The notes: a model not told the origin generated them from the sequence alone. DNA of 64,000 nt from Sulfitobacter sp. (GCA_047630275.1 JBLHVN010000002.1:135108-199107), one strand, 5' to 3'. Numbered from the stretch's first letter, positions 1-64,000 are shown. Program-made: numbers and translations.

Positions 1-305
1 AGTTTCTTCTGTTCAAGGAGCTGGAGGACTTCTTCAATCTTCTCTCCATGAACTTCGATAAAATCATTCTTATAGGCTCCGCCTACTCCAAGAGACTTCT
101 TAATATCTTTAGCCAATTTCTTGCACCAAGATTTGTTATTAGGGAGCCCGGTAAGTTCGATAATGGTACGACCTTTTCCAGAAGTCATTCTTCTCACTAA
201 GATCTCAAGCCCAGCTTCATCAACCTCATTATCTACAGTTTTCTTAGGCTTCTTACGAAGATCCCCTTCTTCATCGGACCAAACTAAACGTGTATCATCA
301 TTCAT
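1..305 (-). CDS. yciH: Translation initiation factor SUI1/YciH family (3' end lies beyond the window)
   Basis: Not in the ORF track because it runs off the edge. Manual translation from the ATG at 305 gives MNDDTRLVWSDEEGDLRKKPKK..RRMTSGKGRTIIELTGLP..KKLAKDIKKSLGVGGAYKNDFIEVHGEK. This is colinear with E. coli YciH (RLVYST, TSGRKGKG, KKKCGCGGAVK..IEIQG). Confidence 0.8.
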   Translation of the reverse strand, partial: MNDDTRLVWSDEEGDLRKKPKKTVDNEVDEAGLEILVRRMTSGKGRTIIELTGLPNNKSWCKKLAKDIKKSLGVGGAYKNDFIEVHGEKIEEVLQLLEQKK

Positions 306-390
306 AAAACTATTTTACTCCGTTATCAGGGAAAGAAAAGGTAAGAATATCCCTATTCTAATAAATCCCTCATGGTGTCACAATTTAAGA

Positions 391-1146
391 ATGAAAAAAC
401 TTATCCTACTTGTGAGCCTTATTGGTGCCACGAACGCATTTTCAAGTTCTAGTCCTCTTCCCCCGTTTACAGAATTCTCTAAGACTTCTGATTTAGCCAG
501 TCCTGAAAAGCTTTGGGCCACTAATTATTATACGGAACTGAGAAGTAATAATTCTTATGGTCAGCTCTTTAGAGATAGAAGTGAATCTCCCCTTGAAGTT
601 GAAGGTGAGAAAGTAGGACTTTCAGATAAGTTCTTTTGCTACGCTGCTATGGAAGGAAGTGTGGCCCTTAAATTTAAGTCAGGAAAAACAGTTACCTTTA
701 ATTATAATGGTCGTGGCCGCAGACAGCTTGATTGCAGCATCTACTTTGGAGGCCGCTTCGGCTCAAGTGGAGAAGTAAAATTTAAAGTAGCCTACTCTAA
801 GTGGGGAGAAGGAGAGCAGGAAAGAGGTTACGCTCTCGTTCCTTATAGAACTATTGCCGTTGACTCAAGAGTGATTCCTTTTGGATCAGTTATCTATATT
901 CCAAAAGCTAGAGGCACTAAGATTAAACTTCCCACAGGAGAGACCTTTAAACACGATGGGTATTTCTTTGCTGGAGATCATGGCGGCGCTATTAAAGGCA
1001 ATCATATTGACGTCTTTACTGGAAACTTTAAAAAGCACCCCTTCCCTTGGATAAGAAGCAGCAGTTCAAAGACTTTTTCAAGCTACCTTGTTCGTGATAA
1101 AAAAATCATTGAGGGAATGACTAAGATTCATATGCAAAGGTACTAA
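391..1146 (+). CDS. Secreted 3D-domain (MltA/RlpA-like) cell-wall protein
   Basis: I chose the internal ATG at 391 (MKKLILLVSLIGATNAFS signal peptide). The track start at 121 overlaps yciH on the other strand. The C-terminus YRTIAVDSRVIPFGSVIYIP..GYFFAGDHGGAIKGNHIDVFTG matches the 3D-domain Asp pattern. Confidence 0.6.
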   Translation: MKKLILLVSLIGATNAFSSSSPLPPFTEFSKTSDLASPEKLWATNYYTELRSNNSYGQLFRDRSESPLEVEGEKVGLSDKFFCYAAMEGSVALKFKSGKTVTFNYNGRGRRQLDCSIYFGGRFGSSGEVKFKVAYSKWGEGEQERGYALVPYRTIAVDSRVIPFGSVIYIPKARGTKIKLPTGETFKHDGYFFAGDHGGAIKGNHIDVFTGNFKKHPFPWIRSSSSKTFSSYLVRDKKIIEGMTKIHMQRY

Positions 1147-1148
1147 GC

Positions 1149-1553
1149 TTAGTGCTTAACCTTTTGACGGGTCTTTTTAGTTTCACTTTTATTCTTCTTG
1201 GTTTTAATTCTTCTTTCAACTGACCCTCGGGTGGGCTTTGTGGCCACCCTTCTCTTTGGTGCTACTCTGACGGCATCTAGCATCTCATTGATCTTCTCAA
1301 CACAATCATCAATATTCCTAGCTTGAGAGCGGTACCTTTGAGAGACCATCTGAACGATTCCATTATCAAGGATCCGTCTCTTATAGCGCGCCTTAAACCT
1401 TTCCTTTACAGCTGATCCACAGGCAGTGCTCTTGGCGATATTCCACCTCATAGTAACCTTAGTATTTACCTTATTAACGTTCTGGCCGCCGGCCCCTGAA
1501 CTCCTTGAAAAACTGAATTCTAACTCCCCCATTGGGATCTTTCTCTTACTCAT
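1149..1553 (-). CDS. arfB: Alternative ribosome-rescue factor ArfB (peptidyl-tRNA hydrolase, YaeJ type)
   Basis: 134 aa with the GGQ motif (SSGAGGQNVNKVNTKV) and a basic C-terminal tail (KKNKSETKKTRQKVKH). Confidence 0.85.
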   Translation of the reverse strand: MSKRKIPMGELEFSFSRSSGAGGQNVNKVNTKVTMRWNIAKSTACGSAVKERFKARYKRRILDNGIVQMVSQRYRSQARNIDDCVEKINEMLDAVRVAPKRRVATKPTRGSVERRIKTKKNKSETKKTRQKVKH

Positions 1554-1605
1554 ATTATTCTATTCTACCTAGCCAATTAACAATGGCATAATCTCAGGTA
1601 AAGAT

Positions 1606-1632
1606 TAAAGCTTTAAACCGTGATTCCGATAA
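1606..1632 (+). promoter_or_regulatory. Sigma-28 (FliA)-type promoter
   Basis: TAAA (1606-1609), a 15-nt spacer, then tCCGATAA (1625-1632). This matches the consensus TAAA-N15-GCCGATAA and lies about 60 nt upstream of the 1691 start. Confidence 0.6.
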
Positions 1633-1690
1633 CTTAATAGCGCAACTTTTCTCAATCTAAAACCGTAATATGATCTACCACGGAGGAATT

Positions 1691-2119
1691 ATGAACCTAC
1701 TTAATCTATCAATCTGTTTTGCCTTACTTACAGGATCGGCTTTTGCCTCATCAAATAGAGAGGAAAAACGCTCTGCCCGAAAAGAGAACCGCCAAGAAAG
1801 AAGATCAGAGCGCCAAGCTAGCCGAAAGGAAAACCGCTCAGAGAAAAGATCCGAACGCCAAGCTTATCGAAAAGAGAGAAAGTCTGACCGTCAGGATTTT
1901 AGAAGCGAGCGAAAGTCAGATAGACAAGAGTTCAGAAAAGGAAACAGAGGCCTTAGCAGTGAAGAGCGTAAACAAAAACGAAAAGATTATAGAAGTGACC
2001 GTCAATCTGACCGTCAGGATTTTAGAGAAGATAGATCTTCTGATCGTCAGGACTTTAGGGCCCGCCGCCAAGAAAGAAGAAAGAAGAGAAGGGAGCAAAA
2101 TAGTGGTTCTTCAGAATAA
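1691..2119 (+). CDS. Secreted, highly charged repeat protein (R/E/K/S/D/Q low complexity)
   Basis: GGAGGA lies 5 nt before the ATG at 1691. Signal peptide MNLLNLSICFALLTGSAFA, followed by reiterated RSERQA / KSDRQDFR / SSDRQDFR units. Confidence 0.6.
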   Translation: MNLLNLSICFALLTGSAFASSNREEKRSARKENRQERRSERQASRKENRSEKRSERQAYRKERKSDRQDFRSERKSDRQEFRKGNRGLSSEERKQKRKDYRSDRQSDRQDFREDRSSDRQDFRARRQERRKKRREQNSGSSE

Positions 2120-2186
2120 CCAACTTAGTTTGTTTGCCTAATTTTTCTGCCTAAAAATAAATCAGATAAGTAGTTAAAATAGAGTA

Positions 2187-2954
2187 ATGAAAAACTTACT
2201 CTATTTTACTTTGCTTATCTCCCTTCCCTCATTCTCCGCTGAGTTCAAGTCTTGGAAAGAGCTTCAAGCTAGGCTCGAAAAAGCTGGTGGAGATATCAAA
2301 ATGATGAAGCATATGAAATGCTTTATGGAAAAAGGGATTGAGAGAAGCTTCGAATTTAAAAAGCCTTCAAGTAGCTCTTATGAGAACAGGTGCTATAAGA
2401 AAAGCCAATACGATATCGGAAACAAGAAAACCTTCGCCCTCATAGATTACACAAAACCAAGTGGTGATAACCGCTTCTTTATTGTTGATAGAGAAACTGG
2501 AGCTGTCACAAAGATGGCTGTTGCCCATGGAAGATACAAATCTGGTTATTTAAGAAGGTTTACTAAGAATAAGCATAACTCAGTTAGAAAATCTAAATAC
2601 TTTTCAAATCAAAAAGGTTCTAACGCTCCAGCTAGTGGATTTTATCTAGCAGGCCAACAGTACTTTGGAAAATGGGAAAAGAGCTTAATCCTTAACGGCT
2701 TAGAAAAAGATGTTAATGACAACGCTTGCGAAAGGGCCGTAGTCATTCATGGACATAAGATGGTTTCTCAAAACAAGGTCTACACCATGAGTAGTGGTTG
2801 TCCTATGATCACGAAAAAGAATGTTGATAAGGTTGTTGGCCTTCTTAAAGGTTCAGGAGATATCTCTAGAGGCTTAGAGAAGTCTGGCTCTGTAGTCTTT
2901 ATCTATGGACCTAGAGAGAAGAAATGGGCCAATGATTATTGCGGCGAGATCTAA
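2187..2954 (+). CDS. L,D-transpeptidase catalytic-domain family protein (YkuD_2-like)
   Basis: Has a signal peptide. FALIDYTKPSGDNRFFIVDRETG..VAHGRYKSG and VVIHGH..SSGCPMI resemble the YkuD_2 His / Ser-Gly-Cys catalytic pattern. Confidence 0.6.
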   Translation: MKNLLYFTLLISLPSFSAEFKSWKELQARLEKAGGDIKMMKHMKCFMEKGIERSFEFKKPSSSSYENRCYKKSQYDIGNKKTFALIDYTKPSGDNRFFIVDRETGAVTKMAVAHGRYKSGYLRRFTKNKHNSVRKSKYFSNQKGSNAPASGFYLAGQQYFGKWEKSLILNGLEKDVNDNACERAVVIHGHKMVSQNKVYTMSSGCPMITKKNVDKVVGLLKGSGDISRGLEKSGSVVFIYGPREKKWANDYCGEI

Positions 2955-3244
2955 AGACTAGTTGAGGGGCAATCTCCATTTTGGATAAACTGAGCCCCTT
3001 CTTTTTTCATTTCACATTCATTTATATAAGTCTTTGGGTTGGGCATGACCTGAGCGCAGAGCATTCCTTCTGGGCAAACCGGCATGGGCGGCTGAGCACA
3101 AACGGAGCCACTCTCTTCAGAACAATTCTGAACTACGAAATCATTGGTATCAGCTCCTTCAAAAGAAGTTCTTCTACTTGTTAGGTCTTGTCCACAAGAG
3201 GCTAAGATGAGTGAAAATAGAGCGCTTAAAATAAGGATTCTCAT
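2951..3244 (-). CDS. Small secreted Cys-rich protein, Kazal-like C-terminus
   Basis: Signal/lipobox MRILILSALFSLILASC. The segment C-x7-C-x5-C..PKTYINEC..NGDC resembles the Kazal TY-x-N-x-C core, but the Cys spacing is not canonical. Confidence 0.4.
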   Translation of the reverse strand: MRILILSALFSLILASCGQDLTSRRTSFEGADTNDFVVQNCSEESGSVCAQPPMPVCPEGMLCAQVMPNPKTYINECEMKKEGAQFIQNGDCPSTSL

Positions 3245-3251
3245 ACTTAAC

Positions 3252-3279
3252 TTATCGGATATGAGTCCGAGAGCTTTAG
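3252..3279 (-). promoter_or_regulatory. Sigma-28 (FliA)-type promoter, probably giving a leaderless or near-leaderless mRNA
   Basis: The minus strand reads CTAAA-gctctcggactcata-tCCGATAA-gttaagt-ATG. That is TAAA-N15-tCCGATAA, with the -10 element ending 7 nt before the ATG at 3244. Confidence 0.6.
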
Positions 3280-3283
3280 CGCT

Positions 3284-3607
3284 CTAACCTATTAGAATAA
3301 AAGTACTAAAGGTGAGAACAAAGGCTGCAATAAAGGCAACTCCCCTTCCGGTCATCTTCTTATCGATATAATCAATAACTTCAGAATCTGAAGGAACACG
3401 CCCAATCTTTTTTTGAAGCAGTCCTCTCGCATGGGGCTTTAGGTTCTTTTTATAGTTTTCATCTTGAAAGAAGATGATTCTGATGACAATCAAGATCCCT
3501 ATAAAGAAAAAATGAAGGTGGGGAACCTCCCACGGAAAATAGAGCTTCATTAAAGCTAAGGGAACAGCCGAGACCATGATAAGAAAGAGGAAGAGCTTAA
3601 TATTCAT
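3284..3607 (-). CDS. Small integral membrane protein
   Basis: 107 aa with three hydrophobic segments. Its start abuts the stop of the upstream gene at 3607. Confidence 0.45.
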   Translation of the reverse strand: MNIKLFLFLIMVSAVPLALMKLYFPWEVPHLHFFFIGILIVIRIIFFQDENYKKNLKPHARGLLQKKIGRVPSDSEVIDYIDKKMTGRGVAFIAAFVLTFSTFILIG

Positions 3608-4533
3608 TAATACTTACCGTAGAATGAGAAGATCTTTTGGTCTTTCAGATAACTTTCTTTATATGTTTTTACTAAGAATCCAATCAAGACAATAAGGCTT
3701 TCAAAGCTAAGTTTATTATCATAAAAAGCTTTTATATTATCGTGGAGGTATTTTTTATCCCCCCCTTCTAGGTTTGTTTTAAAGTAGCCTGCGAGATGTT
3801 CAGCAACATTTGTTCGGTTCTTTGTTGTGATAGATTTTTTAAAAGCTGTACCGAATAAGTACTCTCCATACTCTTTGTACTTCTTAGAAAAATTAGTCTT
3901 AGTCACTCCTGCACAGATGCCCCCTAACTTTTTAACATGAACAGCGCCGTACTGATAAAGATAGTACTTATAAACTTCATGAAACTTAACCAGGGCCTTT
4001 GGCTCTTTAGGTAGCTCAGTAAATTCTTGATGAGTAAAGACTTGAGTCCTAAAGGTCTCACGAAGATGATCATCGTAAAGACGACCACTATCAATAATAG
4101 GGGTTAGTGGAAATTCTTTTTCTAAATGAGCTGCCCAAAGCCCTCTTTCTTTCTTAGTGGGGATTCCTGTTTTTTCATTATAAACCTTAACAGGATCATA
4201 GCCACAACTTGGAGAATTTCTCGTCAGGACAATCCCAGAGGCTTTTTCAATTCCCTTGGTATGGGTCTTAAAAGTTTTGAGGGCCAATTTGGTATGATCA
4301 ATAGAGGAATCTTTTGTATCCACTAAATGAGTAACTCCATCTTTATCCATCAACCTAATGGTCGGTCTTGGAATCCCAAGCCCCATGGCCACTTCAGGAC
4401 AAAAGGAAAGATACTCAAAGATCTTATCAAGTTCATGGACAACGTGAGGGTGTCTTTTATGTTGGCCATCATAGCGGATGGCCTCTCCAACAAGACAACC
4501 GCTAATAGCGACTATAGGCTTTTTTCTTTTCAT
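3607..4533 (-). CDS. DUF523 (TudS-like) plus DUF1722 (YbgA-like) fusion protein
   Basis: The N-terminus AISGCLVGEAIRYDG..NSPSCG is the DUF523 Cys pattern. The C-terminal half (FHEVYKYYLYQY..HLAGYFK) is YbgA/DUF1722-like. Confidence 0.65.
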   Translation of the reverse strand: MKRKKPIVAISGCLVGEAIRYDGQHKRHPHVVHELDKIFEYLSFCPEVAMGLGIPRPTIRLMDKDGVTHLVDTKDSSIDHTKLALKTFKTHTKGIEKASGIVLTRNSPSCGYDPVKVYNEKTGIPTKKERGLWAAHLEKEFPLTPIIDSGRLYDDHLRETFRTQVFTHQEFTELPKEPKALVKFHEVYKYYLYQYGAVHVKKLGGICAGVTKTNFSKKYKEYGEYLFGTAFKKSITTKNRTNVAEHLAGYFKTNLEGGDKKYLHDNIKAFYDNKLSFESLIVLIGFLVKTYKESYLKDQKIFSFYGKY

Positions 4534-4652
4534 CCTGCTAGACTAACCTAAATTCTTCAGATCATAAACCATTCTCCCCTAGACATTGGCCCTTCAAGGG
4601 GAATTCTTCCCTTTAGTTGCATAATATACTTAACAAAAGGATAATAATATTA

Positions 4653-5408
4653 ATGAAAAAGACCTTATTTCTGATCCTATTTCTCAGTGGAGCTGCCCTG
4701 GCCAATTCGGTGATTCCCGTAACACCATCTAAAGGCCTAGACAAAGACTTCAGCCTCAGGGCTTTTTACAATTGGTCTAAGATTAATTGGATGCTTGAAC
4801 TCAATAATACCTCCCGTGAAAATGAAGATAATCTCAAGGCCTATAGTCTCGGAGCCAAGTACCGAGTTCATAAGAATTTAAAATTGGGCGCAACTATCAG
4901 CCGCCAATTTGGAAACCGTCACGACGATGACTGGATTAAAGATGGCATTTGGAAGTGGACAGACACTTCAAGAAGAGGTGAAACCTTTAGTTTTATCGAT
5001 ATCATTCCAAGGACACTCTTGAGTTTTCTTCCAGGAGAAAGGTGGGTTGGAGAATTCAGAATCCGTTATGCTCGTAATTTCTTTAATTCTCAAAACACAA
5101 TAAAGCTAAGACCTAGGCTGACCTACTTTCATTTTAATGAAAAAGGGCCTTTGTTTAATGTTTTTCTACAATACGAAGCCTACCTGCCTTTAAATTATGG
5201 AACCAAGTCCATCTATGAAAAATGGGCCTACCTGGGCTTTCTCTACCACTTCAATAAATGGTTTAAACCAGGATTATTTGTGGCGCAAAAAAGCCTTACT
5301 TGGGGCTCTTCTGGGACGGCCACTAGGCTTGTTCCTTCAAAGCCTTATGAAGTTACACACAAGGCCAATGTCGTGGGATTTAACATGATTTTTAAAATTC
5401 CCGATTAG
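4653..5408 (+). CDS. Hypothetical secreted protein, possible outer-membrane beta-barrel
   Basis: The ATG at 4653 gives MKKTLFLILFLSGAALA. The sequence is aromatic-rich with alternating hydrophobicity and ends in a C-terminal F-x-I-x-x. I recognise no family. Confidence 0.45.
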   Translation: MKKTLFLILFLSGAALANSVIPVTPSKGLDKDFSLRAFYNWSKINWMLELNNTSRENEDNLKAYSLGAKYRVHKNLKLGATISRQFGNRHDDDWIKDGIWKWTDTSRRGETFSFIDIIPRTLLSFLPGERWVGEFRIRYARNFFNSQNTIKLRPRLTYFHFNEKGPLFNVFLQYEAYLPLNYGTKSIYEKWAYLGFLYHFNKWFKPGLFVAQKSLTWGSSGTATRLVPSKPYEVTHKANVVGFNMIFKIPD

Positions 5409-5434
5409 GTATAACTCCTGTACAGTACCTTCCT

Positions 5435-6007
5435 ATGACTTATCAAAAGAAAATCACGAAAGACGAGATCAATGAACTCCCCATGCTTAAATTTGAAGGT
5501 GAGATCAAGTTAATAACCAATCAAAAAGATGCCATTGCTGCTGTTCAGGTACTCAAAAAAGAAACTGTTCTTGGCTTTGACACTGAAACTAGACCTTCTT
5601 TTAAAAAAGGTGAAGTTTACGATGTCTCTCTCCTTCAACTTTCTAATGCCAATGACTCATTCCTCTTTAGGCTTAATAAATTCAATTTCCCACAAGAACT
5701 TGCAGACCTCTTAGCAGATCCTAAGATTATAAAAACTGGTGTCGCCATTAGAGATGACGTTATAGCCCTTCAAAAACTTCATCCCTTTGAAGAAGCAGGA
5801 TTCTTTGAATTAGCCGATGAGGCAAAAAAACAAAGATATGAGAACTTTGGGTTGAGGGCCTTAACGGCGATCTTTCTCAGACAAAGACTTTCTAAGAAGG
5901 CTAAGATCACAAACTGGGAACAAGCAAGGCTTACTAGAGCTCAATTAGAATATGCGGCGCTAGACAGTTGGGTTGGCCTTCAGATCTATCACAAGATTAA
6001 GAAGTAA
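5435..6007 (+). CDS. 3'-5' exonuclease domain protein (RNase D-like, DEDDy)
   Basis: Exo motifs LGFDTETRP, IKTGVAIRDDV and YAALDSWV are present. Confidence 0.8.
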   Translation: MTYQKKITKDEINELPMLKFEGEIKLITNQKDAIAAVQVLKKETVLGFDTETRPSFKKGEVYDVSLLQLSNANDSFLFRLNKFNFPQELADLLADPKIIKTGVAIRDDVIALQKLHPFEEAGFFELADEAKKQRYENFGLRALTAIFLRQRLSKKAKITNWEQARLTRAQLEYAALDSWVGLQIYHKIKK

Positions 6008-6281
6008 TCTCATTAACGATAAACTCTAAGTCTTTCATCTCTTCTTCAAGGGCAAATCCTGGGCTCTTCTTAACTTCTTCTAGAAACTTTTCCTTTAATT
6101 CAAGAGCTAGGGATTTAAGCTTATAGTTTCCGCCTTCTGAAACAGACTCAATCTTTCTCATGCGAAGTTCATCAAGGTAGAGAAAGTAAGTATCTTTATC
6201 CCCACTATTATAACAATTAGCTTCCATCAATTCGATGAAATCCCATAAACTCATTTTCTTAAAACGGCGGATTGTTTCCAT
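5997..6281 (-). CDS. Hypothetical protein
   Basis: 94-aa ORF, acidic and helical, with no recognisable motif. Confidence 0.35.
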   Translation of the reverse strand: METIRRFKKMSLWDFIELMEANCYNSGDKDTYFLYLDELRMRKIESVSEGGNYKLKSLALELKEKFLEEVKKSPGFALEEEMKDLEFIVNEITS

Positions 6282-6354
6282 AAATTAAAGGTAGCAATGA
6301 GGGATTAGCTTGTCTAGGTAAGCCATCCCCACTGAAACGAGGAAAGAGGCGAGA

Positions 6355-7581
6355 TCAAAGAACTTCTAAGATCTCATCACTGTGCTGATTGGCCATGATC
6401 AAAAAGCTAACAAAGGCATCAGCAATATCATCTTCAATCTTCTCAACTCTTTGAGGATTCAAAAGATTCTTCTTATTATTAATATACTCCATCATCCCAC
6501 GATAGATATCACCATCAGACTTCTTCCCTATAAGGCGGTCCATCCTAAAGGCCACTTCTTGAAGATCGCTATTCTCATGGTTTCTAAAGAAATTTGAGAT
6601 CCCTGCTTGTAGAACTCTTCTAGGCTTTCTATTAATACCAAAGCCACTTCTTCCTGAACCAGTTGGGCTTAGGGCCCAGTGCTCTTTAATAGAAGCTTCA
6701 ACAAGTCCTTCCTCAAGCATCATACGCCCTGACTTAACATTGAAAAAAGAAAGAAAGGTAGCTTCAGTCATGTCATTTCCCCAAGGAGCTGACCAAGGAC
6801 TAAGACCTCTCATTAATTGCCTTCTTAGCTCTGCCGTATAAACAGTAATATAATCTGTAAGAACCGCTTCTCCGTATTTATTAAAACTTGGGTCATCATA
6901 AATAGAAACATCCGTATCAACTAAGAATTTAATAATGGCGCTAAAGAACTGGGCATGATCATTATCGTATTTAAGAAAAGATTCAAGTTGCCTAAGATAC
7001 ATAAGATGAGACGCATCGTTAGCGTTGTGTAGAGTAGTAGCTCCATAACTTCTTCCTGACCTTACTTCTGGGGCAAAGTAGCCAATATTATAAAAGTAAT
7101 TATCTTTGTTAATGCGAATAAGTGTTCCAGCGCCTGAGGCGATGGCCATGAATTGCCCAAGAGAATATTTGTCACCTCTGATATCCATAAGAGAAAGCAC
7201 ATTTCCAACCTGATCAGAAACAGTTTCAGGAGTGAAGCTCCTCTCTACTTCCTTAAGTTTCTTAGTGAAGTCACGAAGCTTTGATTTATCAAAATCAAAC
7301 ATTCTCAAGATACGGTTCTTATTTTTCTTATCAAAGTTATCAATGGCGTAATCCACTTGCTCAATCGTCGCAAATTCATAAGTATCAATATAGTCAGCGT
7401 CAAAGGCGCTTACGATTCCTTCCCCTTCGTAGATCATCGTCTGTAAAAAGGAGATCCCGGTAAAATCTGATAGGCTGATTTCATACCTAGACTGAATCGC
7501 TAATGGAGTAGCAAAGACCCCAGTTGATAAGAAGATTAAAGTTAAGATTAAAGTTTTCTTTGCCTGTGTGAATAGCTTCAT
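6355..7581 (-). CDS. Hypothetical secreted protein
   Basis: 408 aa with signal peptide MKLFTQAKKTLILTLIFLSTGVFA. No recognisable domain. Confidence 0.55.
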   Translation of the reverse strand: MKLFTQAKKTLILTLIFLSTGVFATPLAIQSRYEISLSDFTGISFLQTMIYEGEGIVSAFDADYIDTYEFATIEQVDYAIDNFDKKNKNRILRMFDFDKSKLRDFTKKLKEVERSFTPETVSDQVGNVLSLMDIRGDKYSLGQFMAIASGAGTLIRINKDNYFYNIGYFAPEVRSGRSYGATTLHNANDASHLMYLRQLESFLKYDNDHAQFFSAIIKFLVDTDVSIYDDPSFNKYGEAVLTDYITVYTAELRRQLMRGLSPWSAPWGNDMTEATFLSFFNVKSGRMMLEEGLVEASIKEHWALSPTGSGRSGFGINRKPRRVLQAGISNFFRNHENSDLQEVAFRMDRLIGKKSDGDIYRGMMEYINNKKNLLNPQRVEKIEDDIADAFVSFLIMANQHSDEILEVL

Positions 7582-7808
7582 TTTTCCCCCGCTTAAGTTA
7601 GGGCTTTAGTATCCCAAGGAATAACTGTCATCAATTAGAATGGAAAAATGAATCCTATCTAATTATAAGATAGAATCTTATTAAGACGAGACCCTGTCGA
7701 AGAGGTTTAAAGTGATTCTAAAGACTTGACGCTCTGCTTGGTAATAAAACTGAGACTTTCGCTTTTAGGCCGGATAAGATTTCTCAATATTTTAACTTAG
7801 GAGAGAAA

Positions 7809-8240
7809 ATGAAGAACTTAATCATAGCCCTATTATTTCTAGGTCCTGTTTCTGCCATGGCCTGTGCTAACTTCGCTGGTAACTTTACCTGTACTGAAGT
7901 TGGAGACAACTACACTTACAACCTAACAGTTCAGCAAAATGGAAATGCTTTTACAATAACTGATGATGACGGATCTGAAGAGTTCATCGCTGACGGAAAT
8001 AGAAGATCAATTCCTAATGATACAAATATGAGAAATGCTTCTTATGTGGCCACATGCCAAGGACAAAGTGTCGTTCTTCAAATGACTGGAGAAATCTTTG
8101 ATGACCAAACGGGACAGAGTTTTCCTTTCCAAGCGGATATGAATCATCAGAATGTTAACCGTAACCACGTCACTCAAACCACAGTGACTCAAGTCTTAGG
8201 GCAAACGACGACGACGACAACTCAGTGCCGTCGTAATTAA
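7809..8240 (+). CDS. Small secreted protein
   Basis: AGGAGAG RBS. Signal peptide MKNLIIALLFLGPVSAMA, four Cys residues and a C-terminal Thr run. Confidence 0.55.
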   Translation: MKNLIIALLFLGPVSAMACANFAGNFTCTEVGDNYTYNLTVQQNGNAFTITDDDGSEEFIADGNRRSIPNDTNMRNASYVATCQGQSVVLQMTGEIFDDQTGQSFPFQADMNHQNVNRNHVTQTTVTQVLGQTTTTTTQCRRN

Positions 8241-8244
8241 GCTC

Positions 8245-8781
8245 TTAAACTTTCTTTAAGAAATTTGAAACCAAAACAATTCGTTGGCCGTTTACTCGGC
8301 CTTCGATATGTTCTGGATTATCAGTCAAAGCAATACCTTTGACTAAAGTCCCTCTCTTGGCCGTAAAGCCTCCGCCTTTCACTACTAAGTCTTTAATCAA
8401 AGTAACAGAATCCCCGGCCTGAAGTCGGGCACCATTACTATCTTTACAGATAACTGAGTTTGAATCTTCATCAGCCTTGGCCCATTTAAGACCCTCTTCT
8501 TCAAGGTAGAGCTGCTCAAGACGGTCTTGATCTGAAAGGGATCTTAAAACCCTATAGGCCAAGACCTGAACAGGAAGGTGCTCACTCCACATTGAATCAT
8601 TGAGGCAGTGCCAGTGGTTCGTATCATAGTTTCCTGAATCAATTTGATCCTTACAGACTTTGCACAGATGAACTGAGCCGTTAACCCCAGGTTCAGGAGC
8701 ATGGCTTAGTTCAAAGATACTAAGCCCTGCATCAGAACTACAAAGCTCACAAATATTTCCGCTTCTTGCTTCAACACTCAT
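8245..8781 (-). CDS. phnA: PhnA/YjdM family zinc-ribbon protein
   Basis: N-terminal CELC..CKVC zinc ribbon. The C-terminus DSNGARLQAGDSVTLIKDLVVKGGGFTAKRGTLVKGI..IEGRVNGQRIVLVSNFLKK is typical PhnA. Its start abuts the icd stop. Confidence 0.85.
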   Translation of the reverse strand: MSVEARSGNICELCSSDAGLSIFELSHAPEPGVNGSVHLCKVCKDQIDSGNYDTNHWHCLNDSMWSEHLPVQVLAYRVLRSLSDQDRLEQLYLEEEGLKWAKADEDSNSVICKDSNGARLQAGDSVTLIKDLVVKGGGFTAKRGTLVKGIALTDNPEHIEGRVNGQRIVLVSNFLKKV

Positions 8782-11001
8782 CTAGAGTCCCGCAAGGATA
8801 GAATTAAAGGTCTCACTAGGTCTCATGGCCATAGAAACTTTAGTTTGATCAGGTCTATAGTATCCACCCATATCAATTTTAACCCCTTGGGCATTATTAA
8901 GTTCACTTACAATCTTTGCTTCATGCTCACTTAAGCTATTGGCAATAGGACTAAAGGTTTTCTTAAGATCCGCATCTTCATCTTGAGAAGCTAAGGCCTC
9001 TGCCCAAAAGCGGGCTAAGAAGTAGTGAGAGCCACGGTTATCAAGCTCATTTACTTTTCTTGAGGGTGACTTATTTTCTTTAAGAAACTTACTATTAGCA
9101 GCATCAAGGGCGCGTCCTAAGACCTGCGCTTTTTTATTATTTGTTTTCTCGCCTAGTTCTTCTATTGAAACAGAAAGAGCTAAAAATTCTCCAAGAGAAT
9201 CCCAACGAAGATGATTCTCTTCGGCAAACTGCTGAACATGTTTTGGAGCAGAACCACCGGCACCAGTTTCATAAAGTCCCCCTCCAGCGAGTAGAGGAAC
9301 AATCGATAGCATCTTAGCTGACGTTCCAAGTTCAAGAATGGGAAAAAGATCTGTTAGGTAATCTCTTAAAACGTTTCCAGTTACGGAAATTGTATCAAGA
9401 CCTTTTTTTACTCTCTCAAGAGTGTACTCACAAGCCTCAAGAGGAGCGAGGACCTTAATCTCTAATCCATTTGTGTCGTGGTCTTTTAAATAGGTATTTA
9501 CCTTAGTGATAAGATTAGCATCGTGGGCGCGCTTTTCATCAAGCCAGAAGATGGCCGGGTTAGAAGTGGCCTTGGCCCTCTTAACACCAAGCTTTACCCA
9601 GTCTTTAATAGCAACGTCTTTTGTTTGGCACATTCTCCAAACATCACCGGCTTCTACCTTATGCTCCATTAAAACTGATCCAGATTCATCCACAACTTGA
9701 ACAGTTCCCGCTTCTTCAATCCAAAAGGTCTTATCATGTGATCCGTATTCTTCAGCTTTCTTGGCCATAAGACCAACGTTCGCTACGTTCCCCATTGTCG
9801 TTACGTCAAAAGCCCCATTTTTCTTACAAAAATCAATAGTCGCTTGATAAATACCCGCATAACAACGATCAGGAATAATAGCTTTTGTATCATGAAGTTT
9901 TCCGTCGGTTCCCCACATCTTCCCTGAAGAGCGGATCATCGCTGGCATAGATGCATCGATGATCACATCACTTGGAACATGAAAGTTAGTGATTCCTTTA
10001 TCTGAATCAACCATAGCGACAGCAGGACGGTCTTTATAACAGGCCATGATGGCCGATTCGATTTCTGTTCTTTGCGCTTCAGGAAGTTTTGCAATCTTTG
10101 CATAAACATCCCCTAGTCCATTTCTTGCATCAACGCCAATCTCTTCAAAGGTTGAGGCGTATTTTTCAAAGACATCTTTATAATAAACCTTAACTCCTTC
10201 ACCAAAAATTATAGGATCAGAGACTTTCATCATAGTGGCTTTCATATGCATTGATAAAAGCACCCCTTGCTCTTTAGCATCAGTGATTTCTTTTTCAAGA
10301 AAGCTACGTAGGGCCTTAACACTCATTCTGCTTGAGTCGATAACTTCATCTTTAAGAAGTGCAGTAGATTCTTTGAGAACCTTAGTTCCTGAAGCTGAAA
10401 CTAGCTGAATCTTTACTTTCATATCTTTATCGCAAATATGAGAGAGTTCGCTTCCGTAGAAATCATCTCCGCTCATATGGGCCACATGAGATTTTGAACT
10501 GCTCTCCCAAGCCCCCATAGAATGAGGGTTATCTTTTGCGTATTGCTTAACAGGAGCGGCCACTCTCCTATCAGAGTTTCCTTCACGAAGAACCGGGTTC
10601 ACCGCTGAGCCTAAACATTTAGCATAACGAGCACGGCTTTCAATTTCTTCAGCTGTCTTTGGTTCTTCAGGAAAGTCTGGAATATTATAACCAAGTTTTT
10701 TTAATTCACTGATGGCCTCTTTTAATTGAGGGATGGAAGCTGAGATATTAGGCAGCTTAACAATATTAGCTTCTGGAGTTTTAGCAAGCTCTCCAAGTTC
10801 TGAAAGATGATCCCCTACTCTTTGATCACTTGTTAGATTCTCAGGAAAGTGAGCTAAGATCCTAGCTCCTAAAGAGATATCTCTTGTCTCAACTTCAATA
10901 CCTGCTTTTTTAGTAAAGGCTTCAACAATAGGTAAGAGAGACCAAGTGGCTAAGGCCGGTGCTTCGTCGGTAATAGTATAAATAATCTTCGAATTAGACA
11001 T
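8782..11001 (-). CDS. icd: Monomeric NADP-dependent isocitrate dehydrogenase
   Basis: 739 aa. The N-terminus [23 protein letters not shown] is the hallmark of the monomeric IDH family, and the length fits. Confidence 0.93.
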
Positions 11002-11173
11002 GAGTTACTTCCTGCGTTAAGAATCTTTTATTGTGGGCGCTAGAATAGCTCAAAACCCCCTCTAGATAAAGGCTCGCGCGTCGAATTCAGGCTTAAGATT
11101 TTCACAGAAAATTTACAATAATATCGTAGCTATTTTTCAAGCCCGGCGTATGATGTTTGCAAAGGAGGTTCTT

Positions 11174-11527
11174 ATGAACTTAAAGATTTCATATCATCAT
11201 TTAGAATCAACACCATCAATTGATTCAAAAGTAACCGAGAAGGCTGCTCACCTAAAGAAGTACTTTGATGGAAAGATCGACGTGAATTGGGTTTGTTCTG
11301 TAGAACGTGATCGCCATAAAAGTGAAGTCAATGTTCATGCTGGAAAGTTTCACTTTCACGCAGAAGCTGAGGACGATAACCTTTATAAAACTTTAGATGA
11401 TGTACTTCAAAAGATTGAAAGACAGGTTTCTAAGAAAAGCGACATTGTTAAAGATAAGATTCACCGTCAAAGAACTGATGTTGATAGCTTGCTCGTTGAA
11501 AAATCAGACGACGAAGACGACTATTAA
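11174..11527 (+). CDS. hpf: Ribosome hibernation promoting factor / RaiA family
   Basis: AAGGAGG lies before the ATG at 11174. MNLKISYHHLESTPSIDSKVTEKAAHLKKYF plus an acidic tail. Confidence 0.8.
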   Translation: MNLKISYHHLESTPSIDSKVTEKAAHLKKYFDGKIDVNWVCSVERDRHKSEVNVHAGKFHFHAEAEDDNLYKTLDDVLQKIERQVSKKSDIVKDKIHRQRTDVDSLLVEKSDDEDDY

Positions 11528-11537
11528 ATAAGTCTCA

Positions 11538-12071
11538 TCAGAGTTGATTGTCGTAGTAATAAAAGGCTGCGACAATCAAGGCGTGGTTGATCTCACCAGA
11601 TTTAATCAACTCATCAATTTCTTTTTTAGAATACTCTAAGACTTCAATTTCCTCACAGGGATCTAGCTCTTGGTCCTCAGTTCTCTTGGCATCTAAAGCT
11701 AAATAGGTATAACAAAGGTTTGTTTGAAAAGCTGGGTTTGGTTCTACTTTTCCAATAAGTTTAAACTCTGAAGCCGTATAGCCAGATTCTTCTCTCAGTT
11801 CCCTAGCCGCTGCGGTTTTAGGGTCCTCACCAGCGTCGATGGCTCCCCCTGGTAATTCTAAGGTCACCCTATCTGTACCATTTCTATACTGACGGGCCAT
11901 GACGATCTTCCCTTCTTCGGTAACAGCAACAACATTTACCCAATGAGCGAAACTAAGAACATCAAACTCACCTTCAGCCCCAGTGTCCGGAGATTTTCTT
12001 GTGACCTTTCTATAACGAAAGATAACTCCTGATTTCATTTCTTCTTTTTTGATAGTCGACCATTTTTCCAT
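11538..12071 (-). CDS. NUDIX hydrolase (ADP-ribose pyrophosphatase-like)
   Basis: Nudix box GGAIDAGEDPKTAAARELREESGY. Confidence 0.85.
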   Translation of the reverse strand: MEKWSTIKKEEMKSGVIFRYRKVTRKSPDTGAEGEFDVLSFAHWVNVVAVTEEGKIVMARQYRNGTDRVTLELPGGAIDAGEDPKTAAARELREESGYTASEFKLIGKVEPNPAFQTNLCYTYLALDAKRTEDQELDPCEEIEVLEYSKKEIDELIKSGEINHALIVAAFYYYDNQL

Positions 12072-12226
12072 AGAGGCATTTTAGTAGGCCAAAAGCTTCT
12101 TGCACAGGTCGATGTAAAAGAACCCCTACCTAAAATAAGTTAAGTAACTGAAATTATGGTGTAAGATTAAGTTAGACAAGACTTATTTAGTTTGGCGCCA
12201 CCTCCGAATTTACATACAATCCTATA

Positions 12227-12472
12227 ATGGAAAAAATAATCGAACCTAGAGATTTAGAAATTGAACAACAGCGAGAGATCGTCAATGAAATGCTCGAGAC
12301 CATTAATTCAAATGATCCGACTTTTTATTATATGAACACCTCTGATGTGGCAGATTTGATTTTTAAACAAATCAACACACCTGGGGCTCTTCCTACTCAA
12401 AAACTCAAGACTGTTAAGACCTTAGACAGAAGAGGAATTCAGATTCTTCTCAGCTATAAAAAAGCAGTCTAA
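12227..12472 (+). CDS. Hypothetical protein
   Basis: 81-aa ORF with no recognisable motif. Confidence 0.35.
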   Translation: MEKIIEPRDLEIEQQREIVNEMLETINSNDPTFYYMNTSDVADLIFKQINTPGALPTQKLKTVKTLDRRGIQILLSYKKAV

Positions 12473-12566
12473 AGACGAGACCAACCCTGTAGATTTTTCA
12501 AATCCTCCCACCTAGGCGGGTTTTCACGTAATAATGCCCTCGAACCATTATAAGCGAGAGCCACAC

Positions 12567-12932
12567 ATGAAAAATCTATTTATTTTTTTATCACTAGTTT
12601 TATCAATTTCTGCAACTGCCAATACTATCGACTATAGTCTTCAAGACTCTCTTCAAGAGGGAAAGGTTGAAGCTGCTTATTTAGATATGTTAAGTGTTAA
12701 ACTTACTAATGCAGACCTTGCCTTTGAAACCAAAGCATCTAACTTACCTGAGCCACTTGATGTTGTTGAAGGAAAGATCATTGCAGCTATGATTAATATG
12801 ATCGAAGGTGAGATTGAAAAGGCCTATGCTCTTTATAGAGCTCTTGAAAATGCTGATTCAATTGATGATGCTTCAACTAAGAAGCTTAGAGACCAGATTT
12901 CTTTAATCAATAGATTAGTAATCGAGCTTTAA
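12567..12932 (+). CDS. Small secreted protein
   Basis: The internal ATG gives signal peptide MKNLFIFLSLVLSISATA. Confidence 0.45.
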   Translation: MKNLFIFLSLVLSISATANTIDYSLQDSLQEGKVEAAYLDMLSVKLTNADLAFETKASNLPEPLDVVEGKIIAAMINMIEGEIEKAYALYRALENADSIDDASTKKLRDQISLINRLVIEL

Positions 12933-12933
12933 T

Positions 12934-13908
12934 CTAAGCAGCTAAATCACTTTGTGCAGGTACTGGTTTTGGTGCCTGCGCTTCTACTGGCTTTTTCTGA
13001 TACTTTAGGTAACTAACAGCCGCTCCGTAGAAGAATGAACAGTTCAAAAAATAAACCCATAAGACAGCGATGATAAGAGTATAGAAGTTTCCATAACTTT
13101 GGGTCATGGTGTCTTTCGAATAAAGTAAGTAAACCCAGTAAAAGGATTTTCCGGCCATAAAGCAACCTACAAAGGCGGCAGCTCCAGTAAGAGAGTCTCT
13201 CCAGCGGACCGCGATAGGAGAGGCAAACTTATAGAAGGCGGTAAAAAACCCCAATGATAAAAGAGCAGGAAGAAAACTTCCCCCCAAGATAAATTTTGTA
13301 AATGAATTTACGGTTTCACTATCAGAGCTTAGTAAACTCATCATAAAGGCCTTGTTCGACAGGGCCAGTAACGAGAAGATAAAACTTGAGACTACAACAC
13401 CAACACCCATTGAGCGAAGATCTTCAACTAAGAACCCTCCTCTGCTTTGTTTCTTAGCAATGGTATTAAGCCCAAACATTAAGGAGCTGATTACTCCTAA
13501 GCAGGCGTAGAGAAGAAGCCCAGAATTAACCAGGTTAAACCCAGGGTTTTTAAGCTGCCCATCAATGATCTTTGAGACGCTTTCAATAATCCAAGGAGCA
13601 AGTCCTGGGACATTACTTTCAACAAGGCTTAATACATATTCCTTAGATTCAATAGGATCTCCAATAAAGTAGCCTGTTAGGCTAATCATAAGCAGAAGTA
13701 CGGGGCCAAAAGAGAGCATGCAATAAAAGGTTGCAGAGCCCGCCACCATCTCGCCTTTTCTTTTCTTAAATAAAAACAGACCATCAAGAAGCCTGTTAAC
13801 AACGACCTTTATGGTTCGGTGGGTCTTCTGCTCAATCCCTTCACCTAACTTTGTGATGATTGGACTTGGCTTTGTCTTATTCGCTGGTAGTTGTTCTGGC
13901 TCGTGCAT
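12934..13908 (-). CDS. YihY/BrkB family membrane protein
   Basis: GSATFYCMLSFGPVLLLMISL followed by about six TM segments, which is the typical YihY layout. Confidence 0.7.
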   Translation of the reverse strand: MHEPEQLPANKTKPSPIITKLGEGIEQKTHRTIKVVVNRLLDGLFLFKKRKGEMVAGSATFYCMLSFGPVLLLMISLTGYFIGDPIESKEYVLSLVESNVPGLAPWIIESVSKIIDGQLKNPGFNLVNSGLLLYACLGVISSLMFGLNTIAKKQSRGGFLVEDLRSMGVGVVVSSFIFSLLALSNKAFMMSLLSSDSETVNSFTKFILGGSFLPALLSLGFFTAFYKFASPIAVRWRDSLTGAAAFVGCFMAGKSFYWVYLLYSKDTMTQSYGNFYTLIIAVLWVYFLNCSFFYGAAVSYLKYQKKPVEAQAPKPVPAQSDLAA

Positions 13909-14031
13909 CTGGATTTCCTCTTAATCTCTTATCGGTAATAAACAAAAAGACTCAAGTAATTTCTGTGCCGCTATCTAGCTGTTATTCCATGATTTTTCGC
14001 GAGATTCTTAACTTAATGATAGAATGCTCTC

Positions 14032-14829
14032 ATGCGAATCTTACTGATCTTTACTCTTTTTCTACCCCTAAGCCTGATGGCCGATATCTCTGACTTTAAC
14101 AGCCTTTGTAAAAGCTCCTTATCACCAGCTTTGCACAATAAGACTTGTGATCGTCTGAGCGATCTCCTCTTTAAAGGTGATAAGAAATCTCCTTCGGCAC
14201 TGATTACTCCTAAAGCTATAGGAGCCCCAAGTTTTTCCATCGATAAAAAGATCCTTTTTATGGTCTTTAATGACCCGAATTACTTTCCAGCCGTTTCTTA
14301 TTGCTACTTTGTTTTCAGAGGTTGGCTAAACCCAGGGCAAGTCACTCCAGATAAATTAGGAATGGAGAGCACTGGATTTTCAATCTTAAATGAAGACCTA
14401 CAAGGATATAAGCTTTGGCTAGATAAAGATAAAAAGGGCAAGGCCTGCCAAGGTAGGATTGAAAAAGAATCAGGGGTTCCTCTTACTGATCTCGTCTCTT
14501 CTATGAAAGGCTATCACGCCATCGTAGGGCTTAATCCTTTTGCTTCCATTAGACAGCAAGGGGGCGATTATGAAAAAGTTGTTGATGACCTAGCTCTCAC
14601 ATTGAATCATGAAAGGATTCACGCTCTTCAAGTGGCTTGTGAAAAGCTTGATCTTTATGGAATGCAAGAATGGTCTAAGATAGGTGGTCCTGCTCAACAT
14701 AAGTTTGCCGCAAAGTACCCAAGTTATAATTGGCGGGATATCAAAGTTGCAGGAAGAGAATATATAGCATTTCTCTATGAAAGAAATCCTAAGAAGGTTA
14801 TTGAGCTAGCTAAGGACTGTCCTTACTAA
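14032..14829 (+). CDS. Secreted hypothetical protein with an HExxH motif
   Basis: Signal peptide MRILLIFTLFLPLSLMA. It contains LNHERIHALQ (an HExxH motif), but I recognise no wider zincin family. Confidence 0.45.
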   Translation: MRILLIFTLFLPLSLMADISDFNSLCKSSLSPALHNKTCDRLSDLLFKGDKKSPSALITPKAIGAPSFSIDKKILFMVFNDPNYFPAVSYCYFVFRGWLNPGQVTPDKLGMESTGFSILNEDLQGYKLWLDKDKKGKACQGRIEKESGVPLTDLVSSMKGYHAIVGLNPFASIRQQGGDYEKVVDDLALTLNHERIHALQVACEKLDLYGMQEWSKIGGPAQHKFAAKYPSYNWRDIKVAGREYIAFLYERNPKKVIELAKDCPY

Positions 14830-15455
14830 GCCTTAAACTTAACATCATCAATCAGTTCTTGAGTGATGATTTTCTTTTCTGGAAAGAGCATGGCCGTTAG
14901 GTGACCCCCCTCATAAAAGACACCTGAATCAATATTGGCAAAGTCCTCTCCTAAAAGAGCTCCTTCGCGCTGAGGAGTATGACCAAAAACATTATAAAAC
15001 CCTTTTGGTGAACTGGGGGTTAGTCTGTTCCACATAAGAGAATGCTTAAACTCATCCCCTTCTTGGTCTAGGTCCCAAACCGGTCCTGCTGAAGAGTGGC
15101 TGATAAGAAGCGCCCTATCTTCTTCATCTTTTAGTTCTGGGAAGCTTATAAAATAGGGAAGCTCCTTGAACCATTTCTGATCATCCTCCCAACCTTTTTC
15201 GTCGTTGCTGTAAGAAGAGAAGGTTTGCATTCCACCATGCTTTAACCAATCATGAGTATTGTTCATAGACATGTCTTCATGATTTCCAATAACACATCGA
15301 TGATTATTTTCGCGTACAAACTTAACGACATCTCTACTTAGTGGACCGCGGTCAATAAGGTCTCCGACAAAGGAGATATTTCTGTCCTTTGGAAGCTTAT
15401 CGATAAGGGCCATCAGAGTCTTAAAACATCCATGTACATCGCCAATAATTATCAT
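14826..15455 (-). CDS. Metallophosphoesterase (PPP-family Ser/Thr phosphatase or ApaH-like)
   Basis: Motifs GDVHG, GDLIDRGP and GNHE. Confidence 0.85.
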   Translation of the reverse strand: MIIIGDVHGCFKTLMALIDKLPKDRNISFVGDLIDRGPLSRDVVKFVRENNHRCVIGNHEDMSMNNTHDWLKHGGMQTFSSYSNDEKGWEDDQKWFKELPYFISFPELKDEEDRALLISHSSAGPVWDLDQEGDEFKHSLMWNRLTPSSPKGFYNVFGHTPQREGALLGEDFANIDSGVFYEGGHLTAMLFPEKKIITQELIDDVKFKA

Positions 15456-15495
15456 AGGCTAATGCTACCTTAACTAAAAAATATTGTGTAGTTTT

Positions 15496-15933
15496 TTAGA
15501 ATTCTAATCGGTGAGTTTCATACTCAAGTTTTGACTTCTTGAAGCCATGCTTCATATAAAAGGCAGAAGCTCCTTCATCATTAGTTCGAAGCCTAAGCAC
15601 TTTAAAATGCTCTTTGGCCTCTTCGATGATCTCTTCTAAAAGAATAGACCCTATAGTGAGTCCTCGAAATTCAGGATGAACATAAAGATGCCTGACTCTT
15701 CCTATTTTAGGATCATCGGCGTAGGGGTCCTTATTAAGGCCACATATCCCTACGGCCTTAGACCCTTCAACGGCGACGACATGAGTCTCTCCTTCTTTAT
15801 CAAATTGATTTTCCCCAGAGTTCCACTCAGTCTTTAACCTCTTTAAGAACTCGTGACCTTCTTTTAATGACTCTTCTAAGAGTTCATCAAAGTCTTCTGT
15901 AAGGGCAGTAAAATATCCTAATCTAAGATCCAA
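15496..15933 (-). CDS. GNAT family N-acetyltransferase
   Basis: VRHLYVHPEFRGLTIGSILLEE (acetyl-CoA binding motif A). Its start abuts the RND stop. Confidence 0.8.
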   Translation of the reverse strand: MDLRLGYFTALTEDFDELLEESLKEGHEFLKRLKTEWNSGENQFDKEGETHVVAVEGSKAVGICGLNKDPYADDPKIGRVRHLYVHPEFRGLTIGSILLEEIIEEAKEHFKVLRLRTNDEGASAFYMKHGFKKSKLEYETHRLEF

Positions 15934-18900
15934 TTAAGCTTCCTTTGCCGAAAAACTATAAAGGCACGGTATAAGGACTAATGTAAAGACAGTCCCGATA
16001 GCAAGGCCCCAGCCCATGGTTAACATCATCTCAGCCAGCATGGAGTCATAGCCAGCAAGACCATAAGCCGTAGGAAGAATACCTACCACAGTGGTTAAGG
16101 TAGTTACAAGAACAGGTCTTAACCTACTAGCTGAAATATCAGCGATGGCCTTTAAACTTCTATCATGATTATTCTCAAACATATCTATCATAACAATGGA
16201 GTCATTGATGACAACGCCAATCATCCCCAGGGCCCCGATGGCGGCAAAGAAACCATAAACACTCATTCCATGGGCAACTAAGACATAGACAATCCCAGAG
16301 AGCCCAAAGGGAACAACTGCGAGAACTAAAAAGGGCTTTGTTAAAGAGTTAAACATTAAAACGAGGATTAGATAGATCAAGATCACAACCATGATCACAG
16401 AACCTCTAAACTCTCCTTGGCTCTCTCTAGAGTCTTCAATCTCTCCTCTGAACTTTAAGATTGTCGTTGGGTATTTCTTAACGACCTCAGGGAAAACATC
16501 ACTTTCTAATTTTTCTGCGATTTGAAGAGGGGTTACTTTTAACTTCTCATTCTGGTTCGCAAAGATCATCGTGGTTCTTTTATAATTGGTCCTTGAAATG
16601 TTAACCGGGCGCTTGACCTCTTCAATATCAACAATCTTTGAAAGGTAAATAAGTTGACCCGCTTTATTTTCAACTCTTAGGTTTAAAAGCTCACTAAGAT
16701 CATTCTTATCTTTATCAGGTACGCTTAGCCTTACATCGACTTCTTCGTCTCCTTTATTTATTGAATAAAGTATGCTCCCTTCAACAAAAGACCTTAAACT
16801 TGAAGTAACTTTCTCTGGAGCCACATTGTATTTAATCAAGCGGCTCTGAATAAGTTTAAAGAGAAACTCTTTTTTCATAAGAGGTTCTTCAATCTCAACA
16901 TCGACAATATTTGGATCAGCCTTCATGGCCTCAGCTAAGAGGTTTGCGACTTCGGATCTCTTTGCCTCATTATTTTCTTGGATCTGAAGTTCAACGGCAT
17001 TACCAGAGTCATTACCCCATCTCCCCTTTAGGATCTTTACTGAATCGAGTTCTTTAAACTCTTTGGCCTTAGCCTCCCAACGAGCAATAAGCTTTTTAAG
17101 AGGGGTCTTACGGTCATCAGCTGGGTATAACTCAACAAGGATGGAAGCTTCGTTTTCCTTAACTTCTCCTCCTCGTCTTGAAAGACCAATGGTTGATCTA
17201 ACGGCAACGACATCTCCTTTACTATCAATAAAAAGTTGTTCTAATGGAGCGATGGCCTTGGCCGTTTCATGACGGGTCATATCTTTATTTGCTTTAACTT
17301 TAATAAAGACTTCCTCACTTTCTTCTCTTGGGAACATAACGAACTTCATCTTTTTTTCATAAAGAACAGCCCCTCCCGCCAAGGTTACTAAGAAAAATGA
17401 AATCACGATCATCCTGTGATTAAATACCTTTGATAAGAACTTTGAATAGAGTCTTTCGTACTTATAAAACCAGTTCTCTCCCTTGCTAGAAGAGAACTTA
17501 TCAAGAAGCGGCGTCTTTGATGACAGGTGCGCTGGTAAAATAAAAAGAGATTCAACCAATGAACCTAAAAGCATCAAGATCACAACAAGAGGAATAAAGG
17601 CCACAAGCTTTCCAAAGAATCCTTCAAAGAAGATCAAGGGGATAAAGGCAACACAAGTTGTAATAATACTGGCGAGGATGGGCTTGAAGACTTCAGCGGT
17701 TCCATCAACAGAAGCTTGCATAAGGGCTTTACCCTGTTCTCTATGCCTCGCTATATTCTCTGCGATGATAATAGCATCATCCACCACGATCCCTAGCACA
17801 ATGATAATCCCCGCAAGAGTCATATTGTTCACGGTGTAGCCGACCATATTACAAATGATCAAGGTAAAGGCCATGCTAAAAGGAATCCCCATGGCAACCC
17901 AAAAGCCAGACTTTATATCTAAAAAGATAAAGAGCACTAGCATAATAAGGACAAAGCCAATCAGTCCATTTGAAGTGATTATATTTAATCTGTTAGTTAC
18001 GGCAAAAGACTCATCATCCATGATGACAATTTCTAGATTTGAATCCTTCTTATTCTTTCTAAAAGCATCTACAAACTTCATAACGGCAGCTTGCGCCGTT
18101 AAGATATCAGTGGAAACACTTTTTTTAATATTTAAAAAGATCCCTTCTCTTCCGTTGATCTTAAAAATAGAGTTAGATCTTTCAAAGCCATCTTGAATTG
18201 TGGCCAGTTCCTTTAGCTTTATTCCAACCCCTTCGTAGTTTCCTCTAAGGATTAGATTTTCAAGGGAAGTCACATCCTCAAGTTCATTAATGGCCGTAAT
18301 ACGGCTCTCCCCTCTATCTTGAAGGGAACCAATGGGAACGCGAATATTATTAGATTGTATCTGGCTTCGTATCTCCGACAAAGAGAACTGCATCTTTAAG
18401 TTTTCTTTTGGGTTGGCCAAGATCTGAATCTCTGGTTTTCTGTAGTAAGACCTATCAACAGAGCTAATCTCATTTAAAGAAATTAACTGGGACTCAAAAC
18501 TAAGCACCTCTTGCTGAAGCTTGCGTCTTAGATCATCAGTTAAGAATTCAGCATCTTTAAAATAGACACCAATATCCATGATCGCTTTCTCATCACTCTT
18601 AAATTGGCGAACATTTGGTTGATCTCTAACTTCTGAAGGAAGGTCGGCCCTTAAAACGGCATCTTTAATATTTTGAGTGATCTCTCTTTTATCAGGGTAA
18701 CTATCGTCGATGACAATTCTAATGCTTGATCTACTCACACTAGAAGTCGTTACAACTTCATCGATACCAGCAACTCCCTTTAGTTCATCTTCAATGGGCT
18801 TAGTTACAAAGAGCTCAACATCCTCAGCCGGGGCGCCAGGATAAGTAGTGTTTACCCTAATCCAGTTACTGGCAAACTCGGGCATCTCTTCTTTACCAAT

Positions 18901-18996
18901 CTTAGTCCATGTGAAAACGGCAAAGAGGATGGTTCCAAAAAAGAGGACATTTGTGAGGAGGTGGCGGGTCGTAAAATACTGGACGAGGTTTTTCAT
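15934..18996 (-). CDS. RND efflux transporter permease (AcrB/AcrD/AcrF family)
   Basis: 1020 aa with a 12-TM two-lobe architecture. The N-terminus is typical of ACR_tran (..VNTTYPGAPAEDVE..TKPIEDEL). Confidence 0.92.
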   Translation of the reverse strand: MKNLVQYFTTRHLLTNVLFFGTILFAVFTWTKIGKEEMPEFASNWIRVNTTYPGAPAEDVELFVTKPIEDELKGVAGIDEVVTTSSVSRSSIRIVIDDSYPDKREITQNIKDAVLRADLPSEVRDQPNVRQFKSDEKAIMDIGVYFKDAEFLTDDLRRKLQQEVLSFESQLISLNEISSVDRSYYRKPEIQILANPKENLKMQFSLSEIRSQIQSNNIRVPIGSLQDRGESRITAINELEDVTSLENLILRGNYEGVGIKLKELATIQDGFERSNSIFKINGREGIFLNIKKSVSTDILTAQAAVMKFVDAFRKNKKDSNLEIVIMDDESFAVTNRLNIITSNGLIGFVLIMLVLFIFLDIKSGFWVAMGIPFSMAFTLIICNMVGYTVNNMTLAGIIIVLGIVVDDAIIIAENIARHREQGKALMQASVDGTAEVFKPILASIITTCVAFIPLIFFEGFFGKLVAFIPLVVILMLLGSLVESLFILPAHLSSKTPLLDKFSSSKGENWFYKYERLYSKFLSKVFNHRMIVISFFLVTLAGGAVLYEKKMKFVMFPREESEEVFIKVKANKDMTRHETAKAIAPLEQLFIDSKGDVVAVRSTIGLSRRGGEVKENEASILVELYPADDRKTPLKKLIARWEAKAKEFKELDSVKILKGRWGNDSGNAVELQIQENNEAKRSEVANLLAEAMKADPNIVDVEIEEPLMKKEFLFKLIQSRLIKYNVAPEKVTSSLRSFVEGSILYSINKGDEEVDVRLSVPDKDKNDLSELLNLRVENKAGQLIYLSKIVDIEEVKRPVNISRTNYKRTTMIFANQNEKLKVTPLQIAEKLESDVFPEVVKKYPTTILKFRGEIEDSRESQGEFRGSVIMVVILIYLILVLMFNSLTKPFLVLAVVPFGLSGIVYVLVAHGMSVYGFFAAIGALGMIGVVINDSIVMIDMFENNHDRSLKAIADISASRLRPVLVTTLTTVVGILPTAYGLAGYDSMLAEMMLTMGWGLAIGTVFTLVLIPCLYSFSAKEA

Positions 18997-19041
18997 GGCA
19001 GTATTCTAGCCATTTTTTCCTCGAAAATAGTCAATAAATTG

Positions 19042-19809
19042 TTAATTATTCTCAGATATTATTCTTTCACAAAGAGTAGGCTTATTGGTGGTGATGAAGT
19101 CAGCCCCTTTTTTAAGGTATTTTTTGATCTTCTTCTCGGAGTCCTTAGTATAAACCCCAACGAGCTTCGAAGCTTTCTTTAGGCGTTTAACCCGCTTTTT
19201 ATGAATGTACTTCGCGTCAATTCCATCAATTTTATCGATATTTCCGGTGTAACCATACTTTTTTAACAAGATGAGTTTGATCTTATCAAAGAAAGGATCT
19301 TTCTTTCTCTTCTCTAAAACCACCTCTAAGGCCTCCATGCTAAAAGAGATCAGCATTAATCTTTCAGGCCTGTCACCATAGTATTTCTTAATTAAGTCAA
19401 AATCTGAATCTGTGATAAAATCCTTAAGCTCCACAAAAAGAATACTCTCATAGGTCCTCATCAACTTTAGTGAATCTTCAAAAAGAGGAATAGGCTCTCC
19501 ATTTTCTAAAAAACATTTCCCATTGATATCGGAAAGATTTAGTTCATGGACATCTTTGCCTACGGGGCAATCCTTCCCTTTTACTAAACGCTTTAACTTC
19601 TTGTCATGATAGATGATCGTTTTATTGTCTTTAGTATGATGAAGGTCAAACTCAATCCCAGCAGCTCCAGCGATCCCTGCCGCTTCTAGAGCGCTCAAAG
19701 AATTCTCTATTTCTCCATAACCTAGGGCCCTGTGAGAGACGCAGTATGGACCCGCAAGGACCATATTTGAGAGAAAAAGAAGCAATATCGAGGCAGATCT
19801 TAAGTTCAT
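19042..19809 (-). CDS. Secreted glycerophosphodiester phosphodiesterase family protein
   Basis: Has a signal peptide. HRALGYGEIENSLSALEAA..GIEFDLHHTKDNKTIIYHD (GDPD H-R / E-N / E-x-D pattern). Confidence 0.8.
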   Translation of the reverse strand: MNLRSASILLLFLSNMVLAGPYCVSHRALGYGEIENSLSALEAAGIAGAAGIEFDLHHTKDNKTIIYHDKKLKRLVKGKDCPVGKDVHELNLSDINGKCFLENGEPIPLFEDSLKLMRTYESILFVELKDFITDSDFDLIKKYYGDRPERLMLISFSMEALEVVLEKRKKDPFFDKIKLILLKKYGYTGNIDKIDGIDAKYIHKKRVKRLKKASKLVGVYTKDSEKKIKKYLKKGADFITTNKPTLCERIISENN

Positions 19810-19928
19810 GAGTAAGTATTACCAGAAACTAAAAAATTAGCTGCCAAAACGTAATTTTTATAGGCCTTTAAGCCTAAAAATAATACAAATTCCCCCCTCA
19901 GAATGCCTTTTTCTGGCAAGATCTCCCT

Positions 19929-21161
19929 ATGAAAAAGCTATTCTTAACTAGTATCCTACTGATCAGTACAGGAGCGTCAGCTCTTGAAATCCAGCCCTTA
20001 ACTGAAGCCTTCATCCTTCAGAAAAAGGAGAATAAGCTCTACCTTAAGGTCTTAAATGGTAAGGCTAAGAATAAGCTCGTCTGGGTTGATTACTCATTAG
20101 ATAACCCTACAGGAAAGATCTTTGGACCTAATCCCATCGACGCCCTTGCCAGACCTACAACTAATATTAATGAGGCTCTCTATATTCAGTTCCCTTTTAA
20201 AGTCGAAGCCACTGAAGACTCAGCTTCTTTTTCAGGCCAACATAAAGCGCGCTTAAAGAAGTACCTCTTTACTAGCCTTGAGCGCTATGTGCCTATCTCC
20301 AATCAAGACGTTCCTGATATTGCTGAGGACTACGCCCTTGCTTGTCCAGAAAGACCAAAGAGAAAGAACGGTGAATACTGTCATGAGGCCCGGGCCTTTA
20401 AACTTTCTGAGAAACTTAAATCAATCATTAGAGAAGAGGCTAACTCAGTTTCAGAGAAGCCAGAGCTAGTGGCCTCTATCATCCAGCATGAATCACTCTT
20501 TGATGTCTTCTCTGAGAACCTGCATGAAAAGAATAAATGCCTTAAAGATGAAAAGAACTGCTCGCCTTATAGATGGGGAGTCGGTCTGGCTCAACTTGGA
20601 GCAACAGACGCTGCTCTTTATGGCCTTGATTGGAACCTCAAGGTTAAAAAACCTAAGGCCTGTAAGAAATCAAAGATAACGAATGATGAATGCCTCACAA
20701 AACTAATAAAGACTTGCTCTAAGTATAATGCCCATAAGTTAAAACCTATCAATTGCCCAAGGGCCGCCATTAGAGCGACGGCCTTAAAGATCAAGGCCAT
20801 GATTCCTGATAATGTACCTGCTTGGGTTAAAGAAGATGGTAAGGTCAAGCTAGTTAACCTCTCAAATGAACTTCAAAAAAATGAAGTTGAGAAGATGAGA
20901 AATCAAATTGGTTTTTATAATAGAAGTATTAAAGTAGTGAATTCTTTTGTTGAATACTACGATACTCATGGAAGCTTTCCTCTAACCTATGGAGCCGCTT
21001 GGGCCATGGTCAGATCACCTAAGTCTCCTAGTATCTCTATGGGCTATCAGATGCTCACAAAAGAATATATCAATCGCTGTTATGTTTGGGAGCTAGCGGG
21101 TCTCTGCGGTGATCTTCCCGCTCACGGGCTTATCTCACAGTACCAAAAACAACTTAAGTAA
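19929..21161 (+). CDS. Secreted protein with a possible SLT-type lytic transglycosylase motif
   Basis: Has a signal peptide. IIQHESLFDV ... WGVGLAQLG resembles the SLT E-S ... G-L-M-Q motif, but with a long insertion. Confidence 0.45.
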   Translation: MKKLFLTSILLISTGASALEIQPLTEAFILQKKENKLYLKVLNGKAKNKLVWVDYSLDNPTGKIFGPNPIDALARPTTNINEALYIQFPFKVEATEDSASFSGQHKARLKKYLFTSLERYVPISNQDVPDIAEDYALACPERPKRKNGEYCHEARAFKLSEKLKSIIREEANSVSEKPELVASIIQHESLFDVFSENLHEKNKCLKDEKNCSPYRWGVGLAQLGATDAALYGLDWNLKVKKPKACKKSKITNDECLTKLIKTCSKYNAHKLKPINCPRAAIRATALKIKAMIPDNVPAWVKEDGKVKLVNLSNELQKNEVEKMRNQIGFYNRSIKVVNSFVEYYDTHGSFPLTYGAAWAMVRSPKSPSISMGYQMLTKEYINRCYVWELAGLCGDLPAHGLISQYQKQLK

Positions 21162-21165
21162 AAAA

Positions 21166-21189
21166 AAGGCCGTCTCTATGGACGGCCTT
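21166..21189. terminator. Bidirectional intrinsic terminator hairpin
   Basis: Perfect 9-bp stem aaggccgtc/gacggcctt with a 6-nt loop, preceded by A7. It lies between convergent genes. Confidence 0.65.
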
Positions 21190-21213
21190 ATCGTTCTAAA
21201 TTTCAAATATTAA

Positions 21214-21948
21214 TTAGTTAAAAAGAATCGCTACAGCATTTCTACAAACTTCTGCAGATGTTCTCCACCAGCCGCTTGTGCGTGAAGTCTTAACTGCTCC
21301 ACCGTTAACACTAACACTGATGTCATCAACTTGACCTTGAAGAACAAGGTTTTCAGTACATGACTGCTCTAGTTCAAAGATATTATTTCCCATAGCTAGA
21401 ATTGGTTGAGAATCAGCGTCCCCTGTCATGATGTATTGCTTACGACTTAAATGAATTCCTTGTTTCATAGATTCATTAAGGATCATCTTGGTTAAAACTT
21501 TACATTTTTCAGCGTTAGTTCTCCACCAACCACTCGTTCGTTCTTTTACTTGAGTAGCTCCGTTGAATGAAAGGTAAATATCATCAATTTGACCTTGACC
21601 TACTTCTTCAGCACGAACAAGACATTGTTGCTCGAAATCTCCAATGTCTCCCGCTTGAAGTAAAAAGGCATCACTTTCAAATTTAACATTAGCTATATAT
21701 TGGTTACCACCGTTTCCACCACCATTACCACCGCCGCCACCTTGGCCACGAACGATACTGATTGCTTCACGAGTAGACTTGAGTGCTTGTCTTAAATCAC
21801 GAACAGTCATAACAGTTAAGTTACGATCTACGGCACGTTGTAGGTTGTTAGTTGCTTTTAATAATTTTGCTTCTAAAGTTTGACGGTCTTGGGCATGAGC
21901 TGCTCCAAGGGTTGATACGGCTAAAACCGCTAATAAAATTCTCTTCAT
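21214..21948 (-). CDS. Secreted protein with an internally duplicated ~100-aa domain
   Basis: AAGGAGAG RBS before the ATG at 21948 (MKRILLAVLAVSTLGAAHA). GGGGGNGGGNGGN linker. Two copies of a C-x..GQ(I/V)DDI..(F/V)NG..TSGWWRT(N/S)AE(K/V)C module. Confidence 0.6.
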   Translation of the reverse strand: MKRILLAVLAVSTLGAAHAQDRQTLEAKLLKATNNLQRAVDRNLTVMTVRDLRQALKSTREAISIVRGQGGGGGNGGGNGGNQYIANVKFESDAFLLQAGDIGDFEQQCLVRAEEVGQGQIDDIYLSFNGATQVKERTSGWWRTNAEKCKVLTKMILNESMKQGIHLSRKQYIMTGDADSQPILAMGNNIFELEQSCTENLVLQGQVDDISVSVNGGAVKTSRTSGWWRTSAEVCRNAVAILFN

Positions 21949-22082
21949 CTCTCTCTCCTTAGGTTGAGTCATACGACTCTTCAGCGGCAAAGTACTTGCC
22001 CGCCATCAAAAGCTCAAGGAGATTTAAAGAATTTTCACAGTGGTAGCAAAATGACACTCATAAAATTAGCTACTTAAAAAGA

Positions 22083-22913
22083 TCAGGCAAAAACAATTGT
22101 TCTATTGTTATTAACAAAGACTCTATCGCGAAGAACCAGTTTTATTCCTTTTGTGAAGACTCGCTTTTCAACATCACGCCCGGCCCGGCTCATCTCTAAA
22201 GCGGAATGACTATGATCAACACGAATCACATCTTGATAAATGATTGGCCCTTCATCTAAGTCATTATTCACAAAGTGAGCAGTGGCGCCGATGATCTTTA
22301 CCCCTCTTTTATAGGCCTGTTTATAAGGATTCGCCCCTATAAAGGAAGGAAGAAAGCTATGATGGATATTGATGATCTTATTGGGAAATTCAGCCACAAA
22401 CTCGGGACTCAAGATTCGCATAAACTTAGCTAGTAAAACAAAATCAGGATCTAATTCTTTAATCTTTTTAATAATCAGTTCTTCATGTTTTGTTCGTTCA
22501 ATATTTTTATGACTGATTTCAAACCAAGGAATATTAAATTTTTCTGTTAGGTCTTTACAGTCAGGATGATTTCCAATCACGCCTAAGATATCCATATCAA
22601 GGTTGCCAGTATAGTGCCTAAGAAGAAGATCCCCAATGCAATGACTCTCTTTAGTCACCATGATGACCACTTTCTTTTTTCGGCTTTCGACAAATTTAAA
22701 GTTAGAGTTTTTCGGTAAGACTTCAAGAATCTCTTTTTCTACTTCTTTTTGGTCAAACTCACCGGTAACACCCGCCCTCATATAAAACTGATTGGTTTCT
22801 TCGTCGGCGAACTCATGAAACTCTACTAAGTTTAATTTAAACTTGGCAAGGACCGTGGTCACGCGTGCGATGATTCCTAATTCGTCCTTACATTCTATTA
22901 ATAAGATCTTCAC
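22083..22913 (-). CDS. purU: Formyltetrahydrofolate deformylase
   Basis: N-terminal ACT-like region plus a formyltransferase core, HHSFLPSFIGANPYKQAYKRGVKIIGATAHFV. Confidence 0.9.
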   Translation of the reverse strand: MKILLIECKDELGIIARVTTVLAKFKLNLVEFHEFADEETNQFYMRAGVTGEFDQKEVEKEILEVLPKNSNFKFVESRKKKVVIMVTKESHCIGDLLLRHYTGNLDMDILGVIGNHPDCKDLTEKFNIPWFEISHKNIERTKHEELIIKKIKELDPDFVLLAKFMRILSPEFVAEFPNKIINIHHSFLPSFIGANPYKQAYKRGVKIIGATAHFVNNDLDEGPIIYQDVIRVDHSHSALEMSRAGRDVEKRVFTKGIKLVLRDRVFVNNNRTIVFA

Positions 22914-25369
22914 TGTTTTATCTTCTCCATCTTAGGATCATACATGGGCCTAAGGGAGACTTCCGCTGGATAGATAGTTCCTGCTATTTCAATAGTCCAT
23001 TCCCCCCCGTCTATAAAGTCTTTATTAACAGGCTCACCACCTTCAATCATAAAGAGCCCTACTGCCCCCCCTAAGGTATGCCCATACGAAGCGGCCCTAA
23101 CATAACCCATATCTTTTCCGTCTCTTCTAATCACTTCAGCGTGACAAAGTAGAGGCAAAGGATCTTTAACTAAGACTTGAGCTAGCCTGCGCGTTAGCAT
23201 GGTGGCCTTTTCTGGCTTTAACTTTAAAGCGGCTTCTTTTCCGATAAAGTCTTCTTTTGTCATATCAACGGCAAAGCCAAGACCTGTTTCAAAGGGGTCA
23301 TCGGTATTATCAATATCATGACCGTAATCACGATAGCCTTTTTCCATTCTAAGAGAGCCTAAGGCGCGAAGTCCGGCGTGAGCTAAGTTAAACTCCTTAC
23401 CGGCATTTACCACTTCATCATAAACCTGAACCGCTTGCTCACTTGGAATGTAGAGTTCAAAGCCAAGCTCACCTACATAAGTAATCCTAACTAACCATAA
23501 CTTTGAATAACCAATAGAGATCTCTTTAGCCGCTCTAAAAGGAAAGGCCTCATTACTAAGATCAGTTCCAGTTAGTTTTTGAAGTAGCTCTCTAGACTTT
23601 GGACCTTGAACATTTAACTGGCTAAGCCCTCCTGTTACGTCATGAACAAAACAATGCTCATCATCAAGGATGGCGCGCTTCATATGAGTTTCAACATGTC
23701 GGTGCATAGTATCGGTTACAACAACAAGATACTTTTCATCACTCATCTTAGTAACCGTTAGATCAGCTTCAAGTTTTCCCTTTTTATTTAACCACTGAGT
23801 ATAAGTAATAAGTCCTACTTCAGTATCAACATTATTAGCAGAGATTCGGTTCAGCATAGCTCCAGCGTCTCGCCCAACCACTTCAAATTTCCCCATAAAG
23901 GACATGTCCATGATCATGACATTTTCTCTAGCTGCCTTATGCTCCTCTTCCCAGTTTGAAAACCAATTCTCTCTTCCCCAACTAAGCTCCTCTACTTCAG
24001 CTTTCTCGCCAGGGCGAGCAAACCAAGCGGGACTCTCCCAACCACTAACATCAGTAAAATAAGCCCCAGCCTCTTTCATGCGATCATAAAAAGGCGACTT
24101 CTTACAATCCCTTGCGGTTTGTGGAATCTTAAAAGGGTAATGGCATTTATAAACATTCCCAAGAGTTTCAACAGTTCTATGGGCGCGGTACTTTGGCGTG
24201 TTCTGATAAGTATGAAGCCTATCGATATTCATTCCCGTGACATCGTATTGAGGAAGACCCGTCATGATCCATTCGGCCATTAACTTTCCTATTCCTCCAC
24301 CAGTAAGAATTCCAATTGAATTTAGGCCCGCGGCCACAAAGTAATTCTTAAGCTCAGGAGCTTCACCAATAATAGGCGCCATGTCCGGTGTAAAACTCTC
24401 CGGTCCGCAGAAGAACTTTCTAAGCCCCACTTCCATAGTAATAGGAACTCTCGCCATGGCCTTCTCTAGAAAAGGAGTCATGCGGTCCCAATCAGGAGAT
24501 AGGTCTTGAAAAGAAAAATTAGCTGGAATCTCTGAGTCCGCAAGCCAAGGAGCGCAAACAGGCTCGAACATTCCCACCATGATGCCATCAACTTCTTGAC
24601 GGTAATAGCCATAGCTAGAAGGGTCTTCTAAGACGGGCATGTTTTGAGGCAGTCCTTTAATTTCATCTGTAATTAAATAATAATGTTCAGCCGCTTGGTT
24701 AGGAATAGTGATACCATTTTTTTCACCAAACTGACGGGCCCACATTCCGGCGCAGTTAACCACGTACTCACAAGAGATATCTCCTTGCTCTGTAGTCACT
24801 CCTGTGACGGCGCCCTGTTTTGTTGTAACGCCAGTTACAGTCACCCCTTGAATTAACTGAGCCCCTTGCATACGGGCGCCCTTTGCCATGGCCATAGTTG
24901 CTCCCACTGGATCAACCTTTCCATCTGTTGGAACATAAAAGCCTGCTTCAAGATCATCCACATGAGCGAGGGGAAAAAGGTCTTTAATTTCTTTGGGAGA
25001 GATTTCTTGAACATCAATTCCGCAGTAACGGTTAAAAGCAGAAACCCTTCTATATTCTTCAAGACGGTCTTTATTAGAAGCGGCCTCGATAAAACCAATA
25101 GGTTGAAAGCCAGGTGAATGCCCCGTCTCTGCTTCAAGCTTTGAGTATAGATCTTTTGTATATTTTCTAAGTTCTGTTGAAGTCTCTGAAGTTGAACCAA
25201 AAGTAACCATAAGCCCGGCCGCATGCCAGGTGGTTCCCGCAGTCAATTCACTTTGCTCTAAGAGGACAATGTCTTTCCAGCCTGCATGGGCCAAGTGATA
25301 GGCCGTTGAAACCCCTATAATTCCACCGCCAACAATAACAACACGTGCGTGCTTTGGTACTTCAACCAT
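22910..25369 (-). CDS. FAD-dependent dimethylglycine/sarcosine dehydrogenase family protein (DAO plus GcvT folate-binding domains)
   Basis: 819 aa. N-terminal VVIVGGGIIGVSTAYHLAH Rossmann fold and a C-terminal aminomethyltransferase-like half. It overlaps purU by 4 nt. Confidence 0.88.
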   Translation of the reverse strand: MVEVPKHARVVIVGGGIIGVSTAYHLAHAGWKDIVLLEQSELTAGTTWHAAGLMVTFGSTSETSTELRKYTKDLYSKLEAETGHSPGFQPIGFIEAASNKDRLEEYRRVSAFNRYCGIDVQEISPKEIKDLFPLAHVDDLEAGFYVPTDGKVDPVGATMAMAKGARMQGAQLIQGVTVTGVTTKQGAVTGVTTEQGDISCEYVVNCAGMWARQFGEKNGITIPNQAAEHYYLITDEIKGLPQNMPVLEDPSSYGYYRQEVDGIMVGMFEPVCAPWLADSEIPANFSFQDLSPDWDRMTPFLEKAMARVPITMEVGLRKFFCGPESFTPDMAPIIGEAPELKNYFVAAGLNSIGILTGGGIGKLMAEWIMTGLPQYDVTGMNIDRLHTYQNTPKYRAHRTVETLGNVYKCHYPFKIPQTARDCKKSPFYDRMKEAGAYFTDVSGWESPAWFARPGEKAEVEELSWGRENWFSNWEEEHKAARENVMIMDMSFMGKFEVVGRDAGAMLNRISANNVDTEVGLITYTQWLNKKGKLEADLTVTKMSDEKYLVVVTDTMHRHVETHMKRAILDDEHCFVHDVTGGLSQLNVQGPKSRELLQKLTGTDLSNEAFPFRAAKEISIGYSKLWLVRITYVGELGFELYIPSEQAVQVYDEVVNAGKEFNLAHAGLRALGSLRMEKGYRDYGHDIDNTDDPFETGLGFAVDMTKEDFIGKEAALKLKPEKATMLTRRLAQVLVKDPLPLLCHAEVIRRDGKDMGYVRAASYGHTLGGAVGLFMIEGGEPVNKDFIDGGEWTIEIAGTIYPAEVSLRPMYDPKMEKIKQ

Positions 25370-25629
25370 AATGATCCCCTAGATATTGAAAGCAAAATAC
25401 TATAATGATATGGCCCCCTAAGTCATATTGCGCTGTTTAAATAAATGGGGATTAAATCTTTTAATCTCAAGTACTTACCCTCAAAACAACTATCTAATTA
25501 TTAAATAGCTTCTATCAACTCGATAGAATTAAATTCATGACGGTTTATTTGTTACTCAACAGAAACACTTGTTTGACATATCAAACTAAAGTTCTTAAAC
25601 ACTTACTAACAACAATTAACGGAGAGAAC

Positions 25630-26790
25630 ATGTCGAAATATTTTTTATTACTATGCTTACTTACCAATATGGCCGCTGCTAATACTGAAGGCCTTGAAGA
25701 GATCAATGCCAAGCTAGAGGCCTTAAGTGATGAAGTCTTAACTCTTAAGAACACAAAAGGATCTGAGTCAAAGACTCACTTTGGCGGCTACGGAGAATTT
25801 GTCTATATCAATAAGAGATCAACTGATGAAAAGAATCAAAAAGTCGCTAATAGCACTAACCCAAAGATAGATGCTCAGCGCTTTATTCTTTATATTGGCC
25901 ATGATTTTTCTAAGAGATGGAAACTAACTAGTGAGATCGAAGTTGAACACGCCAATCAAATCTTTTTAGAACAAGGGACTATTGATTATCTTTACTCAGA
26001 CGCTATCAATGTCCAAGCCGGTGTCATGCTGATTCCTGTTGGGATCATCAATATTCATCATGAGCCTACAACTTTCTTTGGTGTTAACCGTCCTGAGATC
26101 ACTTCAAAATTAATCCCTACAACTTGGCGTGAGCTTGGGGTTTCCTTCTTTGGTAAGACAAATGGACTAAGCTACCGAGTCTCTTTAGTAGACGGGCTCT
26201 TAGCTTCAGGCTTCTCTTCTGATGGCGTAAGATCTGGTCGTCAAAAAGCCAGTCAAGCTGAAGGACGAGACCTAGCATGGGTTACAAGACTTGATTACGA
26301 TATTGCAGGAATGGCAACAGTCGGTGGTTCAGCCTATGTGGGTAAAGCTGGTGGCGTGGGAACGGATGTCTCGCATAAGGTCTTTGATCTTCATGTAAGC
26401 AGCAAGTTTAAGGGCTTTAATTTTAGCGCCCTTTATACAACAGTTAAGATTGGAAAGTCTGATGAACTAAACATTGAAAGAAGCAAGACAGGAAATAGCT
26501 CAATCGCTAAAGAGATGGACGGTTACTATCTAACTCTTGGCTATAATGTCTTAAGGGGCGTTACCGATTGGGAACTCTCTCCTTTTGTTCGCTATGAAAA
26601 CTATAATACACAAAGCAAAGTTGGGGCCGCCTACACAAAAGATCTTTCCAAAGATCGCACAAATATCACCTATGGTGTATCAGTAAAACCTCTTGAAAAT
26701 ATCGTCTTTAAGGCCGATTATGTTAAAGCTACTAACAAACTAAAGACCGGAGTTGACTCCTGGAATTTAGGGATGGGATGGAATTTCTGA
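25630..26790 (+). CDS. Putative outer-membrane porin with an N-terminal coiled coil
   Basis: GGAGAG RBS. Signal peptide MSKYFLLLCLLTNMAAA, then LEEINAKLEALSDEVLTLKN, then beta-strand-like alternation ending in ..GMGWNF. Confidence 0.5.
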   Translation: MSKYFLLLCLLTNMAAANTEGLEEINAKLEALSDEVLTLKNTKGSESKTHFGGYGEFVYINKRSTDEKNQKVANSTNPKIDAQRFILYIGHDFSKRWKLTSEIEVEHANQIFLEQGTIDYLYSDAINVQAGVMLIPVGIINIHHEPTTFFGVNRPEITSKLIPTTWRELGVSFFGKTNGLSYRVSLVDGLLASGFSSDGVRSGRQKASQAEGRDLAWVTRLDYDIAGMATVGGSAYVGKAGGVGTDVSHKVFDLHVSSKFKGFNFSALYTTVKIGKSDELNIERSKTGNSSIAKEMDGYYLTLGYNVLRGVTDWELSPFVRYENYNTQSKVGAAYTKDLSKDRTNITYGVSVKPLENIVFKADYVKATNKLKTGVDSWNLGMGWNF

Positions 26791-27242
26791 AGTATATTTT
26801 CCTAGTTTTAATATTTATTTCCAACACAACTCAGGCCGGAGATATCTCCGGCCTGCAGTTCTTTAAGGATAATCCAAGCTGTAAGGCTAAAAATAACTAC
26901 CTCTACCTTTCTAAGAAAAAGGCTGAGTATATAGGAAGCCGAATCATAAAAAGATATCAATTAAACTGCCCAGGCTCTCAAAGCACAGGTTATCTACTCA
27001 GTGATAAGATCCGCACTCACTATCAAACCCTCTTCACTATAGTTAAAGATAAAAAGATTCAAAAGATTGAGGTTCTCAACTTTCAAGAGCCGGCTAAGTA
27101 CCGCGCCCCTTTAAAGTGGTTAGAGTTAATGTTCTATAATAAGTTTTATGATGAAAAGAAAGTTGACTCTCTAACAGGCGCGACTTTAACCACTCAATCA
27201 GTTAAACGAATCTTAAAAAAGATTAAGAACCTTCAAGATTAA
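26778..27242 (+). CDS. FMN-binding domain protein (NqrC/RnfG-like FMN_bind)
   Basis: Has a signal peptide. VDSLTGATLTTQSV matches the (S/T)GAT(x)(S/T) flavinylation motif. It overlaps the porin gene by 13 nt. Confidence 0.6.
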   Translation: MEFLKYIFLVLIFISNTTQAGDISGLQFFKDNPSCKAKNNYLYLSKKKAEYIGSRIIKRYQLNCPGSQSTGYLLSDKIRTHYQTLFTIVKDKKIQKIEVLNFQEPAKYRAPLKWLELMFYNKFYDEKKVDSLTGATLTTQSVKRILKKIKNLQD

Positions 27243-27652
27243 TGAACTCTACCGAAAAAAGAAATATTCTATTCACTCTTGTAGCAAGCCTTCTAAGTGG
27301 AATCTCCATCTTCATTTTAGACAGCTATTTTCAAGTTGAAAAACCTTGGGGAGTGGTCTCACATCCCTATTTAGATAAGGCCAAGATGCTGCACTATCTT
27401 GTGACGCCTTTATTAGTTTTATCTATTGGTTTTATTATCAAGTCGCATATCTTTAAGAAGCTTAAGAACTTAGAATTTGAGAAAAAGAAGAGGACAGGCT
27501 TGATCCTATGTTTTTTACTAGTGGCCCTTATCTATTCAGGCCAGTCCCTGCTTTTTATAACAGATCCTACGATAAAATTAATCTTCGTCTATATTCATTT
27601 AGGGATTGGACTCTTAAGTGGGGCCACAGTTATGGCCCACCTTAGGAGTTGA
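27242..27652 (+). CDS. Four-TM membrane protein with conserved His residues (possible cytochrome-b/DUF4405-like)
   Basis: 136 aa with 4 hydrophobic helices. His residues sit near the helix ends (SHPYL, LHYL, KSHIF, YIHLG, MAHL). Start and stop are adjacent (TAATG). Confidence 0.45.
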   Translation: MNSTEKRNILFTLVASLLSGISIFILDSYFQVEKPWGVVSHPYLDKAKMLHYLVTPLLVLSIGFIIKSHIFKKLKNLEFEKKKRTGLILCFLLVALIYSGQSLLFITDPTIKLIFVYIHLGIGLLSGATVMAHLRS

Positions 27653-28663
27653 TTACATGCACTCGCGGGCGCGAGAGCCTTTCTTAAAGAGCTTCTTCTC
27701 AAAGAAGTCATAAGCTTTCTTACAGGCCTTAGCCCCTGGCCCTTTATTATTTAAAAGAATTGAAGGCTCTGTAACAAAGGCCGTTAAGACTTCAGCGAAG
27801 TGCTCATTTGATCTATTATCAGCGTAGCGAGAAACCAAGCAGGGAGCTTGTCCACCGCCACTGTCTTCTGTTCTAACCTTTCCGCCAATGGCGCTTAAAA
27901 AAGCGCTATAAACATTTCCGCCCCCACCTGGCATTGGTGAGTTACCAATTAAGTGCCCCCACTCATGAACATACTGGGCCACACTTAGGCCATGCTGGGC
28001 ATTACCTTTTCTTGAAATTCTAAATTTACTTCCAAACTGCTGACTACTCTTACTTTTATCGTCACACATTTCAAAAGGCATTGTTCTACTCGGTCTTCCG
28101 ATTTGAAAGACCCCACCATTAAGATACTGCATGGAAAGGATGGCCGCGCCTAAAGTTCTCATTTCAGTGCTCGAGGCATCTTTACTCTTACTATCAGAGG
28201 TCATCGAAAAGTTTTGAGAAGCAATGGCCTGCTTAGCTTTTTCTAGTGAGACATTCTCTATTGGGTAACATCCTCTTTCAGGACGAGGGTGATTCTTTAG
28301 CGAAATTCCATAACCAGGATCTTTTCCGCTAGGATTAACATTTCGTCTAAAGGGAGACTTTCCATTTGTACTAACAACCGGAACCGCTTTTGGAATGACT
28401 CCTGAAGGAGCGCAATCTCCCCCTGTTGGCAGATCTCCGGGGCTATTTACTATCCGAGTTACATCTTGAACTGCAGGAAGAGTTCTCCCGCCATTAGTTA
28501 AACTATCAAAAGCTCTTCGCCCCTCGGGAGTTGAATCCGCTGAAGCTGCCGCTGTTGATTGATAAACACTTTGAAAACCCTCTTGAGGAGTTTCACAAGA
28601 AGTGCTCAGGAGCACTAGCCCGCTAAGAATTAGGGTGTTTTTTATATTTCTCATTTTTTTCAT
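27653..28663 (-). CDS. Lipoprotein with an HExxH zinc-metalloprotease motif
   Basis: Lipobox LLSTSC. Contains YVHEWGHLIGNSP. Confidence 0.5.
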   Translation of the reverse strand: MKKMRNIKNTLILSGLVLLSTSCETPQEGFQSVYQSTAAASADSTPEGRRAFDSLTNGGRTLPAVQDVTRIVNSPGDLPTGGDCAPSGVIPKAVPVVSTNGKSPFRRNVNPSGKDPGYGISLKNHPRPERGCYPIENVSLEKAKQAIASQNFSMTSDSKSKDASSTEMRTLGAAILSMQYLNGGVFQIGRPSRTMPFEMCDDKSKSSQQFGSKFRISRKGNAQHGLSVAQYVHEWGHLIGNSPMPGGGGNVYSAFLSAIGGKVRTEDSGGGQAPCLVSRYADNRSNEHFAEVLTAFVTEPSILLNNKGPGAKACKKAYDFFEKKLFKKGSRARECM

Positions 28664-28679
28664 ATCTCACTCTAACATC

Positions 28680-28707
28680 TTGTCGGATTTAATCATGAAT
28701 ACCTTTA
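28680..28707 (-). promoter_or_regulatory. Sigma-28-like promoter (near consensus)
   Basis: The minus strand reads TAAA-N16-tCCGACAA. The -10 element ends 16 nt before the ATG at 28663. Confidence 0.45.
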
Positions 28708-29266
28708 ATAAGGTTACAAAGAAGAGTTATAACCAACTGAAAATACGGATAGGATCAAGGTTGAATGATAAAGAGGAAGAGCCCAGAATTGTGGGCAGAT
28801 TTATGACTTTAACTTTTCACTTTAAAACCGAAGATCTTTAGCTTTCTGTTTATCAAAAACAAAAGATCTAGTGATATATCTTCGAGTAGGTTATTTCTTA
28901 CTCGTTGCGGGATAATCAAAAATGACTCAGAACGCTGTACTTATTTACATGGTCCTTAATTTTTTCTCAAATTTCTAAACCACCTAAGATTCGAACAAGA
29001 ACATGGCTCAGTTCCAAAAGAAACTTCCTCAGAGAAATATGCGAAATCTTAATTTTTTATATAGTTGACTAAACAAGTTCAGTTAATTAGAAGTCCTCAA
29101 TTGAAAAATTATATATTTGCAATTTCAGGGCTTTATAACGCACATGTAAGTCTCTGTAAGTTTTTAGCAATATTACACACATGGCCGGAGCACCTGGCTA
29201 ATGAATTATTTTATAAACATGGTGAGCGCTCAATGTTCATCAAAACAAACTCATAGGAGAGTAAGA

Positions 29267-30370
29267 ATGAAGAAGACTTTATTTGCACTACTTGCCCTAG
29301 GTTTCGCTGGAACTGCATCTGCTGATGCAATCAACAGCTTTACTTGGGACACGTATTCATCTGACGACAAAATGTATGTATGTAATGTAGGTATCCGCCA
29401 TGAGCGTGGTACAGAAGGTCATGTTGACGAAAACGCTGGTGGAGCCAACTCAGGTGCCACAAGAACTTCTCACGATTACCTAACTGTAACTTACTCGACT
29501 CTTAACAATGACCAACAACGTGGACCAGAAGTAACGAGAGTTATCGAAGCTGGTGTTTCAAGTACTGCTTACACACAACTTGTAAGAGATGCTGATGCTC
29601 ATAAAATCGTTGTAACTTCACTTCAAGTTAATCTTGCTTCAGAAAACTACGGAGCTAAGTATTATGTAGATGTTTGTTACAGAGGAAATCAAATCGATTT
29701 CGCTGGTAACAATATCAGAACTGCTTTCAAACTTAAGCACAATCAACTTACTTATTCAGATCATGCTAACGCTGGTAACTTAAACTATTTCTCTGAAGCT
29801 CAACTTGCAGTTTCTTCGAAAACAGTTTGTGATACTCAAGCAGTTGGACGTAACCTAGGTTACGACAATGGTCTTAATTTTAACCAAGCAGATATGAATA
29901 TCGCTACTGCTGCTGGAGATATCAGATTTACAGCAGGAGAAAGAAGACTTACTTCTGGAACTCAAGCAATTCAATTTGTTTCTCCTTACCGTCCTGTTAC
30001 TTTAAACAGAAGTTCAACTGACGCTCCAAGATACTGTAAGACTCGTTACGAAGTTGCAGAGAAAAGAGTAAAAGTTGCTGCTACTCCTTCAAGAGCTGGT
30101 TACTGTCATGTAATGGCTTATAGCCGTAGATACGGTAGATACATAACTCAAAGTGTTCCAGGAAACTTCTCTTCAGCAGCACAATGTTATAATTATGCTC
30201 GTACAAATACTATGCGTTATGGTTATCCTTACTACTTCATTAACCATAGAGTAAGAGCCTTTCGTCCTACTATTCAAGGAACTGCTGCAGTTCTTCAGGA
30301 AAGAAACTGGACTCGTATGGGTGGTCGTTTTACTGCTCTAACTGAGATTGAAAATCACGGTTCAAACTAA
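29267..30370 (+). CDS. Secreted protein P1 of the orphan operon (paralog of P3)
   Basis: AGGAGA RBS. Signal peptide MKKTLFALLALGFAGTASA. It shares CNVGIRH, TSHDY(L/V)T.TYS, YYVD(V/F)C and (Y/F)C(K/R).R(Y/F).V.E blocks with the 32104..32862 product. Confidence 0.7.
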   Translation: MKKTLFALLALGFAGTASADAINSFTWDTYSSDDKMYVCNVGIRHERGTEGHVDENAGGANSGATRTSHDYLTVTYSTLNNDQQRGPEVTRVIEAGVSSTAYTQLVRDADAHKIVVTSLQVNLASENYGAKYYVDVCYRGNQIDFAGNNIRTAFKLKHNQLTYSDHANAGNLNYFSEAQLAVSSKTVCDTQAVGRNLGYDNGLNFNQADMNIATAAGDIRFTAGERRLTSGTQAIQFVSPYRPVTLNRSSTDAPRYCKTRYEVAEKRVKVAATPSRAGYCHVMAYSRRYGRYITQSVPGNFSSAAQCYNYARTNTMRYGYPYYFINHRVRAFRPTIQGTAAVLQERNWTRMGGRFTALTEIENHGSN

Positions 30371-30391
30371 GACAAAGTTTTAAAATAATTT

Positions 30392-30420
30392 GGGTGGGGC
30401 TTTTGCCCCATCCGCTTTTT
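30392..30420 (+). terminator. Intrinsic terminator/attenuator after P1
   Basis: 9-bp stem ggtggggc(t)/gccccatcc with one G-U pair and a tttt loop, followed by gcTTTTTT. Confidence 0.6.
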
Positions 30421-30437
30421 TATAAATGGGATAGAGA

Positions 30438-32111
30438 ATGAAAGATTTTATCATTATTAGTTTATTAATCTTTACAGGTTTTACTGGGATTTCAGAGGCC
30501 TGTGACTTTAATGGCGATTCAGTAAAAGCTTTTTCTACTTCATTTATAAAAGAGACAGGCAGTTTTTATAACCTCAAGACATCAAGAGAAGATCAGGCAA
30601 AGTTTGTTCTCGGTGGCTGCTCTAGATCAAAAAAGAAGTATTTTCAAATCTCTTTTGGCGTAAGCCACGACTATATTGATAACAGCACTTCTATTTCCGC
30701 CCTCTATGATAACTTCGTTCCTAGTGCCTGTTCTTTAAGACCGATGCCTTTTAAGTCTCAAATGAGTAGAAAAGAAGAGAAAAATGCCTTCTTAGAGAAG
30801 CTAAGTTTCTTAAAGAAGTGCTTTGATATTTATGTAACTTCACTAGCAGGACAGCCTCTTATCTTTCCAGAAAATCAAAAAGGCTGTAAGCCTGAACTAA
30901 TTAAGCCTTCAAAAGTTAAACTAAATGGAAACCTTTGCTTCTTTGATATTATCCAGGGCGATGGTTTTCTTGTTGAACTTAAATACAAGGACTCATGCAA
31001 AAAAAGAGAGTTCTTTGTAGAAAATAAAATTTCAACTCAAGACTTTGTCTCACACCTCGGGTTCAACGTAGTTAATACAGCCGATGGAACAGGTGAAGGA
31101 ATTATAACTGTAGGTTCTTCAATCATTAGAATGTCCATTGATCCTGAAGCAAGAAATATGAGAGTCTCAGATGATTTTGGAAGAGCTACTCCTCTTTTTC
31201 CAGCGGTTTGGTCTGTCCCAGACGTTCATTTTGGAAAGCCAACTTTAGAGGCCAATGGAAAACAAAGAATTCTTAACCTGCCTTTTGTTGCAGATAACCG
31301 TTGTAAAAAAACTTGTATTGATGGTATTTGTTCAAGCCCATGCCACTACGCCTCTCCCGTTGCTGCTGAAGTTGAGCTCTTCGAGCTTTCTAGCAGTGGA
31401 GATATCTTTGAAGAGGATGACTTCTTTGGAGATGACGACGGATTCAAAAGCCTACTAAAAGGACTTAAAAAGAAGCCTGCTTTTATAAAGTCGTTTTATA
31501 ATGGCGGTATTGTTCAGGCCAATTGGCAAGGGCAAATAAGTGGCAATCGTATCCAACTTGGAGAAGAGATTAAAGCTGGGAGAAGATACCGAGTAAAAGC
31601 CTCTTTTAGAGATCCAAAACTTGATTATCATTTTCTAATGAAAAACTATAAATCTCTTCTAGGAAGTATTCCTTCACTAAGAGATGCACAAGGTGGAGTT
31701 ATCCAAGGTATCTCAGGCGCGAGCGAAGATGTTCTTTCAAGTATCAGCTCGATGATTAGTAATTTAGGAACAGTTCAAGATGATGGCTCAGGAATAAGTC
31801 CTTTGAGAAGAGCTATCTTAAAGTTTCAAAGTCTTTTCAGTTATCATGCATGGCCTGTTTATGTTGATAAGGTATGTGACTCAAGTTTATTAGCCTGTAA
31901 AAAACCGACTAAGAAAGATAACCTTGTTCTTACTATGGACTTTACGGCCGGAAGCGAGAGAGAGTTTGGAGAAATAGCCCTAAAGAATATTAAAATCACA
32001 AGAACATCACCAGTATTGAAAAACTACTCGAAGAGTTTCGCACTTGAAGAGCTTCCTATTATAGCCTGTTTTGACGAAGAAAATATTCAAGAAGGAGAAT
32101 CAAATGAGTAA
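30438..32111 (+). CDS. Secreted protein P2 (557 aa), no recognisable family
   Basis: Signal peptide MKDFIIISLLIFTGFTGISEA. Multiple Cys residues and an acidic FEEDDFFGDDDGF patch. Confidence 0.65.
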   Translation: MKDFIIISLLIFTGFTGISEACDFNGDSVKAFSTSFIKETGSFYNLKTSREDQAKFVLGGCSRSKKKYFQISFGVSHDYIDNSTSISALYDNFVPSACSLRPMPFKSQMSRKEEKNAFLEKLSFLKKCFDIYVTSLAGQPLIFPENQKGCKPELIKPSKVKLNGNLCFFDIIQGDGFLVELKYKDSCKKREFFVENKISTQDFVSHLGFNVVNTADGTGEGIITVGSSIIRMSIDPEARNMRVSDDFGRATPLFPAVWSVPDVHFGKPTLEANGKQRILNLPFVADNRCKKTCIDGICSSPCHYASPVAAEVELFELSSSGDIFEEDDFFGDDDGFKSLLKGLKKKPAFIKSFYNGGIVQANWQGQISGNRIQLGEEIKAGRRYRVKASFRDPKLDYHFLMKNYKSLLGSIPSLRDAQGGVIQGISGASEDVLSSISSMISNLGTVQDDGSGISPLRRAILKFQSLFSYHAWPVYVDKVCDSSLLACKKPTKKDNLVLTMDFTAGSEREFGEIALKNIKITRTSPVLKNYSKSFALEELPIIACFDEENIQEGESNE

Positions 32112-32862
32112 GCTTCTTGCTCTATTCCTATTGATTTTTAGCTTTAGCGTCTTTGCAGGAAACGAGAAGGTAGACGTTTGTCATATACCTCCTGGAAATC
32201 CTGATAATGCTCACACCATTAACGTCAGTGAAAATGCTGTTTCAGCTCACTTGGCTCATGGTGATTATTTAGGTGCCTGCGCCCCAACAAGTAGTGCAGC
32301 AAAATTTTATCCATGTAACGTCGGTATCCGTCATAGAAATACTTTTAATGGTACGGCCACTTCCCATGATTATGTAACTTACACTTATAGTAATATTGAT
32401 GGAACTGGGGCATCTGATCTTGTTCTTGAAGCAAAAAGAAATAGCTATGATTTTGCTTTTAGTCAGATCACGGCCTTTAGTAAAAAGCTTGAAGAAGTAA
32501 AGATCAACTTATCTTCAGAAAGAATGGGAACCGATTATTATGTCGATTTTTGTTTTGATGGAAGAGCAAATAATGGTTCAAAAGGGCTTAGGATAGAAGA
32601 CGTTACTCATATCTCTAGTAATCCTTTTCCCATTACAGTCTCAAGAGAATTATATTGCGATATTCATAATCGAGAGAATGGGCGCCCAGACTTATCAAGA
32701 ATCTCTCTTTCTGGCGGCTTCCCTATTAGCTTTAATAAAGTTCCAGAATTTTGCAGACTACGTTTTCATGTTATCGAAACAAATATCGGAGAGGCCAGGA
32801 ACTGGTCTCGAAGTTTTAATAGAATAAGTACATTTATCGAATCTGAGATTTTTTCTCAATAA
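32104..32862 (+). CDS. Secreted protein P3 (paralog of P1) with an N-terminal CHxPPGNP motif
   Basis: AAGGAG RBS. The ATG at 32104 overlaps the P2 stop by 8 nt. Signal peptide MSKLLALFLLIFSFSVFA, then VDVCHIPPGNPDNAHTINVSENAVSAHLAHGDYLGAC. Confidence 0.7.
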   Translation: MSKLLALFLLIFSFSVFAGNEKVDVCHIPPGNPDNAHTINVSENAVSAHLAHGDYLGACAPTSSAAKFYPCNVGIRHRNTFNGTATSHDYVTYTYSNIDGTGASDLVLEAKRNSYDFAFSQITAFSKKLEEVKINLSSERMGTDYYVDFCFDGRANNGSKGLRIEDVTHISSNPFPITVSRELYCDIHNRENGRPDLSRISLSGGFPISFNKVPEFCRLRFHVIETNIGEARNWSRSFNRISTFIESEIFSQ

Positions 32863-32886
32863 ACACGCGGCTAAGGAGTCGAAATT

Positions 32887-33468
32887 ATGAAAAACCTATT
32901 TATATTATTAAGCGTTCTACTGATGATTTCAGCAAATGCTTATGCAGACGGAACTGGAGACAATGACAATGGTGGCGGAGACGTTATCGACGACATGTTT
33001 GGTGGCGGAACTGATGAATTTGAATTCGAAAGATTTTCAGATGATCGTATTCTAGTAGCAATTGACGAAGATGCTGCTGTTAACTGTGATAAGCAAGGTC
33101 TTTGTACTCTTTCTGCTATTACAACTAACTCTAGAACTTTTTCTGTAAATTTCAATATCGGTCAAGGCAACAATGCTTCTGGTGGATTTGGTGGTTACGG
33201 TGAAGGTAACGGCGGAACTACAATTAATATCGGCGACGACAATCAGGATGAAAACCGTGAGCATTGGGGAGTAAACGTTCAATACAAGATTGGTAGTTGT
33301 ACTCAAAAAGTTAAGGTTCCAAGAGCTCTTTTTTACTCAATGAACAGATACCTCTACGGTCTAATGACTGAAGAAGGGTCAGTAAGACGTGGTTTTACAC
33401 CTGCTGACGAAGCAATGATCCTTTTTTACACGACTATCTTAAATAAAGCTTCAGGATGTGGTAACTAG
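32887..33468 (+). CDS. Secreted Gly/Asp-rich protein P4
   Basis: AAGGAG RBS. Signal peptide MKNLFILLSVLLMISANAYA, with GTGDNDNGGGD and GGFGGYGEGNGG tracts. Confidence 0.65.
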   Translation: MKNLFILLSVLLMISANAYADGTGDNDNGGGDVIDDMFGGGTDEFEFERFSDDRILVAIDEDAAVNCDKQGLCTLSAITTNSRTFSVNFNIGQGNNASGGFGGYGEGNGGTTINIGDDNQDENREHWGVNVQYKIGSCTQKVKVPRALFYSMNRYLYGLMTEEGSVRRGFTPADEAMILFYTTILNKASGCGN

Positions 33469-33495
33469 TAACTTCTTGAAATTAAAAAGGTTTAA

Positions 33496-36267
33496 ATGAA
33501 GCAAATTCAATTTTTCATAATTATTATATTGGGCCTGTTACTCTCCGGAGTAGCAGGTTCTTCTGAAACCCAATGGAAGAAAGGTGAACACTTTTCTAAG
33601 GTTGTCGGTTTAAATAATATGAGATTCACCAATAGAGCTCGTTGTGCTCTTGACTCCAAAAAGCCCACTCAGTCGGCTTTTGTCATGGTGACTAATATTG
33701 ATGCTGCTAGATCACTTTATCGCTTAGCTAAAGCTACAAACCAAGATTCAAGTACAGTTGTTAAAAAAGGAATCCGCAGATTTAGATATTCTGTTGTTCA
33801 GCTTTTAGAGCTTATCCATAGAAGACTAATGAACAGAGAACTTCCACTTCTCTCTTCAAATTCAACTGAGAATCATGTTCCAAGAAAGTATAAGAAGCTC
33901 ATGGAATCATGCCGCTCAGATGAGTATTGTGATGAACTAGACCAATACATCCAAAAGATTTGGAAGATTAGCTCTAATGATTCTCTAAACAATATTGAAA
34001 AAGTTCTTAAGTACTATGATGTTGATAATTACCATTCAAAAGAATCTTTCTTAGACCCTAAGGATTTTGAAGATAAGAAAGTAAACACTAAGCTATCTTG
34101 TCACTACTTAAAGAAGTTCAGCCCACTTCAAGCCCACCTCTACGGAACAAAGCCTAACAAAAAAGCTATGACTCAGATTGCAGAAGCTGCTTATAAGTCT
34201 GATGAGATGCTAGCGCGCTGTGATGATTTTGATTCTCAAGAAAACTTAAAGGTTGCTGGATATCAAATTGAATTCACAGGACTTAAAGATAAGAAATGGA
34301 ATGAGCAAGGATTCGATTATTGGAATTCACTTAAATTATATTTTTCATGGGCCTGGAGAAACGCCCCCGAAATGGAACAGATAGCTTTTCCATTTGGTGA
34401 AGTATTCCCCGCTATCGCCATTGAAGAAGCTGTCATGCTTGTTCCAAATGGTTGTAAGTCAATTACCGTGCCAGAATGTGACGGCGATTATCTTGCTTTA
34501 AATGCTATGCGCGAGTTTGCCAAAAAAGACATGCGTAAGAAGAAGATAACTCTCGATGTTTTATCTGAACTCCCTGAAGGGCCACAGCAAGACCTTCTCG
34601 ATGACACTTTTACTGATGTTAATAACGATATCTTAGACCTAGTGAAGCAACCTGATGCTTCAGCATGGATCAACAATTTTCAAACAAACCTCTCTGGAAC
34701 AAGAAGCTTAATGAAGAATAAGCTTATAAAGGCCGTAACTTTCTTAGATATTGCAAAGGCTAACTTAAATAAGAAAAAATTAATTAAGAAATTGAATCAA
34801 CAATTTTCTATTTTCAAAACTGCTGAAGGCCGTAGTTCAGTAGAGAACACTGATCTTAAGAATGAATTGTTCTACCTTTGCGCAGAATTTAATTTCTCAC
34901 ATCATAAAGATTTCAGTTTTTTAAGAGGAAACTTAGATATCTTATCTAAGACAACCCTAATAGATGGAATCACCAAAGGTCTTTCCAAGAATTCAACTAA
35001 AGCTTATTTTGAATATTATACAGAAATAGCCGAAGCGATAACTACACAATGTTCAAGCTTAGAGCAACGTGAAATTTGGAATGATGAATTTGAACTAGAA
35101 AAACAAGGCTACTCTTCTTGGTATATTGAAAAGATTTACGAAGATAAGTATAAATCGACATTAGAAATTAAAGCTAAAGAATACCTAGCAATAGCTAAAC
35201 CAGAATTGGCCTACGGACAGTATAGTGAGTCAAAAGATTTTAACGACGTTCTTTGCGCCAGCCCTGCTCACTGCGCTCGTAAAGTGTTGGGATCAATTGT
35301 AGATCTCTTTTCAACTAGTCAGTACGCAAATACTTTCTACTCACTTGATCAGGCCTTAAAATCTCCTGCTCTTTTTAATCCTTACGCAGAAAGAACATCA
35401 TGTAAGATCTATGACCCTTGGTACAAATCACGGGCCATCATCTTCAACCTATTTGCAGATCTTGGGCAAGCAGCCTTAAGTCTTACAACTCCTGGTGCTA
35501 TTTATTCTTCATTTAACTTAAAGCCTGGAAGAGTAGTCTCTTTTAGACAGCTAGTAGAAGAAGGAAAGATTGAATACGATACTCGTATGGATAGCGGAGG
35601 AGTTCAAGCAAGCTTAGTCGCTGACTTTGGACCACTTTTAGGTGTTCCTTGTGCCATTAGTTATATGCCTACCTCTAATCCTTATAATACTTATCGATTC
35701 GCGGGAATCTCAGCTGCCGCTTGTACTTCAAGCTCAGATAATGACTTAGTTGTGAGAAATGCTTCAGACTATGATGATAATCAAACAACAAACCGCTCTG
35801 GATGTGCAAGTTGCGCTCTTAACTTTGAATCTGTAGCTACTTCAGCAACGAGGTTAGCCCCTACAGTAGGAACAACCTTCTTCTTAGTAAAAGCTATCAT
35901 TCGATTATATAAAGGCTTAAAAGATCCCTTTAATATTCCAAGGTCATGGGAAGCCAATCCTAATTATGTTTTAGATTCATACAAAAAATTTGGTGAGATC
36001 CCTAAGAAGTGCGTAAGAAGCCTAAGAAAAGGCAAGATGTGTTTACGTAATGACTGCGAAGAAAATGTACTTAAAGCGCTATATGACAAGGCCGATGTTT
36101 CTGTGAAAAGTTTTAGACAAGATAACGGAAATGCTTATCTAAAAGTTCATAACTGTGAAGAAGAGATCGTCGTTGATGTAACGAATTCACCTTTTGGTGA
36201 TTCTTGTAGAGTTAAAAAGATAGTCATCCCTGAGAGCTGCAAGCACTTAATTAAAGGTAAAAAATGA
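33496..36267 (+). CDS. Large secreted protein P5 (923 aa), no recognisable family
   Basis: Has a signal peptide. It is a long uninterrupted ORF with many paired Cys residues. Confidence 0.7.
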   Translation: MKQIQFFIIIILGLLLSGVAGSSETQWKKGEHFSKVVGLNNMRFTNRARCALDSKKPTQSAFVMVTNIDAARSLYRLAKATNQDSSTVVKKGIRRFRYSVVQLLELIHRRLMNRELPLLSSNSTENHVPRKYKKLMESCRSDEYCDELDQYIQKIWKISSNDSLNNIEKVLKYYDVDNYHSKESFLDPKDFEDKKVNTKLSCHYLKKFSPLQAHLYGTKPNKKAMTQIAEAAYKSDEMLARCDDFDSQENLKVAGYQIEFTGLKDKKWNEQGFDYWNSLKLYFSWAWRNAPEMEQIAFPFGEVFPAIAIEEAVMLVPNGCKSITVPECDGDYLALNAMREFAKKDMRKKKITLDVLSELPEGPQQDLLDDTFTDVNNDILDLVKQPDASAWINNFQTNLSGTRSLMKNKLIKAVTFLDIAKANLNKKKLIKKLNQQFSIFKTAEGRSSVENTDLKNELFYLCAEFNFSHHKDFSFLRGNLDILSKTTLIDGITKGLSKNSTKAYFEYYTEIAEAITTQCSSLEQREIWNDEFELEKQGYSSWYIEKIYEDKYKSTLEIKAKEYLAIAKPELAYGQYSESKDFNDVLCASPAHCARKVLGSIVDLFSTSQYANTFYSLDQALKSPALFNPYAERTSCKIYDPWYKSRAIIFNLFADLGQAALSLTTPGAIYSSFNLKPGRVVSFRQLVEEGKIEYDTRMDSGGVQASLVADFGPLLGVPCAISYMPTSNPYNTYRFAGISAAACTSSSDNDLVVRNASDYDDNQTTNRSGCASCALNFESVATSATRLAPTVGTTFFLVKAIIRLYKGLKDPFNIPRSWEANPNYVLDSYKKFGEIPKKCVRSLRKGKMCLRNDCEENVLKALYDKADVSVKSFRQDNGNAYLKVHNCEEEIVVDVTNSPFGDSCRVKKIVIPESCKHLIKGKK

Positions 36268-36824
36268 TAAAGTTAACAATAGGTCTATTCTTATTGATCT
36301 CAGCCAATTCAGCCTTCGCTATTTCATATGAGTCTATATGGACAGAGGACTATAAAAAAAATGTTATCATGACTTGCTCTGAAGATGAATTTCAATGCGA
36401 GGACCTCTGCGGAAAGTCCTCTTGTGTAATTAAAGAAAAAGTTTGCCGAAATTGTATCGGATCAAATATCCGTATTACACATATTTTTAGAGACATGGGC
36501 AGATCATTTACTAATACAGGTAATGAAGTTTCCTACTACGAGGTTCTTGAAATTTTAGGAAGCGGACACTTTGCTACGTTCACGTCAAAATCAATTTACA
36601 ATATTGTCGAAAGGTATGACTCCGCAAAGTTAAGGAAAAAGTTTCAGTCCCTTTGTCCTAACGAGATCAACTATCCAATAGTCATTTTTTCTACGAAAAA
36701 AGTCTCTCGGATCTTAGATGAAGTGAAGTTTGTTCTTTGTGGAGAAAAAGTTTTTGAAATGAGCAGTGATGCCATCATTGATTCGAATGATAAAGCCTCT
36801 TTTGAGTCTAATAAATTATATTAA
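36264..36824 (+). CDS. Secreted Cys-rich protein P6
   Basis: ATGA overlap with the P5 stop. Signal peptide MIKLTIGLFLLISANSAFA, with CSEDEFQCEDLCGKSSCVIKEKVCRNC. Confidence 0.65.
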   Translation: MIKLTIGLFLLISANSAFAISYESIWTEDYKKNVIMTCSEDEFQCEDLCGKSSCVIKEKVCRNCIGSNIRITHIFRDMGRSFTNTGNEVSYYEVLEILGSGHFATFTSKSIYNIVERYDSAKLRKKFQSLCPNEINYPIVIFSTKKVSRILDEVKFVLCGEKVFEMSSDAIIDSNDKASFESNKLY

Positions 36825-36836
36825 TTGGAGAATTAT

Positions 36837-37424
36837 ATGAAAATAACTATGATCACAGCCCTTGCCTTATTATTTGTAACTAGTGCTTTTGCAGCAACTG
36901 GCCAGCTTGAAAAACAGCTTTCTGAAACAGTTACCGAAACTTATGTTCTTAAAAATGGAATCTATGAAAGAATAGCTCTAAAAAGAATAGGGAAAGAAAA
37001 ACTTATTTTCATTATTAACGGAGAGGAGCTTCCTGAAGTTCTTATCGAGTTTACAGGTAATGAAGAATTAATGGAAGAGAAGTATTTGATTCCACTAGAA
37101 GGCCAAGTTGAATTTAAACTTCACCAAGATGGCACAGATGATTTTCCTGATTATGATGAAAAATATTCATTTCCTGCAAAAATAAAGCTTAATGGTAACA
37201 AAATCCAAAGCCTACTCACTAGCGAAAGTGCTTTAACAGGTCACTTTAAGCCTCTCTTTGAAGAAATGATTAAGTTTGAGTTAGGTTCTGGGGAAATTTT
37301 GCCGGAAGATGTAGTGATCGAAATGATTAAAGTTAAGGCATCCCCTCTTAAGTGCCTTCCAAAAAACGAAAAGCTTTACTGCCAATATAAATTGAAAGTT
37401 CATGCTAAAGCATTTGCAGAATAA
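36837..37424 (+). CDS. Secreted protein P7
   Basis: GGAG RBS before the ATG at 36837. Signal peptide MKITMITALALLFVTSAFA. Confidence 0.6.
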   Translation: MKITMITALALLFVTSAFAATGQLEKQLSETVTETYVLKNGIYERIALKRIGKEKLIFIINGEELPEVLIEFTGNEELMEEKYLIPLEGQVEFKLHQDGTDDFPDYDEKYSFPAKIKLNGNKIQSLLTSESALTGHFKPLFEEMIKFELGSGEILPEDVVIEMIKVKASPLKCLPKNEKLYCQYKLKVHAKAFAE

Positions 37425-37456
37425 TAAACGACAAAACGACATTTGTTATAAGAAAG

Positions 37457-37487
37457 AGGCCTTGTTGAATAACAAGGCCTTTTTTTT
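37457..37487 (+). terminator. Intrinsic terminator of the P1-P7 operon
   Basis: Perfect 10-bp stem aggccttgtt/aacaaggcct with a gaat loop, followed by T7. Confidence 0.85.
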
Positions 37488-37496
37488 AATCTTAAA

Positions 37497-37513
37497 GGTA
37501 CCTGGTCACTTGC
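37497..37513 (-). repeat. REP-like element copy (GCAAGTGACCAGGTACC on the minus strand)
   Basis: ggtacctggtcacttgc, 3 nt from the RAYT stop codon. Confidence 0.75.
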
Positions 37514-37515
37514 AT

Positions 37516-38103
37516 TTATGAAAAGTCACAAAACTCTGAGCGCCTAAGGCCATTAACAAGTAACTTTCTCTCAATATCAGGAACGGTTTCGTTCAACCAT
37601 TTTAATCCCCATTCATCTTTAAACCCATAATGATCACAGATTGGAATGGAGAACTCTTCACATTGAGTTATATTTTTCAAGGTACTATAAGGATACTCTT
37701 CGCATTTTTGTACAATTCCTGCTCTAACAGGGTTTTGATAAACATAGCGGTAACAGTTGATAAAATAGTTGTTCACTGAAATTAAGCACCACTTATACCG
37801 TCCACCGAATATTTGATTGATGATCTTGCCGCGTTTTTGAATCTTGAGGGTTAACCTTCTATTGAACTCGCGCATGAATAGGTCGAGGTTAGAGTCCGGC
37901 GTTTTGATAATCATATGGTAGTGATTTCCCATTAAGACGTAGCTCACTAGGTTTATGGGAATCATCTTATGCGCTTCTTTAAAAGAATCTAATGATAGCT
38001 CCCAAACTTCATCTAAAGGTATTTGAAACCAATCTTGATTATGGCAGCGGCTCGTTACATGGTAGGGAAATTCAGAGGTTCTTACTAAGTTTTTTCTAGG
38101 CAT
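37516..38103 (-). CDS. REP-associated tyrosine transposase (IS200-like Y1/HUH transposase)
   Basis: HUH motif in VLMGNHYHMIIKTP. The catalytic-Tyr helix YRYVYQNPVRAGIV..EYPYST closely parallels the RAYT/TnpA-REP YI..NPVRAG.V..EY.WSS. Confidence 0.85.
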   Translation of the reverse strand: MPRKNLVRTSEFPYHVTSRCHNQDWFQIPLDEVWELSLDSFKEAHKMIPINLVSYVLMGNHYHMIIKTPDSNLDLFMREFNRRLTLKIQKRGKIINQIFGGRYKWCLISVNNYFINCYRYVYQNPVRAGIVQKCEEYPYSTLKNITQCEEFSIPICDHYGFKDEWGLKWLNETVPDIERKLLVNGLRRSEFCDFS

Positions 38104-38194
38104 TATTTCTCCAGTTAGAATTCAAGTCACTATTTAAATTTCTTATAAGATCATCAAAATAATTAACGGATACACCTCTCTATTTTTCTTTTTT

Positions 38195-38211
38195 ACAAGT
38201 AACCAGGTACC
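38195..38211 (+). repeat. REP-like element copy
   Basis: acaagtaaccaggtacc, inverted relative to the 37497 copy. Confidence 0.75.
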
Positions 38212-38230
38212 TTTTGGGTTAGAATTTGGT

Positions 38231-38614
38231 ATGAGCAAGAACGAAAAAATAAACCCCAAAGGGGAATTAGCGATTAGAGTCCAGGCCATGCCTGAAAATA
38301 CAAACCCTGCTGGAGATATCTTTGGTGGATGGGTCCTCTCCCAGATGGATATTGCCGGCGGTCTCGTCACTAAGAAGTTCACTCACGGAAGAACCGTCAC
38401 CATTGCTGTGGACGCCATGACCTTTTATAAGCCGGTCTTAGTTGGTGATACTCTTTGCTGTTATGTGGAGATCATTAAGACGGGGAAGACCTCAATTACG
38501 GTTAAGATTGAGTCTTGGGTGGCCCGTCAGTACGAGGATGTGCGTGAAAAGGTGACTGAGGGTACATTTACTTATGTTGCTGTCTCAGAAGACCGTATTC
38601 CACGGAAGATCTAA
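38231..38614 (+). CDS. yciA: Acyl-CoA thioesterase, YciA type (hotdog fold)
   Basis: RVQAMPENTNPAGDIFGGWVLSQMDIAGG..TFYKPVLVGDTLCCY is colinear with E. coli YciA. Confidence 0.85.
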   Translation: MSKNEKINPKGELAIRVQAMPENTNPAGDIFGGWVLSQMDIAGGLVTKKFTHGRTVTIAVDAMTFYKPVLVGDTLCCYVEIIKTGKTSITVKIESWVARQYEDVREKVTEGTFTYVAVSEDRIPRKI

Positions 38615-38672
38615 GTCTGAATTCTTTACAATATCGGTGACTTAAATTCATTTTGGGTTAGGATACCTTTAT

Positions 38673-39539
38673 ATGAAGATTGCTTTTACCATCCTATTTC
38701 TCATGTTCAGCTTTCTTGGACATTCAAAGACCTTAATGGTTTCTCATAAAGGTGTTTGGAAGAATCATGTCTATGCTCAGAACACTATGGAGTCCCTCGA
38801 GCAGGCCTTGAACAATGGCTTTCGTGGTATTGAATTTGACGTGCATCTAACGGCCGATAAGAAGCTCGTCCTGGCCCATGATATTGGTCTTAAGAGAGTG
38901 ACAAACTGCAAAGGTAAAGTGACAGAGAAAACTCTTAGCGCCCTTCTAAAGTGCAAGGTTACTCATAATACAAAGCTGCCTCTAACTCAGATACTTGTAA
39001 AGAAAGTTAAGAAGCCTACTTATATGACTTCTCTAAAGAAGGTCTTTGATAAGCTTCTCGCGAGAGAAAAGCTCGAGTTTCTATGGGTTGATGTTAAAGG
39101 CAATGATCCTAAGTTAATAGATGCCTTAAGCGAGGCCCTTGTTGATGTTGGCGATAAGTCTCTTATCTCTAAGATCATGATCAATAGCGTGAATACTGAA
39201 TTATTAACAAGGTTTAAAAAAGCTTTCCCTCGCATCAAGACCAGCCTTGAAGGAAAATGGGGCAGCGAGCCTCTAAGTCATCAAGAAAGATTCTTTCAAG
39301 GCATCGGTATTTCTCACGACGCTATTTCATTAAATGTGGGGATTGCACTAGGATTTAAGGGAAGCTTAAATATCTTTATTCGTAAGAGGCGTTTTTGGAA
39401 GCTTCTTAAATCTTATGTTTCTGAATCTAAGAGACGAAATATTCCAACAGTTTCTTGGACCGTTAGCAGCAAGAAGAAGATTACTAAGCTTAAAGCATTA
39501 GACCTTGATTATCTTCTAACTGATCTTATCACTCCTTAA
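38673..39539 (+). CDS. Secreted glycerophosphodiester phosphodiesterase family protein (second copy)
   Basis: Has a signal peptide. SHKGVWKNHVYAQNTMESLEQALNNGFRGIEFDVHLTADKKLVLAHD. Confidence 0.75.
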   Translation: MKIAFTILFLMFSFLGHSKTLMVSHKGVWKNHVYAQNTMESLEQALNNGFRGIEFDVHLTADKKLVLAHDIGLKRVTNCKGKVTEKTLSALLKCKVTHNTKLPLTQILVKKVKKPTYMTSLKKVFDKLLAREKLEFLWVDVKGNDPKLIDALSEALVDVGDKSLISKIMINSVNTELLTRFKKAFPRIKTSLEGKWGSEPLSHQERFFQGIGISHDAISLNVGIALGFKGSLNIFIRKRRFWKLLKSYVSESKRRNIPTVSWTVSSKKKITKLKALDLDYLLTDLITP

Positions 39540-39540
39540 G

Positions 39541-40086
39541 TTATTCAGCTTTATTACATTCAGCTTCAGAGACCGAGTTATCTTTTAAGGCAACTTGATT
39601 ACATTTTAAATCAAACGAAAGCATGGAACTCTCAAAAGCACTTCCTGGCATCTCTGCAGGATAACCTGAGACACTACACTTACTCCTGCCTTTTTCGCAT
39701 TTAAACTTAAAATTGTAAGGCCCGTCATAGCTTCCCTCTCGAGCAACCACTCCTGAGGAGAGCTTATTAACTGCTTTAGAAAAAGCGGGGTCAGAAAGAA
39801 GAATAAAGTCAGTCTTTTCTTTTTCATATTCCCCAGAGAAACCCCAGCTAAAGGGGGCTTCAGATTCAGAGAATCTTCTAGCTATATGAATCTTCTTATC
39901 ATTAACAATGCTAATGTGAACCGAGTCTTCAGCAAAGTCTTCACAGCCATTAGCGTAATAACCACAATAGTATTGAACAATGCTTAAGGCCTTCTGAGCC
40001 GTTATAACTGCTGGGGCGGCTTTTGATTTCTCTTCTTTTTGGCAAGAGAGGCTTAAAAAAACAAAAGTTATTAAGAGATATTTCAT
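39541..40086 (-). CDS. Lipoprotein, unknown function
   Basis: MKYLLITFVFLSLSC lipobox. Cys-rich. Confidence 0.55.
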   Translation of the reverse strand: MKYLLITFVFLSLSCQKEEKSKAAPAVITAQKALSIVQYYCGYYANGCEDFAEDSVHISIVNDKKIHIARRFSESEAPFSWGFSGEYEKEKTDFILLSDPAFSKAVNKLSSGVVAREGSYDGPYNFKFKCEKGRSKCSVSGYPAEMPGSAFESSMLSFDLKCNQVALKDNSVSEAECNKAE

Positions 40087-40273
40087 AGAGATCCTTTACT
40101 CTTTTATTCTACGTATTTAGTTTAAGAAGTGACAATATTAAGACCTCTAAATGCATAAAACTTGTACGCCTCCCCTATAAATTATACCTTTTGTGGCCTT
40201 AACCACCTGAAATCAAATCATAAGATTGGCCTCTATCTTGCTTTTATTAAAAGAAAATCAATAAGGGACTTCT

Positions 40274-41614
40274 ATGAAAAACACTCTATTTATCTCATGC
40301 ATGCTTATTTTTCTAGCTTCAGGCTGTGGTAAAGAGGGTGATATCTATTCAACAACTAATAATACTTCAGAATCAACAAGTGAGGCCCAAAGCGCCGAAG
40401 GCTCTTCAAGAATTACGGGCGTCTTCTTTGATTCACTTGTTGAAGGGCTGGTCTATCAAGGCAGAACTTCAAAGCTCTCAGGAATAACAAATGCTTCAGG
40501 TGAGTTTACTTGTGAAAAAGATGAAGAGGTTGATTTCTTCATTGGTCGATTAAACCTCGGAAACGCAAAATGTGCCCAAATCATCACACCTAAATCACTT
40601 TATTCAATTCCTACAGATGCGATCAATCTAGGAATACTCTTAATCGCTCTTGATGAAGATAATAACCTCGACAATGGAATTAAGATTCCACAGAACCTTC
40701 AAGATCAATCCTACGAGGAAGGAATGCTTGGATATGATATAAATGTAGCCGACTTGGTGGCAGATACAGCTAACAGAATTATCAGTGGAGCTCCGGCCAA
40801 CACTTTTTATAATGGTGGAGTGATTCCTAGTATAGAAACCGTCCGCCGCCACTTTGATGCTGGTGTTGAAGGACTAGGAAGTTACTCAGGTGAAATCAGT
40901 GAATATCAAATTGAAGAGGCTTCTGGGAATTGCCGCTTAACGAAGTTCTTAAGCGCTAAAGTTGGAGCTGATAAAGTTAGCCTTACAGGCTTTGCTGGCT
41001 TTTCATCTTTAGAAGTATCCCTAAGATTTGATAGAATCCTAAACTCAGCCGCAGGAATAAGCTCATTTGATGGTGAGTTCGACCTACCTTATAAGAGTGA
41101 TGGTAGTAATCTCTATGATCAAGTGAGAATCACTAATTCAATCATCGATGGAAAGATCGAAGCTGATTTCTCTGCTGGAAAGATTAATAATGATGGGAGC
41201 TTTAACCCTCTTTGTAGTGGGACATTAACACTAGAAAAAGATATTCCCCTCTCAAACTTTATTCAACTAAGAAAAGCAGCTAGAAGAATTTCAAATAGAT
41301 CTGGGTCAATGCTAAGTATCATTGACGCCGGCGATTATGGCTCTGATATCTTTGCACAATCTCAGATAGCCAATACTGCGGCCATTGACTTCTATAACTG
41401 TACCATTGGTTCAGATAGTACTAAGAACTTTAAGGAAAACTGCTGGCTCATAAAAGATACAATGCAATTTGAAGTTAGAAGAGCTTCAGATTTAATTGTT
41501 AGGAAAAAGGCCTTAAACCCACTTATTAGTGATGAACTAGTGAATCTCTCTCAAGAGTCATTCACTGACTTAGACTATATTGATAGCGTTCTACCAATCG
41601 ATGTAAACTTCTAA
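40274..41614 (+). CDS. Lipoprotein, unknown function
   Basis: Lipobox FLASGC followed by a Ser/Thr-rich linker. 446 aa. Confidence 0.55.
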   Translation: MKNTLFISCMLIFLASGCGKEGDIYSTTNNTSESTSEAQSAEGSSRITGVFFDSLVEGLVYQGRTSKLSGITNASGEFTCEKDEEVDFFIGRLNLGNAKCAQIITPKSLYSIPTDAINLGILLIALDEDNNLDNGIKIPQNLQDQSYEEGMLGYDINVADLVADTANRIISGAPANTFYNGGVIPSIETVRRHFDAGVEGLGSYSGEISEYQIEEASGNCRLTKFLSAKVGADKVSLTGFAGFSSLEVSLRFDRILNSAAGISSFDGEFDLPYKSDGSNLYDQVRITNSIIDGKIEADFSAGKINNDGSFNPLCSGTLTLEKDIPLSNFIQLRKAARRISNRSGSMLSIIDAGDYGSDIFAQSQIANTAAIDFYNCTIGSDSTKNFKENCWLIKDTMQFEVRRASDLIVRKKALNPLISDELVNLSQESFTDLDYIDSVLPIDVNF

Positions 41615-41655
41615 AGGACCACGGAAAAAAGAGATTCGGCTCTGGCTCGATCAGT

Positions 41656-42390
41656 TCATCTTTTCTTTAACCAACCACAAAAGGTTCCGGTGCTTTTAAG
41701 TTGAGGATCAACTAGGGATTCTACAATCTCAAAACCAGCTTCTTTAATCTCTAATTCAAGCATAGGGACCGTTGAGATAAAGCGGTGAGCAAAGACCTTC
41801 TTTCCCTGAACTTGCTTCCATTGCATGTCCCAGCGATCAGGTCCCGTTGAGTAGAGGATATGATCTTCATAAACAAGATAGTCCCTATCGGTCATCTCTG
41901 ACATATCGGGGGATTCGATCATTGTATGAAGAAAAAGTAGACCGTCATTCTTTAAGAGGTCAAATGATAGCTTAAAGAAGTCCTCTCTATCTTTTTTCTC
42001 AACCAAGCAATGAAGCAGACTGCTATCCACAACGAGGTCAACTTTTTCAGTTGTTTTAATGCTGACTATATCAGCCACTTCAAACTTGAGATCAAGCTCT
42101 AGCTCTCTTGCGTTCTTCTGTGCTAATTCAATGGCCGTAGTAGACAAGTCATAACCTATGACTGAAAAACCTTTTCTTGCCAGGTTTAAGGCGGCAGTGC
42201 CCGTTCCTGTTCCAAGATCAACGGCCTTTAATCCACTTGTTAATGAAAAGAAGTGATTGATTCTTTTTTCAAGGGCCCGGTTTATTTCGTGATCAAAGAG
42301 CTTAGAAGGATCAGTCTCCCCGTCCCAGGAGATCTTATTCTTCGCCTTAAGCTGTTTATAGGCGTCTTCATGCATATCGTAGTATTTCAT
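41656..42390 (-). CDS. Class I SAM-dependent methyltransferase
   Basis: Motif I VDLGTGTGTAALNLARKGFSVIGYDLS. Confidence 0.8.
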   Translation of the reverse strand: MKYYDMHEDAYKQLKAKNKISWDGETDPSKLFDHEINRALEKRINHFFSLTSGLKAVDLGTGTGTAALNLARKGFSVIGYDLSTTAIELAQKNARELELDLKFEVADIVSIKTTEKVDLVVDSSLLHCLVEKKDREDFFKLSFDLLKNDGLLFLHTMIESPDMSEMTDRDYLVYEDHILYSTGPDRWDMQWKQVQGKKVFAHRFISTVPMLELEIKEAGFEIVESLVDPQLKSTGTFCGWLKKR

Positions 42391-42467
42391 AGGAAAATTG
42401 TAACACCTCTTAGGGCTGAGGGCTTTTGATTTTTACAAGTACCCGAGGGGCAAGGTAGAATGCAGGT

Positions 42468-43385
42468 GTGAATAAGATAGAGGAAATTCTTTGCAAGGTG
42501 ACAGGCTCTTCAGAGGTTAAGGCATCGGAGCTTATTCAAGAGCTTTGGAGTGGCTATGGAGAATTAAGCCGGGTCTTTCTAGATGATTCCTCGGTTATTC
42601 TAAAGTTAATCAATACTAACTCAGGCCTTGATCATCCTAGGGGCTGGAACTCTAGCCTCTCTCATAGGAGAAAAGAACTCTCCTATTTGATAGAACGAAA
42701 ATGGTATCAAGATTATAACTCTCCCATTGAAAAAGCGCTCTTACCACGACTAATCGATGCTGGAGAGGTTGATGGTTCTCAGTACTTAATTCTAGAGGAC
42801 TTAAAAGAATCGGGCTTTCACGTGAAGGCCTCTCTATCATGGAAAGAAATAAAGAGCTCTTTAAGCTGGCTCGCTAATTTTCACGCTCATCACCTAGGGA
42901 CTGATCCAAGAGACCTATGGCCCATAGGAACTTACTGGCACTTAGACACAAGGCCTGAAGAACTAAACACCCTAGAAGATATCAAGCTAAAAGAAGCGGC
43001 TCCTCTTATTGATAAGAAGTTAAACCAAGCAAAGCATAAGACTCTTGTTCACGGAGATGCAAAGCTAGCCAACTTTCTTTTCAATGATGATCAAGCAGCA
43101 GCTGTTGATTTTCAATACGTAGGGGGCGGCGTTGGCGTCAAGGACCTGGCCTACTTTTTAAGCAGCATCTATAGAGAAGAGGAATTATTTGATAAAGAAG
43201 ATGAGTGCTTAGACTTTTACTTTAAAGAATTAAACGCGGGTGCTGCAGTTGAGGCTGAATGGCGCGGGCTCTATCCCTATGCCTGGTGTGATTTCTACCG
43301 CTTCTTAAAAGGCTGGTCCCCAGGGCATTACAAACTCAACTCTTATTCTGAACAAATGACTGAGAAGGTATTAAAATGGCTTTAA
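42468..43385 (+). CDS. Phosphotransferase (APH/choline-kinase/EcKL-like) family protein
   Basis: GTG start. Brenner-type catalytic motif LVHGDAKLANFLF and a DFQYVGGG DxD-like motif. Confidence 0.65.
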   Translation: MNKIEEILCKVTGSSEVKASELIQELWSGYGELSRVFLDDSSVILKLINTNSGLDHPRGWNSSLSHRRKELSYLIERKWYQDYNSPIEKALLPRLIDAGEVDGSQYLILEDLKESGFHVKASLSWKEIKSSLSWLANFHAHHLGTDPRDLWPIGTYWHLDTRPEELNTLEDIKLKEAAPLIDKKLNQAKHKTLVHGDAKLANFLFNDDQAAAVDFQYVGGGVGVKDLAYFLSSIYREEELFDKEDECLDFYFKELNAGAAVEAEWRGLYPYAWCDFYRFLKGWSPGHYKLNSYSEQMTEKVLKWL

Positions 43386-44239
43386 CTAAGATTCAACTCA
43401 CCGAACTATCCCTTGTGGCAAAGAACGCCGCTCTTGCTGCTGGAAAGATCATCTCAGCTCAGCAAGGCTCAAGCGTTGAAGTTATGTCTAAAGAAGGGGG
43501 CGAGAATATCGCTTCGTGCGTAGTGACTGAGATCGACTTGGCCGCAGAGAAGGCCATCCTTGAAGTCCTCACTCCTACTCTAAAGCCCTATGACCTAGGT
43601 CTACTCACCGAGGAATCAACTGATGATAGCTCGCGCTTTGATCATGATAATTTTTGGTGCATTGATCCCCTTGATGGGACCTTATGTTTTAGCCGAGACG
43701 AAGATGGTTATTCAACCTCCATTGCCTTAGTGGCAAAGGATGGAATTCCTATCATTGGCGCTGTTTATAACCCTAGGTCTGATTCTCTTTATCACGCTAT
43801 TAAGGGTCACGGGGCCTTTAAGAATGACTCTCCCTTAGTGGCGCCTAAAGGATCAAAGGTCTTAACCCTCCTCTATGATATGAGTTATACAAAACACCCT
43901 CGTTATGAACAGCAGATAGAAAAGCTAAAGACTGACCTTGTTGAGCAAGGCTTAGAGTCTCTTAATATTCATCATTTAGGTGGCGCCGTCATGAACGGTA
44001 TCTCAACCATTGAAATGGCCCCTGCCCTTTATTATAAATTCCCTAAGAAAGCCGATGGGGGCGGAAGCCTTTGGGACTTTGCCGCAAGTTCTGTCATTCA
44101 ATCTGAAGCGGGCTGCTTTAATAGCGATTTTCATCAAGAGCCCCTTAAGCTTAACCGCTCTGAATCAACCTTTATGAATTTAGATGGTGTTATCTATGCA
44201 AGCTCTAAGGAATTATTAAACTTAATCCCAAAGATATAA
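43376..44239 (+). CDS. Inositol monophosphatase / CysQ family phosphatase
   Basis: LLTEES..WCIDPLDGT motif. It overlaps the upstream kinase-like gene by 10 nt. Confidence 0.8.
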   Translation: MALTKIQLTELSLVAKNAALAAGKIISAQQGSSVEVMSKEGGENIASCVVTEIDLAAEKAILEVLTPTLKPYDLGLLTEESTDDSSRFDHDNFWCIDPLDGTLCFSRDEDGYSTSIALVAKDGIPIIGAVYNPRSDSLYHAIKGHGAFKNDSPLVAPKGSKVLTLLYDMSYTKHPRYEQQIEKLKTDLVEQGLESLNIHHLGGAVMNGISTIEMAPALYYKFPKKADGGGSLWDFAASSVIQSEAGCFNSDFHQEPLKLNRSESTFMNLDGVIYASSKELLNLIPKI

Positions 44240-44242
44240 AAA

Positions 44243-44261
44243 GTGCCAGGACTCCTGGCAC
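44243..44261. terminator. Hairpin between convergent genes (probable bidirectional terminator)
   Basis: 8-bp stem gtgccagg/cctggcac with a 3-nt loop. It is flanked by an A-run upstream and a T-rich stretch downstream. Confidence 0.5.
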
Positions 44262-44268
44262 AAGTTTC

Positions 44269-44865
44269 TTATTCACAATTCTCAGACATGCCTAGTGGAA
44301 GATGAAAATTGTTTTCAACTTCTGCAAAGCTTAAGTTATCCCTATTGTCTAAAGATCCCCACACTCCATTGAATGTAGGGATGTCATTGATCTTAACTTT
44401 AACTGAAAGAAAGTTATTATTATCAAATTCTGGCTTGATAATCTCTGCAATGACAGCCCCTGAATCATCAAGTAATTCTAATGAAGCCGTGGCCTTATTC
44501 ACCGAATACTGGCCATCAATCACGATAGGATCTAAGTTCTCAGTCACTTGGTTTCTAGAAAGAGAATACTTATAGACCTTTAAAAGAAGTTGGTAAGAGC
44601 CATTTTCAAAGACATAGCCATGAAGATCATAAGAGTACTTTAGATCATCTCCAGCCGAGTTTAAACCTCCTACATTTTGCTCTTTTAATGAAGTCACGCG
44701 CCTAATACCGTTCTCACAAGTAGGCTTCACTTGAATCCGACTATAGAACTCCTCAAAGCTAATAAGCTTAGGTGTATTTACTGCTTCAGGGTTTTGCCCT
44801 AGAACATCTTTCTTTCCACAAGAAAAGATTATCGTTAACAAAAACATACCAACTAAGAATTTCAT
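44269..44865 (-). CDS. Lipoprotein translationally coupled to the MACPF-like gene
   Basis: Lipobox IIFSCG. Its ATG overlaps the upstream TAA (TAATG at 44863-44867). Confidence 0.6.
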   Translation of the reverse strand: MKFLVGMFLLTIIFSCGKKDVLGQNPEAVNTPKLISFEEFYSRIQVKPTCENGIRRVTSLKEQNVGGLNSAGDDLKYSYDLHGYVFENGSYQLLLKVYKYSLSRNQVTENLDPIVIDGQYSVNKATASLELLDDSGAVIAEIIKPEFDNNNFLSVKVKINDIPTFNGVWGSLDNRDNLSFAEVENNFHLPLGMSENCE

Positions 44866-46358
44866 TATATCTCTCGCTTTTCGCAGTTACCAAAGTCGTA
44901 CTGATCTAAAGAGTAGCTTTGTTCTGATCCCATATGATCGGTTACAATCATTTTGTAATCAGCATTGAACAGATCATCTAGATAGAGTTCTGATTCAAAC
45001 TTACTGTTTCTTTCTATAACACCGGCGAATCTATCGAGGCGCTCTGAGAAGGTCAAATCATGATAGCCAAAAGGTAATAAATACCGTCCAGAAGTGCTTG
45101 TTTTTACAAAGTTTACCTTGCGAATCAGGTCCCCATGAAGAAGATCTCCCTCTACAAACTTTGTATAAGAATCAAGCCCCCTTTCAGAGTAATAACAAAC
45201 CGATCTAAGCCTAGGGTTTCTGATAAAGTCAGTTGGCCAATCAACCTTAAAGTTAATAACTAAGAGCTCTTCAAGCTGACAGCGACCTTCTAAGAGACAA
45301 CGGTTAACAATGGACTCCATCTTTCTGTACTCTCGCCCAAAATTCCTTTGAGCGCTTTGAAAGTAAGCGATGCTTTTTTCCACACGGTCTGTTGGAATCT
45401 TTCTTAGGCTTTCAACTTCCTTTTTCAATCTTCTTATTTTGTTTTCATACTCAAGAGAAAGTAAGAAGGCCTTGTTTAAGAACTCTTGTCTTCTATGATC
45501 ATAGGCAGGAACCTCTAGACCAAATCTTTCCATGGAAACAAAGCTAAAACCAACCGCTGTAGAGGTGTTCTTATTCACTCCTCTCATAAGCTCTTTCATG
45601 GCGTTTAAAGTTTTTTGCAAATCATCTGAAGCGCCAAACTCATTCATACTCGTTGAACTGCCCCCAAGAGTGGTGACACTTAAAGAAGTCTGTCCGTATT
45701 TCTTAGCCAGGTTATAATTCTTCTCTAGGCTGGTTTTTAAAGACCCACTAAAACCTCCATAAGCCACGTCTCCGCCAAAAGCTACTGTTAAGTCTTTCTT
45801 CTTTTCAGAGTTAAGCTTAGACATGGTTAGCATGACATTTAAAACAACTTTTTGATCTGTGTTTTCAACAAAGTGAGTGCCGCATCTTTTTATAAATTCT
45901 TGATGCTTCCCTTCGTTGATTAAGGCCTGATACTTTTCTTTGAGAACAGGATTTAAAAGCTCTTTTTTTCCAAAGTTGTACTTGGCCTGAACTAAGTATG
46001 ATAGTGAGTCTTGATATGAGTGGTAATTCTTAATAAGCTTAGCGCTCATATTAGCGTTGGCGCTGATGAGCTTAAACTTTGCTTTAGCAGCGAGGTCTAC
46101 ACCAACAGAGAGGTTCTTTGTAAGATCACTTGATTCAGTGATCAACTTAGAGCCAAAGCTCATCTTAACCACGCCATCTTGAACGTCGGCCCAACGAACT
46201 GATTCATAGGTGAGGCAATTCTCTTTTCGACTAAAAGGTAAGTCTAAGTCGTAACTATTTCCTAATGAAAAGGGGGTGTCCTCTGAGTACAGCATCTTAA
46301 CATCTGCTTGTGAGTTCACTGAATAAAGCATGGCCCAGGCCAGTATTAATATTTTCAT
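44865..46358 (-). CDS. Secreted MACPF (perforin-like) domain protein
   Basis: AAGGAG RBS and a signal peptide. LLNPVLKEKYQALINEGKHQEFIKRCGTHFV matches the MACPF signature context (..Y..F...[YW]GTH[FY]). The downstream amphipathic Ser/Thr/Gly-rich stretches are compatible with TMH hairpins. The canonical GG after the signature is absent. Confidence 0.6.
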   Translation of the reverse strand: MKILILAWAMLYSVNSQADVKMLYSEDTPFSLGNSYDLDLPFSRKENCLTYESVRWADVQDGVVKMSFGSKLITESSDLTKNLSVGVDLAAKAKFKLISANANMSAKLIKNYHSYQDSLSYLVQAKYNFGKKELLNPVLKEKYQALINEGKHQEFIKRCGTHFVENTDQKVVLNVMLTMSKLNSEKKKDLTVAFGGDVAYGGFSGSLKTSLEKNYNLAKKYGQTSLSVTTLGGSSTSMNEFGASDDLQKTLNAMKELMRGVNKNTSTAVGFSFVSMERFGLEVPAYDHRRQEFLNKAFLLSLEYENKIRRLKKEVESLRKIPTDRVEKSIAYFQSAQRNFGREYRKMESIVNRCLLEGRCQLEELLVINFKVDWPTDFIRNPRLRSVCYYSERGLDSYTKFVEGDLLHGDLIRKVNFVKTSTSGRYLLPFGYHDLTFSERLDRFAGVIERNSKFESELYLDDLFNADYKMIVTDHMGSEQSYSLDQYDFGNCEKREI

Positions 46359-46381
46359 ATTATCTCCTTTAAAAATATTGA

Positions 46382-47599
46382 TTAAAATAAATCTCTTAAA
46401 TTTTCTTCTTTAAATTCGCTCCACTTAAGCTCTTGATCAACTGACTTTAAGAACTTGTTAGAATCAAACTCTGGAAAGTCTGGCATCTTATAAAAGCCCG
46501 TTATATTTTGAACGACCTCTCCTCTTTCACCATCAGATCCATACTTTCCTTTTTCACCCTTGAGTCCATTATCTCCTTGGCGCCCTTGCGCTCCCGTGGG
46601 TCCTGATCCCGCGTCGCCATTGGCAAGTTCACCTTCGCCACCAGATCCGCCAACTCCTCCTTGACCACCGATTCCTCCATTTCCTCCAGAACCAGCCGTT
46701 CCAGGAGAGCCACCGCGACCGCCAGGAACGTAAATATTTGGTGAGGTCCTAGGGATTATTTCTTCGTTTGGCACTTCACTATTCACTAAGACAAAGACAT
46801 CGCCACCGTCTCCACCTTTACCGCCATTACCGCCGTTTCCACCGTTTCCGCCATTGCCGCCGTTTCCACCTCTTCCGCCAGGACCTCCTGAGGAAGCTGA
46901 TTGACCAAGCCAACCATTGGCGTCGCCGCCTTTTCCACCGTGTCCGCCATTTCCGCCATTACCACCATTGCCGCCGGCACTGCCATGGCCTCCGCGTCCA
47001 CCGATTCCACCTATACTTTCAATATTGATAAGGGAGTCCCGGTCAAAAGCATCCGTACGGATATCAAGAGTGACGTTCTTTAATCCGCTCGCTCCTTTAA
47101 GGCCATCTTTTCCATCAAGGCCAACGCCTCCCTCAGTTCCACCCCCACCAGGTTGACCATCTCCAGAGCTTCTTCCAAGTCTTGCATCCGCCCCGTCCGC
47201 TCCATTTGCTCCACGGGTTCCGGCCTTTCCATGAGTAATATTTTCTTGATCAATCCCAGAAGCTCCGTCTCTATTTAAACGGTCTCCCGTAATTGAGATA
47301 TGCCCAGAGATAAACCTAGTCCGAAGCTGTAAGTGTGAATGGACCAATAGTTCAGATCCCTTTTCAAAGTAAACCTCATCACAAAGAATATTGATCTTCT
47401 TTGGGTCTTTTTTATCCGCCTCAGGGTTTATGATCTTAGCTTTTCCTATGATGGTTAAGCTCTTACAACGGAGGCTTGAAAATTCCCTCACCTCATCAAA
47501 CTCTCCACCAAGCCTGATGGAGTCTGCCACAATATTGACTTCCTCTGCTTGTAGGTTGCTTGAAAGTATTAAGGTTATTAGTAGTATTAATTTCTTCAT
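46382..47599 (-). CDS. Secreted collagen-like / GGX-repeat protein (paralog A)
   Basis: AAGGAG RBS and a signal peptide. G-X-Y runs ([15 protein letters not shown]; [29 protein letters not shown]) flank long GGN/GGH/GGK tracts. Confidence 0.7.
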
Positions 47600-47626
47600 C
47601 TTTATTTCTCCTTTTAGTTTTTATTT

Positions 47627-48775
47627 TTAATCAAGATCTATTGGCTCACTGACGCCTTTCCATTCAGTCCAGACATAGGGCTTGATCCTCGCTCCAGGTA
47701 ATCCATCTTTTCCCATTTTCCCAACTGATCCTTTTTCACCATGGCTTCCGGCCCTTCCTCCGGAACCACTTAACCCTGATGCTCCAGTGCTTCTCCACAG
47801 TGAACCGTCTCCACCACGTCCACCGCCGCCGCCAGCTCCTCTTACTCCAGGAACTCCGCCAGCTCCGGCCGTTGCTCCAACGCCCCCTCTTCCACCATAG
47901 TTTTCAATCTTAAAATCAATCTTCTTTAGCTTGTTTTTCTTTAACCACTTCTCTGGTTTATAGATGATATAGACGCCACCGCCGTTTCCACCATCACCGC
48001 CATCTCCGCCGTCACCGCCATTTCCACCGTGACCAGCATTTCCGCCAGCTCCGCCATGACCGCCGCGAGAAGCGCCATAGCCATATTTACCCGCGCCACC
48101 AGAGCCCCCATTTCCACCGCGGCCACCATCTCCACCAGCACCACCGTCTCCACCGGGTCCACCGACTTGACCATTTTCTCCATGAGAATAGATTTCAATT
48201 GAATTCACTTTCTTTACTTCTTTAAAACTAAGTAAGACGCTAAATCCGTTAGATCCATTCAATCCAAGGGCCCCTTTTTTTCCATCAACACCTCTTGATC
48301 CATGACCACCAGCCTTGCCATTTTGCCCCCCATGAGAGCCCCAGCACTTTGGAGGTTTTGGAAACTTAAACTCACAATGAGCGCTTCTCCCCCCAGCGCC
48401 TCCGCTACCATTGCTGCCATTTGAGGCTTTTGCTAGTTTGGCTAAGCTGGTTGGAACACCATGGATTCTTTTATTGCGAGATTCAATTAAAACATCTCCG
48501 GTTAGAAGAATTGTTTCAATATAGCTGTCACCCTTTATGATGAGCTTACTTCCCTCTAGAAATTCAATGCTCTGACACTTGATCTCCATGAGTTCATTTT
48601 CTTTTAATTTTTCTTTAGGAGTTATGCTCACTTCGTTTTCAATAACGAGAGATTCGCATTTAAAGTCTTTGCTGATGAAAACTTCTTCATCATTTAATCT
48701 AAGTCTTCCCGCAAAGGCCGTGCTTAAGCTCATCAAGATTGCTGCAGACAAGGCAGCTGTCTTTAAATAATTCAT
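47627..48775 (-). CDS. Secreted collagen-like / GGX-repeat protein (paralog B)
   Basis: AAAGGA RBS before the ATG at 48775 (MNYLKTAALSAAILMSLSTAFA). It has the same layout as paralog A: an N-terminal Cys-containing beta-rich domain, G-X-Y runs (GSRGVDGKKGALGLNGSNG; GSHGEKGSVGKMGKDGLPGAR) and GGX tracts. Confidence 0.7.
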   Translation of the reverse strand: MNYLKTAALSAAILMSLSTAFAGRLRLNDEEVFISKDFKCESLVIENEVSITPKEKLKENELMEIKCQSIEFLEGSKLIIKGDSYIETILLTGDVLIESRNKRIHGVPTSLAKLAKASNGSNGSGGAGGRSAHCEFKFPKPPKCWGSHGGQNGKAGGHGSRGVDGKKGALGLNGSNGFSVLLSFKEVKKVNSIEIYSHGENGQVGGPGGDGGAGGDGGRGGNGGSGGAGKYGYGASRGGHGGAGGNAGHGGNGGDGGDGGDGGNGGGVYIIYKPEKWLKKNKLKKIDFKIENYGGRGGVGATAGAGGVPGVRGAGGGGGRGGDGSLWRSTGASGLSGSGGRAGSHGEKGSVGKMGKDGLPGARIKPYVWTEWKGVSEPIDLD

Positions 48776-49064
48776 CTTATTTCCTTTGTTCAATCTCTTC
48801 ATTTTTAATGTGGGTGGAACTTAGAAAAGATTTGATGGGATTAAAAAAAGAAAACGAATTTCATGGTTTTTCTTATTCAGTTGATTATTCTTAGGGGGCC
48901 TAATCAATTATCTAATTGAATTCACGTTTAAGATTAACCAGATGATTAACAAAATAGACCAGTCAGTATTCAATGATCAGCTGTAGAGGTATTAGTCATC
49001 TCAAAGGCCATAAGTGCCTGTTTTTAAGATCAATTAATGGCCTAATTCCTGCAATATTAAAGGC

Positions 49065-50282
49065 ATGTCTTTTATAAAACGCTCATTCATCTTGATGTTG
49101 ATCGCTCTTGTGAGTCTTTCCACTCTTATAGCTAAAGAGGTGGTCCTGTATGAAAACGCTAAGCAGGTTCCTGATTATGAAGCGCGCTTAAAGTCTATTG
49201 CCCCTGGGGATGAATTGATCTTCAGCGATAATCAAAGGCTCACCATCGTCAAAAAGCTCGGCCAAGGGGGAAGCTCTCAGATCTTTGAGACCTCCACAGG
49301 AAAAGCAGTTCGGCTCACCAATTACTATAGAACTGGATCTTATTTTAATGGTTATTTAAGCGCGGCCTTAAAGCTTCAAAAATCAGATTTTCTCCTTTTA
49401 CCTGAACTCTTTGACCGCCAAAGTAATATCAAAGAATACCTCTTAGTTGAAAAGGTCGACGTTTTGTTCACAATGGAAGACTTTCTCAAAGGGAATTACC
49501 AATCAGACCTATCAAAGACTCAGCTTGAATCTAAGATCTTTGACTTTGCTGAAACCACAGCACAACTTGATACTATCAGGGATTTTAAACCGGCCAATAT
49601 TGTTTGGGACGGTGATCAGTGGCGCCTCTTAGATTTTGACGATGGTCCTATCTTTGCTTCAGGCCCTAATGATAGTACGGTTTTTGACTACGCCCCTAAG
49701 CAGGGTAAGTATATGCGAGAGCTTCCTGAGGATATGATCGCAAGAATAAATGAGCGCATCAAAGAAGTTAGGGCCAGTGCGGGATTTACCTTCATTCAAA
49801 ATACAAGAGAGGCCTTAGAGTCAAAAAAAGAAGCTCTCAAAGAAACCTCACGCCTTAAAAAGAAGGCCAAAGAGCTGCCTACTTCAGTCCTTGTTGATGA
49901 TGATATAGATTCCTTTTTAAAACACGCCAAGAAAATGAGTGTGCCTCAAAGAATGGAAATGTATAAGAACTGGAGCGAGAGGCTCTTGCATCACGCCTAT
50001 AAAGATCCTTCGATCCTAAAGCATATTCAAATCTATAATGCTATTAATATGAATCATCTTGGAAATCCATATGTCCTCGTTCACGACGCTCTATCGCAAC
50101 AGAATAAGAACCTACAAGATATAATCTACTATATGAAGGCCTATGGATTAAAGAATTCTTCGAAGATCTTTGAAGACGAATTACTCGGTCCTATCCGCCA
50201 GTATGAATCTCTTCATGGAAAAGTACGACAGCCCCTTACCAAAAGAAGCTGCCGTACACTCCTGCGTGGCCTTTTTCTTTAG
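49065..50282 (+). CDS. Secreted protein-kinase-like protein
   Basis: Signal peptide MSFIKRSFILMLIALVSLSTLIA. Gly-loop LGQGGSSQIFE, catalytic loop RDFKPANIVW (D-x-K-x-x-N) and LLDFDDG (DFG-like). The C-terminal half is helical. Confidence 0.55.
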   Translation: MSFIKRSFILMLIALVSLSTLIAKEVVLYENAKQVPDYEARLKSIAPGDELIFSDNQRLTIVKKLGQGGSSQIFETSTGKAVRLTNYYRTGSYFNGYLSAALKLQKSDFLLLPELFDRQSNIKEYLLVEKVDVLFTMEDFLKGNYQSDLSKTQLESKIFDFAETTAQLDTIRDFKPANIVWDGDQWRLLDFDDGPIFASGPNDSTVFDYAPKQGKYMRELPEDMIARINERIKEVRASAGFTFIQNTREALESKKEALKETSRLKKKAKELPTSVLVDDDIDSFLKHAKKMSVPQRMEMYKNWSERLLHHAYKDPSILKHIQIYNAINMNHLGNPYVLVHDALSQQNKNLQDIIYYMKAYGLKNSSKIFEDELLGPIRQYESLHGKVRQPLTKRSCRTLLRGLFL

Positions 50283-50283
50283 A

Positions 50284-50469
50284 TCATGCACCTTCTCCTC
50301 CGATGTCGGTCCAGTAGGCCTCTAAGCGATCTTTAATTATAAGCTCGTTCCAATCTATGGTTTCATTGGTTTCGTACTTACGCTCTAAGTTCTTCGCGAA
50401 CCGATTCATCCTCTCGTCTTCTTGATAAATGGAGAGAACGTCTTCAAATTTAACGGGCTTCTTTTGCAT
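50284..50469 (-). CDS. Small hypothetical protein
   Basis: 61 aa with a strong AAGGAGG RBS 7 nt upstream. Confidence 0.5.
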   Translation of the reverse strand: MQKKPVKFEDVLSIYQEDERMNRFAKNLERKYETNETIDWNELIIKDRLEAYWTDIGGEGA

Positions 50470-50482
50470 TTCTACCTCCTCC

Positions 50483-50806
50483 TTAGATTGAGTTGCTTCC
50501 TTGAACTATGCTTTCATTTTCCTCGTAAAGATCTCTATAAGAGTCTTCACTATTGGGCAGCCCCTGATTCATCGATGAATCAAAGAATCCGCAAAACCGA
50601 GATTCCTCAGTTTTAAATAATGGTGTGTAGGAATCCACATATTTGTCTGGGCAAAGGCGTGCGTCTGTTAATGAATCTCCTTCAAGATACCTTTCAAAAA
50701 AACCGGGGTATTCTAAAGATAATGGACTAGACCCTTCAGCCACTGAGATTGGGATAAGTAAGGCTAAAAAAACTAGTATCATTAACTCAAGAATATTCTT
50801 TTCCAT
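50483..50806 (-). CDS. Small secreted protein
   Basis: AAGGAGG RBS and a signal peptide. Confidence 0.55.
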   Translation of the reverse strand: MEKNILELMILVFLALLIPISVAEGSSPLSLEYPGFFERYLEGDSLTDARLCPDKYVDSYTPLFKTEESRFCGFFDSSMNQGLPNSEDSYRDLYEENESIVQGSNSI

Positions 50807-50999
50807 AAAAACCTCCTTGCTAACTAATTAATTTTTAAATACTTACACGCTTTTTTTTAAATAAAGCTTCCTCCTAAATTAAAAATAATATCAATTCCAT
50901 GGCCGTCAAGGCTGTGCCTTTAAAAAAGTCTCAAGATTTCTTGATAAAAGCCTGAGGGAAAGCAAAGGATATAGTTCGATAATGAGACTGGGGGAAAAG

Positions 51000-51368
51000 A
51001 TGAACGTACTCATTGTAGATAAAGAAAATCAGATTGCTGAAGCTCTAAAAGAGATGATCCTCCTAACTGAAGGTTATGAAAACGTAGAGATCACTCATAC
51101 ATTTGAGAGCGCTCTCGGGCTGCTTAAGACAGCTCATTTTGACTTAATCATCACAGAGCTTTCTAAGATTGAACGTGAGGGAGAAGATTACCTCTTAGCA
51201 TTTCGTAAGCTTAACAAATCAACCCCCTTCTTTGTCTTTTCTACTTTTTTTACAAAGGAAGAAAAGGATCAGTTATTATCAGATGAGCAAACCAAAATCT
51301 TCGTAAAGCCAGACTTCAAGTTCATGATGAAGGCCGTTGAAGAACTCCCAAGTAGTTTAAATCATTGA
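51000..51368 (+). CDS. Stand-alone receiver-like domain with the phospho-acceptor Asp replaced by Glu (pseudo-receiver)
   Basis: GGGGGA RBS. NVLIVDKEN.., FDLIITELS (Glu at the D57-equivalent position), VFSTF, FVKP. Confidence 0.65.
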   Translation: MNVLIVDKENQIAEALKEMILLTEGYENVEITHTFESALGLLKTAHFDLIITELSKIEREGEDYLLAFRKLNKSTPFFVFSTFFTKEEKDQLLSDEQTKIFVKPDFKFMMKAVEELPSSLNH

Positions 51369-51461
51369 AGTTATAAATAATTATTATCTACCTCAAGTTT
51401 TCTTGAGCTTAGCCTGAGCTTAACTGCAGCTAGCTGCCCGAAAATAAGGAAAGAGGTAAAC

Positions 51462-51833
51462 ATGAAAGTACTTATAGTTGATGATGAAGTTGAAATTGTC
51501 TCCCTATTAAAAGAATTCGTTCTTGAAATCTTTGATGAAGTTGAAGTGGCCTACGACGGTATTGAGGCCATGGAAGCCTTTCGAAGCCAAAAGTTTGATC
51601 TTATCATCTCTGATCTTAATATGAAGAACTCTGATGGAATTGAATTTCTCTCAGAAGTGCGAAAACTCGACTTACATATTCCTTTTTACATCCTCACTTC
51701 CTTTGTTGGCATTGAAGATGAGTCCATCCTAGAGAACTTAAACGTGACAGAGGTCTTTACCAAACCTAGGTTTGATCCCTTGCTTGAGGCCATCAAAAAG
51801 CATCATCCAGAAAATCAGACTGCTTTAGCTTAG
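51462..51833 (+). CDS. CheY-like single-domain response regulator (canonical)
   Basis: KVLIVDDEVE, FDLIISDLNM, ILTSF and FTKP are all present. Confidence 0.85.
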   Translation: MKVLIVDDEVEIVSLLKEFVLEIFDEVEVAYDGIEAMEAFRSQKFDLIISDLNMKNSDGIEFLSEVRKLDLHIPFYILTSFVGIEDESILENLNVTEVFTKPRFDPLLEAIKKHHPENQTALA

Positions 51834-51873
51834 ATCCCCTTTAGGCCGATTCAAATTCTACCGATGAGAACTT

Positions 51874-52401
51874 ATGAAAAGCGCTCTAATCCTATGCCTA
51901 TTCATCTGCTTTACTGCCGGCGCTGAAAACTACAAGCGCAAGCTCTACCCCCACTGGGTAGACGAAGATGACGACTGCCAAAACTCCCGCATGGAAACCC
52001 TGATTAAAGAAAACACAGGGGAATTAAAGTTTAAGAAAAACAAGGGCTGCTCCGTCACTTGGGGAAGATGGTATGACCCTTACTCAGGTAAGACTTTTAC
52101 AAAGGCCTCAGACCTCGACATTGATCATATAGTTCCCTTAAAGCATGCTCATCAAACTGGCGCTGATTCTTGGAGCCGTAAAAAGAGACGCGCCTTTGCC
52201 AATGATCCTATGAATCTAATTCCCGTTTCAAAAAGCTTGAACCGCCAAAAAGGCGCTAAAAATCCTACCCGCTGGATGCCTCCCAACAAGAGTTTTCATT
52301 GTGAGTACGTCACCAGATGGAAGGCGGTTAAGAAGAAGTACGGCCTTCGTAGTTCAGGGCGAGAGCTCGCCTCTGTTCAGAAGAATTGTCCTCAAAAGTA
52401 A
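51874..52401 (+). CDS. Secreted HNH/DUF1524-type nuclease
   Basis: Has a signal peptide. DLDIDHIVPLKHAH..NLIPVSKSLNRQKGAKNP (His-Me finger pattern). Confidence 0.65.
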   Translation: MKSALILCLFICFTAGAENYKRKLYPHWVDEDDDCQNSRMETLIKENTGELKFKKNKGCSVTWGRWYDPYSGKTFTKASDLDIDHIVPLKHAHQTGADSWSRKKRRAFANDPMNLIPVSKSLNRQKGAKNPTRWMPPNKSFHCEYVTRWKAVKKKYGLRSSGRELASVQKNCPQK

Positions 52402-52430
52402 CCAGGTACCACCTATTGAAACCAGGTAGC
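52395..52430 (+). repeat. REP-like element (full copy plus partial direct repeat) filling a 28-nt convergent gap
   Basis: aaagtaaccaggtacc overlaps the TAA stop at 52399-52401. A second copy, aaccaggtagc (52420-52430), runs into the TAG stop of the minus-strand gene. Confidence 0.65.
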
Positions 52431-54085
52431 TACTTTATAAGGACCCTTAATTTATTCAAGAACTCCTCTTTATCTTTTCCTTTGATAAAAAAGCTTCTCT
52501 TAGATCCATTAGGGGAAATTTCAAGCTCTATCTCTCGCCCAAGAGACATGCTTCCAAAAGTCATCATTTTATCTATCAAGACAAAGTTACAACGGGAGTT
52601 TCCTTCACCGTAAATATTATTGAGAATTCCAGAAGACTTTCTTCCTTCTCTTAATTTCTCATTCCCTTTAAGCTTATTATTTAAAGTCGCTAAGATTGAA
52701 ACCGTATCGCATAGACCTACAAAATCTGAATCGTCTAGGTGACCAACGCAAGGAGTGCCGGACTCAGAAGGACCATTTCCATATTCAGAACTTAGGCCTT
52801 TATCAAAGAGCCCCTCTTCTTCAAGAAGGAAAAGTTTATCATTGACGCTCATACCATCTTTGCAAATAACATTAGGGTCTGCTCCAACTGACAAAAGGAT
52901 CTTTACATTTTCTTGAGCTATCTTAGAGGCCATCTTTTTCATGGACTCTTGCTGCCTTTTTATCACCTCCGGAGAAGAGGGTGCAAAATGATAAGAAGTA
53001 TCTTCAGTAAATTCTCTTGCTGTTAAATATTCTTCAGAAGCATCTGCGCCGTCTCCACTAAAAACAGTTGTTCCCGGAAAACCACCACCCATTCCACCGC
53101 CCATTCCACCGCCAAAACCAGAACCAGGAAAGCTTCCCCCTTCAAGGATCGCATTATCAAATTCTCTCATGGACTCTTCTGCTTGCCTCTGTCCCATTTC
53201 AGTATAGTAGAAACTCGGAGCTAGGGTTTGGCATAGTATATTTTCATTAGCAAAACCCGCCTTATGATCAAAATCAACGTGCTCAGCAATCAACTCTAAA
53301 AGCCCCGGAGTAGGATCTCCTGCCCAAGGATTATTCCTCGTCATAAGTTCGTTATTAAGAAGCATGTTTAAAAAGTCTTGGTCGACTTCTCCTTTAAGAA
53401 TCTCTTGAATAAAGTCACGCTTAGAATCAGCATCCTGATGAAACCTCATCATTGAATCCATGAGAATCTTTTGCTTTTGATCTCCAACAAATTGAACATC
53501 CACTTCTCTTAAGAACTCAAGATGATCATCTCCAGCTTGTTCAATTAAATCTTTAAGCTGATAGGCCGAGGACATCTCACTTGGTAGTGGAATATTTGCC
53601 TCTGAGAGAGTCCTTTCAAACTCATTAAGAGCGTCTGTAGATTTGTACTCAAAACTGAAGTCAAAACTTCCGCCTTCCATAGACATTTCTCTCTGGGCCA
53701 AACTCAGGGCCACTTGAGAGAAGACCCTATCCCTTAAATCATAATTCTCAGGGCGGTCTAGTTGATACTGACTCAAGAGGACATCAAGCCTTTCTTTAGA
53801 AGTCTCCTTATCCTGTCTTTCACTGCCTCCATAAAAATTAAACCCTAAGGTCATCGCAATAGTAGAGACTGTATCTTCGTTATCTTGGATATTTCCAGAT
53901 TCATCAAACATAGTGTTCTGATTCATAAACCCGCCACCATACACTCCCCCCCCATACATTCCAGGGGAGCTTCCGGCGAAACCGCCACCAGAGGAGGTGC
54001 ACTCGACACAAAATTCATCATTCGCCGTTAGGTTAGAGAACCCAAGCAGCATAAAGAGAATGGATAAGGTTAAGGAAAATCTCAC
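52430..54085 (-). CDS. Secreted Gly-rich hypothetical protein
   Basis: GTG start and a signal peptide. GGGFAGSSPGMYGGGVYGGGF and GSGFGGGMGGGMGGGFPG tracts flank an acidic helical core. Confidence 0.55.
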   Translation of the reverse strand: MRFSLTLSILFMLLGFSNLTANDEFCVECTSSGGGFAGSSPGMYGGGVYGGGFMNQNTMFDESGNIQDNEDTVSTIAMTLGFNFYGGSERQDKETSKERLDVLLSQYQLDRPENYDLRDRVFSQVALSLAQREMSMEGGSFDFSFEYKSTDALNEFERTLSEANIPLPSEMSSAYQLKDLIEQAGDDHLEFLREVDVQFVGDQKQKILMDSMMRFHQDADSKRDFIQEILKGEVDQDFLNMLLNNELMTRNNPWAGDPTPGLLELIAEHVDFDHKAGFANENILCQTLAPSFYYTEMGQRQAEESMREFDNAILEGGSFPGSGFGGGMGGGMGGGFPGTTVFSGDGADASEEYLTAREFTEDTSYHFAPSSPEVIKRQQESMKKMASKIAQENVKILLSVGADPNVICKDGMSVNDKLFLLEEEGLFDKGLSSEYGNGPSESGTPCVGHLDDSDFVGLCDTVSILATLNNKLKGNEKLREGRKSSGILNNIYGEGNSRCNFVLIDKMMTFGSMSLGREIELEISPNGSKRSFFIKGKDKEEFLNKLRVLIK

Positions 54086-54182
54086 CTAAACTCATCGGTT
54101 TTTTTGGCTTTTTTTAAAGGCTTAAAAGGCCCTTTAAGAGCTCTGAGTGGGGGCCATAGGATTACTTTATCCAAAAAAGTAC

Positions 54183-54209
54183 TAAAGTTTTTCCGTTTTT
54201 AACCGAGTA
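54183..54209 (+). promoter_or_regulatory. Possible sigma-28-like promoter
   Basis: cTAAAGTTT is a perfect -35 match, followed by aCCGAGTA at the correct spacing. The -10 has 2 mismatches to CCGATAA. It lies 63 nt upstream of the 54272 start. Confidence 0.3.
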
Positions 54210-54271
54210 GATAGGTCGGAGGCATTCTCCCAAAAACCAAGGACATACGACTGAATCTTCATGAATTCCTA

Positions 54272-55516
54272 ATGGATACATTCTACTTTCTTATAGCGAC
54301 TCTGGCCCTTGTGCCCCTGTTTAAGCGCTTAGAATTAGGATCTATGCTTGGCTATATTGTGGCAGGAATTCTAATAGGGCCTATGTGCTTAGGACTGATT
54401 GATAGTTCAAAAAGCATTGTTCAGCTCGCCGAGCTTGGTATCACCCTACTTCTTTTTATTGTGGGTCTTGAATTAAGCCCCGCTAGATTAAAGCAACTGC
54501 GAAAAAATATTATCTTAGAGGGTGGCCTTCAGGTGACCTTGACCACGCTGGTGTTCTTTTTTATTGGAACGACTTTAGGATTAAGCTATCAAGCCGCCTT
54601 TTTGATCGGCGCCGCTTTATCACTTTCATCAACGGCCTTTGCTCTGTCGCATATGACAGAGACTTCTCAGTTAACTCTAAGCCACGGGCAAACATCACTG
54701 AGTGTTCTTTTATTTCAAGATCTTCTCATCGTTCCCCTCATGGCGGTTGTTCCCTTACTCGCGACTGATCCAAGTTCTCAGCAGGCCATGAGCCTCTCAA
54801 GTGTGGCCTTTAAATTTGGGCTCTTTTGCAGCCTCATTCTTCTTTGCTTCTTTGTTTTAAAGCCGGCCATTTCCTTTATTAAGAAAACACAAGATCCTGA
54901 GATCTCTCTCGCCGCCTTTTTATTCTTAATGATTGGTATGGCCATTGGAATGGAGAAGATTGGTCTCTCTATGCCTATGGGCTCATTTATAACGGGAGCC
55001 TTCCTCGCTAACACTGAGATTAAAACAAGCATCAAAAGCTTAACTCTCCCCTTCAAAGGAATTCTCATGGGTCTGTTTTTCATGACCTTAGGGATTAATT
55101 TTGATTTTAATTTTATAAGCGAGAACCTACAGCAAGTGGCGCTTTTATCAATTGGAATCATCTTAACAAAATCGATCATCCTCATCGGTATCGGGCGAGT
55201 TAGAAATGGAAACTTTAAGACCGGCATCAAGGTAAGTCTTTTGATTTCTCAGGCTGGTGAATTTGGAGTTGTCTTAATGGGAAGCGCTCTTCATTTTAAT
55301 ATAATTGATACCCCTGTTAATAAACTTGTTTCAACGAGTATTCTTGTCACCATGATCGCGGCGCCCTTTCTGGTTAAGATGACTAGCTTGATTAGAAACT
55401 CTGTAAAAACTGAAGAGGTTGTTCCTGAAGAGACTCCTGAGGTTGAAGAAACTCCTAATACATCTAATGTTGTTCCGCTAAAACTTAAACCTGTCGATAA
55501 GAAGAAAGCTGCTTAG
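54272..55516 (+). CDS. Cation:proton antiporter (CPA2/Kef-type membrane domain, no KTN domain)
   Basis: About 12 TM segments. GYIVAGILIGP..LGITLLLFIVGLELS is typical of the Na_H_Exchanger family. Confidence 0.8.
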   Translation: MDTFYFLIATLALVPLFKRLELGSMLGYIVAGILIGPMCLGLIDSSKSIVQLAELGITLLLFIVGLELSPARLKQLRKNIILEGGLQVTLTTLVFFFIGTTLGLSYQAAFLIGAALSLSSTAFALSHMTETSQLTLSHGQTSLSVLLFQDLLIVPLMAVVPLLATDPSSQQAMSLSSVAFKFGLFCSLILLCFFVLKPAISFIKKTQDPEISLAAFLFLMIGMAIGMEKIGLSMPMGSFITGAFLANTEIKTSIKSLTLPFKGILMGLFFMTLGINFDFNFISENLQQVALLSIGIILTKSIILIGIGRVRNGNFKTGIKVSLLISQAGEFGVVLMGSALHFNIIDTPVNKLVSTSILVTMIAAPFLVKMTSLIRNSVKTEEVVPEETPEVEETPNTSNVVPLKLKPVDKKKAA

Positions 55517-55566
55517 GTACCTGCTTAGGTACCTGGTCACTTGCTAAAATGAAATGGTACCTATTC
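55511..55566 (-). repeat. REP-like element with a 12-nt tandem duplication and an extra GGTACC site
   Basis: gcttaggtacct occurs twice in tandem (55511-55534, including the antiporter TAG stop). It is followed by ggtacctggtcacttgc (55528-55544) and ggtacctatt (55557-55566). Confidence 0.65.
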
Positions 55567-55782
55567 CTAGCCTCTTTTATATAACCTCTAGTTAAAATCT
55601 AAAGTCCTAAGTTTTATCATCCCTCTCCTTCCTCTCTCTAAACTACCTAAATCATTGCTTTACACGCAGTTAAAGAAAACTTCTTCAAAACATGTTTTGA
55701 TAAAGAAAAAAGATTTCTGCTGCCCTATAACTTGGTCATCGAAACAAAGGGCACTAATGCTCACTAACTTTTTGGAGTTTAT

Positions 55783-64000: not shown

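Follow-up and report, generated by a model that had tools for sequence, protein, structure and literature searches.

What could a run of seven adjacent genes build if every product leaves the cytoplasm and none belongs to a known protein family? The question is posed by a gene block within a 64,000-nt stretch of DNA (the window) from a metagenome-assembled genome of the Bacteriovoracaceae. A first-pass annotation had read the block as one seven-gene operon, closed by a single terminator, that might encode an undescribed surface structure, an adhesion or invasion complex or a secreted toxin complex. The coordinates confirmed seven ORFs (P1–P7) of the lengths it had given, all on the plus strand between 29267 and 37424 (Table 1); the NCBI annotation starts P1 at 29201, with the signal peptide beginning at 29267. 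The tight junctions that had been described were found for P2/P3 (8-nt overlap), P5/P6 (4-nt ATGA overlap), P3/P4, P4/P5 and P6/P7 (gaps of 24, 27 and 12 nt, respectively); the P1/P2 gap, in contrast, is 67 nt and falls outside the 12–27 nt range given for the gaps. The AT-rich region of about 600 nt reported upstream of P1 was also recovered, and is probably a promoter followed by a long leader. About 200 nt of it next to P1 (about 29067–29266) is kept in the closest relative. An Rfam search of this region returned nothing at E<0.1, and no sigma-28-type motif was found in it.

Table 1. Coordinates of the gene block and associated elements, counted from the first nucleotide of the window
Feature	Position	Strand	Description
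Intergenic region upstream of P1	28664..29266	+	603 nt, 33% GC vs 39.8% for the window
P1	29267..30370	+	367 aa, exported, Bd0751 ortholog
Hairpin after P1	30391..30424	+	intrinsic-terminator-like; GGGUGGGGC-UUUU-GCCCCAUCC, then T6
P2	30438..32111	+	557 aa, exported, Ig-like array, Bd0750 ortholog
P3	32104..32862	+	252 aa, P1 paralog; Bdellovibrio counterpart Bd0749
Cys/His-rich N-terminal module of P3	32179..32280	+	CHIPPGNPDNAHTINVSENAVSAHLAHGDYLGAC; read off the sequence
P4	32887..33468	+	193 aa, exported, Bd0754 ortholog
P5	33496..36267	+	923 aa, exported, Bd0753 ortholog
P6	36264..36824	+	186 aa, exported, Bd0752 ortholog
P7	36837..37424	+	195 aa, exported, lineage-specific
Terminal intrinsic terminator	37457..37487	+	10-bp stem, T8

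As proposed previously, each of the seven N-termini consists of a basic n-region, a hydrophobic core and an AxA-like cleavage site, and no TM-like segments occur inside P1–P7. The mature proteins contain 6, 14, 6, 4, 22, 8 and 2 cysteines, respectively, every count being even; the products are Sec-exported, disulfide-stabilised proteins. Searches of Pfam, NCBIfam, PHROGs, PADLOC and PDB sequences gave no significant match for any member of any family, in agreement with the earlier statement that no domains are recognisable. Conserved columns in every family are chiefly Cys, Gly, Pro and aromatic residues, among which no catalytic-type motif stands out. No outer-membrane channel, anchor or beta-barrel signature could be recognised in the products.

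Comparative analysis revealed that P1, P2, P4, P5 and P6 are all present together in 26 of the 27 loci with at least 7 kb of flanking sequence. These loci span both major Bdellovibrionota lineages, including Halobacteriovorax, Bacteriovorax, Bdellovibrio bacteriovorus and Pseudobdellovibrionaceae genomes; the cluster is essentially single-copy, the flanking genes vary from locus to locus, and gene order is circularly permuted between lineages (1-2-(3)-4-5-6 vs 4-5-6-1-2-1'). Identity between the window and H. marinus is highest for P5 (54%) and P4 (49%), followed by P6 (39%), P1 (30%) and P2 (26%). No conserved ATPase, regulator or membrane protein is added at the loci, which extends to the relatives the first-pass observation that the block lacks cytoplasmic, ATPase and membrane components. 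A papain-like candidate protease (P8/Bd0748), absent from the window, accompanies the cluster in 15 other loci. The comparison of loci shows an ancient, Bdellovibrionota-specific cluster with a core of five families, P1, P2, P4, P5 and P6.

P1 has six cysteines and the family motif Y-x-C-N-[AV]-G-I, and is fast-evolving. Its kinship with P3 had been overlooked, although the two are clear paralogs by both BLASTP (3e-13) and hhalign (100%, E 2e-38). An 'ISLRFKFKVFSSGP'-type strand of alternating hydrophobic residues opens the mature chain in 43 of the 45 P1 genes located directly upstream of P2, and is absent from P3-type paralogs; P3 carries a Cys/His module in its place. The CHxPPGNP motif reported for this module was confirmed, the module had no match in Pfam, and related modules occur in P3-type paralogs of other Bacteriovoracaceae. 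Among P1 paralogs encoded elsewhere than upstream of P2, the Cys/His module is found in 12, and 10 show neither feature; the presence of P3 varies among genomes, and one genome contains five extra P1 paralogs. In chaperone-usher pili, an N-terminal strand donated by a neighbour completes the incomplete Ig fold of a subunit; the N-terminal strand of P1 might act in this way, or may simply be the first strand of P1's own fold.

The AF2 model of P2 (pLDDT 89.2, pTM 0.88) shows Ig-like beta-sandwich domains in tandem, together with a helical insert, and Foldseek returned only generic tandem-Ig matches for it. The mature protein starts with a cysteine that follows AxA, which is not a typical lipobox. 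Its family comprises 169 representatives with a core of ~520 aa; the longest listed has 623 aa, and since none is much longer than the core, no P2 fusion is evident. P4 combines an acidic, Gly-rich N-terminal half with a highly conserved C-terminal half, and P6 has an N-terminal cluster of six cysteines. P5, the most conserved member, was modelled confidently (pLDDT 82) as mostly alpha-helical. Foldseek comparison of this model with PDB and BFVD found nothing below E 0.6, and the P5 profile had no match among PDB sequences; the model thus points to a novel all-alpha fold. The profile searches suggested with the first-pass annotation, and structure searches of the kind suggested there on P2 and P5, led to no known families. 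P7 was found only in a 77%-identical relative (L005), and its family search gave no match; it is a local, lineage-specific addition outside the conserved set.

The closing terminator described previously is strong (dG -25.7 kcal/mol, z -6.5) and works both ways, being shared with a convergent IS200-like gene. It is not the only one: a second hairpin (10-bp GC-rich stem, dG about -20) lies in the P1/P2 gap, so that no single terminator serves one simple operon. When hairpins with MFE <= -13 were counted, one was found in 28 of the 31 other-genome P1/P2 junctions with a gap of at least 38 nt; most relatives that share the window's gene order thus carry it, and its position is kept across genomes but its sequence is not. 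Strong AGGAG-type ribosome-binding sites precede P1 (AGGAG), P3 and P4 (AAGGAG), and those of P2, P5 and P6 are weak. P6 starts within the P5 stop, and this junction measures -4 in 18 and -1 in 5 of 49 loci; the two genes are translationally coupled. Taken together, the hairpins, ribosome-binding-site strengths and P5–P6 ATGA coupling suggest that P1 and P4 would be abundant and P2, P5 and P6 scarce, with P1 as the putative abundant subunit. Hairpins after P4 occur in 13 of 17 gaps of at least 38 nt in other genomes; the window itself lacks one there, which counts against the scheme for P4. The single seven-gene unit envisaged at first thus survives as its co-located five-family core; the block is not one simple seven-gene operon, because of the terminator downstream of P1, the lineage-specific P7 and the origin of P3 as a P1 duplicate.

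Published data for B. bacteriovorus HD100 were available for the orthologs and for the paralog Bd0749. In the published transcriptome, Bd0749–Bd0754 carry the flag 'silent' for both attack phase and the 3 h point, with RPKM values of 0–0.9 in attack phase and 0–37 at 3 h (GP3); growth genes listed there reach hundreds to thousands. The comparison of attack and growth phases, proposed earlier as a check, found the HD100 cluster near-silent in both. The best expressed of the set are Bd0751 (P1) and Bd0754 (P4), the only members that rise in host-independent (HI, prey-free) growth. Upon bdelloplast entry the orthologs are not induced (fold change 1.0–1.3, not significant), and none is among the 141 mutants of the validated Tn-seq predation pool, which includes the neighbour Bd0742. 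The accessible part of the 2025 predation proteome tables lists the flanking Bd0741, Bd0742 and Bd0755 but not the orthologs. The published HD100 data do not tie the cluster to prey invasion, and the suggestion of an adhesion, invasion or toxin complex found no evidence in its favour. Given that the cluster is nearly silent under the usual study conditions, it may act at times other than those of the canonical attack-and-growth cycle.

Nothing in the cluster resembles a known machine, although several systems share part of its logic. As in chaperone-usher pili (Pap, Fim, Caf1), all components are Sec-exported without an ATPase, a hairpin follows the gene of the putative abundant subunit, minor paralogous subunits exist and an Ig-like protein is encoded beside the subunit; as in the tip adhesins of these pili, the variant subunit has another N-terminal domain replacing the N-terminal strand. 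In contrast to chaperone-usher pili, the cluster encodes no usher-sized beta-barrel (an usher has about 800 aa): there was no match to Usher in Pfam or NCBIfam, and the single large product, P5, has a mostly alpha-helical model. A PapD-like two-domain chaperone was likewise rejected. None of 36 P2 homologs matched a PapD-family Pfam entry, Foldseek comparison of P2 with PapD, Caf1M and CfaA was weak (probability 0.18–0.75, TM 0.19–0.31; generic Ig folds), and P2 strings together about four Ig-like domains. Furthermore, P4, P5 and P6 have no counterpart in chaperone-usher systems, and the subunits here are about 300–370 aa with conserved disulfides. Curli (CsgA–G) and Fap are likewise encoded by signal-peptide-only clusters and self-assemble outside the cytoplasm without ATP, as the products here would, and curli pair a major subunit with a paralogous variant (cf. 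CsgA/CsgB). However, no CsgG-, CsgA/B- or Fap-type Pfam or NCBIfam match was obtained in window proteins or in 145 P1, P2, P4 and P6 family members, imperfect amyloid repeats are lacking, and a 900-aa helical protein is central in the cluster.

Type V pili of Bacteroidota (FimA/Mfa), whose lipoprotein subunits are matured by proteolysis, do not fit: P1, P3 and P4 have AxA signal-peptidase-I sites without a lipobox, and the P8 protease is absent from the window. WxL/Csc loci of Enterococcus and Lactobacillus likewise specify several exported proteins from families not known otherwise, and these proteins assemble at the surface; the best Foldseek match of P2 was the WxL-interacting protein WxLIP (9i25_C; probability 0.99, E 3e-4), a weak match by TM (0.22 and 0.39) and identity (8%). 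There was no WxL or DUF916-type Pfam match, no other component is shared, and WxL/Csc hosts are Gram-positive, unlike the host of this cluster. Within the same organisms, the Bdellovibrio hit locus (Bd0108/Bd0109) is a small Sec-exported cluster linked to a surface structure and lifestyle switching (PMC3818213). The orthologs described here are Bd0749–Bd0754, which have no sequence relation to Bd0108/Bd0109 and lie about 600 kb away (710–717 kb vs about 97 kb in HD100). Tad/Flp genes follow Bd0109, which encodes a 65-kDa RHS-family protein, whereas the cluster has no Tad linkage, being flanked in Bdellovibrio by genes for an aminopeptidase, an ECF sigma factor and DgcB. Known toxin complexes and pore-forming toxins were rejected as well, P5 having no likeness to any toxin family by profile (PDB sequences) or by model (PDB and BFVD).

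Based on these features, we tentatively favour a structural role, as a possible rather than an established one: the products would assemble outside the cytoplasm, either in the periplasm or at the surface of the cell, into an energy-independent structural complex without an ATPase or inner-membrane partner. P1, and probably also P4, would be the abundant building blocks; P3-type paralogs would be variant subunits in which the Cys/His module replaces the mature N-terminal alternating-hydrophobic strand of P1; P2, always encoded just after P1, would be a scaffold, adaptor or chaperone for it; and P5–P6 would form a core or anchor that is low in copy number and slow to evolve. The standard laboratory predation cycle is probably not the setting in which the structure is made. 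The lack of a recognisable outer-membrane channel or anchor, the near-absence of HD100 expression and the absence of the orthologs from the accessible proteome tables count against this reading. A far more specific proposal, which we regard as distinctly unlikely in its full form, is a new Bdellovibrionota-specific, ATP-independent fibre or coat system: P1 would polymerise via its N-terminal strand, P3-type paralogs would sit on the polymer as its cap or tip, with P2 as the Ig-like chaperone or adaptor, and P4–P5–P6 would form a base on a novel all-alpha fold. Such a system would be deployed in a state outside standard predation experiments, possibly surface or biofilm growth, particular prey or dormancy.

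It is very improbable that genes for unrelated secreted proteins adjoin here by chance, without forming a functional unit. Roughly 33 of the 59 window ORFs look signal-peptide-bearing by a crude heuristic, so a run of seven is not improbable by itself, and P7 does lack conservation. What really argues against chance is the synteny, which for practical purposes refutes it: the five families co-occur in 26 of the 27 well-flanked loci despite differing flanks and rearranged order, with conserved P5/P6 start-stop overlaps and a conserved hairpin position after P1. The host being a predator and all products exported and disulfide-rich, the proteins could instead be secreted effectors or toxins against prey, with P5 as a large helical toxin directed into the prey envelope, P4 and P6 as accessory proteins or chaperones, and P1, P2 and P3 as fast-evolving prey binders. 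The fast evolution of P1 and P2 and the P1 paralog expansions are as expected of target binders, and some P5 variants have long charged helical spacers and an extra terminal domain. We nevertheless consider this unlikely: the HD100 orthologs are nearly silent both in attack phase and at 3 h, show no induction on entry and are missing from a predation pool that contains their neighbour Bd0742, the proteins bear no hydrolase, pore-former or toxin likeness by sequence or fold, and the putative toxin is the slowest-evolving member. A periplasmic housekeeping complex serving a peculiar envelope feature (outer-membrane/peptidoglycan architecture or the flagellar sheath), and no surface structure, would agree with phylum-wide, essentially single-copy conservation, with constrained residues that are structural ones and with the Sec signal peptide as the sole secretion or anchoring signal. 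It seems equally doubtful, as such a complex should be well expressed in growth (GP3 values are far below those of growth genes) and appear beside its flanking proteins in the accessible proteome tables, and the fast evolution of P1 and P2 and their paralog turnover better fit exposure.

Bdellovibrio-like predators are under study as 'living antibiotics', and cryo-tomography of these bacteria has revealed envelope and surface structures of unidentified composition. The present analysis defines five orphan exported protein families (Bd0750–Bd0754 and their relatives) that are inherited as a block across the phylum, including a protein of 900 residues (P5) whose confident model has no neighbour among solved or predicted viral structures. 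They constitute a small, concrete target set for experimenters, each core gene having an ortholog in B. bacteriovorus, where genetic tools are published. If no structure is built, P5 would still represent a new fold and P1–P2 a new fast-evolving exported pair; should the set prove to build one, this would be an extracytoplasmic assembly of a new, energy-independent kind.

All seven products of the cluster carry the signal peptides ascribed to them in the first-pass annotation, each N-terminus combining a basic residue with a hydrophobic core and an AxA-type cleavage site. No further transmembrane-like segments were detected in any of the seven, and the mature proteins all contain even numbers of cysteines (6, 14, 6, 4, 22, 8 and 2 for P1 to P7). 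Exported-protein genes are unusually dense across the whole window, where a crude heuristic flagged signal-peptide-like N-termini in ~33 of 59 ORFs of at least 120 aa, several with a lipobox-like Cys, as would be expected of a predator whose exported proteome is very large. Seven signal-peptide genes in a row are not, by themselves, beyond chance; since exported genes are common in the window, the case for the cluster must rest on conservation.

Features of the cluster, its surroundings and homologous loci, with the orthologs in B. bacteriovorus HD100 and their old annotations
Feature	Sequence	Coordinates	Strand	Remarks	HD100 ortholog	Old annotation
Lipoprotein-like ORF	window	27653-28663	-	signal peptide ending LSTSC; HEWGH zinc-protease-type motif; no Pfam match
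Conserved stretch 5' of P1	window	~29067-29266		~200 nt
P1	window	29267-30370	+	367 aa	Bd0751	putative protease
P1/P2 hairpin	window	30391-30424		10-bp, GC-rich, then T6; centroid -19.7 kcal/mol
P2	window	30438-32111	+	557 aa	Bd0750	hypothetical
P2 Cys-rich insert	window	31302-31346		residues 289-303
P3	window	32104-32862	+	252 aa
P4	window	32887-33468	+	193 aa	Bd0754	putative protease
P5	window	33496-36267	+	923 aa	Bd0753	hypothetical
P6	window	36264-36824	+	186 aa	Bd0752	putative cation-transporting ATPase
P7	window	36837-37424	+	195 aa
Closing hairpin	window	37457-37487		followed by T8; dG -25.7, z -6.5
IS200-like Y1 transposase	window	37516-38103	-	Pfam Y1_Tnp, E 7.9e-5; resembles REP-associated tyrosine transposase
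P4/P5 hairpin	L002	9860-9985		also in L021, L024, L047, L044 and others
Stand-alone P5 paralog	L039 (strain kdesi, ~1.10 Mb)	9905-12673		922 aa
P8	L040	17200-18417		~400 aa; 13 other loci besides L040 and L048	Bd0748	hypothetical
P8	L048	9395-10627
P1-like	HD100				Bd0749	pilus assembly protein

P1 to P7 exactly match 'hypothetical proteins' of a Bacteriovoracaceae metagenome-assembled genome. P5 has 89 homologs, with identity down to 28% and Halobacteriovorax marinus SJ among them, and a P5-profile scan of one genome per species yielded 57 loci, which span Halobacteriovorax, Bacteriovorax, Bdellovibrio bacteriovorus, Pseudobdellovibrionaceae and unclassified Bdellovibrionota. When every ORF in these loci was classified by per-family profiles, P1, P2, P4, P5 and P6 were co-located, and all five core families were present in 26 of the 27 well-flanked loci (those with 7 kb or more to either side of P5); for these five, synteny in relatives thus supports the earlier view that the genes belong together. 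The remaining locus holds a second P5 paralog standing alone, and its genome carries the complete cluster as well. The stand-alone paralog of B. bacteriovorus strain kdesi lies away from the cluster, has an alpha/beta hydrolase and serine proteases as neighbours, and lacks all the partner families nearby. Gene order is circularly permuted, being 1-2-(3)-4-5-6 in Bacteriovoracaceae versus 4-5-6-1-2-1' in Bdellovibrio (1' is a P1-like paralog), and some Bacteriovorax genomes have the split order 5-6 ... 1-2-4. A word-index search for P2 relatives returned the same 6 matches with an alignment query as with a single sequence, and an exhaustive HMMER search was needed instead; it found only 169 among 1.84 billion representative proteins. 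No P2 fusions were evident, the core being ~520 aa and the longest protein among the matches listed 623 aa.

Flanking genes vary between lineages, and a survey of the cluster flanks found no conserved neighbours spanning both lineages except the P8 family. No cytoplasmic, ATPase or membrane component is conserved alongside the cluster. P8 is exported, adjoins a P3-type paralog in 15 loci from both lineages and is absent from the window; it has the motifs 'TDCAD ... RPGD..H' and a weak SpvD-like (papain-like) match, and could be a candidate maturation protease. In the window, the divergently transcribed lipoprotein-like ORF, which is likewise next to the cluster in L001 (the same locus on a contig of another sample), lies outside the conserved set, and the IS200-like transposase gene converges on P7.

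The absence of recognisable domains was confirmed, as none of the seven products had a significant match in Pfam, NCBIfam, PHROGs or PADLOC, a Pfam scan of 145 family members gave scattered sub-threshold noise only (e.g., Crisp in 4 P2 homologs), and PDB sequence profiles of P1, P2, P4, P5 and P6 found no match for any of the five. Conserved columns in all families are mainly Cys, Gly, Pro and aromatic residues, with no catalytic-looking motif among them. In the model of P5, built with 59 homologs (mean pLDDT 82, pTM 0.77), most of the chain is alpha-helical, the 665-790 segment is poorly defined and the C-terminus forms a small beta domain; Foldseek returned no structural neighbour below E 0.6 against the PDB or below E 0.7 against BFVD. 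Fusion with P4 or P6 was considered for the long homologs of P5 (1038-1270 aa) and rejected, as these carry charged helical repeats and an extra small domain. Some P5 homologs (P0042, P0055, P0074 and P0044) are extended at the C-terminus by 200-340 aa, in which a helical repeat of high charge (ERLERARLE.. or AARVEAAKAE..) precedes an extra two-Cys domain of ~110 aa; the extension looks like a spacer keeping a binding module at a distance.

The model of P2 (96 homologs; pLDDT 89, pTM 0.88) is a chain of Ig-like beta-sandwiches with a helical insert. Foldseek matched it to tandem-Ig proteins of a generic kind, among which an Enterococcus WxL-interacting protein ranked first (probability 0.99, TM 0.22/0.39); others were adhesin stalk repeats, Gram-positive shaft pilins, chaperone-usher chaperones and fimbrial subunits. 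A CsgG-like channel was rejected, the model being a soluble Ig-like array, and so was a lipoprotein, the conserved Cys standing in an 'AFA|C' signal-peptidase-I context and, in some homologs, several residues past the cleavage site. The Cys-rich insert of P2, CKKTCIDGICSSPC, resembles the CRISP cysteine-rich domain at sub-threshold level in four homologs (best E 0.003; PDB CRISP chain E 2.1) and is probably a mere disulfide knot.

P1 and P3 are paralogs, a relationship missed in the first-pass annotation (BLASTP 3e-13; family-profile comparison 100% probability, E 2e-38, ~290 columns). They differ at the N-terminus, where P3 has the Cys/His module CHIPPGNP...HLAHGDYLGAC, part of which had been noticed earlier, and related modules head P3-type paralogs in other Bacteriovoracaceae. 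Where a P1 gene immediately precedes P2, the mature protein opens with an alternating hydrophobic strand in 43 of 45 cases (consensus A|ISLRFKFKVFSSGPxIYACNAGI), and the P1 of the window has a degenerate version, DAINSFTWDTYSS. P1 paralogs elsewhere in the clusters have the Cys/His module in 12 cases and neither module nor strand in 10. P3-type paralogs are present in some genomes and absent from others, and one genome has five extra P1 paralogs. The P1 types may recall, by resemblance only, the distinction between donor-strand pilins and tip subunits whose N-terminal domain differs.

The ORF list reproduced seven same-strand genes of the lengths first read, with junctions, from P1/P2 to P6/P7, of 67, -8, 24, 27, -4 and 12 nt; the described overlaps of P2/P3 and P5/P6 are present, whereas the spacing of 12-27 nt given for the remaining junctions fails at P1/P2. 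The closing terminator is likewise real, its hairpin being bidirectional and common to the P7 side and the convergent IS200-like gene. The AT-rich region reported upstream of P1 extends over 603 nt (GC 33% vs 39.8% window-wide); the ~200 nt nearest P1 are conserved with the 77%-identical closest relative (L005) and the distal 400 nt are not, which suggests a promoter and a long conserved leader. An Rfam scan of the region gave sub-threshold noise only, with no match for the P1 leader, and a sigma-28 motif was looked for without success. NCBI annotates P1 as 389 aa from ATG 29201; we favour ATG 29267, because an AGGAG ribosome-binding site and the signal peptide fit that start.

A single simple operon with all genes as one unit, as first proposed, does not agree with the hairpin after P1, nor with P7, which among the loci classified is confined to the 77%-identical relative. 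Of 31 P1/P2 junctions with a gap of at least 38 nt, 28 hold a stable hairpin, frequently accompanied by a T-run (median shuffle z-score -5); the hairpin sequences are unrelated among genomes, position alone being conserved. In the Bdellovibrio order the P1/P2 gap is mostly short (4-46 nt in B. bacteriovorus-type loci) and lacks the hairpin, and two genomes of this order (L051 and L053) have long gaps with hairpins. Terminator-like hairpins also separate P4 from P5 in 13 of 17 gaps of at least 38 nt in other genomes; the gap in the window, only 27 nt, has none. Among 49 loci, P5 and P6 share exactly 4 nt in 18 and a single nucleotide in another 5, a recurrence which implies that the two genes would be translationally coupled. 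Ribosome-binding sites are of the AGGAG type for P1, P3 and P4 and weak for P2, P5 and P6. Together, hairpins, overlap and ribosome-binding-site strength point to P1, P4 (and P3) as predicted abundant products and to P2, P5 and P6 as predicted scarce ones.

Orthologs in HD100 were assigned from B. bacteriovorus neighbour genes (ECF sigma factor, the FHA-GGDEF protein DgcB, PGI and an aminopeptidase) and Table S1 of Karunker et al. 2013 (PMC3627812); their old annotation names are supported by none of the searches made here. Identity with the hit locus was rejected, since Bd0109 is an RHS protein of 65 kDa with Tad genes downstream, whereas Bd0749-Bd0754 lie at 710-717 kb; the idea came from a P5 homolog of strain kdesi near 104 kb, close to the position of Bd0108 in HD100. 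Bd0748-Bd0755 are all flagged 'silent', with attack-phase RPKM of 0-0.9 and 3-h RPKM of 0-37, the highest values being those of Bd0751 (37) and Bd0754 (28) (PMC3627812); the P4 hairpins of other genomes match these best-expressed members, P1 and P4. On bdelloplast entry none of the genes changed on arrays (fold change 1.0-1.3, not significant), while in host-independent growth, without prey, Bd0751 and Bd0754 rose 2- to 5-fold and Bd0750 and Bd0752 fell ~2- to 3-fold (Lambert et al. 2010, PMC2797640). The validated pool of 141 mutants, which includes the neighbour Bd0742, contains none of Bd0749-Bd0754 (Duncan et al. 2019, PMC6561027), and the entries listed in a 2025 predation proteome include Bd0741, Bd0742 and Bd0755 but none of Bd0749-Bd0754 (PMC12546842). 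The main texts of the literature searched mention Bd0745, and none of Bd0747-Bd0755.

Five orphan families of exported proteins make up the cluster, which is conserved, restricted to the phylum and internally punctuated. Its synteny excludes chance co-location, to which we give almost no credence. The expression data and the Tn-seq pool argue against the invasion or adhesion apparatus of the standard predatory cycle suggested earlier, and they also weaken a prey-directed effector set, which is unlikely given that no member is more conserved than P5. Near-silence of the genes during growth weakens a periplasmic housekeeping complex, which we consider improbable.

No part of the cluster is assignable to a known family or system; every membership test that could be carried through was negative, and P5 has no structural neighbour. 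Its products would act together outside the cytoplasm, and we tentatively, with less than even confidence, infer an apparatus in the sense of a structure that self-assembles, as opposed to an enzyme pathway, because there is no energy source, conservation is structural rather than catalytic, signals of unequal expression recur, P1 and P2 evolve fast versus slow P4 and P5, and subunit variants are paralogous.

Follow-up and report, generated by a model that had tools for sequence, protein, structure and literature searches.

A putative multi-component pore-forming operon that pairs glycine-repeat proteins with a Pfam-invisible MACPF/CDC-fold protein

The CDCL toxins of Bacteroidota are two-component systems accompanied by a lipoprotein immunity protein, BcdI (Abrahamsen et al. 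2024, PMC11169675), and in Alcaligenes an aegerolysin and a MACPF protein form the binary toxin AfIP-1A/1B (PMC5465095). In aegerolysin-type toxins (pleurotolysin A/B, AfIP-1A/1B, and the Aegerolysin-L pore 9uj0), the MACPF protein needs a small non-MACPF partner, a 15-kDa beta-sandwich, that binds the membrane first. Single-chain bacterial MACPF toxins (Plu-MACPF 2qp2, BT_3439 3kk7, GNIP1Aa 6fbm, Mpf2Ba1 8b6u, and BSAP-1), by contrast, act alone, are secreted, are antagonistic or insecticidal, and are seen by the Pfam family PF01823. Glycine-rich polyproline-II (PPII) bundles have been described separately in the snow-flea antifreeze protein, the phage S16 gp38 adhesin, and PE_PGRS proteins (bioRxiv 10.1101/2023.11.25.568672, PMC9436101). 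Literature searches found no paper on a pairing of glycine-rich and MACPF proteins, in line with the first-pass annotation, which knew of no described MACPF system with collagen-like or polyglycine proteins. The locus presented here lies in a window of 64,000 nucleotides (the whole stretch of DNA analysed) and has the following features.

47627-48775, minus strand: g1, glycine-rich protein type A, 382 aa from the ATG at 48775 (longest open reading frame to 48802)
46382-47599, minus strand: g2, glycine-rich protein type B, 405 aa, with the same layout as g1
44865-46358, minus strand: g3, predicted MACPF/CDC-fold protein, 497 aa
44269-44865, minus strand: g4, lipoprotein, 198 aa, whose start overlaps the g3 stop (TAATG)
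44243-44261, minus strand: intrinsic terminator hairpin, 8 bp with 6 GC pairs and a 3-nt loop, then TTTTTAT
48800-48862, minus strand: block 5' of g1 conserved with locus L003 (pairwise DNA alignment), containing …TTTTCTAAGTTCCACCCACATTAAAAAT

The four minus-strand reading frames, spaced by no more than 27 nt (gaps of 27 nt and 23 nt) and each with a predicted export signal, the TAATG overlap of g3 and g4, and the hairpin and T-run that end the module were found as the first-pass annotation had described them; the hairpin is GC-rich and bidirectional and also serves a convergent IMPase gene. The strong AAGGAG ribosome-binding site that it gave to all four genes is present in g2 (8 nt 5' of the start codon) and g3, while g1 has AAGGAA and g4 merely GAGAG. 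Signal peptides are predicted at the N-termini of g1 (...STAFA-G), g2 (...NLQA-E), and g3 (...NSQA-D), and g4 has a lipobox (IIFS-C); together with near-invariant Cys pairs and a hydrophobic N-terminus in 139 of 151 relatives, these support export of the module's products. The g1 start at 48775 is supported because the ortholog in L003, a related Bacteriovoracaceae locus, begins at the equivalent Met, and because the alternative ATG at 48802 falls inside the conserved non-coding block. This block may act as a promoter or as a 5' leader, and a consensus sigma-70 scan called no sigma-70 promoter within 48800-48862. All four genes are under purifying selection. The divergent kinase-like gene mentioned with the module at first is not linked to it, being missing from that position in L003, where the module is 90% identical. 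No secretion-system genes are encoded near the module.

On the strength of its structure model, g3 is a previously unrecognised perforin-fold (MACPF/CDC) protein. The AF2 model (pLDDT 89.8, pTM 0.86; 90-sequence alignment) has a signal peptide at the N-terminus and a bent central sheet of the 4-5-stranded type (strands 65-73, 119-135, 162-180, 223-231, and 267-275) flanked by two helical clusters, 76-111 and 184-221, which are the putative TMH1 and TMH2; a long helical hairpin (288-357) with C354/C360 and a C-terminal beta-sandwich (379-488) follow. All 54 Foldseek matches in the PDB at E<1e-3 are MACPF/CDC proteins (e.g., stonustoxin, E=8e-8), astrotactin-2, EaCDCL-S (9ccq), and the single-chain bacterial toxins amongst the Foldseek matches, and the top 6 matches in a viral library are MACPF proteins, including those of giant viruses. 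PlyB and Aeg-L are likewise structural or profile matches. Sequence profiles also link the g3 family to known members, with PDB matches to Mpf2Ba1 (1.8e-5), stonustoxin (8.9e-5), Aeg-L (3e-4), and C9 (0.03), and with PF01823 matched by 4 of 90 relatives (best 1.9e-5) and PF01289 by 1. The fold proposed for the 497-aa product was thus borne out by both structure (54/54) and profile (Mpf2Ba1, E=1.8e-5), and the accompanying warning that a profile search might miss it, as the GG after GTHF is absent, proved well founded: g3 itself matches no Pfam family at E<=1 and does not reach the PF01823 gathering threshold, and used alone it has no NCBIfam match and no single-sequence PDB match.

The motif KYQALINEGKHQEFIKRCGTHFV is present in g3, with CGTHF at 159-163; C159, G160, T161, and H162 are fully or almost fully conserved in relatives, and the last three do not vary among close relatives. 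The full MACPF signature (Y/W-G-T/S-H-F/Y-x6-G-G) is broken, with K-V instead of G-G six residues on, and a separate near-invariant G232-G233 after core strand 4 aligns with the GG of Mpf2Ba1. The period-2 hydrophobic moment of the family average has two maxima in each cluster, 86-91 and 102-104 in the first, 193-195 and 206-208 in the second. These segments are modelled as helices, and there it rises above the alpha moment, while in true helices alpha periodicity is seen and period-2 does not exceed it. This is the pattern of helical clusters that refold into amphipathic transmembrane beta-hairpins, and it shows a predicted capacity for beta-hairpin insertion, not activity. The failure of g3 itself to match PF01823, its broken signature, and the existence of non-lytic proteins among MACPF folds count against a toxin reading of g3. 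The single-chain toxins share with g3 the core fold and the C-terminal beta-sandwich; unlike them, g3 carries a helical hairpin insert of 70 residues that includes a Cys pair, is without the GG of the signature, has syntenic glycine-rich genes, and belongs to a family invisible to Pfam.

The two upstream proteins are paralogs, as had been claimed, and members of a widespread family of ~400 aa: g1 can be aligned end to end with g2 and with the L001 orthologs, is matched by a local glycine-rich family HMM, and is 79.6% identical to its L003 ortholog (dN/dS 0.15), and a family search gave 514 matches in other bacteria. Each has a two-Cys head and six tracts of period-3 Gly of 9-10 triplets apiece, and in the first turn of g1 two Cys enclose a loop, CEFKFPKPPKC. 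The tracts are mostly GGX, with Gly the commonest residue at both X and Y and Pro at 3%; the first and last are G-X-Y with charged residues and the central ones GGX. Across ~75 homologs the tract length is fixed at ~10-11 triplets, and the linkers alternate between short and long (medians 10, 22, 9, 24, and 9 aa). Against Pfam, g2 matches only Collagen, below threshold (15.7 vs 27.2 bits), and g1 nothing; with runs of no more than about 10 triplets, neither has the long, uninterrupted G-X-Y rich in Pro or charged residues that marks PF01391. The family profile matches only collagens in the PDB (including C1q stalks), via periodicity. The collagen triplets reported in the first-pass annotation therefore stand as period-3 Gly tracts, while "true collagen" is doubtful given the GGX and 3% Pro.

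Gly at each third position, charged outer tracts, and an N-terminal globular domain are shared by g1, g2, and the bacterial collagen-like proteins (Scl1/2, BclA; PF01391), but in g1 and g2 the repeat is interrupted every 10 triplets, has a fixed rather than hypervariable length, is GGX at its centre, and remains below the Pfam threshold. With their equal-length GGX/GXX segments joined by turns, the tracts fit an intramolecular polyproline-II/polyglycine-II rod better than collagen, and tracts of constant length, the alternation of linkers, and the scarcity of proline favour a compact rod over the fibre first proposed. Several equal segments, short turns, high Gly, and low Pro also characterise the known PPII bundles, whose segments are much shorter than the ~30 residues of the g1 and g2 tracts; unlike these, g1 and g2, with their putative fold, have a two-Cys head attached and are linked to a pore former.

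The four genes occur in the same order in three other Bacteriovoracaceae loci (L001, L003, and L004) with different flanks, so that a glycine-rich gene or genes followed by a MACPF-like gene is found in four loci of this family, the window's included. Eight contexts were reached from glycine-rich homologs alone, and in six of them (Bdellovibrio bacteriovorus, Bradyrhizobium, Ruegeria, Neorhizobium, and two others) the next gene downstream is MACPF-like; one to three glycine-repeat genes precede it. The pairing is present in at least 10 loci of Bdellovibrionota and Alphaproteobacteria, with gaps of 3-30 nt or overlaps, and points to an undescribed multi-part pore-forming system. As judged by gene order, the conserved core is the glycine-rich protein(s) and the MACPF-like protein, lipoprotein excluded; the co-conservation of all four genes that the first-pass annotation set as a check is seen in the three other Bacteriovoracaceae loci and not elsewhere. 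The alphaproteobacterial loci have integrase, resolvase, IS21, Jet, or Cap4 genes nearby, and since the pairing thus occurs in non-predatory bacteria beside mobile-element genes, the system is not predation-specific and the predation weapon initially suggested is not its best reading. PADLOC and collections of phages and plasmids gave no match, and a conflict role is neither backed nor rejected by this result.

The g4 signal peptide ends in a lipobox with an invariant C16 (IIFS-C in the window, LTVS-C in L003, IFIS-C in L001, and LIIA-C in L004), and C50 and C197 are also conserved. The residue after the lipobox Cys is Gly, which, on the E. coli rule, predicts outer-membrane sorting. Identity to L003 is 52.5% for g4 versus 89.9% for g3, with dN of 0.36 versus 0.058, an estimate by which g4 evolves ~six times faster. 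Its relatives form only 3 clusters among 5.8 billion proteins and are confined to the Halobacteriovorax group; elsewhere unrelated genes or nothing take its place. The TAATG coupling (from which stoichiometric co-production with g3 may follow), the six-fold higher dN, the narrow distribution, and the BcdI precedent make immunity or anchoring the most likely role of g4. A fourth gene is missing from the loci of B. bacteriovorus, L015, and L016, which means that immunity is not universally needed or is encoded elsewhere. Like CDCL/BcdI, the module is a short operon of a putative MACPF/CDC-superfamily pore former, partner(s), and a surface lipoprotein, carried by mobile elements, exported, and facing bacteria. 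The CDCL partners, however, are two paralogous CDCL proteins, both lipoproteins, whereas a local hmmsearch found just one MACPF-like gene in the window, whose product has an SPI signal and, as partners, glycine-repeat proteins unrelated to it. In addition, g4 lies downstream and BcdI upstream, and the likeness between them is functional only.

The best explanation of the locus as a whole, with a probability of roughly 0.55, is that the four genes form one operon for a Sec-exported multi-component pore-forming system, the function of the module being inferred, not shown. In such a system, g3 would oligomerise and insert a beta-barrel pore in a target membrane. Each glycine-rich protein would be a ~9 nm rod of six antiparallel polyproline-II/polyglycine-II helices (three hairpins), with head, two beta-hairpin linkers, and tail at the same end. 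The rods could serve as companion subunits that bind specifically to the target surface and/or seed assembly of the pore, much as aegerolysin does with pleurotolysin B, CDCL-L with CDCL-S, and C5b-8 with C9; the dependence of g3 on g1 and g2 is putative, and these partners, at ~400 aa and with six glycine tracts after a Cys head, differ from an aegerolysin. Differences between the window and L003 glycine-rich proteins are densest in the head and in tract pair 1, and specificity may for this reason be carried by the variable head and first tract pair. The translationally coupled, fast-evolving g4 most likely protects the producer, as BcdI does for CDCLs, or tethers g3.

Alternatively, g1 and g2 could be collagen-type trimeric fibres on a predator surface that present or deliver the MACPF protein to prey, with the lipoprotein as anchor, a reading that is distinctly unlikely. 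Although all tracts have Gly at each third position, the outer ones are charged G-X-Y, and the family profile aligns to collagens and C1q stalks (plus the weak Pfam match), proline makes up just 3% and GGX fills the central tracts; heterotrimers would be possible from two paralogs, but the ~10-triplet tracts and alternating linkers are constant across phyla, unlike bacterial collagens (Scl, BclA), which vary in length. The host is a Halobacteriovorax-like Bacteriovoracaceae predator, yet the module is found in non-predatory Bradyrhizobium, Ruegeria, and Neorhizobium, and the supposed anchor is absent from B. bacteriovorus. It is very improbable that the glycine-rich proteins are co-located cargo of the same island (independent adhesins, antifreeze- or biofilm-type) and not partners of g3. 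The glycine-rich homologs of Yoonia and Photorhabdus, which have no MACPF-like gene with them, distant g3 relatives that stand alone (L005-L007), and the absence of fusions between the two families among the proteins found would fit this and also count against the preferred reading, while order and adjacency are strictly kept in 10 loci of two phyla, even as pore-former identity drops to ~20% and the flanks are unrelated.

A non-lytic envelope module, in which the MACPF-fold protein and rods serve structure or adhesion at the producer's own surface (coat, vesicle, or attachment) and are no toxin, is unlikely. Non-pore MACPF proteins exist (PMC5483515), with astrotactin-2 as a structural match here, and g3 lacks the signature GG, but beta-type amphipathic periodicity is kept in both of its helical clusters. 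In several loci the product of the fourth gene belongs to the envelope (lipoprotein or OmpA-domain protein), and no secretion system is nearby; against this, the fourth gene diverges rapidly, and the patchy, mobile-element-linked distribution is typical of accessory weapons, not of envelope structure.

On the preferred reading as a pore-forming system, the module is carried horizontally, is not specific to predation, and is probably used against other cells, either bacteria or grazers. More tentatively, the glycine-rich proteins may represent a new class of PPII/polyglycine-II rods that recognise a target surface and nucleate the assembly of a Pfam-invisible MACPF family, and the module would then be a mobile, complement-like attack complex with lineage-specific immunity proteins, shared by predatory and non-predatory Proteobacteria/Bdellovibrionota.

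The module lies on the minus strand of the window as four ORFs, two encoding glycine-rich proteins (g1, g2), one a 497-aa protein of MACPF/CDC fold (g3) and one a lipoprotein (g4):

44269-48802, minus: the module, four ORFs
47627-48775/48802, minus: g1 ORF
46382-47599, minus: g2 ORF
44865-46358, minus: g3 ORF
44269-44865, minus: g4 ORF
44243-44261: terminator hairpin (8 bp, GC-rich, then a T-run), end of the unit
42468-44239, plus: EcKL/APH-type kinase gene (305 aa) and inositol-monophosphatase-family gene

In the module, g1 and g2 are 27 nt apart and g2 and g3 23 nt, the stop codon of g3 overlaps the start codon of g4 by one base (TAATG), and a terminator scan detected no minus-strand terminator-like sites within the unit besides the end hairpin, which also terminates the convergent inositol-monophosphatase gene. 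Judged by their N-termini, three of the products have an SPI signal peptide and the fourth a lipobox. The tight spacing, the terminal hairpin and, as read from the sequence, the export of all four products agree with the first-pass annotation; its strong AAGGAG ribosome-binding site at all four genes is found at g2 and g3 but not at g1 (AAGGAA) or g4 (GAGAG alone). The g3 protein is identical to an NCBI record from a Bacteriovoracaceae MAG, and a Halobacteriovorax MAG carries a copy 90% identical to that of the window. The EcKL/APH-type kinase gene overlaps the start of the inositol-monophosphatase-family gene by 10 nt, and this pair, convergent with the module and ending at the same terminator hairpin, also adjoins the module in the Halobacteriovorax locus L003, but not in two other Bacteriovoracaceae loci (L001 and L004). 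Divergent from the module in the window is a gene (49065-50282, plus) whose 405-aa product has a signal peptide and motifs resembling those of kinases (LGQGGSSQ, DFKPANIVW, LLDFDDG) and matches only APH in Pfam (E=0.39); this candidate secreted atypical kinase is missing from that position in L003, and for lack of synteny there it was ruled out as part of the module.

By fold and profile, g3 belongs to the MACPF/CDC superfamily. Single-sequence searches of Pfam, NCBIfam and PDB gave zero matches, and a word-indexed homolog search returned 2 relatives compared with 485 from an exhaustive HMMER search. A profile built from 128 relatives reached Mpf2Ba1 (E=1.8e-5), stonustoxin (8.9e-5), Aeg-L (3e-4) and C9 (0.03) in PDB; PF01823 was matched weakly by 4 of 90 relatives and the CDC family by 1. 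The AlphaFold model from 90 sequences (pLDDT 89.8, pTM 0.86; an AF2 model from a 2-sequence alignment was unusable, pLDDT 43) gave 54 Foldseek matches in PDB at E<1e-3, every one a MACPF/CDC protein (including stonustoxin, astrotactin-2, C9, C8, perforin, Plu-MACPF, BT_3439, GNIP1Aa, Mpf2Ba1, PlyB, TgPLP1, PFO and EaCDCL), and giant-virus MACPFs were its best six matches in the viral library. The model contains a core sheet and the following elements:

residues 76-111 and 184-221: helical clusters
residues 288-357: helical hairpin, 70 residues
residues 379-488: C-terminal beta-sandwich

The earlier MACPF call, including the two helical clusters anticipated for the model, is thus upheld by structure and profile, and the PF01823 match expected from Pfam did not appear. 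An HMM miss had been correctly foreseen from the lost GG: of the MACPF signature, the CGTHF half has been retained and the GG six residues on is missing, and g3 falls below the Pfam threshold. Near-invariant cysteines in the family (C48, C159, C354 and C360) fit an oxidising, exported location. The hairpin at 288-357 is a long two-helix element between the MACPF core and the beta-sandwich, with the C354/C360 pair at its tip, and its only detected similarity is to coiled coils, via weak profile matches. The 485 detectable relatives constitute a sizeable new MACPF family that is recognised by no standard annotation.

The paralogy proposed for g1 and g2 is non-significant by BLASTP with composition correction and is established by an end-to-end four-way alignment with their two L001 orthologs, in which all share a head with two invariant cysteines, three pairs of tracts with Gly at every third residue, and two beta-like linkers. 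Both g1 and g2 have six tracts of 9-10 triplets, in which Pro makes up 3% and even the X and Y positions are most often Gly; neither reaches the collagen family threshold, and the description of these repeats as true collagen triplets is doubtful. A family profile search recovered 514 relatives, mostly of 380-450 aa and mostly annotated as hypothetical or 'collagen-like', in hosts including Bradyrhizobium, Ruegeria, Neorhizobium, Yoonia, B. bacteriovorus and Photorhabdus. Tract length is steady at 10-11 triplets over ~75 homologs, and the linkers alternate between short and long (medians 10, 22, 9, 24 and 9 aa in 28 proteins with six clean tracts). Because an intramolecular antiparallel bundle needs matched segment lengths and alternating turns, such a bundle is favored, and we infer a fold of three hairpins made of six polyproline-II (PPII) helices, forming a rod of ~30 residues x 3.1 A (the PPII rise per residue; bioRxiv 10.1101/2023.11.25.568672). 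Between the window and L003, substitutions cluster in the head and first tract pair, and the GGX core is nearly invariant. An RTX/T1SS reading of the GGxGxD-like strings was ruled out by the Sec signal peptides and the missing nonapeptide pattern. In Photorhabdus antumapuensis (L012, 1261-10659), five tandem paralogs of 432-457 aa form a distant glycine-rich branch; they lack an obvious signal peptide and a MACPF-like neighbor, which suggests a further use of the repeat scaffold in a different setting.

The order g1-g4 is retained in L003, L001 and L004, as the predicted co-occurrence across relatives required. A locus search with a 5-sequence alignment found only 5 loci; in addition, eight glycine-rich homologs were picked blind to their neighbors and their contexts scanned by local HMM searches, and six of the eight had a g3-family gene directly downstream.

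Bacteriovoracaceae loci compared with the window, and product lengths in the six glycine-rich contexts with a g3-family gene
L003: g3 90% identical; right flank shared, left different
L001: g3 38% identical; flanks unlike the window
L004: g3 34% identical; flanks unlike the window
L010, B. bacteriovorus: 423 -> 405 -> 524 aa
L008, Bradyrhizobium: 401 -> 539 -> OmpA-domain 491 aa
L011, Ruegeria: 408 -> 390 -> 571 -> lipoprotein 162 aa
L013, Neorhizobium: 381 -> 368 -> 392 -> 556 -> secreted 170 aa
L015, metagenome (ENA): 433 -> 422 -> 563 aa
L016, GCA_028285085.1: 417 -> 546 aa

The other two contexts (Yoonia, Photorhabdus) have glycine-rich genes without a g3-family gene, and the three loci L005-L007 each carry a distant g3 relative, 627-652 aa long, by itself. 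Several alphaproteobacterial copies adjoin integrase, resolvase, IS21, Cap4-nuclease or JetAB genes, and the accessory or defence-island settings (L013 3250-13107; L008 4053-5219; L011 3574-4212; L016 1-3329) hold IS21 IstB, a Cap4-nuclease fragment, JetA/JetB, a phage-type integrase, a resolvase, or Trypsin_2/Trypco1. The plasmid and phage collections searched did not contain g3, no PADLOC model matched the module, and PHROGs gave nothing meaningful. Upstream of the module, L003 has a GC-rich hairpin with a T-run (~4488-4557) between a conserved block and the g1 start, absent from the window, which may be a leader or attenuator, or else an insertion. Two divergent genes lie upstream in L003 (3056-4232) and likewise in L004 (3203-4386), one for an HTH protein of ~270 aa, the other for a secreted ~125-aa product that terminates in a stretch of Gly (GGTDGGGG or GGDAGGG), and a DUF4423 gene (L010 6082-6888) immediately precedes the B. 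bacteriovorus module. BLAST found no similarity among these HTH and DUF4423 proteins, and a dedicated regulator was dropped as a candidate, since they are mutually dissimilar and absent from the window.

Homologs of g4 occur at four Bacteriovoracaceae loci only (three clusters among 5.8 billion proteins), with invariant C16, C50 and C197. Of the four-gene core claimed earlier, the glycine-rich and MACPF-like pair therefore stands and the lipoprotein does not; in other loci the final slot is either empty or taken by a gene for an unrelated lipoprotein, for a protein with an OmpA domain, or for a small secreted product. The selection regime was compared between the window and L003.

Divergence between the window and L003 (identity; dN; dN/dS)
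g1: 79.6%; 0.134; 0.15
g2: 76.3%; 0.168; 0.13
g3: 89.9%; 0.058; 0.05
g4: 52.5%; 0.36; ≤0.15 (dS saturated)
Flanking inositol-monophosphatase gene: 90.6%; 0.067; 0.08

Immunity and adaptor genes typically diverge rapidly, are replaceable, and are translationally coupled to the toxin gene. Rapid divergence, replaceability and translational coupling to g3 point to g4 as a possible immunity or adaptor gene. In the CDCL system, the surface lipoprotein BcdI blocks a pore of the MACPF/CDC superfamily (PMC11169675), and by analogy would be a direct precedent for a protective g4.

Our favored reading, to which we assign a probability of roughly 0.55, is an exported multi-component pore-forming system in which g3 would be the pore-forming subunit, the glycine-rich rods would act as its partners for targeting or nucleation, and g4 would provide lineage-specific self-protection or a tether, the whole probably serving antagonism against a presumed target and spreading horizontally. 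Hydrophobic moments served as a functional proxy for pore formation: averaged over the g3 family, period-2 (beta-type) amphipathicity has two peaks per helical cluster, as would be expected for segments refolding into membrane hairpins, and genuine helices show alpha periodicity instead. A non-lytic envelope structure built from the same exported proteins is unlikely beside this pattern. The collagen-fibre predation weapon of the first-pass annotation appears improbable: a serial collagen fibre needs neither matched tract lengths nor alternating linkers. In PDB, the glycine-rich profile matched nothing but collagens, via periodicity, and nothing for the head. The predation framing should be revised too, as an accessory, mobile module common to rhizobia and roseobacters (Bradyrhizobium, Ruegeria, Neorhizobium) argues against a predation device. 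That the genes are unrelated cargo, merely co-located, is very doubtful. A Rosetta-stone search found no fusions joining the g3 and glycine-rich families (0/151 relatives). The conserved core is one or more glycine-rich proteins with a MACPF-like protein, not confined to predators.

The systems closest to this putative pore-forming module are CDCL/BcdI, the aegerolysin and MACPF binary toxins, and single-chain bacterial MACPFs (BSAP-1, Mpf2Ba1, GNIP1Aa), and those closest to the glycine-rich partners are glycine-rich PPII bundles (snow-flea AFP, gp38, PGRS). Full-text literature searches found no paper linking MACPF proteins with glycine-rich or collagen-like partners, in line with the earlier statement that no such pairing had been described, and none linking them with Bdellovibrio or Halobacteriovorax biology. 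Multi-component MACPF/CDC systems are scarce (complement, pleurotolysin, CDCLs), and each has informed how pores are targeted and nucleated; what is new here is a conserved genetic link to glycine-repeat proteins whose geometry is fixed. Should the long PPII bundle prove real, it would add to the few natural proteins known to fold in this way and assign them a part in membrane attack, and the presence of the same module in the genetically tractable Bdellovibrio bacteriovorus, at about 1.4617-1.4658 Mb of CP168969, offers a test bed.
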